The position numbers and the translations under genes were made by a program. Below the pieces are notes generated by a model, which saw only the letters and a program-made list of their open reading frames with translations, was not told where the DNA came from and did not search any database. Positions 1 through 64,000 of a stretch of 64,000 nt of DNA are shown here, one piece after another; the first letter of the stretch is position 1, and each line of letters opens with the position of its first letter. This DNA comes from Negaprion brevirostris (Eukaryota), in assembly GCA_030324005.1 (NCBI GenBank), contig JARDVH010000099.1, forward strand, positions 16,022,778 through 16,086,777, read 5' to 3'.

Positions 1-1100
1 TATTATTTGGTGCCCTATAGACTGCACCTATCAGTGACATTTTCTCCTTACTATTTCTAATTTCCACCCAAATGGATGCAACCTTTTTTTCCATAGAACC
101 TATCGTCTCTCACAACCGCCCTGACGTCATCCTTAAATATCAAAGCTACATCATCTCCCTTACCTTCCTGTCGGCCCTCCGAACAATCTGATTTCCCTGG
201 ATATTTAATTGTCAGTCATGACCATCTTGCAACCATGTCTCTGTAATGGCCAACAAATCATACTCATTCTCAATGGTTTGCGCTGTCAAGTCATTTACCT
301 TGTTTCGAATGCGACGAGCATTCAGATAAAGTGCTCTTATGCCTATTTTTTAACCTTTTTGAATTCTAACACTTCTATTAATAAAATCTTCTGATTTCTC
401 CTTCCTTTTAACTTTTTCCTGATTTTTGATGTAGTTGGAACATTCTCCCTACATTTTGTCCTTGCTCCCTCCTTCTCGAACTCCTTCCGTAGCTCCCCAT
501 CCTCTGGCATCTTAATTTAAACCGTTCCCCCTAGGGCATCAGTCCCAGGAGTAACCCATCCAGTCTGTACAGGTTCCACCTCCCCCAGAACCAGTCCCAA
601 TGCCCCAGGAATCTGAAATCCTCCCCCTGACACCACCTCTTCAGCCATGTATTTATCTGATAAATCCCGCCATTTCTACTCTGATGAGCATGTGGCACCG
701 GTGATAATCCTGAGATTACCAACTTCGGAGGTCCAATTTTTTAACTTTCTTCCTAGCTCCCTATATTTTGCTTTTAGGATGTCATCCCCTTTTTTTAACC
801 TATGTTGTTTGTACCAATGTGTACTATGACCACTGGCTGTTCGCCCTCCCCCTTCAGAATGTCCTGCAGCCACATCCTTGACCCTAGTACCAGAGAGGCA
901 ACATACCATCCTGGAGTCTTGTTGGTGGCCACAGAAATGTCTGTCTATTCCTCTTACAATTGAATCCCCTATAACTATTGCACTTTTTACTGGCACACTT
1001 TCTACCCCTTCCCTCTGCAGCTGAACTACCGTGGTGCAATGAGTTTGGCTGCTGCTGCTTTCCCTAGAGAAGTAATTCCCCTCAACAGACAGAAAAATCT
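1..1100 (-). mobile_element. Degenerate CR1 LINE: ORF1 SGNH/GDSL esterase remnant and start of ORF2 APE endonuclease
   Basis: ORFs read AIVIGDSIVRGIDRHFCG..SRMVCCL and ISGL..NTWLKRWC..FRFLGHWDWFWGRWNLYRLDGL; 1-360 reads ALYLNARRIRNKVNDL..AITETWLQDG with frameshifts. Confidence 0.88.
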
Positions 1101-1759
1101 GTTATAGGGTTGAGGGCAGGGGAGATGAAATGAGATGCAAGTCCTGTTACCAATTTAAAGATTTTTTTAGACCAATTGGCACCCTGCAAAACAGCTCTGA
1201 ATTCTAAATATATCCCTTACAAAAAACATGATATATGTTTTAAAGGCACAGTATTATTAATTAGCATAACATTTATCATCTGCCAGACCATAATAGTCAC
1301 TGTCTGGTATGAATGATGCTTGCTACTTATAAATCTAAGCCTGAATCCTGTCCAGGTCTTGCAACATGATTTGATGATGTGACTTGGACATTTGCAGAGG
1401 CTGCAGTTTTACTTTCTTCAACTAAACCCATTACATGTTTGATTGAATGTGTGTGTGCAAAGCAAGTATTTGTGTGTAAAGCCCATATAGTTAGGACAAT
1501 ACAATGCCAACCTACAAAAAACACAGAAAAGTTGATTGTTTCAACTCTGAAACACACAACTGAAAACCAGCCCTTAATAAAGCCACCGACCAAGGGCACT
1601 ATATTGTGATTGAAGTTGCTAAACTCTATTTACTAAATTAATTTCAAGATCATTATCAGTATTTTTGGATAACATTCCACAATTATTTTGAAAAGCTTGT
1701 ACCTTTATTCTGGCAGTCTACCATTTTGGTTTGTAACTTTCTAATCAATGTTATTAGAC

Positions 1760-2085
1760 ATTGCTTGGTGCATTGCAAGAGCCCCACTCTGGCATGGCAG
1801 TCCCTGTTACACTTGCTGCCGATGAAGGCAGAGGTTTGAAAAAGGTGCAGAAGTTGCTGGGCCTCTACTTTCTTCTTGGCCAGCTGAGCTTACCATTTCT
1901 TCTTGCTTTTTCCGGCACCTCCTCGGACAGACAGCCACCAGAATGCTCAGCAACATAGAAATCATGGTTTAGTGTTGATGGAATAAGCATGCCCAGACTC
2001 TCCTGAGAGACAGCAAAGGTGGAGTCTTTTCTCCTACCTAGTGTATGGTGCCCGTGTCTCACTACTTCAGAGGAATGCAGTGAGG
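1760..2085 (-). mobile_element. Probable RTE-clade LINE 3' fragment
   Basis: Minus strand resembles the RTE C-terminal (G)RRK...W...RRK region followed by a cysteine-knuckle-like tail; heavily decayed. Confidence 0.35.
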
Positions 2086-3200
2086 ACACAAGCTTGCACT
2101 GCTGTGTTCATGATCAGTTTGTTTTTTTTAACTCAATTTGGCCATAACAGCAGCTTTGAAACGTAGGTGTTAAATTCCAGCAGTTAGTGACGGATCGCTG
2201 ATAATTGTGGACCCTGAGAACATCCAAAAGGTTTTTGTTATAACCGGAATGCCATAGGATATGTATTCAGCCTGAAATAAGCAACAGTTCCACTCAATAC
2301 GCCATCAAGATGCATTATCTTTGAAGTGGAGGATTTAGAAATTTAAGATGACGCACACTTATGTCTGGCCTCATGGAATTTGGATTTTTGGTACACTTAC
2401 TGCATTTTGGTTTAGCATTTTAAGTCATTATAAGAGACACAACTGACATGATTTCTGCACCATCAGTAAGTCGACACTATAGCCCTCACCAATCATTAAG
2501 ACTTTTGACTACATACAACCATTACAATTTTTCCAGTTTAGCCTGCATTTCATGCAAGATGATACCTTGGTAAAGGAGTTGAAGCTTACGATAGGAATGC
2601 CCACCCAGAGGATTATTAAGCAGTTGACTGTTCCTTAAAATGCCTGCTGGTGCTCATTAAGCAGGTTGCATGGTAAATTGGAGGCTAGAACTGGTCTTAA
2701 CATCCTTTAACAGCAACCAGTTGATTCAGAGTGAACAGGTTGTTACAGATGTAACATCAAATGTAAAACCTATTGGAGAGAAGGACACTTTGTTTTTGAA
2801 AGGCAGCCTTAAGCTTCACAAAATGGACTCGAGTAACCTGTGAGATTTATATACAGATAGGGACTTCCAGACAAAGTCATTTGCTGTAAAGTCATTAAAA
2901 TATAGATGTTCTTGTGGAGGACCTTCCATTGAGAAGAATCAGAATTAACAAAATGATTTGCGGAATAATCAATTGTACTAGGTACCAATTGTCTGGATAT
3001 CTACAGAAACTCAATAGAATGGTCACCCCCAGAACTGGTGTCTTAAAATTTAAATCTAACAAAATAGGGTGTGAAAGAACCATTTTATCAGAAGCAGGTT
3101 GGAACAGCTGCCATTCATTCCCCACTGTGAGACAATGGCTATGACATCAAATCATTTGTGTGAAAAAAGGGAATACATTGGTATTATCATCTGATAAACT

Positions 3201-3497
3201 TGGCACAGTGGTTAGCACTGCTGCCTCAGCACCAGGGACCCGGGTTTGATTCCCATCTTGGGTCATTGTGCAGACTCTAAACAGACATTCTCCCTGTCTC
3301 TGCATGGGTTTCCTCCAGGTGCTCCGGTTTCCTCCCACAGTTCAAAAGACATGCTGGTTAGCTGCATTGGTCATGCTAAATTCTCCTTCAATGTACCTGA
3401 ACAGGCACCAGAGTGTCGCAACTAGGGGATTTTCTCAGTAACTTCATTGCAGTGTTAATGCAAGCAAACTTGTGATTAATAAATAAACTTTACTTTA
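3201..3497 (+). mobile_element. tRNA-derived shark V-SINE (HE1-like), tail type A
   Basis: tggcacagtggttagc A box, gggtttgattcc B box, V-domain ggtgctccggtttcctcccaca, tail ...cttcattgcagtgttaatg...aataaactttacttt. Confidence 0.85.
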
Positions 3498-5040
3498 GCT
3501 GGGCATTGCCAATATCTTACAAAACCACAAGGCAGTCTAGTAGGTCAGTCTGGGACAAAGTCCAGTGGAAAGCCATCTCATCTCACACAAGGGAGGCATC
3601 ACTGGAGACAGAGAATTGAGCCTTAATTGTTTTACCTGCAAGATCATAGTTCATGGGCTCAAACAATTTCAACTGGAAAGCCAGAACATTGCTGTTGTTT
3701 GGGGTGAACCAGTGTGAACCCATCAACAGAAATGTCCAACATTCAGTTCTCAAGTACGTTCAAGGGAGAATCATTCAGGCCTGCAACATTTCAACAACCA
3801 TCTCGATGACTGATTAGAAGTTTTGACTCTAAGATAAGTGCATTCTACATCTTTGGAACTCATCCTTGCTTGAATGTGTATCCGGTGTGAATGAGTGGGC
3901 ATATGTTGCGTTAACATTTTGCATGTTAAGAAATAAATGTTTATCCTATCTTTCGCCTTGTACTTATAAGGAAGTGTGTTTTGTGTCTTTCAACTCACAG
4001 CAATCAAGGGATTGGAACATACCCACTCAAACATACATCTCAGGACAGCTGAGGTGAGAAGGGGAGAAATTATCCCTCATCTCATCCTATCCATCATAAC
4101 ACTTTATTGAGACTTCATTTGTCAATAGTGATTACAGAAAATTATTTCACCTAAAAATAGCACACACGGTGCTAACCTACCTTGTTGGTCACTCACAGAA
4201 GTCACCAGGGGAGAGCGAGAGTTATTAACATCTTTCTTAGGGTTCCTTTTATGTACAGGAGAAATGGGGGAAGAATGGGAGGCCCAGAAGAGCAGCATCA
4301 ACTGCTAGAGAAGGATGGGTGTGCGGGGATGGGGGTTGATTTCACCCCCCCCGCCCCCAATTTGCTCTGGGCCTCCAGTACCTCATCCAAGAGCCTGTGC
4401 ACTCTCTCACAGTCCCTGAGCCATCTTGAAAGGTGACGCTCTGTCAACACACACATCTTCAGTAAAAAAAAACTGCTTGGAAACTACACATTGTGCACAA
4501 TGGAAACTGCATTGAATCAGAACTCGAGCATCAAACATGCAGGTGTCTTGTTGAGCAGCTCTGGGCAAACTCAAATAATAGCAACTAATGGTTAGCACCA
4601 AAATTACACGGTAAAGCTGGATCTTTAAAACAGTAGCACAGCGTCGTTTTGTACCTTTCATCCTTTCACAAAATAACCCCTAATATTGTTCATACCCTAA
4701 AATCAGATCATCATTAAATTAATTTACTGATTTTTAAAACAGTAGGTATTAAGTTACAGAACTTTCTGCCATAGAAATTTAAAAAGGTATTAAATAAAAC
4801 TGTAGGTAACAATTTGTAATGAAAATTAGTGGATGCTGCCATTAGGTGCCATTCTTCAAGTCTCAAGAAATAAGATGACATTGAAGTTCGTTGGCAGATT
4901 TTAAATGAATGCTACACCAATCAATAGAACAGCCGATAACGGACCTTATTAATCCAATCATTCAGACCAAGGACACAAAAATACCTTGCATTTTTCCTTG
5001 TGGAATGAGTTCAATTAGCCTTCTTTAATCCTTTCCAATT

Positions 5041-5385
5041 AATCAGAGAACCCCAACAATGCAGAAGTGTCTTTTTGGCCCATCAAGTCTGCACCGACTA
5101 TGGCAGTGTCTTACCCAGGCCTTTTCCCCTGATCTATCCCTGTATCATCACACATTTCCCATGGCTGATCCATCTCACCTACACATCTTGGAACATTAAG
5201 GTGCAATTTAACATGGCCAATTCATCTAATCTGCACATCTTTGGATTTTGGGAGGAAACAGGAGCACCTGGAGAAAATCCACGTAGACATGGAGAGAACA
5301 TGTAAATGCCACACAGTCATTCATGATTGGAATGGAACCTGGCTCCTTGGCATTGAGAGGCGGCAGGGCTAACCACTGTGCCACC
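5041..5385 (-). mobile_element. HE1-like V-SINE, CR1-type tail (type B)
   Basis: Reverse tRNA head and V-domain; tail gacttgatgggccaaaa..ctgcattg. Confidence 0.8.
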
Positions 5386-6464
5386 AATAAGTAAAAGAAA
5401 TGCTTCTCTGGCCAGGTCCCGTGCGACAAACACGCATGTAGTGAAGTGATTTACCTTTTTTTTTTATGCATAAATCTTATCNNNNNNNNNNNNNNNNNNN
5501 NNNNNNNNNNNNNNNNNNNNNNNNNNNNNNNNNNNNNNNNNNNNNNNNNNNNNNNNNNNNNNNNNNNNNNNNNNNNNNNNNNNNNNNNNNNNNNNNNNNN
5601 NNNCATAAATCTTATCGGAACAAGTTTCATCAACAATCAATATTTGTTCATGACACAGTTCACTGGTTAATAAGTTGTGAGCAATATATTTGATACTTGC
5701 TAATTAGTTACAGGCCCTAAAAGTTATTTACCTTACTGATGAAGGCGGAGGACAAACTATTTTAATGAAAACTGGAAGAAAATATCGTAAATTCAACATT
5801 CTTTCCTTTTTGCTGCGATAACGTACCTAACAATGCTCATTTCAGGACTGTGGAGGAAGTATTTAGTTCCATTGCCTATCAGTACGAATATTAATATTAA
5901 AATGTGGTTTAATCTTGCCGACAGCTCGTAATCAAAATGTAGAATTCAGTAAAGCTGGACTGCTGATGATTAAAGGATATGAATCATTTTCCCCACCGTA
6001 TAGGATCTTGAATTTCAATCCAAAAATTAATCTTGGTGTTGCCAATATTTTAATAGTTGATACTTTTGACAAACACCAATCCGAAGAACCCATTTGCAGC
6101 ATTATTTGCAATTCTGTACCATTATTCAGTCATTTGCAAAGACTGCACTATAGTGTGAGAAAGGACATGCCACTGCAAAGGGAGGTGGATCAACAACTCT
6201 GTCTCATTTAATCCCCAGTATGACAAGGTGTTTTCATACCTTTCAGGCTGCCCAATTTGAAATTCCAAATATAGCTCCTGATGCAATTCCCACCACAGCT
6301 GAATACAGGGTACAGCAGTCTTACCATCACAATTCTTATCCAGTAACCGTGTAAGTTTTGAAAACCTAGCAATTTTCAGTTTACATCAAAGACAATGATT
6401 ATTGAAAGGTGCTAGATTTCAGTAAAAGCCCAACTGATTTGCTAACTCCCCGCTGAAAGGAAAC

Positions 6465-6817
6465 CATAGATTCTCTATAGTGCAGAAGGAGGCTATTTCG
6501 CCCACTGAATTTGCACACACACTCTCCGAAAGAGCATCCCACCCTGGCCCATCCCCCAGCCTACCACCGTAACCCATGCATTTACCTCGCTAATCCATCT
6601 AACCCACACATCTTTGGACACAAAGGAGCAACTTATCATGGCCAATCCACCCAGCCTGAACATCTTTGAACTATGGGCGGAAACTGGAGCACCCAGAGGA
6701 AATCCATACGGACAAATGGAGAAGCTGTAAACTCCATTCAGATTGTTACCCAAGGCCAGAATCAAACCTGGGTTCTTGGCTCTATGAGGCAGTAGTGCTA
6801 ACTACTGTGCCGCTGCC
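6465..6817 (-). mobile_element. HE1-like V-SINE, type B tail, probably nested in an older SINE (about 6280-6900)
   Basis: Reverse head and V-domain; tail gggcgaaatagcctccttctgcactatagagaatctatg. Confidence 0.8.
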
Positions 6818-8720
6818 ATTCCAGTTGGTTTTGCTTATACATAGCACCAGGACAACATTACTTGGTTGACGTAATGCCCTCTGAAGTAAGCCTATCATTC
6901 GCAAAATAATTTTTTACCCAAAGAAAAAGCACCATTACAAGGACTTATGTTTCAGGCAGACCCACTATCATCTTCTCAGGGAACCAGGGGATGGCTTGTC
7001 CTAGTGTTGTCAGCATCCTGTTAACAAAAGAAAGGGAAGCAGATGGGTTGACCATTTTTGGGAAGGTTTGAAAGTCACAACGCTGTCTGTACACCATATG
7101 GAAACAGGTGCTTTGAAAACAAACACGTTCAGATTTGTCAGCTGGATTGGATATTTTAATTTTTTTTTTTAGAAAAAACAATTTTCAGGAAAAAACATTA
7201 CAATTTGGCAGAAGTACTCGGCAAATTCAACTTCATTAGCTTTTAATTTAACAGAACACTCAGAGACTTGATGCACATCACGGGTAACACACAAACAGCA
7301 GTTAATTTCGTGCACTTCCATCAAAAGATCAGGGAAATGAAGTACAGACCCTACACTGAAAACATGTTTAAGGAAATATATTTCTCAACACATATACTTC
7401 ATATTTATATATTTTCAAATATGCTGAAAAGAAATCAGTTTCATTAAAGAAATCCTGAAATGCTAATCAAGAGGATAAAGACCCTTTGTGTATGTACAAC
7501 TCCCCTTGTTTGGAGCATTGTGCCTTCATAATTAGGGGAGAGAGAGGACAATCCAGTCAGCAGCCACTTTAAAAAGAGGTGCTCCAGATTTCAATGAGGT
7601 ACTAGAGCAAACAAAAAGGAATGAAAACAACCTCAAAAAATAAATGCAGAAAAACTGAATATGGAAAGCTTCGCAACAAATAATAACACACCAGACAGAC
7701 ACATTTCTGCACTGAATTCGACCATGGGGATCGACATTTTATATTGAGTGCAGGTTAGAATTTCACCATGAAACAAAAGCTCGGGAATTTCTAATAGACT
7801 ATATTTTAAAAGCTTGGTGGTCTGCTGTGTTGATCTGGATACTGTGGCTGCTGAGGTCTGTGAGCAAAAGGTTCTACTGCATGGGCAACATACAACAATG
7901 GGACTCAATTACATTCCAAGTCCAGGCTTTGTCATTAAACAAGAGCCCTCTCTGCTGGAACCAGCAGCATTTCGGCACAATGTCAGCCTTTAATTTCCCN
8001 NNNNNNNNNNNNNNNNNNNNNNNNNNNNNNNNNNNNNNNNNNNNNNNNNNNNNNNNNNNNNNNNNNNNNNNNNNNNNNNNNNNNNNNNNNNNNNNNNNNN
8101 NNNNNNNNNNNNNNNNNNNNNNNNNNNNNNNNNNNNAGAGAGAACTACTGTATGTACAAAAACAAAGGTAAAACACAGTTATGACCGACTTCTGATACAT
8201 TCCATTTAATTTTCCAATATGGGCATTCCCAAAGTATTGCACTAAATATCACCTCCATGTAGCACAGAATGCTACAATACACCAATAACGTACAGCAAGG
8301 TATGAACAGGAATCAGAACCAGCCCATGCTAGCAGCTGACCTCACTTACAAAAAACTTAACTATGCTGATATTCCATGCACACAAGTGTTTCTCTAAAGG
8401 AACTTCAATGTCCTATTAATCTGCCACCCATTTCTTCCTCCCACATCATAAATAATATTAACCTGCCATCTTTCTCCCCTTTAGTTCCAACCATGTTTCT
8501 GCCAGGAAAATAGTTCTTATTGTCGACCACAATTTGTTCCTTGAACAAGAAAAAATACTTCCACGGTCTCCCAAAGTATTCTGCAGACGCATGTCTGGTA
8601 AATGGCATGATTTTATACAAGACCTAGGTAGCAATAGGGTAGGAGTTAATACAATAAATATTAGAGTATTCAAACTGGAGTAAAATCTGGCAACGTAATA
8701 CTATTAATGAACATTAAAAT

Positions 8721-8726
8721 TTTATT
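8721..8726 (-). terminator. Candidate proximal polyadenylation signal AATAAA
   Basis: tttatt on + strand about 1.2 kb after the stop, with an adjacent ATTAAA at 8729-8734. Confidence 0.4.
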
Positions 8727-8959
8727 TGTTTAATGGCTATGTGGATTCAAACCCCAAAGATGATTTAATTTTTTAAAAAAAGATCATTAGTTTAGAAGGA
8801 TTTGCATTATTGACAAATACTTATAGTAAATGGGGAGACATACCTAAACTTACATTAACAAAAGTAACAAATCTAATTACAATACTTTCTGTATAAGTAA
8901 TGTTACAGGCAGCATCTGGCATGAAATGAATCCATATCAACCAAGGACAAAAGGTGGTC

Positions 8960-9460
8960 AAAAAATGTATTCATCTGACCAGTGTTGGACACAAACTGAC
9001 ATCATCCAATCACCAGTGAACAGAAATCAACATCTACCAATCATTGTTGGAGATACTGACATCATCCAATCACCATTGGGACAGAAATCTACATCGACCA
9101 ATCATTGTTGGAGATACTGACATCATCCAATCACCACTGAACAGAAATCAACAATCATTGTTGGACACAAATTGACATCATCCTAACTCAGCCAGACAGA
9201 ACAATCATTGTTGGACACAAATTGACATCATCCTAACTCAGACAGACAGAAACTAGCATCAGCCAATTAGCATGGCCACAATCTGACATCATCCAATTAG
9301 CACCGGATACAAACTGTCCAACCAGTGGACATACACCAATACCTAACCAGCATTAGACAAACAAGCATCATTCAATAGGAACTGGATGCAAACCTGTATC
9401 TTCCAATCAGCGTCAGATACAAATCAGTATCACCCAACCAGCTCTGAACACAAACCAATA
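8960..9460. repeat. Minisatellite with ~30-bp degenerate base unit and 60-bp and 50-bp higher-order copies
   Basis: Units starting actgacatcatccaatcacca at 8995, 9055 and 9116; 50-mer at 9151-9200 repeated at 9201-9250 with 1 mismatch; decaying catc..ccaat units to about 9460. Confidence 0.9.
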
Positions 9461-9928
9461 AGGTGCAAATTAATTTCTTGGGGCCAGAAATGGATCATTG
9501 TTTGGATTCTCATGTCAATACTCTGCTACATGTATTTATCCTCTTGTTTTGCATTTGTTGGCATCTGGAGTGAATGCAGTATACATTTATAGCTCCATGG
9601 GTGAAACACTGGCAGAGACAATAGCACAAAACATTTGGCGTGTGAAATAACACAGAAAACCCAGCACGGCCCCATGTGGCCCTTGTTCCCTGCTCAGGTC
9701 CCACACTGTGCACCAACCCACAGTTACAGTAGAAAACACCTTCATGTTGCAAGTTTTCAGTTTCCTCCTCAGTTTAAAGCAATGTGACTGAGGGAAAGTT
9801 TATGAGTTGTGCTAGGAAACAGCAGTACTCAAAGATGAACCTCCTGTCCTGTAGAAATAAATGAAGAGGGAGAATCATCTGTGGATAACCTCCTTCCAGC
9901 TTAAGTTTGGTAACGTGGACCAAGGCCA

Positions 9929-9970
9929 TCAGAACTGGTACCACTTCTTATCTTTGCACTTTAACATCAT
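9929..9970 (-). CDS. STXBP5: Tomosyn-1 terminal coding segment
   Basis: ttttctttccag|ATG ATG TTA AAG TGC AAA GAT AAG AAG TGG TAC CAG TTC TGA = MMLKCKDKKWYQF*, compare mammalian IMLKYKDKKWYQF*. Confidence 0.96.
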   Translation of the reverse strand: MMLKCKDKKWYQF

Positions 9971-10439
9971 CTGGAAAGAAAAGACAAAAATATTACTTCC
10001 AAAGAACAGACTGAAAGAAGTTTATATCTTCTGAAATGTCCTCCAAACTACTGCAGGATCAAGGTAGAGGAAGAGTTTGGACAAGCAGATTTACCTTTGA
10101 CCAGGGTTTCAAAGAATGGTTGTGCCAATTTGAAAGAGCGGTATAGCCATGAATTGTACATCAAGGTATTATCTCTCCCTTGTTTATAAGAGATGCTTGC
10201 TGGCTGCTCCAAGAACCTCAGAGACATTTGTGAACAGAAGGGCAGAACACAAAAGGCAGGTTTCTGGAACATCTGTGACAAAGAATTGATTTCCCTTCCC
10301 AAAAAAAGCATTTTCCTATGGTATCAAGTGAACTGCAACAACCCTGTTGAATTCCTTGCGATCGTTCTCTCGAGAATATCTCAATGAGTTTTGCAGAACT
10401 ATTCAGGGAATGCTCCAATCTAATACAAAAGCTCAAACA

Positions 10440-10672
10440 ACAACAGAGCACTTGAAAGTACCATCATGGTTTTGTTTATGCTCACCAGAAATGAACGATG
10501 GGGCCTAGTTTCACTTCTCGTCTGTAAGAAAGGATCTCTTAAGACAGTGTAGCACTCCTTTCGTGTGGCACAGAAGTGTCAGCCTGTATTACACGCTTGA
10601 GTCTTCAAAGTGGGACTTGAATCCACAACCTTCTGACTCAGAGGCAAGTGTGTCCAGCCACTAAGTCGTGGC
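10440..10672 (-). mobile_element. DeuSINE (SacSINE1-like) 5' part
   Basis: Minus strand cttgcctctgagtcagaaggttgtggattcaagtcccac tRNA-like head followed by gctgacact...ggagtgctacactgtc. Confidence 0.7.
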
Positions 10673-10749
10673 TATTTTAATTGTGGATAGTATCGATCTG
10701 GTTGATCTATCTCTTGCCTTTACTGCATGCTGCTATGAACAATTCATTT

Positions 10750-11620
10750 CCAGCAAATGATTAGGAAGGCAAATGGAATGTTATCATTTACTGCAAGGGG
10801 AGTCAAGTGTAAATGTACAGCTGTATAGGGCCACTTCTGGAGTACTCTGCACATTTTTGGTCTCCTTCAGAGAGGATTCAACTGTATGAGCAGCATTTTG
10901 GAGAAGATTCACTCAACTGACTCCTGGGATGAAGGGGGTTAGCTTACGAAAAATAGTTGAGCAGATTGGGCCTATACCCATTGAAGTTTAGAAGAATGAG
11001 GGGTGATTGTACTGAAACATAAAAGATCCTGAGGTGGCTTGACAGAGTGGATACTGGGAGGATGTCTAAAGTTTAAAGCAAAGTTTAAGTTTGTTAGTCA
11101 CAAATAAGACTTACATTAACACTACAATGAAATGACTGTGAAGTTTCCCCAGTCGCCATATTTTGACACCCATTCAGGTCAATGCACCTAACCTTTCAGA
11201 CTGAGGGGAAACCGGAGCACCTGGAGGAAACCCATGCAGACATGGGGAGAATGTGCAGACTTCACACAGACAGTGACCCAAGCCAGGAATCAAACCCAGG
11301 TCCCTGAAACTATGAAGGAGCAGGGCTAACCACTGTGCTGCTAGGGCATACAGTTTAAAAATTAGTGGTCTCGCACTTAAGACTAAGATAAGGGAAAGTT
11401 TCTTTTCTCTCTATGGGTTGCTAGTCTGTGGAATTCTCTTCCCCAAAGGGCACAGGAGGCTGGATCACTGAATACGTTCGAGGCTGAATTTTATAGATTT
11501 TTAATTTACAAGGGAGATGAGGGCAGATAGGAAAGTGGGAGTTGAGGCCACAATCAGATCAGTCATGATTTTATAGAATGGTGGAAGCAGCCCCGAGGGT
11601 CTACTGCTGCTCCTAATTCT
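10750..11620 (+). mobile_element. CR1 LINE 3' end interrupted by a SINE
   Basis: aaggcaaatggaatgtt...gtttagaagaatgaggggtga; resumes at about 11341 with tctgtggaattctct...gatcagtcatgat..gctcctaattctt. Confidence 0.8.
11069..11340 (-). mobile_element. HE1-like V-SINE, type A tail, nested in CR1
   Basis: Reverse complement of the 3201-3497 family. Confidence 0.85.
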
Positions 11621-11679
11621 TGTGTACAGGTTGATTTGTTCCAGAAAATATACTGTAAGGTCTTGTAAGAAAAGACCTT

Positions 11680-12020
11680 GCACTTACAGAACACCGTATC
11701 GCATTGAGGCATTAGCCGGCCAAATTACACACAGAAAAGCCTCATAAATAGTAATGAATGACCAATTTGCTTCTGGCGCTGTTGATTGAGAAAGAAATAT
11801 TGGCCAGGGCACTGGAGATCTCACTGCCTTTCTTCAGGAGGATATTTTACCTCCAGGACGGACTGTACTTCCTGTTAGTGTCTCATCACAAAGTTGGCAG
11901 TTCTGAAATGTGGCATGTCCTCAGTACTGAGGTGTTGGTCCAGATTTTGATCCAAGTCCTAGAGGGGGGCTCAAGCCCCCAATCTTCAGAGTCAATCGTG
12001 CTAATCACTGAGCCAAGCTG
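11680..12020 (-). mobile_element. Decayed DeuSINE (SacSINE1-like)
   Basis: Same head and core as 10440-10672, including aatattggccagg. Confidence 0.55.
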
Positions 12021-12191
12021 AATACTACTGTTGGTCAGAATGCTCAGAGACTTTGACACCTATCTTTCAGGCATTTCAGAAAGCTTCAAATATAATCGGC
12101 TGCAGTGTAGTTTTGTTGTTTTGGGGGCAAAAACAAGTACTTGTAATTGAGCTGTTTAAATAATAGTTCATGTTACAAGATTTTGGAGTAT

Positions 12192-12482
12192 AAAGTTTAT
12201 TTATTAGTCACAAGTAGGCTCACATTCACACTGCAATGATGTTACTGTGAAAATCCCCTAGTCGTCACACACTGGCACCTGTTCGAGTACACTGAGGAAG
12301 AATTTAGCATGGCCAATTCACCTAACCAGCACTTCTTTGGATTGTGGGAGGAAACCAGAGCACCCGAAGGAAATCCACGCAGACAGGAGGAGAACGTGCA
12401 GACTTCACACAGACAATGACCGAAGTCGGGAACTGAACTCAGGTTCCTGATGCTGTGAGGCAGCAGTGCTACCAAAGTGCAA
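12192..12482 (-). mobile_element. HE1-like V-SINE, type A tail
   Basis: Near full-length reverse copy of the 3201-3497 family. Confidence 0.88.
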
Positions 12483-13175
12483 CCCCATACAAGTATACAT
12501 ATTAAAGAGAAAGACTGAATGCAAATAGTGCAAGGAATATGCTCAAATCAGGAAAAGAAGCTGTAACAATTCTTATTTATTTGGCTGAAAACTACATCCT
12601 GTACAAAGAGGTTGATCTACCAGTAGGCACTGCCAGCTTTGCAGGATTACCAAGACTGGCTGAAACCTGATATTTCTATCACTTAGGCACAGCTTTCAGA
12701 TGTGCCTACCTGCAGCTCCTTCAGGCTTTGGTGGAAAGACTTGGAACCTCCTCTGGGACATCCTGTCAACTGACAGCAGATGGCACAATGACCCAACAAT
12801 CAACGTGACAGTGACTGACATTCCAAAATTACAAAAACCCAAAGCTCTACTCTGATAATGACAAACAAGGAGAAAACTTTCTTAGTCCTGGTCCCTTGAT
12901 AGAAAGTGGTTAGATTGAAATCCTTAAATATTCCTTTTTCGGTGTACAATATGCAGGATATAAAGAGAAGACAAAAACATAAGGATATGGTGACTTCAAT
13001 TCCCAGTTCACCAAGATCAAAAATTTCCCATGATGAAGTCAGCGGTACAAACAAAACTGTTTCATCAAACAGCAGTTTTACCTCCAATAATAGTCAAAAG
13101 TTCAAACGGGGAGCATCATCAACTCAGGAAATATTGGATTTATTGGGTGGGAAATCAAACTGCCAAGCTAGTTTT

Positions 13176-13448
13176 ATCATAGAATCCCTATAGTACAGAA
13201 AGAGGCCATTCAGTCCATCGAGCTTGTACCCAACAACAGTCCCACCCAGGCCCTATCCCCATGATCCCCCTGACACTTAGGGTCAGTTTATCATGGATAA
13301 TCAATCAATCAAACCCGCACATCTTCAGACTGTGGGAGGAAACCAGAGCACCTGGAGGAAAACCATGCAGACACAGGGAGAATGTGCAAACTCCACACAG
13401 TCACCCGAGACCGGAATTGAATTTGGGTTCCTGGCACTGTGAGGCAGC
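13176..13448 (-). mobile_element. HE1-like V-SINE, type B tail
   Basis: catagaatccctatagtacagaaagaggccattcag tail; V-domain; reverse B box. Confidence 0.85.
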
Positions 13449-13999
13449 GTGAAACTATTGGTCACTGAATTTTCCTCCAGATATGAAAATCCTGTGGTTG
13501 CAAACACCCTAATGGAAGCTGGAGTGTGGCTTTACTCAGCAAGGTGGGGAGGCGGGGGAGTGCTTGGTAATGATCGACAACACACAATAAAGAAAATAAA
13601 TCCTACTAATCACTAGCACTTATCTTTGTAAAGCCTTTGAATAGTTTGCAGGTTTCCCCATTATGTGTGTTATATTACCATAGGTTTGCACCAACTGAGG
13701 ACTTAACCCTTGAATTCTCTCATTTATCTTGATCAATAATATCAGTAAGTAACCCAACATTATTATTGACTGTTTTTAAGTACCACCTCTAAGTTTGGCA
13801 ACTACATTAAAGTCCTACTGGACATTGTATGCTGCTGAATGATATGTGGCACAAAATAGAAAAGCAGGAGTGACTTACAGTTAAATAAGATGTAGCAGGA
13901 AATAATCCAACACCATATCCTCAAAATTTTGTCTGATAAACATATCAGGACCAGAGAGATGACTGGGGGGCAGCACAGGCAAAATCCAGAATAACATTT

Positions 14000-14250
14000 C
14001 CCTCAGTGTTGAGGAAGTGCTGTCTTTTGGACTAAACGTTAATCTAAAGACCCATGTGTCCTCTTAAGTGAAGGTAAGAGATCCCAAGATAATATTACTT
14101 ATCCCTCAACCAACACCAGCAAAACAGATTGTCTGCAAATTGGACACCATGATTCCTACATTAAACAGCAGTGACTACACTTCAACCAAGCACCCGATTG
14201 CATTCAAAGTGCTTTGAAAAATCCTGAGGCCCGGAAAGGTGCTATAAAAC
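14000..14250 (+). mobile_element. Decayed DeuSINE (SacSINE1-like) core and tail
   Basis: atccctcaaccaacacca..aaaacagatt, cagtgactacacttcaa, aaaggtgctata. Confidence 0.6.
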
Positions 14251-14952
14251 TAAATCCAAATTACTCAAAACACAGGTCCAGGGATGCAGTGAACTTTATT
14301 GGTGTGGTCTGTTGGGACATTGAATGTGGAGGGTTTTGGGGAACGGCCAGAAAATGGTGTTGAGGTCATAATCAGATGAGCCTTGATCGTACTGAATGAT
14401 GGAGCAGCCCCATGGGCCAAATGGTTCACTCCTGCTTCCAATTCTTATGATCTTATCACCCCATGAATGAAGCTTCCCACTCTGCACTTGATGCAACACA
14501 ATCAGTATAGGCACTTCTTTATCAATGTGTTTACACATTGATTTTAAAAGAGATATTTAGTGCATGGCAAACTTAAGGGAAAAATTATTTAAAAAACAAT
14601 ATTCTGCATCACACATTAGGAGTGGGTAAACAAGAGATGCTGCATGGCTTTTTGTATAGAAGATATATTCTGGACTGTTAATTAGCAATTGAATGTAACA
14701 CCAATTTTTCTGTGGGGGGACAGCAGGCCAGTTAAGATAATCCTGATAGCCTAGGGTGCTCGTGGGAGGAAATGTGAAATGGAAAAGGCAACATGTCGCT
14801 CGTGAAAGACAGAAAGCACAAACGTGTATCTCTGTAGCACCAAGTACTTCTGAAGTGTCTTATTTCGTGTTATGGTTCCAAGCTAAGGAAACCAGAAATT
14901 ACAGATAACATGACATTGCTAAATGTAGTACAGATCACTGCCTAGTGCTTAC

Positions 14953-15173
14953 CTCATGAGCATGTTTAGAGAAAGTGTCAGCACTATATAACATGGCTGC
15001 TGTTCGCTCTTCCAGTTCACTCAGTTTCTGTCCTCTTTCATCAAGTGCTATCCTGGCCCGTGCCAGCTCGCCTGCAACACCAGACGCTGCTCCTTTGACC
15101 CCTTCAATTCCACCAGTCCCTGGGATATGTTGCGCCAGGCTCCTCGAGGGTTTACCTGCTGCGGATTCACCGA
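14953..15173 (-). CDS. STXBP5: Tomosyn-1 coding exon (221 nt) encoding most of the VAMP-like R-SNARE motif
   Basis: aaaccag|TC GGT...CAT GAG|gtaagc; FGESAAGKPSRSLAQHIPGTGGIEGVKGAASGVAGELARARIALDERGQKLSELEERTAAMLYSADTFSKHAHE; zero-layer Arg codon at 15034-15036. Confidence 0.97.
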
Positions 15174-15719
15174 CTGGTTTAAAGGAAAAGTAGATTTTTA
15201 GTACAGAAGTAAAATATGACACAGGTAAGATTGGTTTCTTGAGGCGGGGGCAGGGGAGTACAAGTTTTGAAAATAATAAATGTTGAGAACTCAAAATTGT
15301 GTGAAGTCCATATCAAGTTTTTAAATGAAAATACCAGAAATAGTTTTTATTTCTGCTAAGTTGTGGCGATAGTTGGTCCACTTCCAATAAAGAATGAGCT
15401 GGAGTGAATGGCTGCCTTTCTTCTTTTCTCCAGCAGGGTTCTTTAATCCTGACTGTAGAAAACCAATGGATCATTGCAGAGTAACGTTTCAAGCTCACCT
15501 TTAGCCAACATATACAACACTATTGAATGAAACAATATACTATCAAATTCTAGACCTACACCAAGGAGATTCGATTGATACTGCCAATATAAGATGGTCA
15601 TAAGAAAGTGTAGTAGGTGTATACCATTAGGCAACTACTCTGCCATTCAGAAAAATTATGGCAGATTTTACTGTGGTGTAAACAGCACTTTTCTGCTCGT
15701 CCCCCCATAATTCCCAACT

Positions 15720-16025
15720 GGTCAAAAATCTATCTAACTCAACCTCGAATATTCTTAACGACCCAGCCTCCACTGCCTTCTGTCGAAGTGAATTCCAAAG
15801 ACCGATAACAATCAGAGAAGAAGCGACTTCTTGTCTTTAAACTGTCTCCCTTAGTTCTAGATTCCCTGATGAAACAAAACATCCTCTCAGCATCTAACTT
15901 GTCAAGCCCCCTCAAAATCTTTAAATCTTTCAAAAGATCACCTCTTATTCTTCTAAACTCCAGTGAGTATAGGCCCAATCTGCTCAACCGTTCCTCAGAA
16001 GCCAACCCCTTCATTCCAGGAATCT
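15720..16025 (-). mobile_element. CR1 LINE 3' fragment
   Basis: ORF IPGMKGLASEERLSRLGLYSLEFRRIRGDL is typical of the CR1 ORF2 C-terminus. Confidence 0.85.
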
Positions 16026-17208
16026 GCGTATTATTGGTCATTAAGACTCCAAGACTCAAACATGAAATGGCAACATTGCAATACAAATATTTCTAACCAA
16101 TAGGAACATGCCCCTCTCCTGGAAGTGCCCCCTCCAAACTATTCACCATCCTGACTAGGAAATATATTGCTGCTTCCTCATTGTTCTTGGGTTAAAATCC
16201 TCGAAATCAGTCTCTAACAGCATTGTGGGTGTAGCTGCAGCACATAGATCACACTGTTTCCCGAACGCAGCTCACTAACACCTTCTCAAGGGTGATAAAT
16301 ACTTGACTAACCGGTGATGCCCAAATACCAAGAATGTTACAAGAAACTCAAAACCTGTTTGAGATGAACTGGAATAGTCAGCATTCAGTTCCAAGTATAA
16401 AGCTAGATTTATGTAAATAGAAGTCTAATATGCAAACTAATTGAAATAATAGATGAAGAATAGAGAAAGTGCGAGTGACGAGCAACAGTGATTGATTGAA
16501 TTGCCATAAGGTGTACTAAATTTCCACAGAAGCCCAAACTATGCATAAATAATGAATGGTATAAGAAGTGGTGCTGATACGTATCCCAGGGATTGATGAT
16601 GTTCTAGATTTGAATCAGTGTTTTTTTCCAACTCCCAAGTTCTGCCCTTCACAAATTGTAACGTGTCCAAACCTACATCCTCTCATCATGTCCTTCAACT
16701 TTCATTGTTATTCTATCCTATGCAAACCCTTGCCCTCTTATGACTTTATAACCTCTCCAACCCCCTCCATTCTTGTCTTCCTGTATAGGTGCTCCATTCA
16801 TTCATAATGGCTATATTACAAAGATCTCTTACTTGCTGTGAAGGGCTTTGGAACATCATGAGATTATGAAAACATCGCCATGAATGCAACTTGTTCTCCA
16901 ACTTCTGATAAAGTTTTGGATTTTTCATTGTGTTGCTCGACCTTCAGTTACAGATCAGAGAACCTCACGCTCAAGTTGAAATCTCAAATCAGAGGGAGCG
17001 AATAAGTCACAGAGATATTGCAGTGTCTGATGGCGTTCTTTTGTTGTTTTTATGTTACAAAACTTCTGTACAACTTAGGAGCAGACATTTTGTTTACCAA
17101 CATATTTCATGCTTGCAAGTAAAGATGACACAGAGACCTTAAAAAAGCCAGCTAAGGGCACAGCTCTAAGGACCAAAGTCATCCTTGTCATTACTCCATC
17201 GTACTTAC

Positions 17209-17320
17209 AAAGCTCTTCTCTGTCCAGTGACTGGGCACCTCCACCAAACAAGCCTTTAAAAAACCCTCTGTTCGGAGCTTCTGGTGTTTCCACAGGAGTA
17301 AACAGTTCTCCTAACATTTC
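17209..17320 (-). CDS. STXBP5: Tomosyn-1 coding exon (112 nt, tail domain)
   Basis: ttttccag|GAA ATG...CTT T|gtaagt; EMLGELFTPVETPEAPNRGFFKGLFGGGAQSLDREEL. Confidence 0.97.
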
Positions 17321-17442
17321 CTGGAAAAAAGTGAAAGGTGTTTTATTCAAAATCTTTTTTTACAAAAACCGAGGGCATCCAGTTGAACAACACTGCATTG
17401 CAAACTAGTCAGTGGCCTCATGTGGTAAAAGACCCTTCAATT

Positions 17443-17647
17443 CATACTTAGAAATCCTACACTGCAGAAGGCCATTCAGCCCATCGAATAACAATCTCAC
17501 CTACGCCCAATCCTTGTAAGCCCAAATATTTACCCTGCTAATCCCTCTAACCTATGCATCTGGGGACACTAAGGGGCAATTTGACATGACCAATGCACCT
17601 AACCTGCACATTTTGGACTGTGGGAGAAACCCACGCAGACACAGGGT
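17443..17647 (-). mobile_element. 5'-truncated HE1-like V-SINE, type B tail
   Basis: tagaaatcctacactgcagaaggccattcagcccatcga tail plus partial V-domain. Confidence 0.75.
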
Positions 17648-17699
17648 TTATCCCCAGCTTTCTCTAAATGTGCTCCCCGCCAACACCTCCAAACAACTG

Positions 17700-18250
17700 T
17701 ACAAAGTTGTATTTTGAGGTGAACCGCAGCCTTTTTGCAAAGGGACTGTAGTACAAGAATAAAGAAATATTGCTTAAATTGTGTGATGCTCTGGAATAAC
17801 CACAGCTGGAATACTATGTGCAATTTTGGTCTCCATATGTAAGAAAGGATTATACTTGCACCAGAGGCAGTACAGCGAAGGTTCACTAGATTACTCCTTT
17901 GGGTGAGACGGTTGTTCTATGACGAAAGGTTAAGTAAATTGGATTGGTATTCTTTGGAGTTTAAAAGAATGAGAAGTGATCTTAGTAAAACATTCAAGAT
18001 TATGAAGAGGGTTGACACTGAAATTTTCCTCTGGCTGAATCTAGAACAAAAGGGCACAGTTTCAGGATACAGGGCTGATCTTCAAACTGACTGAAAAGAA
18101 ATGTCTTCATTCAAAGTGAATCTTTGGAATTCTCTACGCAAGAGGATTGTGGATTTGGTATCAAGCAGGTAGCAAAGTGAAGTTGAAACCCATGGTCATA
18201 TTGCACTCAGGAGCAGGCTTGATTCTTTTGCTCCTATTTTTTCCATTCTT
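17700..18250 (+). mobile_element. CR1 LINE 3' fragment
   Basis: YDERLSKLDWYSLEFKRMRSDL; ctggaatactatgtgcaattttggtctcc. Confidence 0.8.
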
Positions 18251-18860
18251 AAATGACCAAAAGTTTGATCAGAGGTAGTTTTTAAGGAATATTGAACAGG
18301 ATTATAAAGATGCAGAGAGGTGGGGAGATTTGGAGAATGAATTCCAAGATCTTAGCATCCAGGCAGTTGAAGGTACAATGATGGGATGAAGTAAATCAGA
18401 GATGCACAAGGGGCTATGGATGGAGATTTGTAAGACAAAAATGTGCAGAGCTGACCGCTGCTTGCCAAATGAAGGATTTTTCAGCAATGAATTGGTACAT
18501 GCTGGATTGTCAGTTGACTACTGGCATCAGTCACAAAGAGCCTCTGTTTTTTGAAATGTTTCTCCTCATTTTAGTGCCTTATCAGATTCTGTTGCTTCAG
18601 GCCAACATACAAGAGAAAACAGCAACAAATATAATCAAACTGATCTGTGATCCTGGAACAAGGCAACAGAGTAGGGTGATTATACCACCTGCATAACGCA
18701 TGTCACAGTAACGCCTTCTGTGTCAAGTATGTTTCAGATCTACTTTGATATAGATGACATGTAAATAAGGAAACATCAATGAGAACAGGTGCTCTAAAGG
18801 TTAGCTTCTGCAGTGCCATTTTCACTGTGTGGAAATACAACAAACTCCAATGATGCTCAC

Positions 18861-19026
18861 CTGTAAATTCTCACATGTTCCTTGACTGTAAGTGATGCGC
18901 TGGATCTCAGTAGGGGAAACCAGGTACAGAGCCTGCCCGTTGTTGGTGAAACAAAAAGTACGAGCTATTCGCATGTCCGTCAGTGGCAAATAATTGACAT
19001 CTAGTAGTGGCCTAAGGCTTGGCAAG
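18861..19026 (-). CDS. STXBP5: Tomosyn-1 coding exon (166 nt)
   Basis: ttttgaag|C TTG CCA...TTA CAG|gtgagc; LPSLRPLLDVNYLPLTDMRIARTFCFTNNGQALYLVSPTEIQRITYSQGTCENLQ. Confidence 0.97.
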
Positions 19027-19214
19027 CTTCAAAACAAAATCAGAATATGATTAAAATATGTATTCTATTATATTTTGCTTAATATTACATATCACCTGTT
19101 GCAGATACACAAACTGTATACGAATCATTGGTTACAGACACATTGGTACGAGATACATGTTCCCTCTCCTAGCTATCTCATATACACTGTTCTATTAAAA
19201 CACCTTTCTACTGG

Positions 19215-19428
19215 TATCAAATCAAAGTAAAGTAAGCAAGGTAGCCGTAGTCCAAGTCTTTTTGACCAACAGAGATGACTGGTGGTGATTTAACCCAAGG
19301 GTCACCACACCTCAGGTTAAGAAGGTTGGGCCTTCATGAATAATCTCAGCCAGTACAGGAACTGAACCCACACTGTTGNNNNNNNNNNGTTGTCACTCCA
19401 TATCATGAACCAGCCATCCAGCCAACTG
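19215..19428 (-). mobile_element. tRNA-derived SINE of a different family
   Basis: Minus strand cagttggctggatggctgg...gtgggttcagttcc (A/B boxes) with a short ttactt/tttga repeat tail. Confidence 0.55.
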
Positions 19429-19859
19429 CTACTCTCAAGACCTGTACCAGAAAGCATGCTTCTGACATGCAGAACCAGGAGGCACATAGAAGAGAACATT
19501 TGCTAAAAATGATCAAATGGCCATATATGATTAAAAAGCTTTTTTGCTTCTGGTATAGACTTTATCATTGTGATCTCAAATACAGCTTGATGAGTGACAA
19601 TCACTTAAAATACATGATTTCAAGTACAATGCTGAAGACCTTGAATGAAAAAAAATGCTAACAAAGTGCTGACTATAAAAGAACTTTGTGAGCTCTACGT
19701 AACACTCCCTCTTTACAATAGAACTGCTGTCAAAGTCACTCTGTATATCATCATTCTAGTCTTTGGAAAGACTTCCATTTTTAAACTGCACTGATGATGA
19801 ATTTGACCATTTTACAAACCTATTCAGTGCACACCCTAGAACAAATTCAATGTACATGT

Positions 19860-21550
19860 CTACAACACCTTTTGCATCCTTAGGACGTTTAGGAGTGAAT
19901 TGGGAAGCATAGATTGGACTANNNNNNNNNNNNNNNNNNGAAACATGGTTGCAGGGTGACCAAGACTGGGTGATCGATATTCCCGGGTATTCAATGGAAT
20001 ACCTGGGAAGATATTCCAAAGGGGAAAGAAGGTGTGGTATCGCTATTAATCAAGGAAGGTTTCAGAGAAGTGCTGGCATGTGACATAATAGCAGTGAATA
20101 GTGACTTGGACTCATTAAATTTCTGCATGGTACTGTACTGCACGGTACAGCCAATGCGATTCCCTTGTTCAAAAAGGGAGAAAGACAGAAGACAGGGAAC
20201 TATAGGTCAGCTAGTTTAACATCTATTATTGGTAAGATGCTGGAGTCAATAATCAAAGAGGAAATAGTTAATCATTTAGGAAAGCTGTACATAATCAAAC
20301 ATAAAAAAACCCAGAAAGTAAATCACATTTGACAAACTTGTTCAAATATTTTGAGGATGTAGTAGGGAGTGTAGATAGGGAGGAACCTGCCGATGTAGTG
20401 CATTTAGATTTTCAAAATGCACTACATCGGCATTTTGGAATAAGTTGGTCATTTCCAGAGTTGAGAAATGTACCTAGTGGAGTACTGCAGGGATCAGTTC
20501 TTGTCCTGCAATTGTTTGCTATTTATATTAATGATCCGCAGGAAGGAATAGAACGTAAGGTTTCCAAATTTGCTGATGATACGAAGATAGATGGAAGGGC
20601 AGGTTGTAACGAGGATATTGTGATTCTGCAATGGCATACAGATAGATTAGGTGACTGGGCAAAAACCTGAAAAATGGAGTTTAATATGGGGAAGTGAGGT
20701 CATGCACATTGGTAGGAGGAATCAAAAGGCAGATTATCTAAATGGAGAGAAACTGCAAGTGAGTGAAATAGAAAGGGATCTAGGTGAACCAGTACATGAA
20801 TCACAAAAAGCTAGCAAGCATGTCCAACAAGTAGTTAAGAAGGTAAATGGCATTCTGGCAAAAGGGTTGGAGTTTAAAAATGAGGAGGTTTTGTTGCAAT
20901 TGTACTGGGTAAAGNNNNNNNNNNNNNNNNNNNNNNNNNNNNNNNNNNNNNNNNNNNNNNNNNNNNNNNNNNNNNNNNNNNNNNNNNNNNNNNNNNNNNN
21001 NNNNNNNNNNNNNNTTGTTGCAATTGTACTGGGTACAGTTTTGGTTCCCTTATCTTAGAAAGGATATGGTAACATTGGAGGCAGTCCAAAGGAGATTCAC
21101 CATGCCAATTCCTAGAGTGAGAGGGTTGTCCTACCCAGAGAGACGAAAATGTCGGGTCTGTATCCCTTGGAGTTTAGAAGAGTGATGGGTGGCCTTATTC
21201 ATACATATGGCTTGATAGGACTTGACAGGGTAAATGGTGAGATGTTTTCACTAATGGGACAGTCTCAAACAAGGAGGCATAGCTACAAGATAAATGGTCA
21301 GTCATTGAAAACTGAGGTGCACAGAAATTTCTTGTAGAGGATGGCGGATCTCTGGAATTCTCTGTCCCAAAGAGTAGCGGATTATTAGCAGTGCTTAAAA
21401 TAGAGGTGGATAAATATTTGATAGATGAAGGAATAGGGGGCTATGGAGAAATAGCACAGCAAGGAATTGAGGCCTGCATAGATCAGCAATGATCGTACTG
21501 AGTGGTGGGGCAGGCTTGAAGGCTTATACCTGCTTCTGTCTCTCATGTTG
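19860..21550 (+). mobile_element. Internally deleted CR1 LINE ORF2 (endonuclease fragment, RT, 3' end)
   Basis: LTNLFKYFEDV..DVVHLDFQNA..SGVLQGSVL..IYIND..SKFADDTKI; GLYPLEFRRVMGGLI. Confidence 0.9.
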
Positions 21551-21619
21551 CTTCCTGCTATATCCCAGGAATCCCTTTGCGCTCCAGATCCTAAATCATC
21601 CCATTGTTACCAACTATAA

Positions 21620-23080
21620 AGGCTATTGCCCCTGACAGTATTCTGGCAATAGTACTGAAGACTTGTGCTCCATAGATTGCTGTGCCCTTAGCCAAGCTGT
21701 TCTAGTGCAGCTGACATCTATCCAGCAACGGGGAAAATTATCCAGGCATGTCCTGTATACATGAAACAAGACAAATCCAACCTAGCTAATTACCACTCCG
21801 GTCTACTTAAGATCCTTTGTAACGTGATGGAAAAGGTCAACAGCGCTATCAAATGGCACTTACTAACCAACAACCTGCTCACACATGCTCAGTTTGGGTT
21901 CCACCAGGGTCACTCAGCTCCTGACCTTATTACAGCCTTGGTTCAAACATGGGCAAAGAGCTGAACATCAGAGGTGAGGTGAGGATGATTGACCTTTACA
22001 TCAAGACAGCACTTGACAGAAGTATGACAATAATGAGCCCTAGCAAAACTGGAATCAATGGGAATAAGGGGGAAATCCTCTGCTGGTTGGAGCCATACTT
22101 GGCACAAAGGAAAATGATTGTNNNNNNNNNNNNNNNNNNNNNNNNNNNNNNNNNNNNNNNNNNNNNNNNNNNNNNNNNNTACTTCATCAATGACCTCATT
22201 TTCACCACAAAGTCAGAAGTGGGGGCGGCTCACTGATGACTGCACCATGTTCAGTACTCCTCAGATACTGACGCAGTCTATGGCTAATTGCAGCAAGTCC
22301 TGGACAATATCCAGGCTTCAGCTGACAAGTGACAAGTAACATTCACATCACACAACTGCTAAGCAATGATCATCTCCAACAAGAGAGAATCTAACCAATA
22401 GCAGTACCATTGCTGAATCCCCCCACTACCAACATCCTGGGGGGTTACCACTGACCAGAAACTGAACTAGACTGGCTATATAAAACTGGCTACCAGAACA
22501 GCTCAAAGGCTAGGAATCCTGCATCAAGTAACTCACTTCCTGACTCCCCAAAGCTTGTCCGTCACCTTCAAGACACAAGTCAGGAGAGTAATAGAATGCT
22601 CTCCTTTTGCCTTGAGTGCAGCTCTAACAACACTCAAGCTTGACGCCATCCAGGACAAAGCAGCTCACGTGACTGCTACTCCTTCCACAAACATTTAATC
22701 CCACCACCACTGATGAACAGTGGCAGCCTGTATACCATCTACAAGATGCACTACAAGAACTCACCAAAGATTTTAAAGCAGCACCTTTCAAACCCACAAC
22801 CACAACCATTTAGAAGGACAAGGGCAGCAATACCTGGGAACACCACCACCTGGAAGTTCCCCTCCAAGCCACCTGACTTGGAAATATGTTGCTGTTTCTT
22901 TCACTGTCACTGAGTCAAAATTCTGAAACTCCCTCCCTAACAGCACGGTGGGTATACCTGCCCTCAGGGACTGCAGGTTCAAGAAAGTAGCTCACCACCA
23001 CCTTCGAGAGCAACTAGGAATGGACAGTGAAAATGCTGGTCTAGCCAGTAATGCCCACAAACCATAAAATGAATAAAACA
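21620..23080 (+). mobile_element. Second CR1-clade LINE family, RT region to 3' end
   Basis: KQDKSNLANY..NNLLTHAQFGFHQGHSAPDLITALVQTW; actgatgac (ADD-like motif); tail ..gcaactaggaatgg..aatgaataaa. Confidence 0.85.
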
Positions 23081-23814
23081 ACATTCAAGCTGAGTTCAGA
23101 CAAGTCTCAGGACCATTCCCAATGTCCTGAGGCCGTTATTTTACAGCCAAACCACATGAAATGCACAGCAAACAATCTGATATTCCATTCTTCAGCATTA
23201 ATAATACCAGATTTTCTTCTTGTATTATTGCCACATGGCAAAACCATACCCTTGCAACCAATTCACCATTCTATCCATTGATACGATTCCAAAGGAAATA
23301 AGTAAAAGATAAAAATTAAGTACACAGATAAAGGAACATCTTTGAGGGCCAACCTTGCCATAAAGCAATTCTAGGTGATTATGTTCAGTATAATATTAAC
23401 AGATGTCTGGCAATGCTGCTTAGTAAATTAGACATATGTGCTAAGGCGTTATGTAACCTACAAGGCATCATAAGGCTAAATGCTTTATGGAATTTATGCA
23501 CTGGAACAGGGAGTTGCAATGGAAAAGCTAGCACCAGTACAGGCACAAAGTATCAGACAGGCTTGTTCTCAGCTGTAACTTCCATGAATTTTTCCTTCTG
23601 TAATGTTGAGGGTGGAGTGAGAAGGTGCATGATTTGAGACTCTGTGACACTGGAGCCACTTGTGCATGCGCTGAGGAAAAGCGACCTGTATTTATAAAAT
23701 ACCTTTTAGTCTTCAGAACATCCCAAAAAGTGTTTCACCACAGTACATTTGAAAAGCAGTTGTCTAGCCTGTTTACATGCTAAAGTTCCCCATGAACAGC
23801 AATTTAGTAAAGAT

Positions 23815-24150
23815 TTCTTTCGTGGGATGTGAGCATTGCCGACAAGGTTAGCATTTGATGCCCAAATAGCCATCCATAATTGCCCTTGAGAAGGTGGTGC
23901 TGAGCCACTTTTTGTTTTGAAACGCTGCGGTCCATTTGGACGAGGTACATCCTCAATGCTAGAAGGGAGTGACAGTGATGGAACAGTAGTAAGATTCCAA
24001 ATCAGGATGATGAGAGACTTGGGAGGGGAGCTTGCAGGTGTCTGTGTTCCCATTCACCTTTCCTTCAAGGTGTTAGAAGTTGCAGGTCTGGAAGATGCTG
24101 TCTTTGGAGGTTGGCATGTTGCTGCAGTGCATCTTGTATATGGTGCACAA
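23815..24150 (-). mobile_element. 3' end of the same CR1-clade family as 21620-23080
   Basis: Reverse of caccttctcaagggcaatta tail; further copies at about 16110-16340(+), 34860-35170(-) and 61130-61620(+). Confidence 0.7.
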
Positions 24151-24707
24151 TGCAAGTGGATACCATTCCAACAAAGTAATATATGAAAAGATAAGCAGCA
24201 TAGGCAGAGAAACCATTGCTGGTCAAAGCAGACAAGACCACATATCAATTTATAGATCAAAAGCAGCGCCTTGAGCAACGCAGCACTGATCAAGTACTTA
24301 AAGCCACAATACACTGACCGGAGGGCAAGAGTGTTACAACTGAACCAAGTTGTAAGATGTTGAAAATTTAGAGTTTTTAAACTTACACCAAACTGGTAAC
24401 AACAACCAATTCTTTCCAATNNNNNNNNNNNNNNNNNNNNNNNNNNNNNNNNNNNNNNNNNNNNNNNNNNNNNNNNNNNNNNNNNNNNNNNNNNNNNNNN
24501 NNNNNNNNNNNNNNNNNNNNNNNNNNNNNNNNNNNNNNNNNNNNNNNNNNNNNNNNNNNNNNNNNNNNNNNNNNNNNNNNNNNNNNNNNNNNNNNNNNNN
24601 NNNNNNNNNNNNNNNNNNNNNNNNNNNNNNNNNNNNNNNNNNNNNNNNNNNNNNNNNNNNNNNNNNNNNNNNNNNNNNNNNNNNNNNNNNNNNNNNNNNN
24701 NNNNNNN

Positions 24708-24930
24708 GCCTGTTTTTCTGAACATATCACTGCGTACTGGGTTTCATTTATCTCCTGAGAGGATGAGGGAGAGACAGATACAGGCCTCAGTTTCCTACAT
24801 TTATCTTTGTCATCCTTCTCCTCTGGTACATTTGGTTCTCTCCAGGGTTCATGTGCTGGGTTGATGAGGCTTCCTGTGGTGTCCAGAAATGCCATTCTCA
24901 AAATTGCCCCTTTTAGTCTCAGTATAGTCC
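24708..24930 (-). CDS. STXBP5: Tomosyn-1 coding exon, 3' part lost in N gap (24421-24707)
   Basis: ttctacag|GG ACT ATA...; GTILRLKGAILRMAFLDTTGSLINPAHEPWREPNVPEEKDDKDKCRKLRPVSVSPSSSQEINETQYAVICSEKQA then Ns; donor not visible. Confidence 0.95.
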
Positions 24931-25961
24931 CTGTAGAATATACAAAATACTGTCAGGAATAATATAGAGTTACACTTGGCAAAACAAATTCAGCAATATG
25001 CACTATACAATTAAGGTTTTCACTTACAGCAACAAGCTACTTTTTCACCACTAAATATGCAAAACATTTCAAGGAGAACAATAAAATACTGCAGTTACTG
25101 GAGATGCTCGGCACGTCAGGTAGCATCAATGGCAAAATGGAGAGAGGGTTACTGTTTCAAAAGGATGATCATTTGTCAGGCAAAATGTACCAAAATGATA
25201 ACCCCAACTTCCTCACTCCAAAAGGTAACAACATAGATCAAATGTTCTGTCTTTAAAAATCTAATCCCACCACTTAGAAGCTTCATTGATGTCATTTTTA
25301 ACATGAAACAGTTCACTTGGCAAAAACACTATTAGATCCATTAAACATGCCTGGTGTGACAACACAATCTGCATTGTACTTGAACCTGGTTGACTGATAA
25401 ACTGTATTCAGTGGGAGAAACAAAGTTGACAAGCTGTTGACAACTATTCTCGTTTGGCTCACAATGTGCAATTATACAACACGAAGATGAGGGAACAGTG
25501 AAGGTCCAAAGTGACTTGGGAATCCAGCTGCATAGATTAAAATGTCAGGAACCAGGACAGAAAATAATAAAAACTAATGGAATGCTAGCCTTTATACCCA
25601 GAGGACTGGAATATAAAGGGGTAGAGGTCTTGCTATAGCTATTTAAAGACCTGATTAGACCACACTGGAGGTACTGTGTTCAGATCTGGGTACCAATATT
25701 CTCTTTAAAATTTAATCATGATGTGTGGCCAGTTTTTCCATGTGTATTTCCTGTAAACAGTCAATTCAATAATTAAGTACAAGTCTTTACATTCCACACA
25801 AGCCTCTTCCTTTACTTCATCTCACTTTACATAAATGCGAGTTGTTGTTAATGTCTTTAATACAGCAGAATGTCACAAGGCACTTCACAGGAGCATTATG
25901 TCTCAATTATTTTCTCTACAATGTCTTCAAATGTGAAATTTGACTGTACAAATGCTCTTAC

Positions 25962-26201
25962 CACTGGGAGACACGATGACTGGTTGAGTAAGTCTCTGCT
26001 CTCCTCCAGGTGGCAGATTCAGTACTATGACCAGTACAGTGCCAAGTGTAGTCCCTACCCACAAACATGGTGACGTGCATGTGTCCGCCTTTCGGGTATA
26101 AGTCTCACAGAAGTGAAGAGCTGTGATTGCCTCTCGGGACTCCTTGTCAATGCTGGTAACACTGGAACTGCGAGAACGGCTGAAAGAGTTGTCTCTCACA
26201 T
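25962..26201 (-). CDS. STXBP5: Tomosyn-1 coding exon (240 nt)
   Basis: aaatcag|AT GTG...AGT G|gtaaga; DVRDNSFSRSRSSSVTSIDKESREAITALHFCETYTRKADTCTSPCLWVGTTLGTVLVIVLNLPPGGEQRLTQPVIVSPS. Confidence 0.97.
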
Positions 26202-29200
26202 CTGATTTTGAAACATGAGAAGTAAAATCCTTCATTCAAATAGACCAGAACACAAATCAGCGTACCTGCAGCTTAAATTATCTGGACATTATTAATGACT
26301 CAGAATTGGACATTTTATATTTCAAATAAATTTGTCCCCACTTCATTGATTTGTTGACATAGAAAGTTAATAGTCAGATCAATTAATCCACACATACTGG
26401 GAAAACCTTATGGTAGGAAGCACGGATCATTGGGACATCGAGTCAGTCTCCAAAGGTCTGCTAAAATTGTACTAGTAGAAATTTTACTTCTTATTCGCCC
26501 CAATATTTCGGCCTTTTGTTTTCTTTTGCCTTGTTTCATTGAACTTTGAAGACAATACACATTTAATGAATTTGTATAATTTGATGACTTTGTACACGAG
26601 GGGTGGTATGATGCTAGTTTGATACATTTCTCCCCTGGCAGTGTAAGTTTAAGGATTACATCAATTCCTCTTGATGTCGGGAGTACTGTGGGAAATTAGA
26701 GGGTTAATGGTTACAGCTTGGGAATATTGCCGTTTCTGCTTCTAAGAGTTGACTTGAGGGGCAGGGGTTAGGGATTGTGCCGAAACAGCCTCTAAGAGTG
26801 GGCCTCAGACTATATGGTATTTTTTCCAATTGCTTGCAGATATTTTCCATCACTTGTTCCAATTATTATTTGCCCAACAGGCGCTCCATCCATGCTTTCA
26901 TGGTGGGTGCTTGCTGTCATAGTCAACAAAGTCAGTAACTTTCACTGATGGAGCAAATGACCAGGCTTTTTCTCAACAGAGATCAGTTACTTTGTGGGGT
27001 AGGAAAACGTCTATTGGGAGAAACCTTATGTACCCCCAGCCCAGGATGCTCTCACTGCTCTTGCAACTGATGCTGCAATCGGTGGCTGTGGTATATCACA
27101 TCACTACCGCTCTCCCTACTTCACACTCCTCCTACACCACCAGCTCCTCCAGCTGGTGGACTAGCATGACCTTCAAGTTTATGGCTACTAGCCTCATCAA
27201 CTCAGTTCGAAAAAAGTACAATTTTACAGTTAACCGTGGAATAAATAATGGTGCAGACTGGTCTTAAGTTGAGTCATTATGGGTCCCCATAGTTAAATAT
27301 GGATTAGGAAGATCTGACTGTTACATGTAGCCTTTTTGCATCTACAAAAAGATGCAGATGTGCTGTACCCGAGCATATTTCTAGTTACCCATTGTAGAAG
27401 GGAAATCACCATTCCATACTTCATTTCATAGAATTTTCAGTGCACATTAGTGTAATGCAATCTAAAAATAGGAATTAGATGAGTCAACTTGATGATGATT
27501 ACTGGAGATTTTGAAGAAAGAATCCATTGGTGATAAAAAATTAATACCCTAAATGAACATGCAAGTTGATCAAAGATTAATTTAGAACCTCAATCCCATT
27601 ATCAAGTTTTTCAGAAGCAGAGTCTTACGAAAGAAACGTGCAAATAGAGAAGTCATGCTCCAAATATTGTTTTTAAGTTGCTTCGTTTCTTCAGGCTGAT
27701 GGTTAAGGTGTTGGTCTCTGCCCTTTGACCCAATTCCAAGCTCTATCATTGGCAGGGAGCAAAGAATGGAGGTCAGTACTGTAAATGATGAGCCACTGCC
27801 CAAACAAGTAAAATAAAATCTCATTTGGGTTATAAATATTGCAGATACTTCTTTCGTGAAGCCCTATGCGCTGGAGAAAAAAAATAACCAGCATGTGGTT
27901 ATACACCCACTGCATTATTACCCTGCCATATACCCACAACCACACTGCATTGTTACTTGTAGTTATACATCTGTTAGATTGTAAATAATAGTACCATTTT
28001 TGCCTAGTATATAGTATTCTCAACAACAAACATGGCAAATCCAGGAAGTCACCCTGATGATCTAATTCTTGCAACAAGTGATCAACCTTGTCCCATAGGT
28101 GATTTCACTTCAGACTGCAAACTGGCGCAAAGCTAATTTAAGTTTTAATAGTTCACTTCAAATTTAATAGAACTTTAAATGTGAATGACTTTAAACGTTA
28201 CCAGCGCTCCCATTCTCTGAAGATGAACATTCTTATCAGCTTATTGAGCACAATACAGATAAGAATCAGGAGACCACTAGATGAAAAATACATGAAGCAT
28301 TTATATTGTTCAACAGGACTTGAATGACATTTTCCACTTTACTTCCTTTTATTGCAATCTTTTTTAACTTGTGGATCCCCCCACTATGTGTGATTTTGTA
28401 AGCTGGGTCTTTTCATCAGCAGAAACCCTGTAACCCAATTCTTTGGATTGTAGTTTAAAAATGAACAATTAACCATCTCTTAAGAGATCAGAGTTTCAAA
28501 AACACTCAAGGTTTCCTTGCATTGTCATTGTTGCCAGAGCATTCACAAGGCCAAGATGTTACAGGTTGATGTAAATATTTAACATTAGCCCCTTATTAAT
28601 CAGGAAGATGACGACAAAAGTCAGATGGTGCTCAGAACATTGGATTTCATTTGGAAGGCAAATAGCAGCCTTTTCTCAGGTACTGCAATGCTGGTCTCTT
28701 TTGCTATGCTATGTCACGGCTGCTCAATACCTAACAATACAATAAGGTAACCCAGGGATCTAACTTGAAAAACCTTGTTGTGATCAGAACCAGATTTTTA
28801 CATGTCTCATACATACCCAGAGGTGACGTCCAATCTTTTTGGAATCACACTGATAACACTTAATTCAATGAGAAAGACATTTTGCAAATTATATTAAATA
28901 ATGGCAAAGGTACCTTTTCCTGCATTGGTGCGCCCGACATAAAATAATTTCTAACTGTTCTCTTATAATTTTAACCTTTTAAGTCTGATGAAAGCCTACC
29001 GTAGAACTTGTTGAAAAATCTGACCAGCAATTTGTTTATAAAGTCACTAGACCACTGACATCCTTGTACCTTATTAATATGTCACAGATAGCTGATGTTC
29101 CAATTGCCCATTTTATAAAGAATGGCACTTAACTAAAAAAAACAATCCAGCAGGTGGAGTAATGTTATTATTCTCTGAAACAAAGGCAGTAAATGTTGTA

Positions 29201-29898
29201 AACCTACTGTCTGCAATGCAATACAGAGATACCTTTGAGAAAATTATTAGTGCATCTACTTCACCTCATGAAATTAGACATGGGAGTTTGATTGTCTCCA
29301 AGTTTCAGAATTCTTGATCCACCACTGTCACACAACAAAGTCATTTCTACAGTTATGCCACTACTTCAGTGATGGGAACTTGTATTCATTTGCTTATATT
29401 TTTATCCTGAAGTTACTTTAACACTTAGCACTTCAATCCCAGTGTGCAGTTAACATGAGGTTGTGAATGGTCAAAATGACCTATTGAAACAAGTGGAAAC
29501 AGAAAACGTCCAAGTATTCAAAGGGCAGATCTGTGGAAAGAAGATAGGTTTAATATTTTCTCTCGACAGTTGTTGCCTGATCCAAGTATAATAGGCATTT
29601 TCTGTTCTCACCTTCCAGCACCTGCAGCCTTTTCCTTCTTGAAACAAATATTTTGTTTGAGATATAAAAGTCTATAAAGAACAAACTTAAGCATCTCACT
29701 GGATTCTTCAAATACATAGTAATTTAAAATGGCTGGCTGAAATCCTACTTTCAATCTGTAACCTAAGAGGTATGATGAGTTGGGAACATAACTGACATTT
29801 CATGAACTATCTGCTCCTATATCAAAGCCTATAAACTATCTAAATTTTCAATCCAAACCTTGGCAACAAAACGGACAGAATAATAAGATGAAGGTATT

Positions 29899-30796
29899 GG
29901 GGGTGATTCTCCCAGCCTGCTGCATTCCTCTTGTAGCACAGCGAGCCAGGAGGCTCAAGTGGAGGCTGTTTTGCGGACTCCAGCAAGGTTTACAAAAGCT
30001 CCCCCACTTGCAGGGGAGTAGCGGTCCAACCCTGCTGGAGTGAACCCCCCTGCCCCCTGAGGATTGGGCGCAGAGGTGGTGGTGGTGCCTCCTGGAAATT
30101 GGCAGGGCCAGCCTGGGCCCCCTGGCACAGCCTAAGAGGCAAAGTGCCAATGCCCAGGGGGCACCTTGGCATTGCTAAGCATCAAGCAATGCCAAGGGGA
30201 TGAGGCCTAATGGAGGCGGGTCCTCGGGGGAGATTGATGCCACTCTGCAGTCAGGCTGAGTGACAGGAGGCCAGTGATCAGGGCTGGGCACTGGGTTAGG
30301 GTCAGCCTGCCTATGTGGGGTGAGGATGAGATGGGGGTGGGGGAAGAGAAGAGATCCAGGCCCTAGTTGGATATATGTTTGGTGGCCCAGCAATTAGGCT
30401 GTGTGGGGGGGGCTCTGCAAGCCAACGACGTGGGGGTCATAGAGCTGGCCAGCAATGGAGCTGATTAGGCATTTTCTAACAGCACCGAGATCAGCGCATG
30501 CGCAGTGGCCCCACACTGCTGGCCTCCTGATCACTGGCCAGTCTCGCATCGCTGGCTTGCAGAGCCATGGTCTGATCGCTGGCCCACTGAACATCTGGCC
30601 AGCCTCAGTCTCTCCACCCTGCAGTCACGACCTCCCCCAGCAGGTTGAACCACACCCCCACCCCAATGCCCAGCACCGATTACTGACCTCCCTGCCTCTG
30701 CACTCACGTCAATCTTGGCACTGACAGATCGGTGGATGTGCAGTGGCCTGCTCAGAGCTATGCTGCTGGCCTCTCCAGCATAAATAGATCCCACCC
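29899..30796. mobile_element. GC-rich non-autonomous element (MITE/DNA-transposon-like) with internal inverted repeats
   Basis: Sharp GC transition; imperfect termini ggggtgattctccc / atagatcccaccc; internal inverted repeats at 30164-30197 and 30269-30282 vs 30526-30539. Confidence 0.55.
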
Positions 30797-31088
30797 ACTA
30801 AATGTGAGATGATTTACACTGAGGCTCTCTGCAGCACAGAGTGTGGGAGTTTCATTTTGAAACACCCACTGGTTTTTTGAGCGGCATTTACTTCAGCTTT
30901 TACGTAAATTCGACACTTAGATTTTTTTGGGGGAAAATTGCCCCAATCATCTTCCTGTTGGCTGGAAGGACCCACAATGAAATTGATTTGTGCACTCACC
31001 ACCNNNNNNNNNNNNNNNNNNNNNNNNNNNNNNNNNNNNNNNNNNNNNNNNNNNNNNNNNNNNNNNNNNNNNNNNNNNNNNNNNNNNN

Positions 31089-31320
31089 ATTTGGCCAATC
31101 CCATCCAGGCCCTACCCCTTTTTCCCCCGACACAAAGGTGAAATTTAGCACGGCCAATTCATGTAGCCTGCACTTCTTTGGTGGGAAGAAACCAGAGCAC
31201 CTGGAGGAAACCAACGCAGACTCGAGGAGAATGTGCAAACTCCACGGCCAGTGACCCGCGTCTGGAATTGAACCTGGGTCCCTGGCCTTGTGAGGCAGCA
31301 GTGCTAACGACTGTGCCGCC
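31089..31320 (-). mobile_element. HE1-like V-SINE (tail in gap)
   Basis: Reverse head ggcggcacagtcgttagcactgctgcctcac and V-domain. Confidence 0.85.
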
Positions 31321-32159
31321 TTTATGTATAGTAAAAAAATCCACATCACAAGCCTGCCCATAATCTTGCATGGACGTGGGATGAACAAGTTCAGGGTGCT
31401 TCTGAATTTGTGGTTTGGTAACATTATTCAGCACTTTAGCTTCAATATTTTGAACTCAGCTATTTCAGCCAAATGTCCTTTTGTGTTTATTCAGTTTCCT
31501 ACATCCCTTGTTTCTATGCACTCTCTCTATACCTGACCCTGGAAGTTCTTCCTGTTGATTTCTATTGCCTAAATTGGGAAACCTATAATGACACTGACGT
31601 CTAACATAAATGAGCAGAAAACAAAACCTTTTTTCCAACGCTTTACTTACTGCAATAAACTGGAAATAAAATAAAAACCTGATTCCAACAAGGTGAAGAT
31701 TACTTTTCTACAGAAGGACAGATTACACAAATCTCTTCAGCTGAACAATCAATAACTGCGTCACAGAAGACATGGCTAATCCTAGATGATAGAAGTTATA
31801 ACATGCAAACGTGGAGGGCATTTAGAATGGATGAGAAAAGAGACCAATAAAAAAAGTTGAAGAGTACCTTGTGCATGAGTCACACTGGGAGATGAGGGTG
31901 GGCAAATGAGCACAGCAGTAAAATAAAACAATGGTAAGATATTCTCCTTGTTCATTTGTGATCAATGAGAAATGGGTCAGGTGATCATTTGGGGTATGCT
32001 AAAGACTTATCAAAGAAACAACTCAAAAGAAATGACTCATTACCTGACAATATCAGAAAGGGAGTGAGGAACAACAGGTAGCACTGACAGGATATGAACC
32101 ATGTCTTCAACTAGCAACGTCTAAAAGCATCAACTCAGAGCATTCCAGGTGCATATGCA

Positions 32160-33040
32160 CCTCCACTATAAACATGTATTTATTTATGCCTTTAGTGTAG
32201 CAAAATGTCCCAAAGTACTTCACAAAATCAGTACCAAACAGAGTTCAATATCAAGAAACACGGATATTAGGGCAGATGATCCAAAAAAAGCTTGGTCAAA
32301 GAAACAGGTGTTAAGGAGCACCTTAAGGGAGGCAAAAGAAGGTAAACAGGCAAGTGTTTTAGGGAGGGAATTCCAGAGCTCAGGGTCTAGGCAGAAAGCA
32401 CGGCCATCCAGCGCGGAAGCAATTAAATCGGGGTGCATGAGAAGCAAGAATTTCAAGGAGCACAGATATCTGAGGAATGTAAGAAATTACACAGCTAGGG
32501 ACAGCCAAGGCCATAGAGAGGTTTGAATACAAAAAAAGAAAATCTTAAAGTCAAGATGTTGTTTAACCAGGAGCCAATGTAGATCAGCAAACCTGGGATG
32601 AAGGATGAGCGAGACTTTGTGACTGGGGCATGGGCAGCAGAGTTTTGTTTGAACTCAAGTTTATGGAGGGTGGACTGCAGGAAACCAGCCAAATGAGTGT
32701 TGGAAGAGTCAAGTCCAGAGGTAACAAATTCATGGGTGATAGCTTCAGCAGCAGATGAGCCAGGGTGGAGTCAGATGGTTTAAAGAGGTGGAAAGGAAAA
32801 GTCTTATTGATGATGCATGTGTAGTCGTAAGTTCATCACAGGCTCAGTCTCAGATAAAGACAAGGAGAGGGATGAAGTCAATGGCTAAAAAAGATTGTGG
32901 CAAGGACCGAAAATTATGGTTTCACTTTCCCATAATTTTAGTTGGAAAAACCTCTACTCAGACAGTACTAGCTGTTGGTGAAGCAGTCAGATAAGTTAGA
33001 GACCGTGAAGGAGTCAAGATGGTTGGCAGTGAAGAGGAAC
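32160..33040 (-). mobile_element. L2 LINE 3' portion
   Basis: Minus strand FVTSGLDSSN-like, QNSAAH, GRAFCLDPELWNSLP..LKVLLNTCFFDQAF, which is the L2 ORF2 C-terminus. Confidence 0.75.
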
Positions 33041-33044
33041 AGTG

Positions 33045-33400
33045 TCAGCTGTTGCTCAGTGGGTAGTGCACACACATCGGAATCAAAATGCTGTGGGTTC
33101 AAATTCCACTCCAGAGACCATGTAATGAGGTGACACCTTATTAATTAGACATTAAACCATTTTGCCCTCTCAGGTGAGGATTTTTTCCCCCCAAGAAAAC
33201 AAGGTGTTTCTCCCAGTCCCCTAATACATATCCTTTAAATTATATCTCTAAAACATACAATACTTTTCACTGTATGCTAATACATGCGACAATAATAAAT
33301 CAAATCAAATATACGATTTTGTCAATATTGCATTGCTGTTTGTCAGGCTTTGTTGCATGCACAAGGGCAGTTCCATCTCCAGGCATTACAACAGTGACAG
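33045..33400 (+). mobile_element. Decayed DeuSINE (SacSINE1-like)
   Basis: gctcagtgggtag head, gggttcaaattccactccagagac, cattacaacagtgac. Confidence 0.6.
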
Positions 33401-33401
33401 T

Positions 33402-33525
33402 GGGCGGGACTTTTCAGCTTGGTTGGCCAAGATGGGAAATCCCTGTCCGAGGTCAATGGAGATTTCCATTGTAGGTTCCTCGCTTGTACCCGTTCCACGG
33501 TACGCGAGATGGCAGAGTTCCGGCC
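33402..33525. mobile_element. Short MITE-like insertion
   Basis: Imperfect terminal inverted repeats gggcgggactttt / agagttccggcc; CpG-rich; interrupts the SINE tail. Confidence 0.5.
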
Positions 33526-35481
33526 TACATGTCCATAATATCTGCTTGAACAGGAGTGGAAAATGAGGTGATAAGGACCTATAAAGGGCAGAACACCATG
33601 GCAGGTAGGTGAACACAACAGGTCAACTGGACAGTTGAATTTAACTATAGTTGGTGGTAGAAAGTGGGTGATAGTTGATCCACTATCATTAAACATTCTG
33701 TTAATGTTCCTGTCCCACTTGGATCAAAGATGTATATAGGACAGTCTCCTTGTGAAGGCTGAGTAGAATTGTTAATGAGTTAATTTGAGGTGGTCATCAA
33801 TGGATAGGATGTTGCAGCAGTTGCTGTACTTAAAGCACAACAGACATTATAATGATCAGGACCTGGCAGTAAGTTATTGGACCAGGAGCAGCGATAACAC
33901 AATTCTCTGTTAGAGAAAGAAATATTCAACATCCAGAACTGTGAACATAACCTTGTTTCTGGCAATTGAATTGGTAGCAATGTGACATAACTGGCAGCTG
34001 AGTAACATAGAGCAACAAACTTCAGAGAGAAGTCCGACTTAGAGAACTTAAAAACAGGAATAGAATTGCCACCTGCTATGCCTCAAAAAAAAACTTCTAC
34101 AATCTGATCTCAGTATATCACTTGTGAATCAACTTGGCTAGGAAGAGTTGCAAAACATATTTGCTGTTTAATTAAATCTCCTGCTGATTAAATAGACGAT
34201 ACAAGTTTCTCATCTATGTTGACAAAGGACTCAATACTAAGATCCAGTGGCAGTGCTGAGAATTAAATGGATCGTAATGATTTTCCATCCCTACTCCCAT
34301 CTTCACAAACACACTCATGGGCACAAAATTACAAGATATTCTGACAAGGATTTAACATTTGGGGAATAAGCAGTGAGATAATGTGTGACAATGCTCTAAC
34401 TACAATCCAGCCAGGGTTAATGTACAGAAAACTTGAAGGGTCTACTTGCAATTAAGGGTCCTGAATAAAATGAAATAGGATAGCCTAATCAGGTTCCTAC
34501 TGGACACAAGTCTACAGCATAAAACAATCTGCAGTTTAAAAAGTGACACTGAGGTAGTACCACCAGTACGGCTCAAATGGAAATTGTGACAGTGATGCCA
34601 AGCACTTGCAATACTGCAACTCAAGTAAGAGGTCATAAGAAATTGTGGGAGGTTCCTCAAACCATTGCAGCTGAGCACAATCCCGTTCTGAACCTGATAC
34701 CTGCCATACATGCACATTTTTAACTCTGTTCATTGAATATTGATCAGCAGTGGGAATCTTGACTGATTTCCCCTCTATTCTCGGCCTATGGATGGTATAC
34801 GAAATGGGAGTTCTGGCTAGTTTTCCCTTTTAGGCCACGAGCACTTATTTATTCCTAGAATTTGAACTTCAGTGGCATCTTTAGTATTTGTTTATCCCTA
34901 CTTGCCCTCAAGATGGTAGCTGCAGGCCCTCTTCCTGAACTGTGACAGACCATGTGGTGAAGACATTCCTACAGTGCTGTTTGGTAGGGAGTTCAAGGCT
35001 TTAATTCCAGCAATAATGAAACATGTCCAAATTAGAGACTTGGAGGGACAGGGTTACAGAGGTGATGGACTTTCCCATACATTTGTTTGCCCTCGCCCTT
35101 CCGGATGATGGAAATCTTGTGTTTGTGCGGTTTTGCCAAATGCTTGGCTACTTGCTACAATGCATTTTGCTGGTATTAAGGATGAGCCAAAAGACTTGCT
35201 GCTCTATACAGTTTGTTAAACTCACTAAATCATAATGATAGTTTGCTCTCTTCAGCTCATTCTGAAGCAAGTTAATTCTTACAGACAGATCAGCATTTAA
35301 CATTCTGCTATTACTGTGGTAAGAAATAAATAAGCTTTATTAAAACTACAAGCACTTATCTGCACTTACAGATTGGCAGATCAACATGTCTATTCATTTG
35401 TTGTTTCCAGTTGCACACAAATAAATGTAAACATACGAAGAATATTTCGACACCAAGTGTCGTGCTAGCCTCCGCACTTAC

Positions 35482-35532
35482 CCAAATCAGGTTTCAGTTC
35501 AGTCGGCAAGCTTAGTTTTCTTGACATCTTCG
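35482..35532 (-). CDS. STXBP5: Tomosyn-1 cassette exon (51 nt, m-tomosyn type; PKA RKLS and SUMO LKPD motifs)
   Basis: gtttttttcag|CG AAG...TTG G|gtaagt; AKMSRKLSLPTELKPDL; this segment and the two previous cassettes point to tomosyn-1 rather than STXBP5L. Confidence 0.95.
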
Positions 35533-35809
35533 CTGAAAAAAACCCACAGAAAGTTAGGTTTAGGCAAAATGGTACAAACCAGTACTGAAGCGTGGAGTCA
35601 TAAACTGATATATTTCCTTGTCGATTCAAGACCACTTAATACATACTGCAGGATTAACACAAGCCAAGATTCCAATGAGATTTGCCAAACACCTCCCCCT
35701 TTGAAGGGTTTACCTTAGAACACAAAGATGGTTTCCAAACACCATTTTTGAAACTCAGCATATCACTCCACCCCACTTCAATGAAATACAAGACAATATC
35801 AGCAGCAGC

Positions 35810-37250
35810 CAATACTTGCATTTAAATAATGCCAAGGCCCTTTAAAGGATCAATTACCAGAAAAAAATGTTGAGCCACATGAAGAAATATTACAACCGGT
35901 GAACAAAAGTTTGACCAATCAAGTAGGTTTTAAGGATCACTTCAGACAAGGAAAGAGATTTAGGGAGGAAATTCCAGGTATCAGCAGGTGAGCTTAAATA
36001 GGGTTGAAAGTCAGCATTCATTGTGACAGAGAGGAAGTTCAGCTCGAGATCAAGCTGGATGGCAAGATTGTCAATGGTCCAATTTAGCCTCACAGCTTGT
36101 GACCAGTGAGATGGATGGAGTTAGTGAATAGGGAACAGAGTTTATCTGTTTGATTTTCTCCATACTACACTACAGAAAATGCTAGATGTCAGACAAGTAG
36201 GTTGACAAATCAACAACAGCAGTGGCGTGGTTGAGAGTGGTATTGTTAAAGTAGAGCTGGGTGGTATCACTAGATATGTAGAGCAGAAGGTCACTATTTA
36301 TGATGACACCAAAGGGCAGCTTCTTGGGGGATACCAGAGGTAATGGCATGGAAATGGATAAATAAGCCATTGCAGATGATTTTATGGCTATGACTGAATA
36401 GACAGAAATAGAACCAATGTGGACTATACAGGAGTCAGAGGTGGACGATGCGGTTACCCAGTTAACGGCCACAGATAGGTCAAGTGGGTGAGAAGATAAT
36501 TTAGCACTGTAACAGTCACAATGTCACGTGATTTTGATGAGGGTTATTTCAATATTGAGGCAAAAATAGAAATCTGATTGATGGGGTTCAAAAATGGAGT
36601 TGCAGGAAGAATTGAGATGACAACACNNNNNNNNNNNNNNNNNNNNNNNNNNNNNNNNNNNNNNNNNNNNNNNNNNNNNNNNNNNNNNNNNNNNNNNNNN
36701 NNNNNNNNNNNNNNNNNNNNNNNNNNAAGAGGAAAAAGATGCTGGAGAGGAAGTAACAGTTTGCCAGTACAGAGGGAACAAGGACTTTTTTGGTGGTGTT
36801 AATGACAAAGAGTATGAGGCAGCACTTGAGGAGAACGATCAACAATTAATAGTTGTGGGGGGGGGGCGGAGAGGAGAGACAGGAAATGAAGTTGGATGAT
36901 CAGCAGTTTCATGAGAAAAGGGTTAAGGTTGGTTGCATGAACAAGGTGAGCTTGTAAAAGGACATAAAGAACAATAGATAAATTATGGGAGATAAAAGAT
37001 GTGTGGGGGAGGGGGCAGTGTTGGGGCAGGAGGAAAGAAAGGGGAGGAATTTAAAAAGACAGTTTGTAATGGAGATGAGAAGCCACTGACTATCTTACTA
37101 TTCTAAGTTAATCCTGGAAAAATAGGCAATTTTGCAGAGAACAAGACCAAAGAGTGTTTTATGTAGTCCAGTCAGATCTGCCAATGTATTGCCAGATCAG
37201 CTGTCCAACAGCAATTTTCAAATCTGCTATCCATAAACTTTACTTCAAAG
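35810..37250 (-). mobile_element. Decayed L2 LINE
   Basis: HQSDFYFCLNIEITLIK (QSGFR..STETAL-like) and TWNFLPKSL..LKTYLIGQTF. Confidence 0.65.
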
Positions 37251-37664
37251 CTACTTCTCCTTCCATTGGGATACAAAGGTAGTTCTTCCAACTGTATTTG
37301 CAACTCAACAATATCACTTCATCAGTAAAATGTAAAGCAGCTTTTCAGTTTTCTTTGGAGCTCAATCTACCCTTATCATTGAAATACAAGGCAACTTCTG
37401 TCACAGTATTTGGAACTCAGTAATCTCTCCTTTCCCCTGAATACAAGACAATTGTTCCAGTCATATTTGGAATTCACCAATACCTATTTTCCTTCTATTC
37501 AAATAGAAAGCAATCTTTTATTTACAAATTTGCATCAAGCCATATCCCACATGACCTTTCTCACTCCTCCAATTGGCTGGAATTGTACGTTAACACCTAC
37601 ATCTCAGATTTTATACTTGTATGCTAAAACTAGGATGGGCCCACTCAAGCAGTGATTGTTAAGG

Positions 37665-38040
37665 TGTCAGCTGTGACTCAGCTGGTACACTTTTGTCTGA
37701 GTTAAAAGCTTGTGGATTCAAGTTCTACTCCACAGAATGGAACACTGTTTAGGCTGGCATTTCAGTGCAGCTTTGAGGGACTGTTGTACTGCCTTTCTGA
37801 CCAATAATTGAACAGAATTTTCCATCTGTCCTCTTGAAGATAAGTGCAAGTTTTCTGCTGTGTCCTAGACAATATTTATCTCATTGCTGACAGGTGTGGC
37901 TGTGCATAAATTGGCTGGTTTGAGAGTATTTTGTGCATAAATTGTCTGTTTCATTTGTCTACAGTTCAAAGTACTACATTGGTTGCAAGCATTTTGTGGT
38001 GTCTAGGGTACATGAAAGGCATTAGGTAAATGCAATTCCT
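37665..38040 (+). mobile_element. DeuSINE (SacSINE1-like)
   Basis: tgtgactcagctggtaca head, gtggattcaagttctactcc, aatatttatc core, aaaggcatta tail. Confidence 0.65.
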
Positions 38041-40519
38041 TTTTTCCTTAACTAAACAGCATTAGCTGGCTTTCTTCTGAATCTTGTCTTTTGGAGGAAA
38101 TCCCCATTTGACGACACATCATACTGCATGGTCTTTTACAGGGACAGGAACTGCAACAGATCGCGGAAGAGCTAAATTCCATCCAGCTGAATCATATTAA
38201 TGGGGTCCTTAGATGCCTGCACCCAGATGCAAATCAACATTTAGAATGGACATGGAAGCACTGGCATATTAGTGCATTGGATAGAAAACAGAATTAACAA
38301 CAGAAAACAGAACGTGATAGCGGCAAATCAGAAAAAAAGCTTTGAGAACGGCCAAAGGACAAGATAAGGGTTGCCTGTTGTGACAATGGAGTCAGACACT
38401 TTAGGAACTTTAAAGCAGTTACTGGATAGGCACGTGGAGCACAGCAGAATGACAGGGAGTGGGACAACTTGATCTTGGTTTTGGACAAAGCTCGGCACAA
38501 CATCAGGGCCGAAGAGTCTGTGCTGTGCTATACAGTTCTATGTTCTCTGTTATATACGGGAAAAGATAAAGGAGATACTGCAATATAAAATTCTTTAATG
38601 CCGCTGTTTCCTTATTCAGGCGATACGGAGCAAGAGGAGGAGTTGACCCCTAGACTCCTAGATCCTCGTCAATTGGTTGTTATTAAATGTGTTGTACATA
38701 CGAAGGTGGACACTCCTGTGCAATTAGGGAATGCCTGTGCTGATTTGGTCTGTGCTGATTTCTCAGCATGAGAAATAATAGGGGTAAGGTTATTAAATGC
38801 CCTCTTGGAACCACTCCCTTGCCAGATGGCCCTTTTGCCTGTATACAGTTTGATTTTATTGAATAACCCAAGACATGAATAAGACTTTAATGGCCCTACT
38901 CGCAGCACCAAATGTTGAAGTGGAAACTTTCCGGCTTCTTGAATGTGGTAGAAAGACTCAACAAAAGTTTGTTCCACCAAAATAACTTCCAAGTAGAAGT
39001 TTCCAAGAAAGAAATACAGAATAGGAGGGACCAGGCCAAATGGTCCCTCTAGTCTGCTCTGTCATTCAATAAAATCACACCAGATCTTCTAGCTCACCTC
39101 ACTTTCCAACCTAATCCACCTTTCGCTGAGTTCTCATATTGCCTAATGATCTAGAAATCTGAGTCTTGAATGTAGTCAATAACTAAGCATATACAGGCCT
39201 CTGCAATAAAGACTCAGTGCTCTGGCTGAACAGATTTTTCCCCCAGACATAATCAATGATTTCAAAAGGAAACTGGATTGGCACCATAAAGAAATAAAGT
39301 TGCAAGGTTTTAAGGAGCGAGCAGGGGAGTGGGATTGGCTAGAGCAGCTGGGATGGTATTGATGGGCCAAATGGCCTCCATCTGGGTCATAAATGGTAAC
39401 AGCTCAAACCCCTCTAAGAATTTTGTACATTGCACTAAAATCATCTCATGCTTTTAAACTCCACAGAATATAGGCCCATTAAATTGGGCAAGTCAACTGC
39501 AAGTAGATTTTAAACAGAGATCAATGTAATGAACACTGACATAGAAGATATGAAAAATGCCTGCACACTGACAAAAAAACAGTAAAAGGATATGGTTGTT
39601 GCTGCTGGTTATTCACTAAAAGTTCCCAATCAATATGAAACTTTTCAACAGGATAATGATGTACTGGGATGTTATTCAAGTCTTGTACACATCAGTTGCT
39701 GAGATAATGTGCTAAATATAGTTCTGGGCATCCTAACGTCACCATATGTTAAAAAAGATTCAGAGAAGAGCAGGAAGTGAGATTCAGGGACTGATTTCTC
39801 AGTATAAACTAAGAAACTGAAATTAGCATTAGCAAAAAGGTTGGGGGAGGCATTATTATGCAATTATTTAATCTATCTAGAGAGAAATTGAACAAGTTGC
39901 CTTCCTTTGCTGTCATGCTGCAGATCACTCAAATTTGTGCCACATCTATAATTCAAAGACTGACTGTATTTTAACCAAACAAACCAGGAAAATCACAACA
40001 AGCAGATGGTATGAATTAATAAGCAGCAAGCAGAATGAAAAGTATTATTGCATTGGAAAAATCAACATTGAGTCCGTCCAGCAAGAGTAAAAGTTTGAGT
40101 CAAACATTTTAATAGGATCATTTAAAAGTACTTTTTCTCTCAGTCTGCCAAGATTTATAACAGGATTAAAAGATCAGAAAACATTTTCAGTTTGCAAATA
40201 TTTATCAAATTGCTTTCGTATCTTGAGCATCTTCACGAAGATTACACTAACTGAGACACTGTCATGTAATGATGTAAAATCAGCTGCCGTGCCCTGCACC
40301 TGCCCCAATAAGCAGTACACAGGCTCAGGCTGTTCAGTCCGTTGAGTCTGCCTGTAATTTAGTGATGTCATGGTTGACCTGTATCTTAACCCCATTTACC
40401 CACATTGGTCCCACATCCCTTAATACACTGGCTTTACATACACTTATCAATGTCAGTTTTAAAAAAAAATCAATTGCATCTTGCTTCAATTGAAATATTT
40501 ATCCATTATCCATCCATCC

Positions 40520-40705
40520 AAATATTTATCCATTATCCATCTAGATTTTCAAAAGGCTTTTGATAAGGTGCCTCATAAAAGGTTGCTACAGAAGGTTAGG
40601 GTGCACGGAGTTGGAGGTAAGGTGTTACCGTGGATAGAGGATTGGTTGTCTAATAGGAAGCAGAGAGTTGGTATCAATGGGTGCCATTCTGATTGGCGGT
40701 TGGTG
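40520..40705 (+). mobile_element. Young 5'-truncated CR1 RT fragment running into a gap
   Basis: Uninterrupted LDFQKAFDKVPHKRLLQKVRVHGVGGKVLPWIEDWLSNRKQRVGING; 22-bp duplication (40493-40514 / 40520-40541) at the 5' junction. Confidence 0.88.
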
Positions 40706-42464
40706 NNNNNNNNNNNNNNNNNNNNNNNNNNNNNNNNNNNNNNNNNNNNNNNNNNNNNNNNNNNNNNNNNNNNNNNNNNNNNNNNNNNNNNNNNNNNNNN
40801 NNNNNTTCTTATGTTCTTATTTCCTATAAAAGGTCTATCTCAACCACAATGGAACCACAGATGTCAGCCACCATTGATGGGCTGAATGGTCTTTATGCAC
40901 TGAACATTTCTATGGTACTAGCTGTGACCAATATCCCCAGAATTTCCCAGCTTGGATCAATATAATTCCCTCGTCAAAGTGTGCAGGGTTTTTGCATAAT
41001 TTTGGACACCTGTCCATTCTTTTAACACTTAGAATCAAGAATACTCACAGGAAATGTATTTATTACCCCAAGTGTAAGTCAAATTACATCTTTCCAGACA
41101 TGTAGTATTTTTTGAAAATCACTTGAAAGCTAAAGGAAGATTAACTTGAAAGCCTTTAAGCTGCAACTTCAGCGACATAGAATTTGCAAATCTGTACTCT
41201 GTTTATATTTAGAAATCTAAGACACTTTCAGCTGTGGTGCTTAAAGGAAAGAATTTTTCAAGAACTCATTTCAATGTCACTGGAAAGTGAAATCTGAAGA
41301 CACTTCTTCCAAAATTCTTGCACTGCTGCTGTGCATCTCGCTTCTACTTCTACAATCCAATTGCAAAATTCTCAAACTCCAGAATTATCCCCTCATTGTT
41401 GCCAAACAAAGAATCTGCTCTCAGTGCTACCAGACTGCAGGATGTCACTTTGTAACTGAACACCAAATACCTCTCCAAATGTTGTAAATTCTCATTCTGC
41501 ATTATACAAAACCCCAGGTCACCAAACCCCTGACAACATTCTGCAATTCCACAACTACCCACTCCATGCCCCCAAGGTGATAGCTTTTGCCAGTGACGAC
41601 TCTTGCCGCAGTCAGCTTCATGGATTGAAGTCCCATTCCAGAGGTTAACACCAGAATGCAATACCTTCTCAGGTAGACAAAAAAAATCTCATGACACTAT
41701 CTGAAGCATAACAGGAGTTCTTGCTGAAGTCCTGGCCAATATTTAACTCTCAATGAACACCACTAAAACAGATGATTTCATCAACTCATTGCTTTGTGTG
41801 AGAGCTTGCTGAGCACAAATTAGCTGATGATGTGTTTCTTGCAATGGTACAGATATTCAAAAGTTAATTGGTTGCAAAGCACTTTAACACATCCTGAGTT
41901 CTTAAAAGGCATTGTATAAACTCAAGTTTACGTTCTCCCAAATCCCAGGAAACAAATTTCTCCCTTCTGCTAAATCCCCTAACCATCGAAGATGTTCTAG
42001 AACTCCACAACAACAATGTCAAAACTTCAGAGTCCCCTTTTCATTCTGCTAAGTATCAGAACCGCCAGCACAGTCCAGTCAAACCTTTAGAATTCCACTC
42101 CCAGGCCTCCAAATTCTAAACACTCGGTCATACAAAACTAAACACTTCCCTTTCTATATCCACCAATTACACAACTAACTTGAAAATGGCACATGCTGTC
42201 CATCAAGTTACTGTATTTCCTGAGCTTCACCAAAAGATAATGGATAAAATCAAATACATAATGAAAGAAACACTTATTCATGAAGTCACAAATGTAGTTT
42301 GCACAGAGCAATGGACACTTAGATTTTCAGATTCTCAAGCTGACTTGGGTGGTATTAGAGTCTATGAGTAATCAGAGGAGATAGGTAATTTCATCTGGTT
42401 TTGGTTTGGTTTGGTTCAGTCCAACATATATGGAGTTTAAAATCTAGTTGCCATCCAGGGGAGA

Positions 42465-42790
42465 TGGTGGAAATGTGACTGGACTAGTATTCCAGAGGCC
42501 CAGGCCAATGTTCTGGGGTTCAAATCCTATCACAGCAGTTGGTGGAATTTAAATTCAATTCATAATCTGGAATTGGAAAGCATGTCTCAGTAACTGTTGG
42601 CAAAATATATCAAAAACATGCAGCTCACCAACGTCCTTATCTTACATGTGATTCAGACCAATAATAATTTGGTTGATACACAATTGCTCTCTGAAATGGT
42701 GTGGAATGCCACTCAATTCAGAGGCAATTAGGGATGGGCAATAAATACTGGTCTTGCCAGCAATGCCCACCTCCCATTAAAGAATTTAAA
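42465..42790 (+). mobile_element. tRNA-derived SINE with tail shared with the second CR1-clade family
   Basis: ggactagtattccagagg..ggggttcaaatcc head; tail ggcaattagggatgggcaataaa..gccagcaatgcccac like the LINE end near 23010. Confidence 0.7.
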
Positions 42791-43632
42791 AAATCCAAAT
42801 ATTTTGATTGTTTGTGTCTCCAAGGTTTCTGACTTGAGAAAGTAACCAAACCAATTATTTCAGATATCAGCAACTGCATGCGATTTGCTTTATTTTGTAG
42901 TTACCAGTTAACTTTTGAATCTGGCAGGGGATTTGCCAAAGCTAAGAAGCTGGAGTTTTCAGGAACATTTAATGCATTAAGCAGAGCTGTTCTGAGTAAA
43001 GTTCACAAAATTAGTTTGAAACTTTCACAAGCTAGGTCAGACTTGTTTAGTTCCCACAATGGCACAAAACAGATGGTAAAAGCCCACTAAGTGCTATGAA
43101 GAACATTAAAGCTGATCGTTGATTCATGGCCACGAATACGGCTATGCACATATTATGATTGATATCCCCTTTCAGCTGTTCACCAGCCTGCTTTTCAAGA
43201 GAGGATCATTCCACAAGTTGTAAGGTCAAGTAAAGTACACTTTCAACGTGCAGCTTCAGAATTTATAAATTGGACTCCAAAATAAACCATTATTTCAACA
43301 TGTATAATGCCTATAAAAAAAGTATTTCATATCTTAAAGGAATATCATCCCTATTAAAAGCTAGTAAATAGCTCACATTAATGAACACTTCAATACTCCA
43401 AGTTAAGATACATTGATTTATGCTGCAAAGCCCCCAGTCCGCTGAAATCAATGAGCAACAATAACTTATAATTGCTCGAGGTGCTTCATAGGAGGAGCAT
43501 TATAGAACATAATAGGACACTGAGCCACATTCAGAGATATTAAGTCAAATGACCAAAAGCTTGGTCAAAGTTGTAAGCTTTCAGGGGTGCAGTTCTGTTG
43601 GAAGGTTGTAGGGCTGTACATGATTAAACAGA

Positions 43633-43678
43633 GAGGAGGAGGAGGAGGAGGAGGAGAAGGAGGAGGCGGCAGCGGAGA
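43633..43678 (+). repeat. (GGA)n microsatellite
   Basis: gaggaggaggaggaggaggaggagaaggaggaggcggc. Confidence 0.9.
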
Positions 43679-44133
43679 GGCCTGAAGGCATTTCAAAAAC
43701 CAGGATGAAAATTTTGAAATTGAGGCGCTGCTTGAATAGGAGCTCATTTAAATGTGAGCACAAGGGTGATGGTTAAGACATGGGCAGCAGAATTTTAGAT
43801 GACAGCAAGTTTGTGGAGGGCACAACGTAGGAGAGAGCAGCTGTGATGGACTGAAATAATGATGTCGATATGCCGGCGTTGGACTGGGGTAAACACAGTA
43901 AAAAGTCTGACAACACCAGGTTNNNNNNNNNNNNNNNNNNNNNNNNNNNNNNNNNNNNNNNNNNNNNNNNNNNNNNNNNNNNNNNNNNNNNNNNNNNNNN
44001 NNNNNNNNNNNNNNNNNNNNNNAGCAGCTGTGATGGACTGAAATAATTATGTCGATATGCCGGCGTTGGACTGGGGTAAACACAGTAAAAAGTCTGACAA
44101 CACCAGGTTTAAGTCCAACCGATTTATTGGATA

Positions 44134-44181
44134 GTAAACTCACTAGCTTTCGAGGTTATCCCCTTCGTCAAGTGAACTCAC
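44134..44181 (-). ncRNA. Second hammerhead copy with C3>U core substitution
   Basis: Minus strand gtgagttcac TTGACGA a gggg ataa cctc GAAA gc TA gtgagtttac. Confidence 0.55.
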
Positions 44182-44220
44182 CTGACGAAGGGGGGTAACC
44201 TCGAAAGCTAGTGAGTTTAC
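44172..44220 (+). ncRNA. Minimal type I hammerhead ribozyme motif (Penelope-associated), intact core
   Basis: Stem I gtgaactcac/gtgagtttac, CTGACGA at 44182-44188, stem II gggg/cctc, GAAA at 44203-44206, palindromic AGCT stem III, cleavage triplet CUA ending at 44210. Confidence 0.7.
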
Positions 44221-45439
44221 TATCCAATAAATCAGTTGGACTTAAACCTGGTGTTGTCAGACTTTTTACCATGGACTGAAATAGTCAGGTCTAGAGGGAT
44301 ACAAAGGTAAGGACAAGTCCATGGGCAGCAGACAATAGTGGGGACAAAATGGGGCAATTTTATGAATGTGGAAATTGTTCGTCTTAATGACGGAATGACA
44401 GCTCATCTCAGGATCAAATGTGACATCAACATTGCAAACAGACTGGTTTAGACTTGACAAGTGGCGAATGGAGGGGAATAAGTCAGGACTCAGGAAATGA
44501 AGCTATAAGTAAGTATTCCCAATAGTTAATTGGAGGAAATTTCTGTTCATCCACTAGTGAATGTTGAACAGTCTGATAATTTAACAACTGCAAAGACGAC
44601 AAGAAAGGTGGTGAGGTATAACAACGGACAGTTAATGGGTGCTGGCCTTACTTCTTCTTCTCCAGACTAAGATACTGTTAACCTAAAAGCAATATCTCAA
44701 GAAGGCCAGCTGTTTCTTCTTAGTCCAGACAAACATCCGTGACCTCAATCTATTAAAGAGACGAGGTTACTTGACATACCATTTCCTCTGGCTAACCACG
44801 AGCAATTCCATAGGAGATTCACTAGCATTACATATCTAACACATTTGAAAAGTTTGTTAAAAAAAGCTAAACATGATGATATATTGAGGTCTGACCAGAG
44901 ATGCAGAGTCCCACTATTCTCACGTGACAAATCATTTCACAATTTACACAAGAAATACTACAACTTACCACCACTGAGGAGATATCTGCCACTGATATCC
45001 TGAGTGTAAGAGTGGAGACAGAATATAATTATTCAGTCTCTACTTAGATAATTTATTTACCTGTGAGGACTAAGACTTGCATAAATACCCAGAAAATAGT
45101 GCATTTTAGTAATTTCGACTGTTTACATTCCAGTTCTATTGATTATTGACATTATAAATAATTAATGGAGTTTTCAGCATTTCTCACGGTGAGACAGAGG
45201 TATGTTTTATAATGAATGGAATATCTGTGATCCAGTGAAAAATGCATTATTTTGGTGGTATATTACTCAGTAAAAAATTATAATGAAAAGCAGGTAAAAA
45301 TAATTGCATCTAGAANNNNNNNNNNNNNNNNNNNNNNNNNNNNNNNNNNNNNNNNNNNNNNNNNNNNNNNNNNNNNNNNNNNNNNNNNNNNNNNNNNNNN
45401 NNNNNNNNNNNNNNNTGCATATAGAATTTTAAAAATGCT

Positions 45440-46120
45440 ACAATTCTAAAGGGAATCCAGGAACAAGGGAACCTGCTCAAATCAGTGAAGTTGGCAGGAC
45501 ATGTTGAGAAAGCGATCAATGAAGCATATGGGATTTGGGGCTTTATAAATAGGAGCATAGTGTTAGATAAAAGTAAGGAAGTTGTAATAAATCATAAAAC
45601 ACTGGTTCTGCCTCAACTGAAATACTGTGTTCCATTCTGAGCACTACACTTTAGGAAGGAAATATTGTAAAAGTATTTGAGAGGGTGGAGAAAAAAAAAG
45701 GCTTACAAGAACAGCTCCAGGGATAAGGGGCATCAGCTGCATGGTAGATCGGGGAAACTGGGGCTGCTCTCAGAAGACAGAAGGATTTGGTAGATATTCA
45801 AAATCATGACGGGAGAAACTGTTCCTGTTTGTGTGCATGTTGGAAACGCAGAATATTCTGATTTAAGATGATTGGCAAAAAAAGTAATGGCAGCATGAGG
45901 AAAAACATTACACAAGTGGTAAGGACCTGGAACGTACGAAATGTGCAGTGGAAGCAGATGCAAGCAAAGCTTTTAAAAGAGAATTGGACCATATTCTGAA
46001 GAGAAAGGAATTGCAGGGCTATGGGAGATGCGGCAGAGTGCAACATGAGTTGCTCTTAGAGAGCCGGCACAGACAAAACAGGCCAAATGGTTTCCTTCTG
46101 CACTGTAACCATTCTATGGA
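45440..46120 (+). mobile_element. CR1 LINE 3' end
   Basis: caactgaaatactgtgttccattctg..; tail ggccaaatggtttccttctgcactgtaaccattctatg. Confidence 0.8.
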
Positions 46121-46329
46121 TCCAAAATAATGAGATCAAATTATAGAAAGATGATTCCCTTTTGGTTTGATCGAATTTGTAAACTTAATAAATTGCATAT
46201 AAAATATTACACTATTTACTAAAATCTCCTGTGGCATTGCATAATGGAGTCAAAATGACGTATTTCTGGATGTTGACCTAGACCATTTAAACTTTAGTGT
46301 TTTAATTGACACTTAGCTGAGTTTCTGAC

Positions 46330-46920
46330 CACTCATCATCTCTATTATTAAGACAGCTTACTTCCAAGTCTATGACAGCCCGTTCCTGTCCCACCTTGGT
46401 CCATCTACTGTTGAAACACTAATCCTTTTGCTAACTCCCAACTCAACTACTTCAATCCTCTGCTGGTCAGCCTCCCATCTTCTATTAACTTGAGCTCATC
46501 CAAAGTTTTGCTGTCTATATCCTGACTCATTATAAGAAGTCTGGCTTCTGTTGACCTACATTGGTTCCCAGTCTAACAATAAGTATCACCAGTTTTGGAA
46601 TTCATATCCTTATGATCAAATCCTACATTAGTCATACCCTTCCCCGTCCATGCGACCTCTTCCAGCCATACAGTTGTCTGATGGGCTCTTAAGTATCTAG
46701 ATTTCCGTTGCCCATCCATTGATGGCTTAGTCTTCAATTGCCTATGCTCTAAGCTGGTATTCCCTTTCAAAACATCTTTGTATTTCTACCCCCCTCGCAT
46801 TTGTGATGACCTTTAAAAGCTACCTCTTTGATCAGGCTTTCCGTTACCCAAGTGAACACCTTACGTGGCTCAATGTCAATTAGCAGCTTTGGTCATTTTA
46901 TTAGGTTGAAGTTGCTAAAC
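46330..46920 (+). mobile_element. Decayed L2 LINE 3' portion
   Basis: ctcaactacttcaatcctctgctgg, ctacattggttcccagt, aaaagctacctctttgatcaggcttt. Confidence 0.65.
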
Positions 46921-48106
46921 AGAAAGTTGTTATTTTGCTAAAATTGGTTCCCAGCTGATGACAAAGAATTGGCTGGAGGACTGGAGAAATGCTGGAGGCG
47001 ATTGGAGCAGCTTTCAGAACACAATGGACCTCTATGTGGAACGTGATTCTGCACATGCAACGGAAAGTTGAGGAGGGCGAGAGAAAATCTGGTATAGAAG
47101 CTCAGCATGGAAGGATGTAGTGGCCCTTCATAAGCAAACTAGGAGTGAGACTTCTGGTAGATTAGCTGGTATCAGAATAAAAATCAGATGACGTCACTTC
47201 AGAACAGAAAAGGTGATTTGTATACTTAATTAAGAATTAACTTTTCATATATGTAAAAACCTGATAAAATATGTACTTTGAACATTATAAATTTCTTACT
47301 AAGAATATCAAGCAAATAGAATAAAGGAAGAGAGAATATGTTCCTTGACTGAGTCATTTAAATGGCCTCCATCTAGATTCTAACTTTATGTGTGAATAAG
47401 TTTGAAATCAACAAGTCAAGGGGAAAATAAATTGGTTGAAGCCAAATGTTTTATATGACCAAATGAAGGAAAATAATTCAGATAGTTATATATCCAGATA
47501 CATGTATAAATGTGACTGGTTTAAGTGAGATTTTATTGAACTAGAACCTTACAAGGACTGGCTGATGTGCAATATGATTTTAAAATCCTCCAATCTGTGA
47601 CAACATTTTCAATTTTAAATCCACATTTAGTGGAAACTGCTAGTGTAAACTTGCCAAGTTTTGATTACATCCTCCCCAGCAATGCAGCCCCATTACGTGA
47701 GAGCAAATTTTGTACAATATGGTGTGTTTACATCAACAGTTTTTAAATATGGATTATGGACATAGCAACTTATGACAAACATAAAAAAAGGACTGTACTA
47801 ACACAAGATGAGAACTGAATTATCTGTGTGCCCTGGTTCAATTATCTCCCATCCTCTAACCCACCTGAGCTCACGACCGCACTTGGTCTGACTCCCTGAA
47901 TGCAATGCCAAGAGAGATCAACCAGCATAGGCTTATATTACAGTTTGAACACTAAGTGCCACATATTCTGTTACAGCTTTCCAATAGACATATGGCTACT
48001 CACTGGGAAGCAGGAAGTGCTCTTCTGTTACTGGTATTTAACAATTTGGTTGCACTGATAATTTTCATTTCTTGCAATAATCAGTGCCGTGAACCATATG
48101 GCCTGC

Positions 48107-48395
48107 ACGGTGGCACAGTAGTTGGCACTGCTGCCTCACAGCACCTGGGACCTGGGTTTGATTCCCAGCTTGGGTCACTGTCTGTGCAGAATCTGCATGT
48201 TCTCCCTGTATCAGCATGGGTTTTCTCCAGGTGCTCCGGTTTCCTCCCACAGTCCGACAGACGTGCTGGTTAGGTGCACTGGCCATGCTAAATTCTCCCT
48301 CAGTGTATCCAAACAGTGTGGTGACTAGGGGATTTTCACGGTAACTTCACTGCATTGTTAATGTAAGCCTACTCGTGACTTTAATAAATAAAATT
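48107..48395 (+). mobile_element. HE1-like V-SINE, type A tail
   Basis: cacggtggcacagtagttggcactgctgcctcacag head; V-domain; tail ending aataaataaa. Confidence 0.88.
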
Positions 48396-48954
48396 AAAAA
48401 AACAGTTTCTACCAGAGAGATCCTCTCAGTGGAGGTCAATCACCTCGTCTGAAAAGGGGCAAACCACCAAATAAGAAGCAAAAATATCATCTACCAAGTG
48501 ACTGATTTAAAACTGAACTAAAATAGACACATTTAAAAATGTTATACCATTTGAATCGTTAGGAAAACATTCAATTATATGCAAATAAATTGGTTTCACA
48601 ACTGTTGTATAGGATTGCGTTCTATCAGGTATCTGTAAAGTCATCTGCCTATACATATCCTATAAAAAAAACTAACATCTTCATTAATATAATTATTTTG
48701 ATTTAAAAAGCAAGATTTGGGAGATAAAGCAATTAAAATAGTTCATCTGTAGTTCAGTCTGAGATTACAGCGATCCCTACTGAATAAAAAGTGATCAATC
48801 ACAATCATGCACTGCGTTCCCAGATCAGAAACAGCCCAAAGCACAGTGTGGATTAGAAAAGCCACCAAGCAAGGTGCTTTGATTATCTGTTTGCATTTTG
48901 GTTAGTGCTTCAGAAAGAAAGGCATTAGCAAAATATGGAATTGACACATCATAC

Positions 48955-49002
48955 CTATATCAGATACTACGGTCTTGGAAAACTTTCTGCTTTTGTTTTT
49001 CA
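48955..49002 (-). CDS. STXBP5: Tomosyn-1 cassette exon (48 nt, b-tomosyn type)
   Basis: cttttccag|TG AAA...ATA G|gtatga; VKNKSRKFSKTVVSDI, compare mammalian VKTKSRKFSKMVANDI; 101-nt intron separates it from the previous exon. Confidence 0.9.
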
Positions 49003-49103
49003 CTGGAAAAGCATAATGTTTTATATGTAAATCAAAAGAAAAATACTGAAACAGAAGAAAAATCTGAGAACTGAAATGATATTGTACCATAATAATACTG
49101 TAC

Positions 49104-49163
49104 CCCTTTCTATAAAGTTAGGCATTTTTTGTTCATCTTCAGAATTGCATGAAGAGGTAGAAC
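49104..49163 (-). CDS. STXBP5: Tomosyn-1 cassette exon (60 nt, b-tomosyn type)
   Basis: cgtgtag|GT TCT...AGG G|gtacag; GSTSSCNSEDEQKMPNFIER, compare mammalian GSSSPHNSDDEQKMNNFIEK; symmetric phase 1-1. Confidence 0.9.
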
Positions 49164-50457
49164 CTACACGGGAATACATTGACAATATATTAAATAAACA
49201 TTTAATCTTCCTCCAACTTAATCGAGGTTTAAATATGCAAATGTGCTTTACCTCATTCAGCCTCATGTTAAGACACTCTAATGAGATGCCCATGTTTCTG
49301 CAAATAAGGACACACTTCAGCAATTCAGAAACAACCATCTCCCCACCCCTGTACCATTCTGTTTCTCTCCCCACATCAAAGGCAATCTGACTACCATGCA
49401 CATTTTTAGAACTTTAAGCATTAGCATAAGCCACTTCCAATCCAGTCACCTGGCATTCAGGTAAATTACCCCTCAAATAATCATGCATTTTTATTGCAAA
49501 CAAAAAAACCCAAACATTTCTCTGAAGGGTGAGTCTATTCAGAACATTTGGTCTTTTATCAGCTTCTTCCATTTTAGTTGGGGTTGCTACAATGCCAGTT
49601 GATTAGCCTTCTCCATTTCCTTCCATCAATCACCCATTCTTCTTCCAGTCTGTTGTTTAAGTCTCCTGCCACTGTATTCTTCCATCTGCTCTCAGGTTTT
49701 CCTCCTTTCTGTTTGTCTCATCTCCATCACGGATCTCACAACATGTCTTCCCTCTGTCTGCAGTGTACGACTATACCATTTCAATCTCCTCTTGGCTACT
49801 TNNNNNNNNNNNNNNNNNNNNNNNNNNNNNCCATTGATGTGCTGGTTCCTGATCTCTGCTTTTTCGTTAGAACATTTAATTTCAAGCTAATCTCATTAAA
49901 ATGTAACAAAAGCTGTGTTACGCCTTTCAGATTAGATCAAGATGTGGGGGACACAAACACTTCTCTCCTGAATGAACTGACTGCTTGTTCATTACAGTCC
50001 AGCAGGAACCACCTACTAGCTCATCCATTTGCTCATCATTCATCTGGGAGACTCAACAGTGAGATCCACCAACAGCAAGTGCCCTTTGATTATGAGGGAT
50101 GTTAGCCACCAGCTTGATTCTTCCTTGGCATGATATCTTCACACAAATATCCCCATCAGAGGATGATGACTAACAATCAGAGGGCCATGAGGTTCATTAA
50201 CTCAACACTGTGAGAATCAAACCTGCAACCCTTGGGATCTAAGCGGTGAGCTGTCTTAATCAGCTGAGAAACAAGAGAGATGCTCTGTAAATCTAATTAT
50301 TAATCTTTGAAGGAATACCATTCACATTAAGTTGCTGACTAAAGCCAATATTTTTTTCTAAATAGAAAGCCTCCCTCTGCTACCACTTGCATCAGAAGCA
50401 ATGGGTGAACATCCTCAAAGTACCCAATACACTGACTATGTTCAGTATATATTCAAT

Positions 50458-50682
50458 ACACTCAGAGTAGCAGGTGCCTGGAACTCACTGCCGGGGGAGG
50501 TAGTGGAAGTGGATACTGTAGTGACTTTTAAGGGATGTCTTGACAAGTACATGAATAGGTTGGGAATAGAGGGATATGGTCCCCGGAGGGGTAGGGGGTT
50601 TTTAGTTAAGTTGGGCAGCATGATTGGTGCAGGTTTGGAGGGCCGAAGGGCCTGTTCTTGTGCTGTAATTTTCTTTGTTCTA
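50458..50682 (+). mobile_element. Short, well-preserved CR1 3' end
   Basis: RVAGAWNSLPGEVVEVDTVVTFKGCLDKYMN; tail ggagggccgaagggcctgttcttgtgctgtaattttctttgttc. Confidence 0.85.
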
Positions 50683-53479
50683 AGATAATTCTAACCCCAA
50701 CATCTCGGTTGCAGATTCTTGCACCAACAATGATTCTCACCAGCCAATTGGGCTTGGGTCGCAGCAGTGTAGTGTTTATGTTCATTGGTTGTGCAAGTTC
50801 AAATTTACGCTGTCTCTTGGCAGTTTGAGAACATGAATTTTAAAACGTGGAAATAAAAGTGGTACTGATAAAAGTGACCATGAACTATCAGACTACTGTT
50901 AAAAACCCAATGCGTTCACTCATGTTTTTAGGGAAGAAAGCCTGTTGTCCTGGCCTGGTTTACATGCAAGTCAGTCAGTGCCAGAAAAGGATTGATTAAT
51001 ATGTCTTTTCCATTTTCAGAAATGCAAAACTGCTCTGCTGGCCTTGCCATTTCTTATCTTTATTATTTATTTAACAGCAATAGCTCCAGTAAGAGTCAAC
51101 GCATCATGAACCAGTACACTTAACAGAAATGACAATGTCAGGGACACCAATCTCTACTGAATCTTAATAGATTTGAGCGTACAAGTATAACACAGCAACA
51201 CACATCATTTGTGATCAGAGATGCACTATTGTCTCTGCAGTTACACATGGACAAACACATCTTAATTCAGCACTAATTGTAAACTGTATGCAATGCAACA
51301 TATTCCAATATAGCTGTAACATTGTACGTACATGTATTACACATGAGACATTAAGCCAAGATTCCATGGCATTATTTCTCCCATTTCCTGGTTACCACCC
51401 CTAAAAAAAATTCAGCTGCTTATCTTCTCACGCGCAACCCTGGTGCGCTCAAACTAGCTGTCTATATAACAGTGACTTCAGATCATAAGCATCTTTGATT
51501 CGCTGCAAATATCTTGGAACATCCTGAAGGTATGAATTGCGCTGAACAAATCTAAAATCTTTTATTACCTGTATTTCGCTAGTGTTAAGCTGTAATACAT
51601 GAAGACAATGAAAAGCGTAACAGATTAATATGCAAGAGGGGATTAGAAAGCTGTGGATCTCAGTTATGTTACAAGATAAAACAAAAATGCAGACGATCAG
51701 GAAAAGAACAACAAAGAGACTAGCAAGTGGAACGTAACAATAAAAAGATTATTCACACTTAGGAATCTTCTACTGGACTATTCAGTATATCAGAAAATAA
51801 GCTATTTTAAAATTAATAAGTGCCTTGTCCAAATAACTTCTATCTTTGAGTCTTTCAGACAATACATTAAATTGGGCCCAAACACACTTTTCATGAGAAT
51901 GGATAAAATTCCACAACACTGACGAAAATTTGGAAGTTCTCCTCGATGTTATGTTCCAATATGTATCCCTCAACCAACATCACCAGAACAGTTCAACTGG
52001 TCATTATTGCATCATTGTTTGTGGGATGCTGCGGTGCACTAAATGGTTGCTACGTTTTCTACACTATAACATAACTATAAAGCACTTTGAGACTTCTGTA
52101 AAAGTGCAGGTCCTCTTTCCTTAAGGCATCAGGACGTGACAAATCTTTAACTACATTCACTCCCATATTTCTTGGGGGCATCAACTCCTTTGCTGATTAG
52201 GGTCCTGCAAGCACATTCCTTCTCTGGAGAAATTAGTATCAATTGCATTTCACTGGAACGTAAAGTGTTCCACGGATGAAAATGCTTTTGACAAGGTGTT
52301 GCCAATGAAAAAGCATAAGAGAAAATTCCTATACTAATGGAACTACTAAACACAAGCCAACAAATCAAGCATTAGGGATTTAGCACCACTGTACTGTAAC
52401 AAAGAAAGGCAGTCGGCAAAAGACTAGAGTGTGAACAATAGGTAACTAGAAAAGCAGAATACTGCAGATGCTAGCAACAACTGGCACTGATATGAGAGGA
52501 TTTAGAAAAATGGAACTGGGCCAAGATCTCTTCAATATACTGAAGTAAAATCCAATGCAACATGATAATTGGGACCCAAGACAAATCTAAATTCTTAAGA
52601 TATTCGAATATTTCAGAATCCTGGAGAATCTTGTTCAATATTCCTTCTTCCCTTTTCACCTGGTTCACAAACATTGCTCCCCATTTCATTCTCTTTTATC
52701 AAGATAAGAATTCATCAATTCTCATCAACATTACCTGCTAGCTTTGGTTCATAAAGGATTCTCTCCTTAGGTACTTTATCAAAGGCTTTGGGAATCTGGG
52801 TAAACTACAAAATGTAGTCTTTTCTTTGTTGTCATTGAGCCTTTCCTATTATGTTTGTATTTTATCAACTCAAAAAATCTTTCAACTTACAAAAATGTCC
52901 TTAGACAGTTATTTTGTAGAACTATTACAGAAAAATTATAAATATCCTAAAACAAAAATGATCTACAATTCCTGCCAAAAAGAAAGTTGGCACTCAGTGC
53001 AGGCCAGCATTGTGGCAACAGCAGTCTCATCGATTTAAGCTTAATCCAGTTAGACTTCAGACAATCCCAAGGTTTCCCAGGACTAACTAGGCCACAATTA
53101 CATTAATTACCTCTGTCCCTCTCAGCTGATGATGGGGCAGAAGCTGAATGTGGGCAACAGAAGAAAGTGAGGTTATTCCATGAGGAAGGCAACCATCATG
53201 ACTGTTGGCAATTGCATCAAATTCAAAACCCACAAGGACACAGACATGCGACATGGATGGAGCACATTATTAAGAAAACAATAATGTTTTGGAACTGGGG
53301 ATCTGATCATGCAGACAAGAACATTCTGTTGCGACAAGCCCAAAGGGTTGTTGATTAAAGTAAGGAAAAGCTGACCAAAGGAAAAGAGTCATGACAATGT
53401 TAGTTTAAAACTTGACAGTGCATTAATAAGGCAACACCTGGACACCATTACTAAAGCAAAAGGCTGTGGAAATTGGAAC

Positions 53480-54420
53480 CTTTCCAATCCCCTTCTAAAG
53501 GGACCCTATGCGATACCCTGCTCCAATTCTCCATCATCCCCAACAACAAACAAACCTAGTGTTTNNNNNNNNNNNNNNNNNNNNNNNNNNNNNNNNNNNN
53601 NNNNNNNNNNNNNNNNNNNNNNNNNNNNNNNNNNNNNNNNNNNNNNNNNNNNNNNNNNNNNNNNTCATCCCCAACAACAAACCAACCTAGTGTTTTTCTT
53701 TCAAGCGCAGGAGGTCCAACATTTGGCCCTTTGGTCTCTTCTCTTCCCCTCCTGCAAGGTCCCAAAACACTCCTTCCATGTGTAACACATATTAACTTGT
53801 GCTTCATCCAATTTATTCTATTGTTTTCAAAGCTGACCACATGGACTCTTCTACACTGGGAAGACCAAATGCACACAAGGTTGCATTTATAGAACACCTC
53901 CGTACAATTGGCAAACACGATCCCAAATCTCTGATCATTTTAATTCCCCAGCTTCCTGCCACTCTGATCTGGCTGTCCTTGGAGCCCTGCAGTGTTCTGA
54001 CGAAGCTCAATGCAAGTTGGAGAACTTTTTTATGTCTGGGCACTTTACAGCTTACTAGACTCACCGTGTTCAACAATTTTAGTTCATAACCTCTGACCTC
54101 TTTCAGTTTTTTCCCACTACTTTCCCCTCTTCCTTTTCTTGACATTCATTCCTCCAGACATATTTGTTTCCTTACTTGCCTCATTACCACTCCCAATAGC
54201 CACGCATCATGAATCCCACTGCCATTTGTCCTCCATCCCATCACAGATCTACCTTTAACTTTTTTCACCCACCCTCCCCTCTTTCACCTGCTCAAAATCG
54301 ATCACATCTCTAAATTTTCCCAGTTCTGAAGAAATTTCACAAACCTCAAACTTACCTTTGTTTCCCTCTCCACAGACGATGTCAGACTTGCTGAATAGTT
54401 CCAGCATTTTCTATTTTTAT
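53480..54420 (+). mobile_element. Decayed Penelope-like element: GIY-YIG endonuclease remnant and 3' pLTR
   Basis: TCASSNLFYCF..GLFYTGKTK, FIEHLRTI..HDP, GTLQLTRLTVFNNF; 3' end ctctccacagacgatgtcagacttgctgaatagttccagcattttc; eroded hammerhead ctgaaga..caaac at 54326-54351. Confidence 0.8.
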
Positions 54421-55494
54421 TATAGTTGGGTACCATTGGCAGACAGAAGACAAGAATGGGTCAGACAACCATGGATGCAACAGCTGCACCAATATTTCTG
54501 ACCAGAATGGGGATCAGTACTTAATTTCTACATTAGTGCTGTAAGTGACTGGAATTGATTTTAAGCACGTCCATGCTCCATTCACTTCATTTTGCGGGAG
54601 ATACAGCTTGCTTTTATTAGAAGTTGCTGCAGTTTCGACTACAAATTCTGTTTGCTGAAGTTTAGGAGAGGCTGTCTTTAGATTGAGTCTGTAAATAGAC
54701 TGTTTGCTTTGCTGCGACATACACAACTTTGCTGTCGTTCCAGTGCCCACCCTTAACTCATTGGCTGACATTGTACTACCAATAAACATTCCACTCACCA
54801 CTTACTTTTTTCTGACTGCTAAAAGAGATAGTCTTTGGCTAAATAAATCTGACAAAATTGATCCAGAATAAATAACTGGAATCTGAAGCATTATTTGAAT
54901 TGTTTTGCTGTACAGAATTCTGTAGGAAAGTAGTATGCAAACATTAACTTTTAAGAAACACAGAAAGCAGATGACAGATAAATCTTAATTAGGTTTTATT
55001 GTAATTCAGAATGAGTATTAACTGGGCGCAAAACGTCGGACAAAAACTGTCCTCCTCCTGTCACTGTTGTGCTAATTGCTTTGTCAGGATATCTTAGAGA
55101 TTCAAACTTTCTTTGGTGGCTTACAGAGGGGATCGCAACAGAACCACTGTCTCAGGATTGATCCAGAATGTCTGTTGTGCCACGGTCACTAGATTGGATT
55201 ATTCTTCTGTTTGAGGGCAAACTACCATGAATTTATTTTAGGATGAAACGTAAAACTGGGATTCCACTGTTTACTTTCATATTACTCCTCAGCTACACAC
55301 CGTTAAAATGTTGGGTGACGAGATATCATTTAAAATGATTTAGGTGTGCAGCACTAGATTCTGTCAATCAACAAACCACTTTCACGACTATCCACTGCTG
55401 CTCCTTGCATCCTTTTGTGCAAATACAAACACCACATTTTCAATTAATCTATTCCCTGAAAATAAAATTCCCATAATCTCATTGACACACTTAC

Positions 55495-55557
55495 CTGATG
55501 TGGGAGATTTGCAGCGGTCATCTAGAGTTGTAGAACCCTCATTGATATCACAGAGAC
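55495..55557 (-). CDS. STXBP5: Tomosyn-1 coding exon (63 nt, start of hypervariable region)
   Basis: ctttgtcag|GT CTC...TCA G|gtaagt; GLCDINEGSTTLDDRCKSPTS, compare mammalian GLCDISEGTVVPEDRCKSPTS. Confidence 0.93.
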
Positions 55558-56905
55558 CTGACAAAGAAAGTCAACATGTTACCACAAAGAACACAATGAT
55601 AAGGGGGTTAAGTTTCCATTTGTTGAACTCCATTAATGCAGAAGAACATCTCAAGTCACTTCAGAGCCAAAACAGGCAAAAATGGACAGAAATAATTGCT
55701 CAAGAAAACAAAGTTACTCTGGAAAGCATTTGGGTCACAAAGGATCAGAATTTCATCACAGTGCTATGGGAATAAATGGGATGCCCGAGCAGCATAATGT
55801 CAATGTTTGTGGAACATTTCATCTTGAGATGGAGAACAGGTCAGAGAAACCACAGGGGATTCATAAGCCTGTTACAATCAATCAGAAAAGGCTTCCCTTT
55901 TTTTTGCTCCACTGCAGCAAAGTTTTGGAAGCCCTCAAATGAAATATTTTAGCTTTTTTTGATTCTTAAACCTGCCTAATGGACTGGGAGAACATTGCTG
56001 CATGACTGTACTTGAGGAGGAAACATTGGTCAGATTCTTAATGCACATAGAAAGTATATCAAAAGCCAGTTTCTTCTATTCAAGTCCATTCTTCCTGAAC
56101 ATTAACGCAGCCAGAGTCCATCCCTTTGCTACATTAATTCTCACGTCAATCTATTCTTATGATAAATTCTCACATTGGAATGCATTCATCTAGTATGTTA
56201 TGTCTTCAATCAAAGCCAAGCTTCTTTGCTACACTAATTATGCCATCAAAGCAAATCATTCTGTGTAGTAATTCATCTAAAAACCCACCTCTCTCATGCA
56301 GTACTCATCCTACTGAAGCCCCTCCCACCAGGACATTTAATTCCCAAAATCCTTATCTCATGATGGCAATCCAAGATAACTTTTAATTATTCTAAAGTAG
56401 AATCTGTATTCTATGTGCCCGACGATACATTTCACCCCGGAGCCAGATCATAAATGAAAACATACATTTAACCAGGCATCGCACAAAGCCACATGGCAGA
56501 CAAGTGCAGGGATCTTGTAACTGAACAGCTAGTATCTCCCTGCCCTTCAATGAACTTTGGTTGAACTCCCAAAAGTCTCCTTGCAAATTTCAATTCACAG
56601 TGAACTGCATCATACTGAATATTCAGATTTAGACTCCTATTTCTGTTTCTAGTGGGACCAGCTAATCTACGGTACCGGTTACACACCAGGACAATACAGT
56701 GAAAGTCTATCCTCATGTGTCAACAAACATTGTAAAGCAATGTTGGAATTTACAGAACAAAAATGTATTTTCAGAACACTTCCAAAATATAGCATGATGC
56801 ATGTCCATCCTATCTGACAAAACAGTGCATGTTCCTCAACTTGTATCTCATGTTTTTTGCTGCATGAATTCCTGAATCTCAACAGGCAGAACCTACCAAC
56901 GATAA

Positions 56906-57036
56906 GTTATGATGTAGCAATGTCAGTGTTGGACTAGGATAGGCACAGTAAGAAGTCTCACATCAGGTTAAAGTGCAAGAGGTTTAGAAAAAGAAACCTC
57001 TTGCACTTTAACCTGGTGTTCAGAGACTTCTTACTG
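56906..57036. mobile_element. Short Penelope-type palindrome related to 44046-44270, centre deleted
   Basis: Inverted repeat at 56946-57036 (cagtaagaagtctc..aggttaaagtgcaagaggttt / reverse), one-sided extension, TSD AACGATAA at 56898-56905 and 57037-57044. Confidence 0.75.
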
Positions 57037-59039
57037 AACGATAAACTTACTTCTAGGCTTCTTCAACAATTCACAAAGCTTGTGTTCAAAGTGACCATGA
57101 TATAAAAAAAAGAGACATACGAAATCCAGCTACTTAGAACAGACAACCATGATCAGCGAAGAAAACAGAATGTTTAGTCAGAGTCCAAAGACTGAATCAG
57201 GAGAAAAGAGCAAAGAAGCCTAGTTTCTTCAATCTTGAAAGGAGTCCAGGATGGATGCCTCAGAGGTAAACCAAACTAAAATAGATGTTATCATTAAAAT
57301 ACTATCTCCTCCAGTGGTCTAATGACATGCAACCCTCTGCTGCCAGCAAACACTTGGGCTGGACTGATCATTAAATTTTTGCTGATCTGTCTGTTTTATG
57401 AGGCCAACATAGGAGTTGTCATCACCTGGTTGATAATATAAGAGACAGCGAATGTTGATTCTCCTGCCAAGTGGAATATTCTCCATTGAAGCTTCAGCTT
57501 CCTACCTTAAATAAAACTGCTCAACCTATTTAACACAAGCACCCTCTTATAGAGCAGCTATTGAAACAAAGTCACTCAAGAGCAGTTCCAAGCATTATGC
57601 AACCAAAGCGTGCAGCTGTAGTAGACTATTTTTAATTGTTCATGTGCAAAGATAAAAGGGACCCATTGAGAATGATTTCAATAGCTGATGCGATGTATAG
57701 TAACTTCAAAATCCAAACATAAGACAGAAGTTTGTATCAGCGTGAGATGACTTACTTAGATATGAAGAACGTAGTCTTTTCACAGACTCAGAATATAAAC
57801 TAGAAAGACCACACATGCAAGAAGTCACCGTCAGCATGCCTTAGGACGCAGTAGAAAAAAAGCACAACACCAAAATAATAATTTGGCTGTAATAACCTGC
57901 AGAACAAAACTTAGAACACAGCAACAGATAATGCAATCTGTATAAAGACAGGAAATTAAAATCAGAAATCACTGGGGCTATTTCCACATGACTTTTTCAT
58001 GGCCCCAAAATAATATTCATGATATGTAGGAAAATCACATGCTAAAGTAGAGTTCAAGCCTGAAGAATGCAGGATATTAAAAGAAAAAACCTTTTGGTTC
58101 CATAAGCTGTATTAACCTTCTCATCAGTCAGCTGACATGTATTTAATGTGTGTGTTAAAAGTTACTGGAGAACTTCAAGTTACTGAATTATAAAAGATGG
58201 AGATAAAATGGAATTAACAACTTGTGAAGAGGAGCTCAGTGCAGTAGGTAGGTCATCTTGCAAAATGGCTGTTTTGAAAATGCTCCGAGTGAACAGCGAG
58301 TGGGATTGCTCCCAAGGATGGTGGACATGGACTGAATGGCCTCCACTTCTGTTCTGCAGATTTCTAGGGTCTATGTTGAGAAGCAAGGCTGCTCCAAAGC
58401 TAGAAGTAGAAAATGACAATCCTGACAATTATGTTAAGTAGAAGCTGGGTCTGGGTAACATTCTCTGTATCTGCTGCTTCCGTGTCATATGTAAAATTCT
58501 GTCCTTCCTCACAACTGGTCAAAAGTGTCCTTCTCATTGTTTTGTGTTCTCTTGCTGGAATACCGCGATCTATTTTCAGGTATGCTTTAAGATTACCTAA
58601 TTTTTTACACTTCAACTAGATAATCTCCTTTTGAAGGCTAAAAGCACTCCATGATCCCCTGTCCTTCCTCTGACACTGGGGATCACCCTCCTGTCTCTTC
58701 TCTGCAATGCTTCCCTGGCTCAAATATTTCTCTCTCTTGTTGACCCAGAGTGAACTCAGTACTCGAGATCTGTCCATAATCAGGAACTGTTCAATCTTAG
58801 AACCATATGGTCTCCTTGCATTCACTGAAGGAGTGATACAATTCAGCACTTCACTCATTGTGGAGGAGCAATGAATGCAGTGATGGTAAATGTTAATCTA
58901 TGAGCAGTTACACATTTTTTTCTGTTTTAGCTTTAGTTGTTTCTTTTGTATCATATAAGCACAGGGGGTCACTCCTGTGTTGCCTCTATAAAGAGCTATC
59001 CAAGTAGTCTCATCTCTGGTGCCTTTTCAAGTTAATACT

Positions 59040-59190
59040 ACTCAGCATACATCTTTGGATTGTGGGAGGAAACCGGAAACCCATGCTGACACAGGGAAAA
59101 TGTGCAAACTCCACACAGACAGTGACCCAAGCTGGGAATCAAACCCGGGTCCCTGGCGCCATGAGGCTAACCACTGTGCCACCATGCTGT
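59040..59190 (-). mobile_element. HE1-like V-SINE 5' half
   Basis: Reverse tRNA head and part of V-domain. Confidence 0.8.
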
Positions 59191-59912
59191 CCCAAAACTT
59201 GACTGATTGTCCTTAACATCTGCAAATTTGACTGTTTTTGCTGGTCAGAATAAGACAGCAAAAAGGTCACTTGACCCACAGATATTGCGTCACTCTCCAC
59301 TTTTCCTTATTCCAGGCCTCACAAGCCTACTCTACTATTCAATAATGACTGACCTGAATGTGGTCTTAATACCCCACCACCACCTTCTCAAAATCCCCGG
59401 ACTCCCTTATAGATCCAAATCTTTAGGATCAAAATCTTAGAAGCTCCAGCACCAATTCCTGAGCTATCTCATTTAGGTCCTATTGCTCGACTAACAAGTT
59501 CACACAGTCTGCTTTCCTTCTGTCAATTTCTTATCCAGATCAATTTGTTCTGATTTCAGTGAGGCACTTTAATGAGAATACTTGCAACATTCGCATTCTG
59601 CCTGCAGAACACTTTTTATTTAATTCTATCCCAAGGAAATAATAAAAAGCAATTCATTCAATGAACTCAGGCCGTTGATGATACTCCCTTCAAAAGGGAA
59701 CCTTTCCATCACATCAGTGGCGGTTGTTGCTCAGCTCTTCGTGCTGCCTTACAGAACCTGGACACGAGCAAATAGCTCACCGCACTGGGCTTCTGCCTAA
59801 TTAATGCTTCCACACTACAGATTCCTTCTTACATAGTGCCCAAGTTGGTTGAGCACATCAAATCTATTTTAACTCCAGAAGGTGTTACAAAAGTAGAAGC
59901 ATCAGTGCTTAC

Positions 59913-60064
59913 CTCCTGAGGCTTGTCGTGTTTTACGTGGGGACTTTGGTTGTCTCTGGTACGGGTCGTTCGACCCATATAGTTCAATTGTGCCCAGGTT
60001 TAGCAGCACAGTTTTCTGAATGTAATCTACCATTGCAATGCCATTGCAGTTTCCAAACACCAAA
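59913..60064 (-). CDS. STXBP5: Tomosyn-1 coding exon
   Basis: ttctctttag|T TTG GTG...TCA GGA G|gtaagc; 152 nt; LVFGNCNGIAMVDYIQKTVLLNLGTIELYGSNDPYQRQPKSPRKTRQASG; phase fits neighbouring exons; absent from the ORF track. Confidence 0.95.
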
Positions 60065-62324
60065 CTAAAGAGAAAAATGCATTATATTAACGAACATCTT
60101 CAGTCCAACAATAAATCCCAAACACTCAAACCTACATCTTTTCTTGAAAATCCAGTGCTTTAAGCGAATGCATGCCTATAAACCAGAAGTTGACTAGAAA
60201 GGACAATGGAATACATTCTAATCTCTCACATCAACAGCATATCCCTTGTTCTAACATTACCATTAAGCTAGTGGAGAAAATCTACTTCAATAGGAGTGCA
60301 GAAGAGCATGCCAGGAGTACCATTAGGCACTCTTAAAAATGAGGTGTCAAACTGGAGAAGTTATGATGGAAGTGATCCCACAACCAGTGGATCCCATTAA
60401 AACTCTGCACTCCTGCCATATCCTGTTCTGAATGATGGGGGACAATCAAATAACAGATGGAGGGCAATCAAACAACAAATGGAAGGAGCTGACCAATGAA
60501 TATCCCCATCCTCAACCTAGGATAATGGAAGCCAGTAGGAATATGGGCAAATCCTATCCATCTCACCAATTGGTGTTTTTCCTGACATACTTTTAGGTGG
60601 TTTGGTTGTCAATCCTAAAAAATCAGTAGTGTTATTTGGGGAGATTTTTGTGTGTGTCTTTATCCAGACACACTGGATTTCTGGAGTACAGCAAGTGGGT
60701 CAGAATGCTCACCTCAAAGGCTAGCTAAGGCATAGATCCAGGATAAATTCCCCAATTAAATCTGTGTAATAACAGGCTGCATGTATATAACAGTTCATGC
60801 AACAAAATACGCCAAGAGGTTTTCAAAACATCAACTTATTTAATGTCTTTCATAAAAATGATTAATGAAAACTTGATTCCAAGCCACAAAATACAATTTC
60901 AGGAGTTGGCCTATTGCATGGTTAAAAAAGATAGATTTTTGAGGAGTGTCTTAAGAGTGCACAGTAAAGACACATATGTCTAGAAAGTTAACGTAGCAAT
61001 TAGTTCACAGATCATTGAATGATGGAACTGACTCAATATGATAACCAGCATACCTGTTCTTTTATGTTCTCAGAGATTTAGGGAGAGCATTGAAATCCTT
61101 AAGTATAAATTCTGTGGCTAAAACAGCAGGTAAGGTGCTGGGGATTCAGTGGCGAGTAACTCATCTGTACTCCCCAAAACCTGCCACCATCTACAAGGCA
61201 CGAGTCTGGAATGTGACAGAATGCTCTCCACTTCCTAGATGAGTGCGGCTTCAACAACACAAGTTAAATACCAACCAGGACAAAACAGCCCGGCAGCCTC
61301 CATCTACCAGCTTAAACATTAATTCAGTGCACCATTGGCATACAGTGGCAGTAGCGTGCACATCTACAAGATGCACAACTTGCAACAGCTCCTAAGACAG
61401 CACCTTCTGCCAATCTCAACGGCAGGCAAGGACAAGGGAAAGAGATGCATGAGATCATCACCTGAAAATCTTACCCCTCCAGCCTACCCCAAGCCATTTG
61501 CATGCATCTGCACTGGATGGACTATGCCAGGTGATTCACCTCTACCATCTCAAGGGAAATTAGGGATGGACAACAAATGTTGGCCTTGCCAGTAATGCTC
61601 GTATCCCAGAAATGAATAAAGAATACATGCAATGTCATGGAGGTAAAAGTAGGCGTTGCTGATGGCACGGGTATGGAGCTAGACACTAAACTCAGCGTCA
61701 ATTAGGACAATCAAAGTTACCAATCATTTGGTTCGGCCTCAAACACAGAACGCAGAGGGATGGAGTCAGTGGCCAGTAAATCAAGATTACAGCAGGGACC
61801 AAAGGCAACGGCTTCAGTCCTCTCAGTATTTAAGTGAAGGAAATTTCTGCCCATTGTATAACTGGATGTCAGATGAGCAGTGACAAATTAGCAACAGCGG
61901 AGGGGTTGAGAGAACTGGTGGTGAGGTCAAACCAGATATAGTCATTGTACATGTGGAATCTGGCATTGTTTTNNNNNNNNNNNNNNNNNNNNNNNNNNNN
62001 NNNNNNNNNNNNNNNNNNNNNNNNNNNNNNNNNNNNNNNNNNNNNNNNNNNNNNNNNNNNNNNNNNNNNNNNCACCCCCACCCCCTCCACACCACCCCTT
62101 GCTCTAAAGATGGAATGAGGATACAGGGTCAGTTAGAGGAGCACCAACTGCTACAGGAGAGAAGGACAGGAAGGTGAGACCTCCTCCACCAGGACCTCCA
62201 GTAGGGTATCCATGTAACCACATCCTCTCCCTTGATCTCTGAGCCATGCTGGGGGAAAGAAAAAAAACTTGCAGCCAATGAAATGCAGTTTGAACTGTAG
62301 TCATTGTCATAACGAATCAAAGAA

Positions 62325-62870
62325 AAGTACAGCACAGGAACAGGCGCTTTGGCCTTCCTAACTAATCTTAACGAAGAACCTTCTGCTCTTGGTCAGCAAG
62401 CCTCCATTCCCTCCCTTCTCAGGTGCCCATCCAGATGTCTCTTGAACGTTGTGAATGTGTCTGCTTCCGCCACCTCCTCTCCAGCAAATTCCAGTCATCC
62501 ATCACTCTGTGTGAAAACCTGGCCCACACATGTCCCTTAAACTTTCCCTCTCTGCCCCCGTTGTAAGAGAAAATTCCAACCTGGAAAAAAACCTCTGAGT
62601 ATTCATCCCATCTATTCCTCTCATAATTTTGCAGACCTCTATCAGGTCTCCCCTCAGCCCCCATCTTTCCAGTGAAAACAATCCTCCAAACTCTCCTCAT
62701 ACCTAATACCCTCAAGATCAGACAACATCCTGGGTGAGCCCTCTTTGCATTCTCTCTAAAGTTCCCATGTCCTTCTGGTGGTGTGGCAATCAGAACTACA
62801 CAAATACTTCAAATGTGGCCAAACCAAATTTTTATATAGCTGCAATATGATTTACCAACTCATATACTCA
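62325..62870 (-). mobile_element. CR1 LINE 3' end
   Basis: ARFSHRVMDDWNLL..; aaagtacagcacaggaacagg reverse tail. Confidence 0.8.
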
Positions 62871-62879
62871 ATGTAGGAA

Positions 62880-63200
62880 ATGCAGCAGCTAAGTTACATT
62901 TAGCAAATTCCCACAAATGGCAAAGTGACATCTGCTTTCTTTTGTGATACTGATTGAGGAATACCTATTGACCTGGACAGCTAGGGTAACTCGCATGTTC
63001 TTCTTCAAAATAATGTCATGCGATCTTTTACATGGAGCCTCAGCTCAACATCTCATTCAAAAAGCAGCACCCTGGACAGCTCAATCCCCTCAGTAATGCA
63101 CTGGAGTATCAGCCTTGATTTTTGTGCTCAAGTATAGAAGTGTGACTTGAAGTCTGACACCTGTGATTCTGAGATGAGTATACTACCAAGAGTACCACAG
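62880..63200 (-). mobile_element. DeuSINE (SacSINE1-like)
   Basis: Reverse head ..ctcagaatcacagg..ttcaagtc and gctgatactccagtgcattactgaggg core. Confidence 0.6.
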
Positions 63201-63763
63201 CAGACACACAATCTTCATTGTGTGTCAGCTCATGAACACCATATCACAGGTGGAAGCAAATATATTGGAACTAAATATAAAGCTCCTGTAAAATTGCTCC
63301 TGAACCGGGTTTCAGCATCAGACCTGCAGAGACCTCTTTCAGTCTAGCTAGCCATGTTCCACAGATGGAGGATGATCCATTGAAACAATGGCTGTTAGGG
63401 TGCCTGTTGTCCTTATATTTCACCTTATCATGTAAGGGAGGGGAAGGGGTGAGAGCAGATGAGGGTGAAAAAGAGTGTACACAATACCAGAATAAGGTGA
63501 GTGAAAGCTGTCACTGAGGATGAAGACAACAGGCTTCATGACAGGGTATGGTGAACACAGTCCCTGGTAGAAATTTGCCATTAGGAAACCAAGAAGAAAG
63601 TAGATGTGGAAAAAGAAGTTAATTTGTGGTCTCAAAGCAGGAAATCTACTCAGGAGTGCTGTAATACATCACATTTTAACCACTAGAATTTATGATGAGA
63701 ATGCTAGAATATATTTTGTGCAAGGTGATCAAGAGATTTAATGACAGCAAGGCTGATACTCAC

Positions 63764-63889
63764 AGACCATATGAAGAATTCACCGCCAGGCTGCTTATCT
63801 GCTGTGGAGGTTCACCATTAACCCATACTAGTTGAATCACTACTTCAGCCTGATAGCCTGCCCCTTGTTTTAATGGAGTACTTTTAATT
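63764..63889 (-). CDS. STXBP5: Tomosyn-1 coding exon (WD40 region), first exon in window; gene continues beyond 64000
   Basis: ttctccag|A ATT AAA...GGT CT|gtgagt; 126 nt; IKSTPLKQGAGYQAEVVIQLVWVNGEPPQQISSLAVNSSYGL matches recalled tomosyn VKNSPLKQSPGYQTELVIQLVWVGGEPPQQITSLAVNSSYGL. Confidence 0.95.
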
Positions 63890-64000
63890 CTGGAGAAGGA
63901 AATGTATATTTGATTAATTTGCAATCTTTTAGGATTGTGTGAATTGCACATAAAGATTGATTAATACGTTATAGTGCTTGGAACTGTCCACTTAGTCTAC

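Follow-up and report, generated by a model that had tools for sequence, protein, structure and literature searches.

An intron of the tomosyn gene of Negaprion brevirostris contains a palindrome with a hammerhead core in each arm. Is this palindrome a small mobile ribozyme, a fragment of a larger retrotransposon, a regulatory RNA or an error of the assembly? We analysed it within a stretch of 64,000 nucleotides (the window) and compared it with its relatives in the genome and with public runs. The locus is an ordinary transposon scar: the smallest form of the described Penelope-like element (PLE) insertion with an inverted pLTR, a tail and a target-site duplication (TSD).

Structure of the insert

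A sequence-only reading of the window had described a palindrome with a one-sided extension of 39 nt, placed between TSDs of 13 bp. Both features are there (Table 1). The inverted repeat spans 44085-44269, and its arms (44085-44163 and 44191-44269) are 97% complementary; a second alignment of the same interval gives 94.6% over 186 columns. The palindrome folds with -164.5 kcal/mol (z -21.7), and none of 200 shuffled sequences folded as well. The whole unit of 225 bp (44046-44270) is bounded on both sides by ATGGACTGAAATA. Its arms, 131 and 93 nt long, differ from each other by three mismatches and one gap. Compared to the family majority, the tailed arm shows 4 differences in 130 positions, and the tail-less arm shows 3 in 91 plus an extra G in stem II. 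One-sided tails have been described for PLEs (PMC8557442, PMC3846280, PMC11167929).

Table 1. Coordinates of the insert, its surroundings and its host gene. Element positions are counted from the C of the core CUGA (+1).
Feature	Position	Strand	Remarks
Left TSD copy	44033..44045		13 bp, ATGGACTGAAATA
Right TSD copy	44271..44283		13 bp, ATGGACTGAAATA
Tailed arm	44046..44176	-	element +126 to -5
Tail	44046..44084	-	39 nt, one-sided; between preferred 3' ends ~+88 and ~+126
Tail-less arm	44178..44270	+	element -4 to +87
Head-to-head junction	44172..44181		arms end at -5 and -4; additional C at 44177
Minimal hammerhead core	44182..44210	+	CUGA-GA/GAAA boxes intact; on the strand opposite to tomosyn; cleavage predicted after 44210
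Minimal hammerhead core	44144..44171	-	tomosyn pre-mRNA orientation; private C3U
Assembly artefact	43836..44022		87-bp duplicate and 100-N gap; same pattern at L004
Older LINE-like relic, split by the insert	43500..44320	-	match to a second relic; repeat depth
Open frame with tomosyn R-SNARE exon	14938..15312	-	PDB 1urq_A match, E 5e-26
LLGL-domain exon	G000:C99:16113582-16113749	-	~27 kb past window end

The insertion in related genomes

A 100-N gap (43923-44022) lies beside the unit, and across this gap 43836-43922 duplicates 44023-44109 (86 of 87 positions). The duplicate is a contig-overlap artefact and the sole artefactual part here. Could the entire palindrome be an artefact too, as the sequence-only reading had considered? 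The gap and its 87-bp duplicate adjoin the unit, and none of the contigs listed covers the palindrome from end to end: among the public runs no contig crosses its centre, and runs X7 and X16 lack junction coverage. However, on both sides unique contigs of runs X1, X2, X4 and X12 continue past the flank and cover 16-34 nt of the element; those of run X8 cover 24 and 6 nt. Each such contig passes into the element once. Furthermore, the arms are not identical, the same shape recurs in many gap-free copies, and the TSD is consistent with an insertion. So is an empty site, which had been suggested as something to look for in relatives. In run X17, which is 6.4% diverged, a contig (record 17) connects the left flank, which ends at 43866, with the right flank, which resumes at 44303. 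The 12 letters between these flanks have the length expected for an empty site and presumably contain a single TSD copy. Junctions in independent runs together with this empty site mean that the insertion is real, and the chance that the palindrome is an artefact is negligible.

The insertion postdates the split from X17 and is common to several related genomes. It had been called young. Yet both junctions already occur in runs that have diverged from the window by 2.5-3.4% in the flanking sequence. In run X7 the flanks show no differences from the window.

The parent element

Upstream of the core, the native sequence is a 3' UTR that leads into a GIY-YIG C-terminus. Four longer copies (L157, L133, L152 and L168) connect the endonuclease end with this pLTR, and L160 holds the RT (YIDD), a CX4CxxC linker and the start of the endonuclease. 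The linker reads QPCHSNLCKTC in L160, L167 and L171; a CX2-5CxxC linker before GIY-YIG is given as a mark of Neptune/Nematis in PMC8557442. Past the tail, the sequence runs on as an open reading frame with an ATG at +125 (L273, L274). Hence the proposed Penelope origin is borne out: in longer copies the pLTR is continuous with GIY-YIG and RT coding sequence. In L157, a copy that extends into endonuclease coding sequence, this inverted tail-less arm is present too.

The RT, linker and endonuclease come from separate broken copies, and a full-length intact parent was not seen among them. When Pfam was applied to the broken pieces, GIY-YIG was matched in one of two (E 0.008, below the cut-off) and in none of the three pieces of another set. 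Because Pfam support is weak or absent, the PLE assignment rests on motifs and structural hallmarks. By motif, the unit is assigned to an abundant Neptune-type Penelope-like retrotransposon, a label that does not separate Neptune from Nematis.

One piece of a different kind was found on the - strand at L274:1480-1700 (G000:C25:109297504-109300538). Here a tail-into-ORF segment is joined to the pLTR at about -67, a permuted or tandem-like junction.

Copies of the unit in the genome

A search with the whole unit returned 2,361 first-look candidates, of which 40 were scored and are near full-length matches. Every one of the 28 distinct loci aligned from the best-matching units is a palindrome, and the centres vary. 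The top BLAST matches measure about 203-234 bp, each with its own TSD. GTGAACTCTCCATTCAC, read on one strand or the other, forms the centre of six of the 28 units, and this recurrent centre occurs in both orientations with respect to the tail (L002, L004, L010 and L022 against L003 and L005). We dropped these matches as proof of a fixed-length family. The set is biased by the query, and therefore two pattern samples were drawn instead.

The core has 93 exact matches and the downstream 37-mer has 1,390. Sample 1 contains 90 of the 93 core matches; the three omitted were already in the whole-unit set. Sample 2 contains 90 loci among 100 listed of the 1,390 37-mer matches, all on contig C1. A search with 80 nt of DNA, in which common words were skipped, gave seven candidates and is left out of the counts.

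An inverted arm is present at 45 of 90 loci in sample 1 (35 gap-free, 10 with a gap) and at 34 of 90 in sample 2 (24 gap-free, 10 with a gap). Plain copies number 27 and 18, and the 5' end falls into a gap or contig end at 18 and 38 loci, respectively. An assembly gap lies at the junction or 5' end of 28 of 90 and 48 of 90 loci, so the gap-free sets lean towards short units. Short-read assembly breaks at such palindromes: roughly half of the loci in the samples lie at a gap.

Unit size is a continuum from 110 to 310 bp in gap-free copies and extends further across gaps. All junction (fold-back) pairs of the gap-free inverted copies are different, 35 of 35 in sample 1 and 24 of 24 in sample 2. 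Variable fold-back points had been named as the sign of an ordinary truncated Penelope end. Together with the parent coding sequence, they support the truncated Penelope insertion, which was the first of the two origins suggested for the unit. Two cores are present in 7 of the 35 and at least 3 of the 24 copies. A TSD of 10-15 bp flanks 27 of 34 units in sample 1.

The window itself contains a second stub of another subfamily at 56906-57036 (noted as 56898-57044). It consists of a tail and an inverted arm without a core and has an 8-bp TSD, AACGATAA.

Ends, tails and arms

The 3' ends of both samples form two peaks, near +88 and near +126. Plain, non-inverted copies likewise end at either position, hence both are priming sites. 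A tail on one arm and not on the other is the rule: 30 of 34 units in sample 1 (p 3e-6) and 25 of 29 in sample 2 (p 3e-5), or 55 of 63 together, are built this way, where chance would give about half. This count retains two units with tails on both arms, L072 and L101, which span gaps or nested copies. Other arrangements exist: L017 (G000:C146:4145307-4145556) is symmetric and breaks the one-tail rule with two tailed arms, and L071, L205, L221 and L260 have a tail on neither arm. Of the 37 units with one tail, 22 (16 of 22 and 6 of 15) have a tail-less arm that includes more 5' sequence than the tailed one. Sample 1 requires one core, which biases this direction test; 6 of 15 is the result of the less biased sample.

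The 5' ends fall between -3 and -17 in 41 of 55 (p 5e-10) and 7 of 42 cases (p 0.02). This cluster, which includes the 5' ends of both window arms, lies about 30 nt below a TATA-like TTTATAT at -38..-32. BLAST ends at +15/+16 result partly from the variable stem II, and 14 real reference copies led to nearly the same ends. At the ribozyme cut site there are 3 of 42 5' ends (p 0.62). We rejected ribozyme-cut RNA as the template, as 5' ends are not enriched at +26..+31.

The two arms of a unit share subfamily or private variants in 15 cases, compared to a mean of 4.5 and a maximum of 11 in 2,000 shuffles. In the window, the arms share a variant that is found in none of 75 sampled copies. The native sequence contains a mini-hairpin, GAA-CTCTCCA-TTC, at -15..-3, where the ends cluster. 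Some head-to-head junctions (L042, L043, L050, L109) contain short tandem or templated inserts, which we take to resemble polymerase-theta end-joining.

The hammerhead cores

Two hammerhead cores that share their centre had been proposed. Both are present, 10 bp apart and with 44172-44181 in common. The + core has the CUGANGA and GAAA boxes, stems I and II, a palindromic stem III and the NUH site. The - core has the features of a minimal type I hammerhead (descriptor in PMC4209133) except for U3: it begins with TTGACGA and not with CTGACGA. This change is private to the window, as none of 25 sampled copies has T at that position. C3U probably weakens a hammerhead core.

A stem I of 10 bp can indeed form on either strand, but it is not a native feature. 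The native 5' strand of stem I is ATTCAC in 30 of 52 cores, whereas GTGAACTCAC in the window is the reverse complement of -5..-1, followed by one C and then -4..-1. Hence the long stem is a product of the junction. Stem II and loop II occur in 34 variants among 52 cores (L002-L030, L129-L157, L178-L267), and the flanking pLTR is far steadier. This suggests either many source elements or rapid local change; a highly variable stem II is known from PLE hammerheads (PMC4209133). An Rfam scan returned no match to a hammerhead family at E<=10. Its four hairpin-type matches all score under their own gathering scores, and we discarded them as chance.

A transcript that switches between a hairpin and a ribozyme had also been suggested. 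For the whole transcript, however, the hairpin is better than a forced hammerhead fold by 54.0 kcal/mol on the + strand and 60.7 kcal/mol on the - strand, and whichever strand is transcribed, synthesis of the complementary (antisense) arm comes first. A switch is therefore unlikely. Both ribozymes are predicted to be locked in the hairpin and silent in the intron, because the two mirror-image arms pair with each other.

Origin of the palindrome

Very probably, the unit arose in one insertion and consists of two short, head-to-head copies of the pLTR, the hammerhead-bearing end of a Neptune-type PLE. These copies were likely put together anew at the target and not taken from a palindromic master. 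While family membership, variable junctions, the one-tail rule, the TSD and the empty site are observed, the steps of the process can be proposed as follows. The element protein would nick both target strands about 13 bp apart, and each target 3' end would prime reverse transcription inside uncut element RNA. One start near the start codon (+126) would yield the tailed arm, and another start 39 nt earlier (~+88) the tail-less arm. Both cDNAs would run to -5/-4, likely the 5' end of the RNA below the TATA-like box, and end-joining would then unite the two cDNA ends. The hammerheads would be passengers from the 5' UTR of the element. A transcription start near -5/-4 is suggested by the TATA-like motif. 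Family statistics and the in vitro findings described in PMC11167929 point to priming at two sites on two strands. Centre deletions, gene conversion, the mini-hairpin at -15..-3 and assembly gaps all confound this mechanism. Deletions of the palindrome centre after insertion could contribute to the variety of junctions and to the outcome of the direction test, and gene conversion could be another source of variants shared between arms.

Alternatively, the mirror half could stem from snap-back or self-priming of one cDNA (or from an antisense template) and could have been trimmed later by centre deletions. PMC3846280 proposes self-priming on an antisense template, the native mini-hairpin coincides with the end cluster, variants are common to both arms and several centres resemble microhomology deletions. 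We still regard this origin as unlikely, though it deserves to be taken seriously. The recurrent centre is seen in both orientations, and plain copies end at both priming sites. Moreover, the tail-less arm is often the longer one, and thus a simple snap-back of the tailed cDNA is insufficient. A stand-alone, non-autonomous palindromic ribozyme mini-element, retrozyme-like and with a fixed unit of about 225 bp, is very improbable. Full-length palindromes with their own TSDs among the best BLAST matches and the repeated centre variant speak for such an element, but that set was picked by the query itself. In the samples that are blind to palindromy, sizes form a continuum and all junctions differ; just 7 of the 35 gap-free inverted copies in one sample and about 3 of the 24 in the other have two cores. 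Furthermore, there is no tandem array at the locus, and the sister stub has the same shape without a core. The independent mobilisation once suggested for the unit does not agree with arms that continue into coding sequence, and the variable fold-back points largely refute it. Harder still to believe is that the insert has been domesticated to regulate tomosyn, as an intronic ribozyme or RNA switch. The insert is kept in several related genomes and lies in an intron of a neuronal gene. However, it is missing from a 6%-diverged genome, the pre-mRNA strand carries the C3U core and the fold penalty is 61 kcal/mol. Cores on opposite strands make a dimer in cis impossible, and minimal PLE hammerheads are reported not to cleave as monomers (PMC4209133).

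Is priming at two ends obligatory whenever PLEs integrate? A dimer of the protein would then start reverse transcription once per nicked strand, and many copies would be 5' UTR run-off products of a promoter-started, uncut mRNA instead of random truncations. We find this conceivable, at slightly less than an even chance. If it were true, thousands of shark stubs would map the transcription start and both RT starts to within a few bases, and the long-unexplained inverted pLTR would be accounted for.

Comparison with known systems

Insertions of EN+ PLEs have been described as containing an inverted, 5'-truncated pLTR, a one-sided tail of 30-40 bp and a TSD (PMC3846280, PMC8557442). Like Pen2a_Av (PMC3846280; scheme in PMC8557442), our unit has head-to-head pLTRs, a tail at one end, a TSD and assembly gaps. 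We find continuity between pLTR and ORF, an inverted copy, a tail at one end, and a TSD with an empty site. Unlike the described insertions, the window unit is wholly without an ORF and its arms are only 131 and 93 nt long. A C-terminal GIY-YIG with cysteines between motifs, the CX2-5CxxC linker and the pLTR hammerhead are shared with Neptune/Nematis as portrayed in PMC8557442. The same source calls the formation of inverted pLTRs an open question, for which the one-tail rule and the 5'-end cluster provide testable predictions, a modest lead.

Pairs of hammerheads on opposite strands have already been ascribed to truncated PLEs: PMC4209133 reports dual motifs 100-700 bp apart in Schistosoma mansoni. 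In contrast, the cores in the window are only 10 bp apart and one of them has C3U. For PAc (Poseidon, Anolis), PMC11167929 describes cleavage and extension of both strands in vitro, with two RT starts that delimit the tail and a ribozyme that cleaves only with protein and is dispensable for insertion. By the proposed mechanism, our family would resemble PAc in its two internal RT start sites, in the cutting and extension of both strands and in not needing the ribozyme cut. In PAc, however, RT starts 111-118 nt into the ORF and the ribozyme lies at the ORF start, whereas here the distal end is at the start codon and the ribozyme in the 5' UTR.

In L1 twin or dual priming (PMC2837659), two primed cDNAs are also joined head to head between TSDs. 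The products of L1 twin priming are non-overlapping inverted pieces with a poly(A) end, while the window arms copy one stretch from two fixed sites and are nearer to the dual priming proposed there. Non-LTR retrozymes (bioRxiv 10.64898/2026.07.22.740005) are similarly protein-free, bear hammerheads and derive from pLTRs, but they are described as head-to-tail tandems with ribozymes on the same strand. We rejected this identity for the window unit, whose arms are inverted and which has no tandem units at the locus. A SINE/MITE-like stand-alone element was rejected as well, as copies share no fixed length or junction. In the main text of open-access papers, we found no description of the shark stubs or of twin priming in PLEs; Repbase/Dfam or subscription papers may cover them.

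Host gene and flanking sequence

The R-SNARE exon fixes the host gene and its strand (-). With this exon below the unit and the LLGL exon above the window end, both on the - strand, the insert lies inside tomosyn, which confirms the intron assignment made from the sequence alone.

The insert was also said to split an old L2. The left flank matches another LINE-like relic in the window (81% over 42 nt and 79% over 39 nt), its translation reads ...LHKLAVI*NSAAHVLT, and repeat depth is high at 43516-43569. The relic is LINE-like and probably an L2. An 18-bp segment at window position 43469 is missing from the window and present in runs X1, X2, X4 and X8. Elsewhere in the window, a short palindrome at 20388-20432 (45 columns, 89%) lies within a degraded LINE RT relic and is probably a small local inversion.
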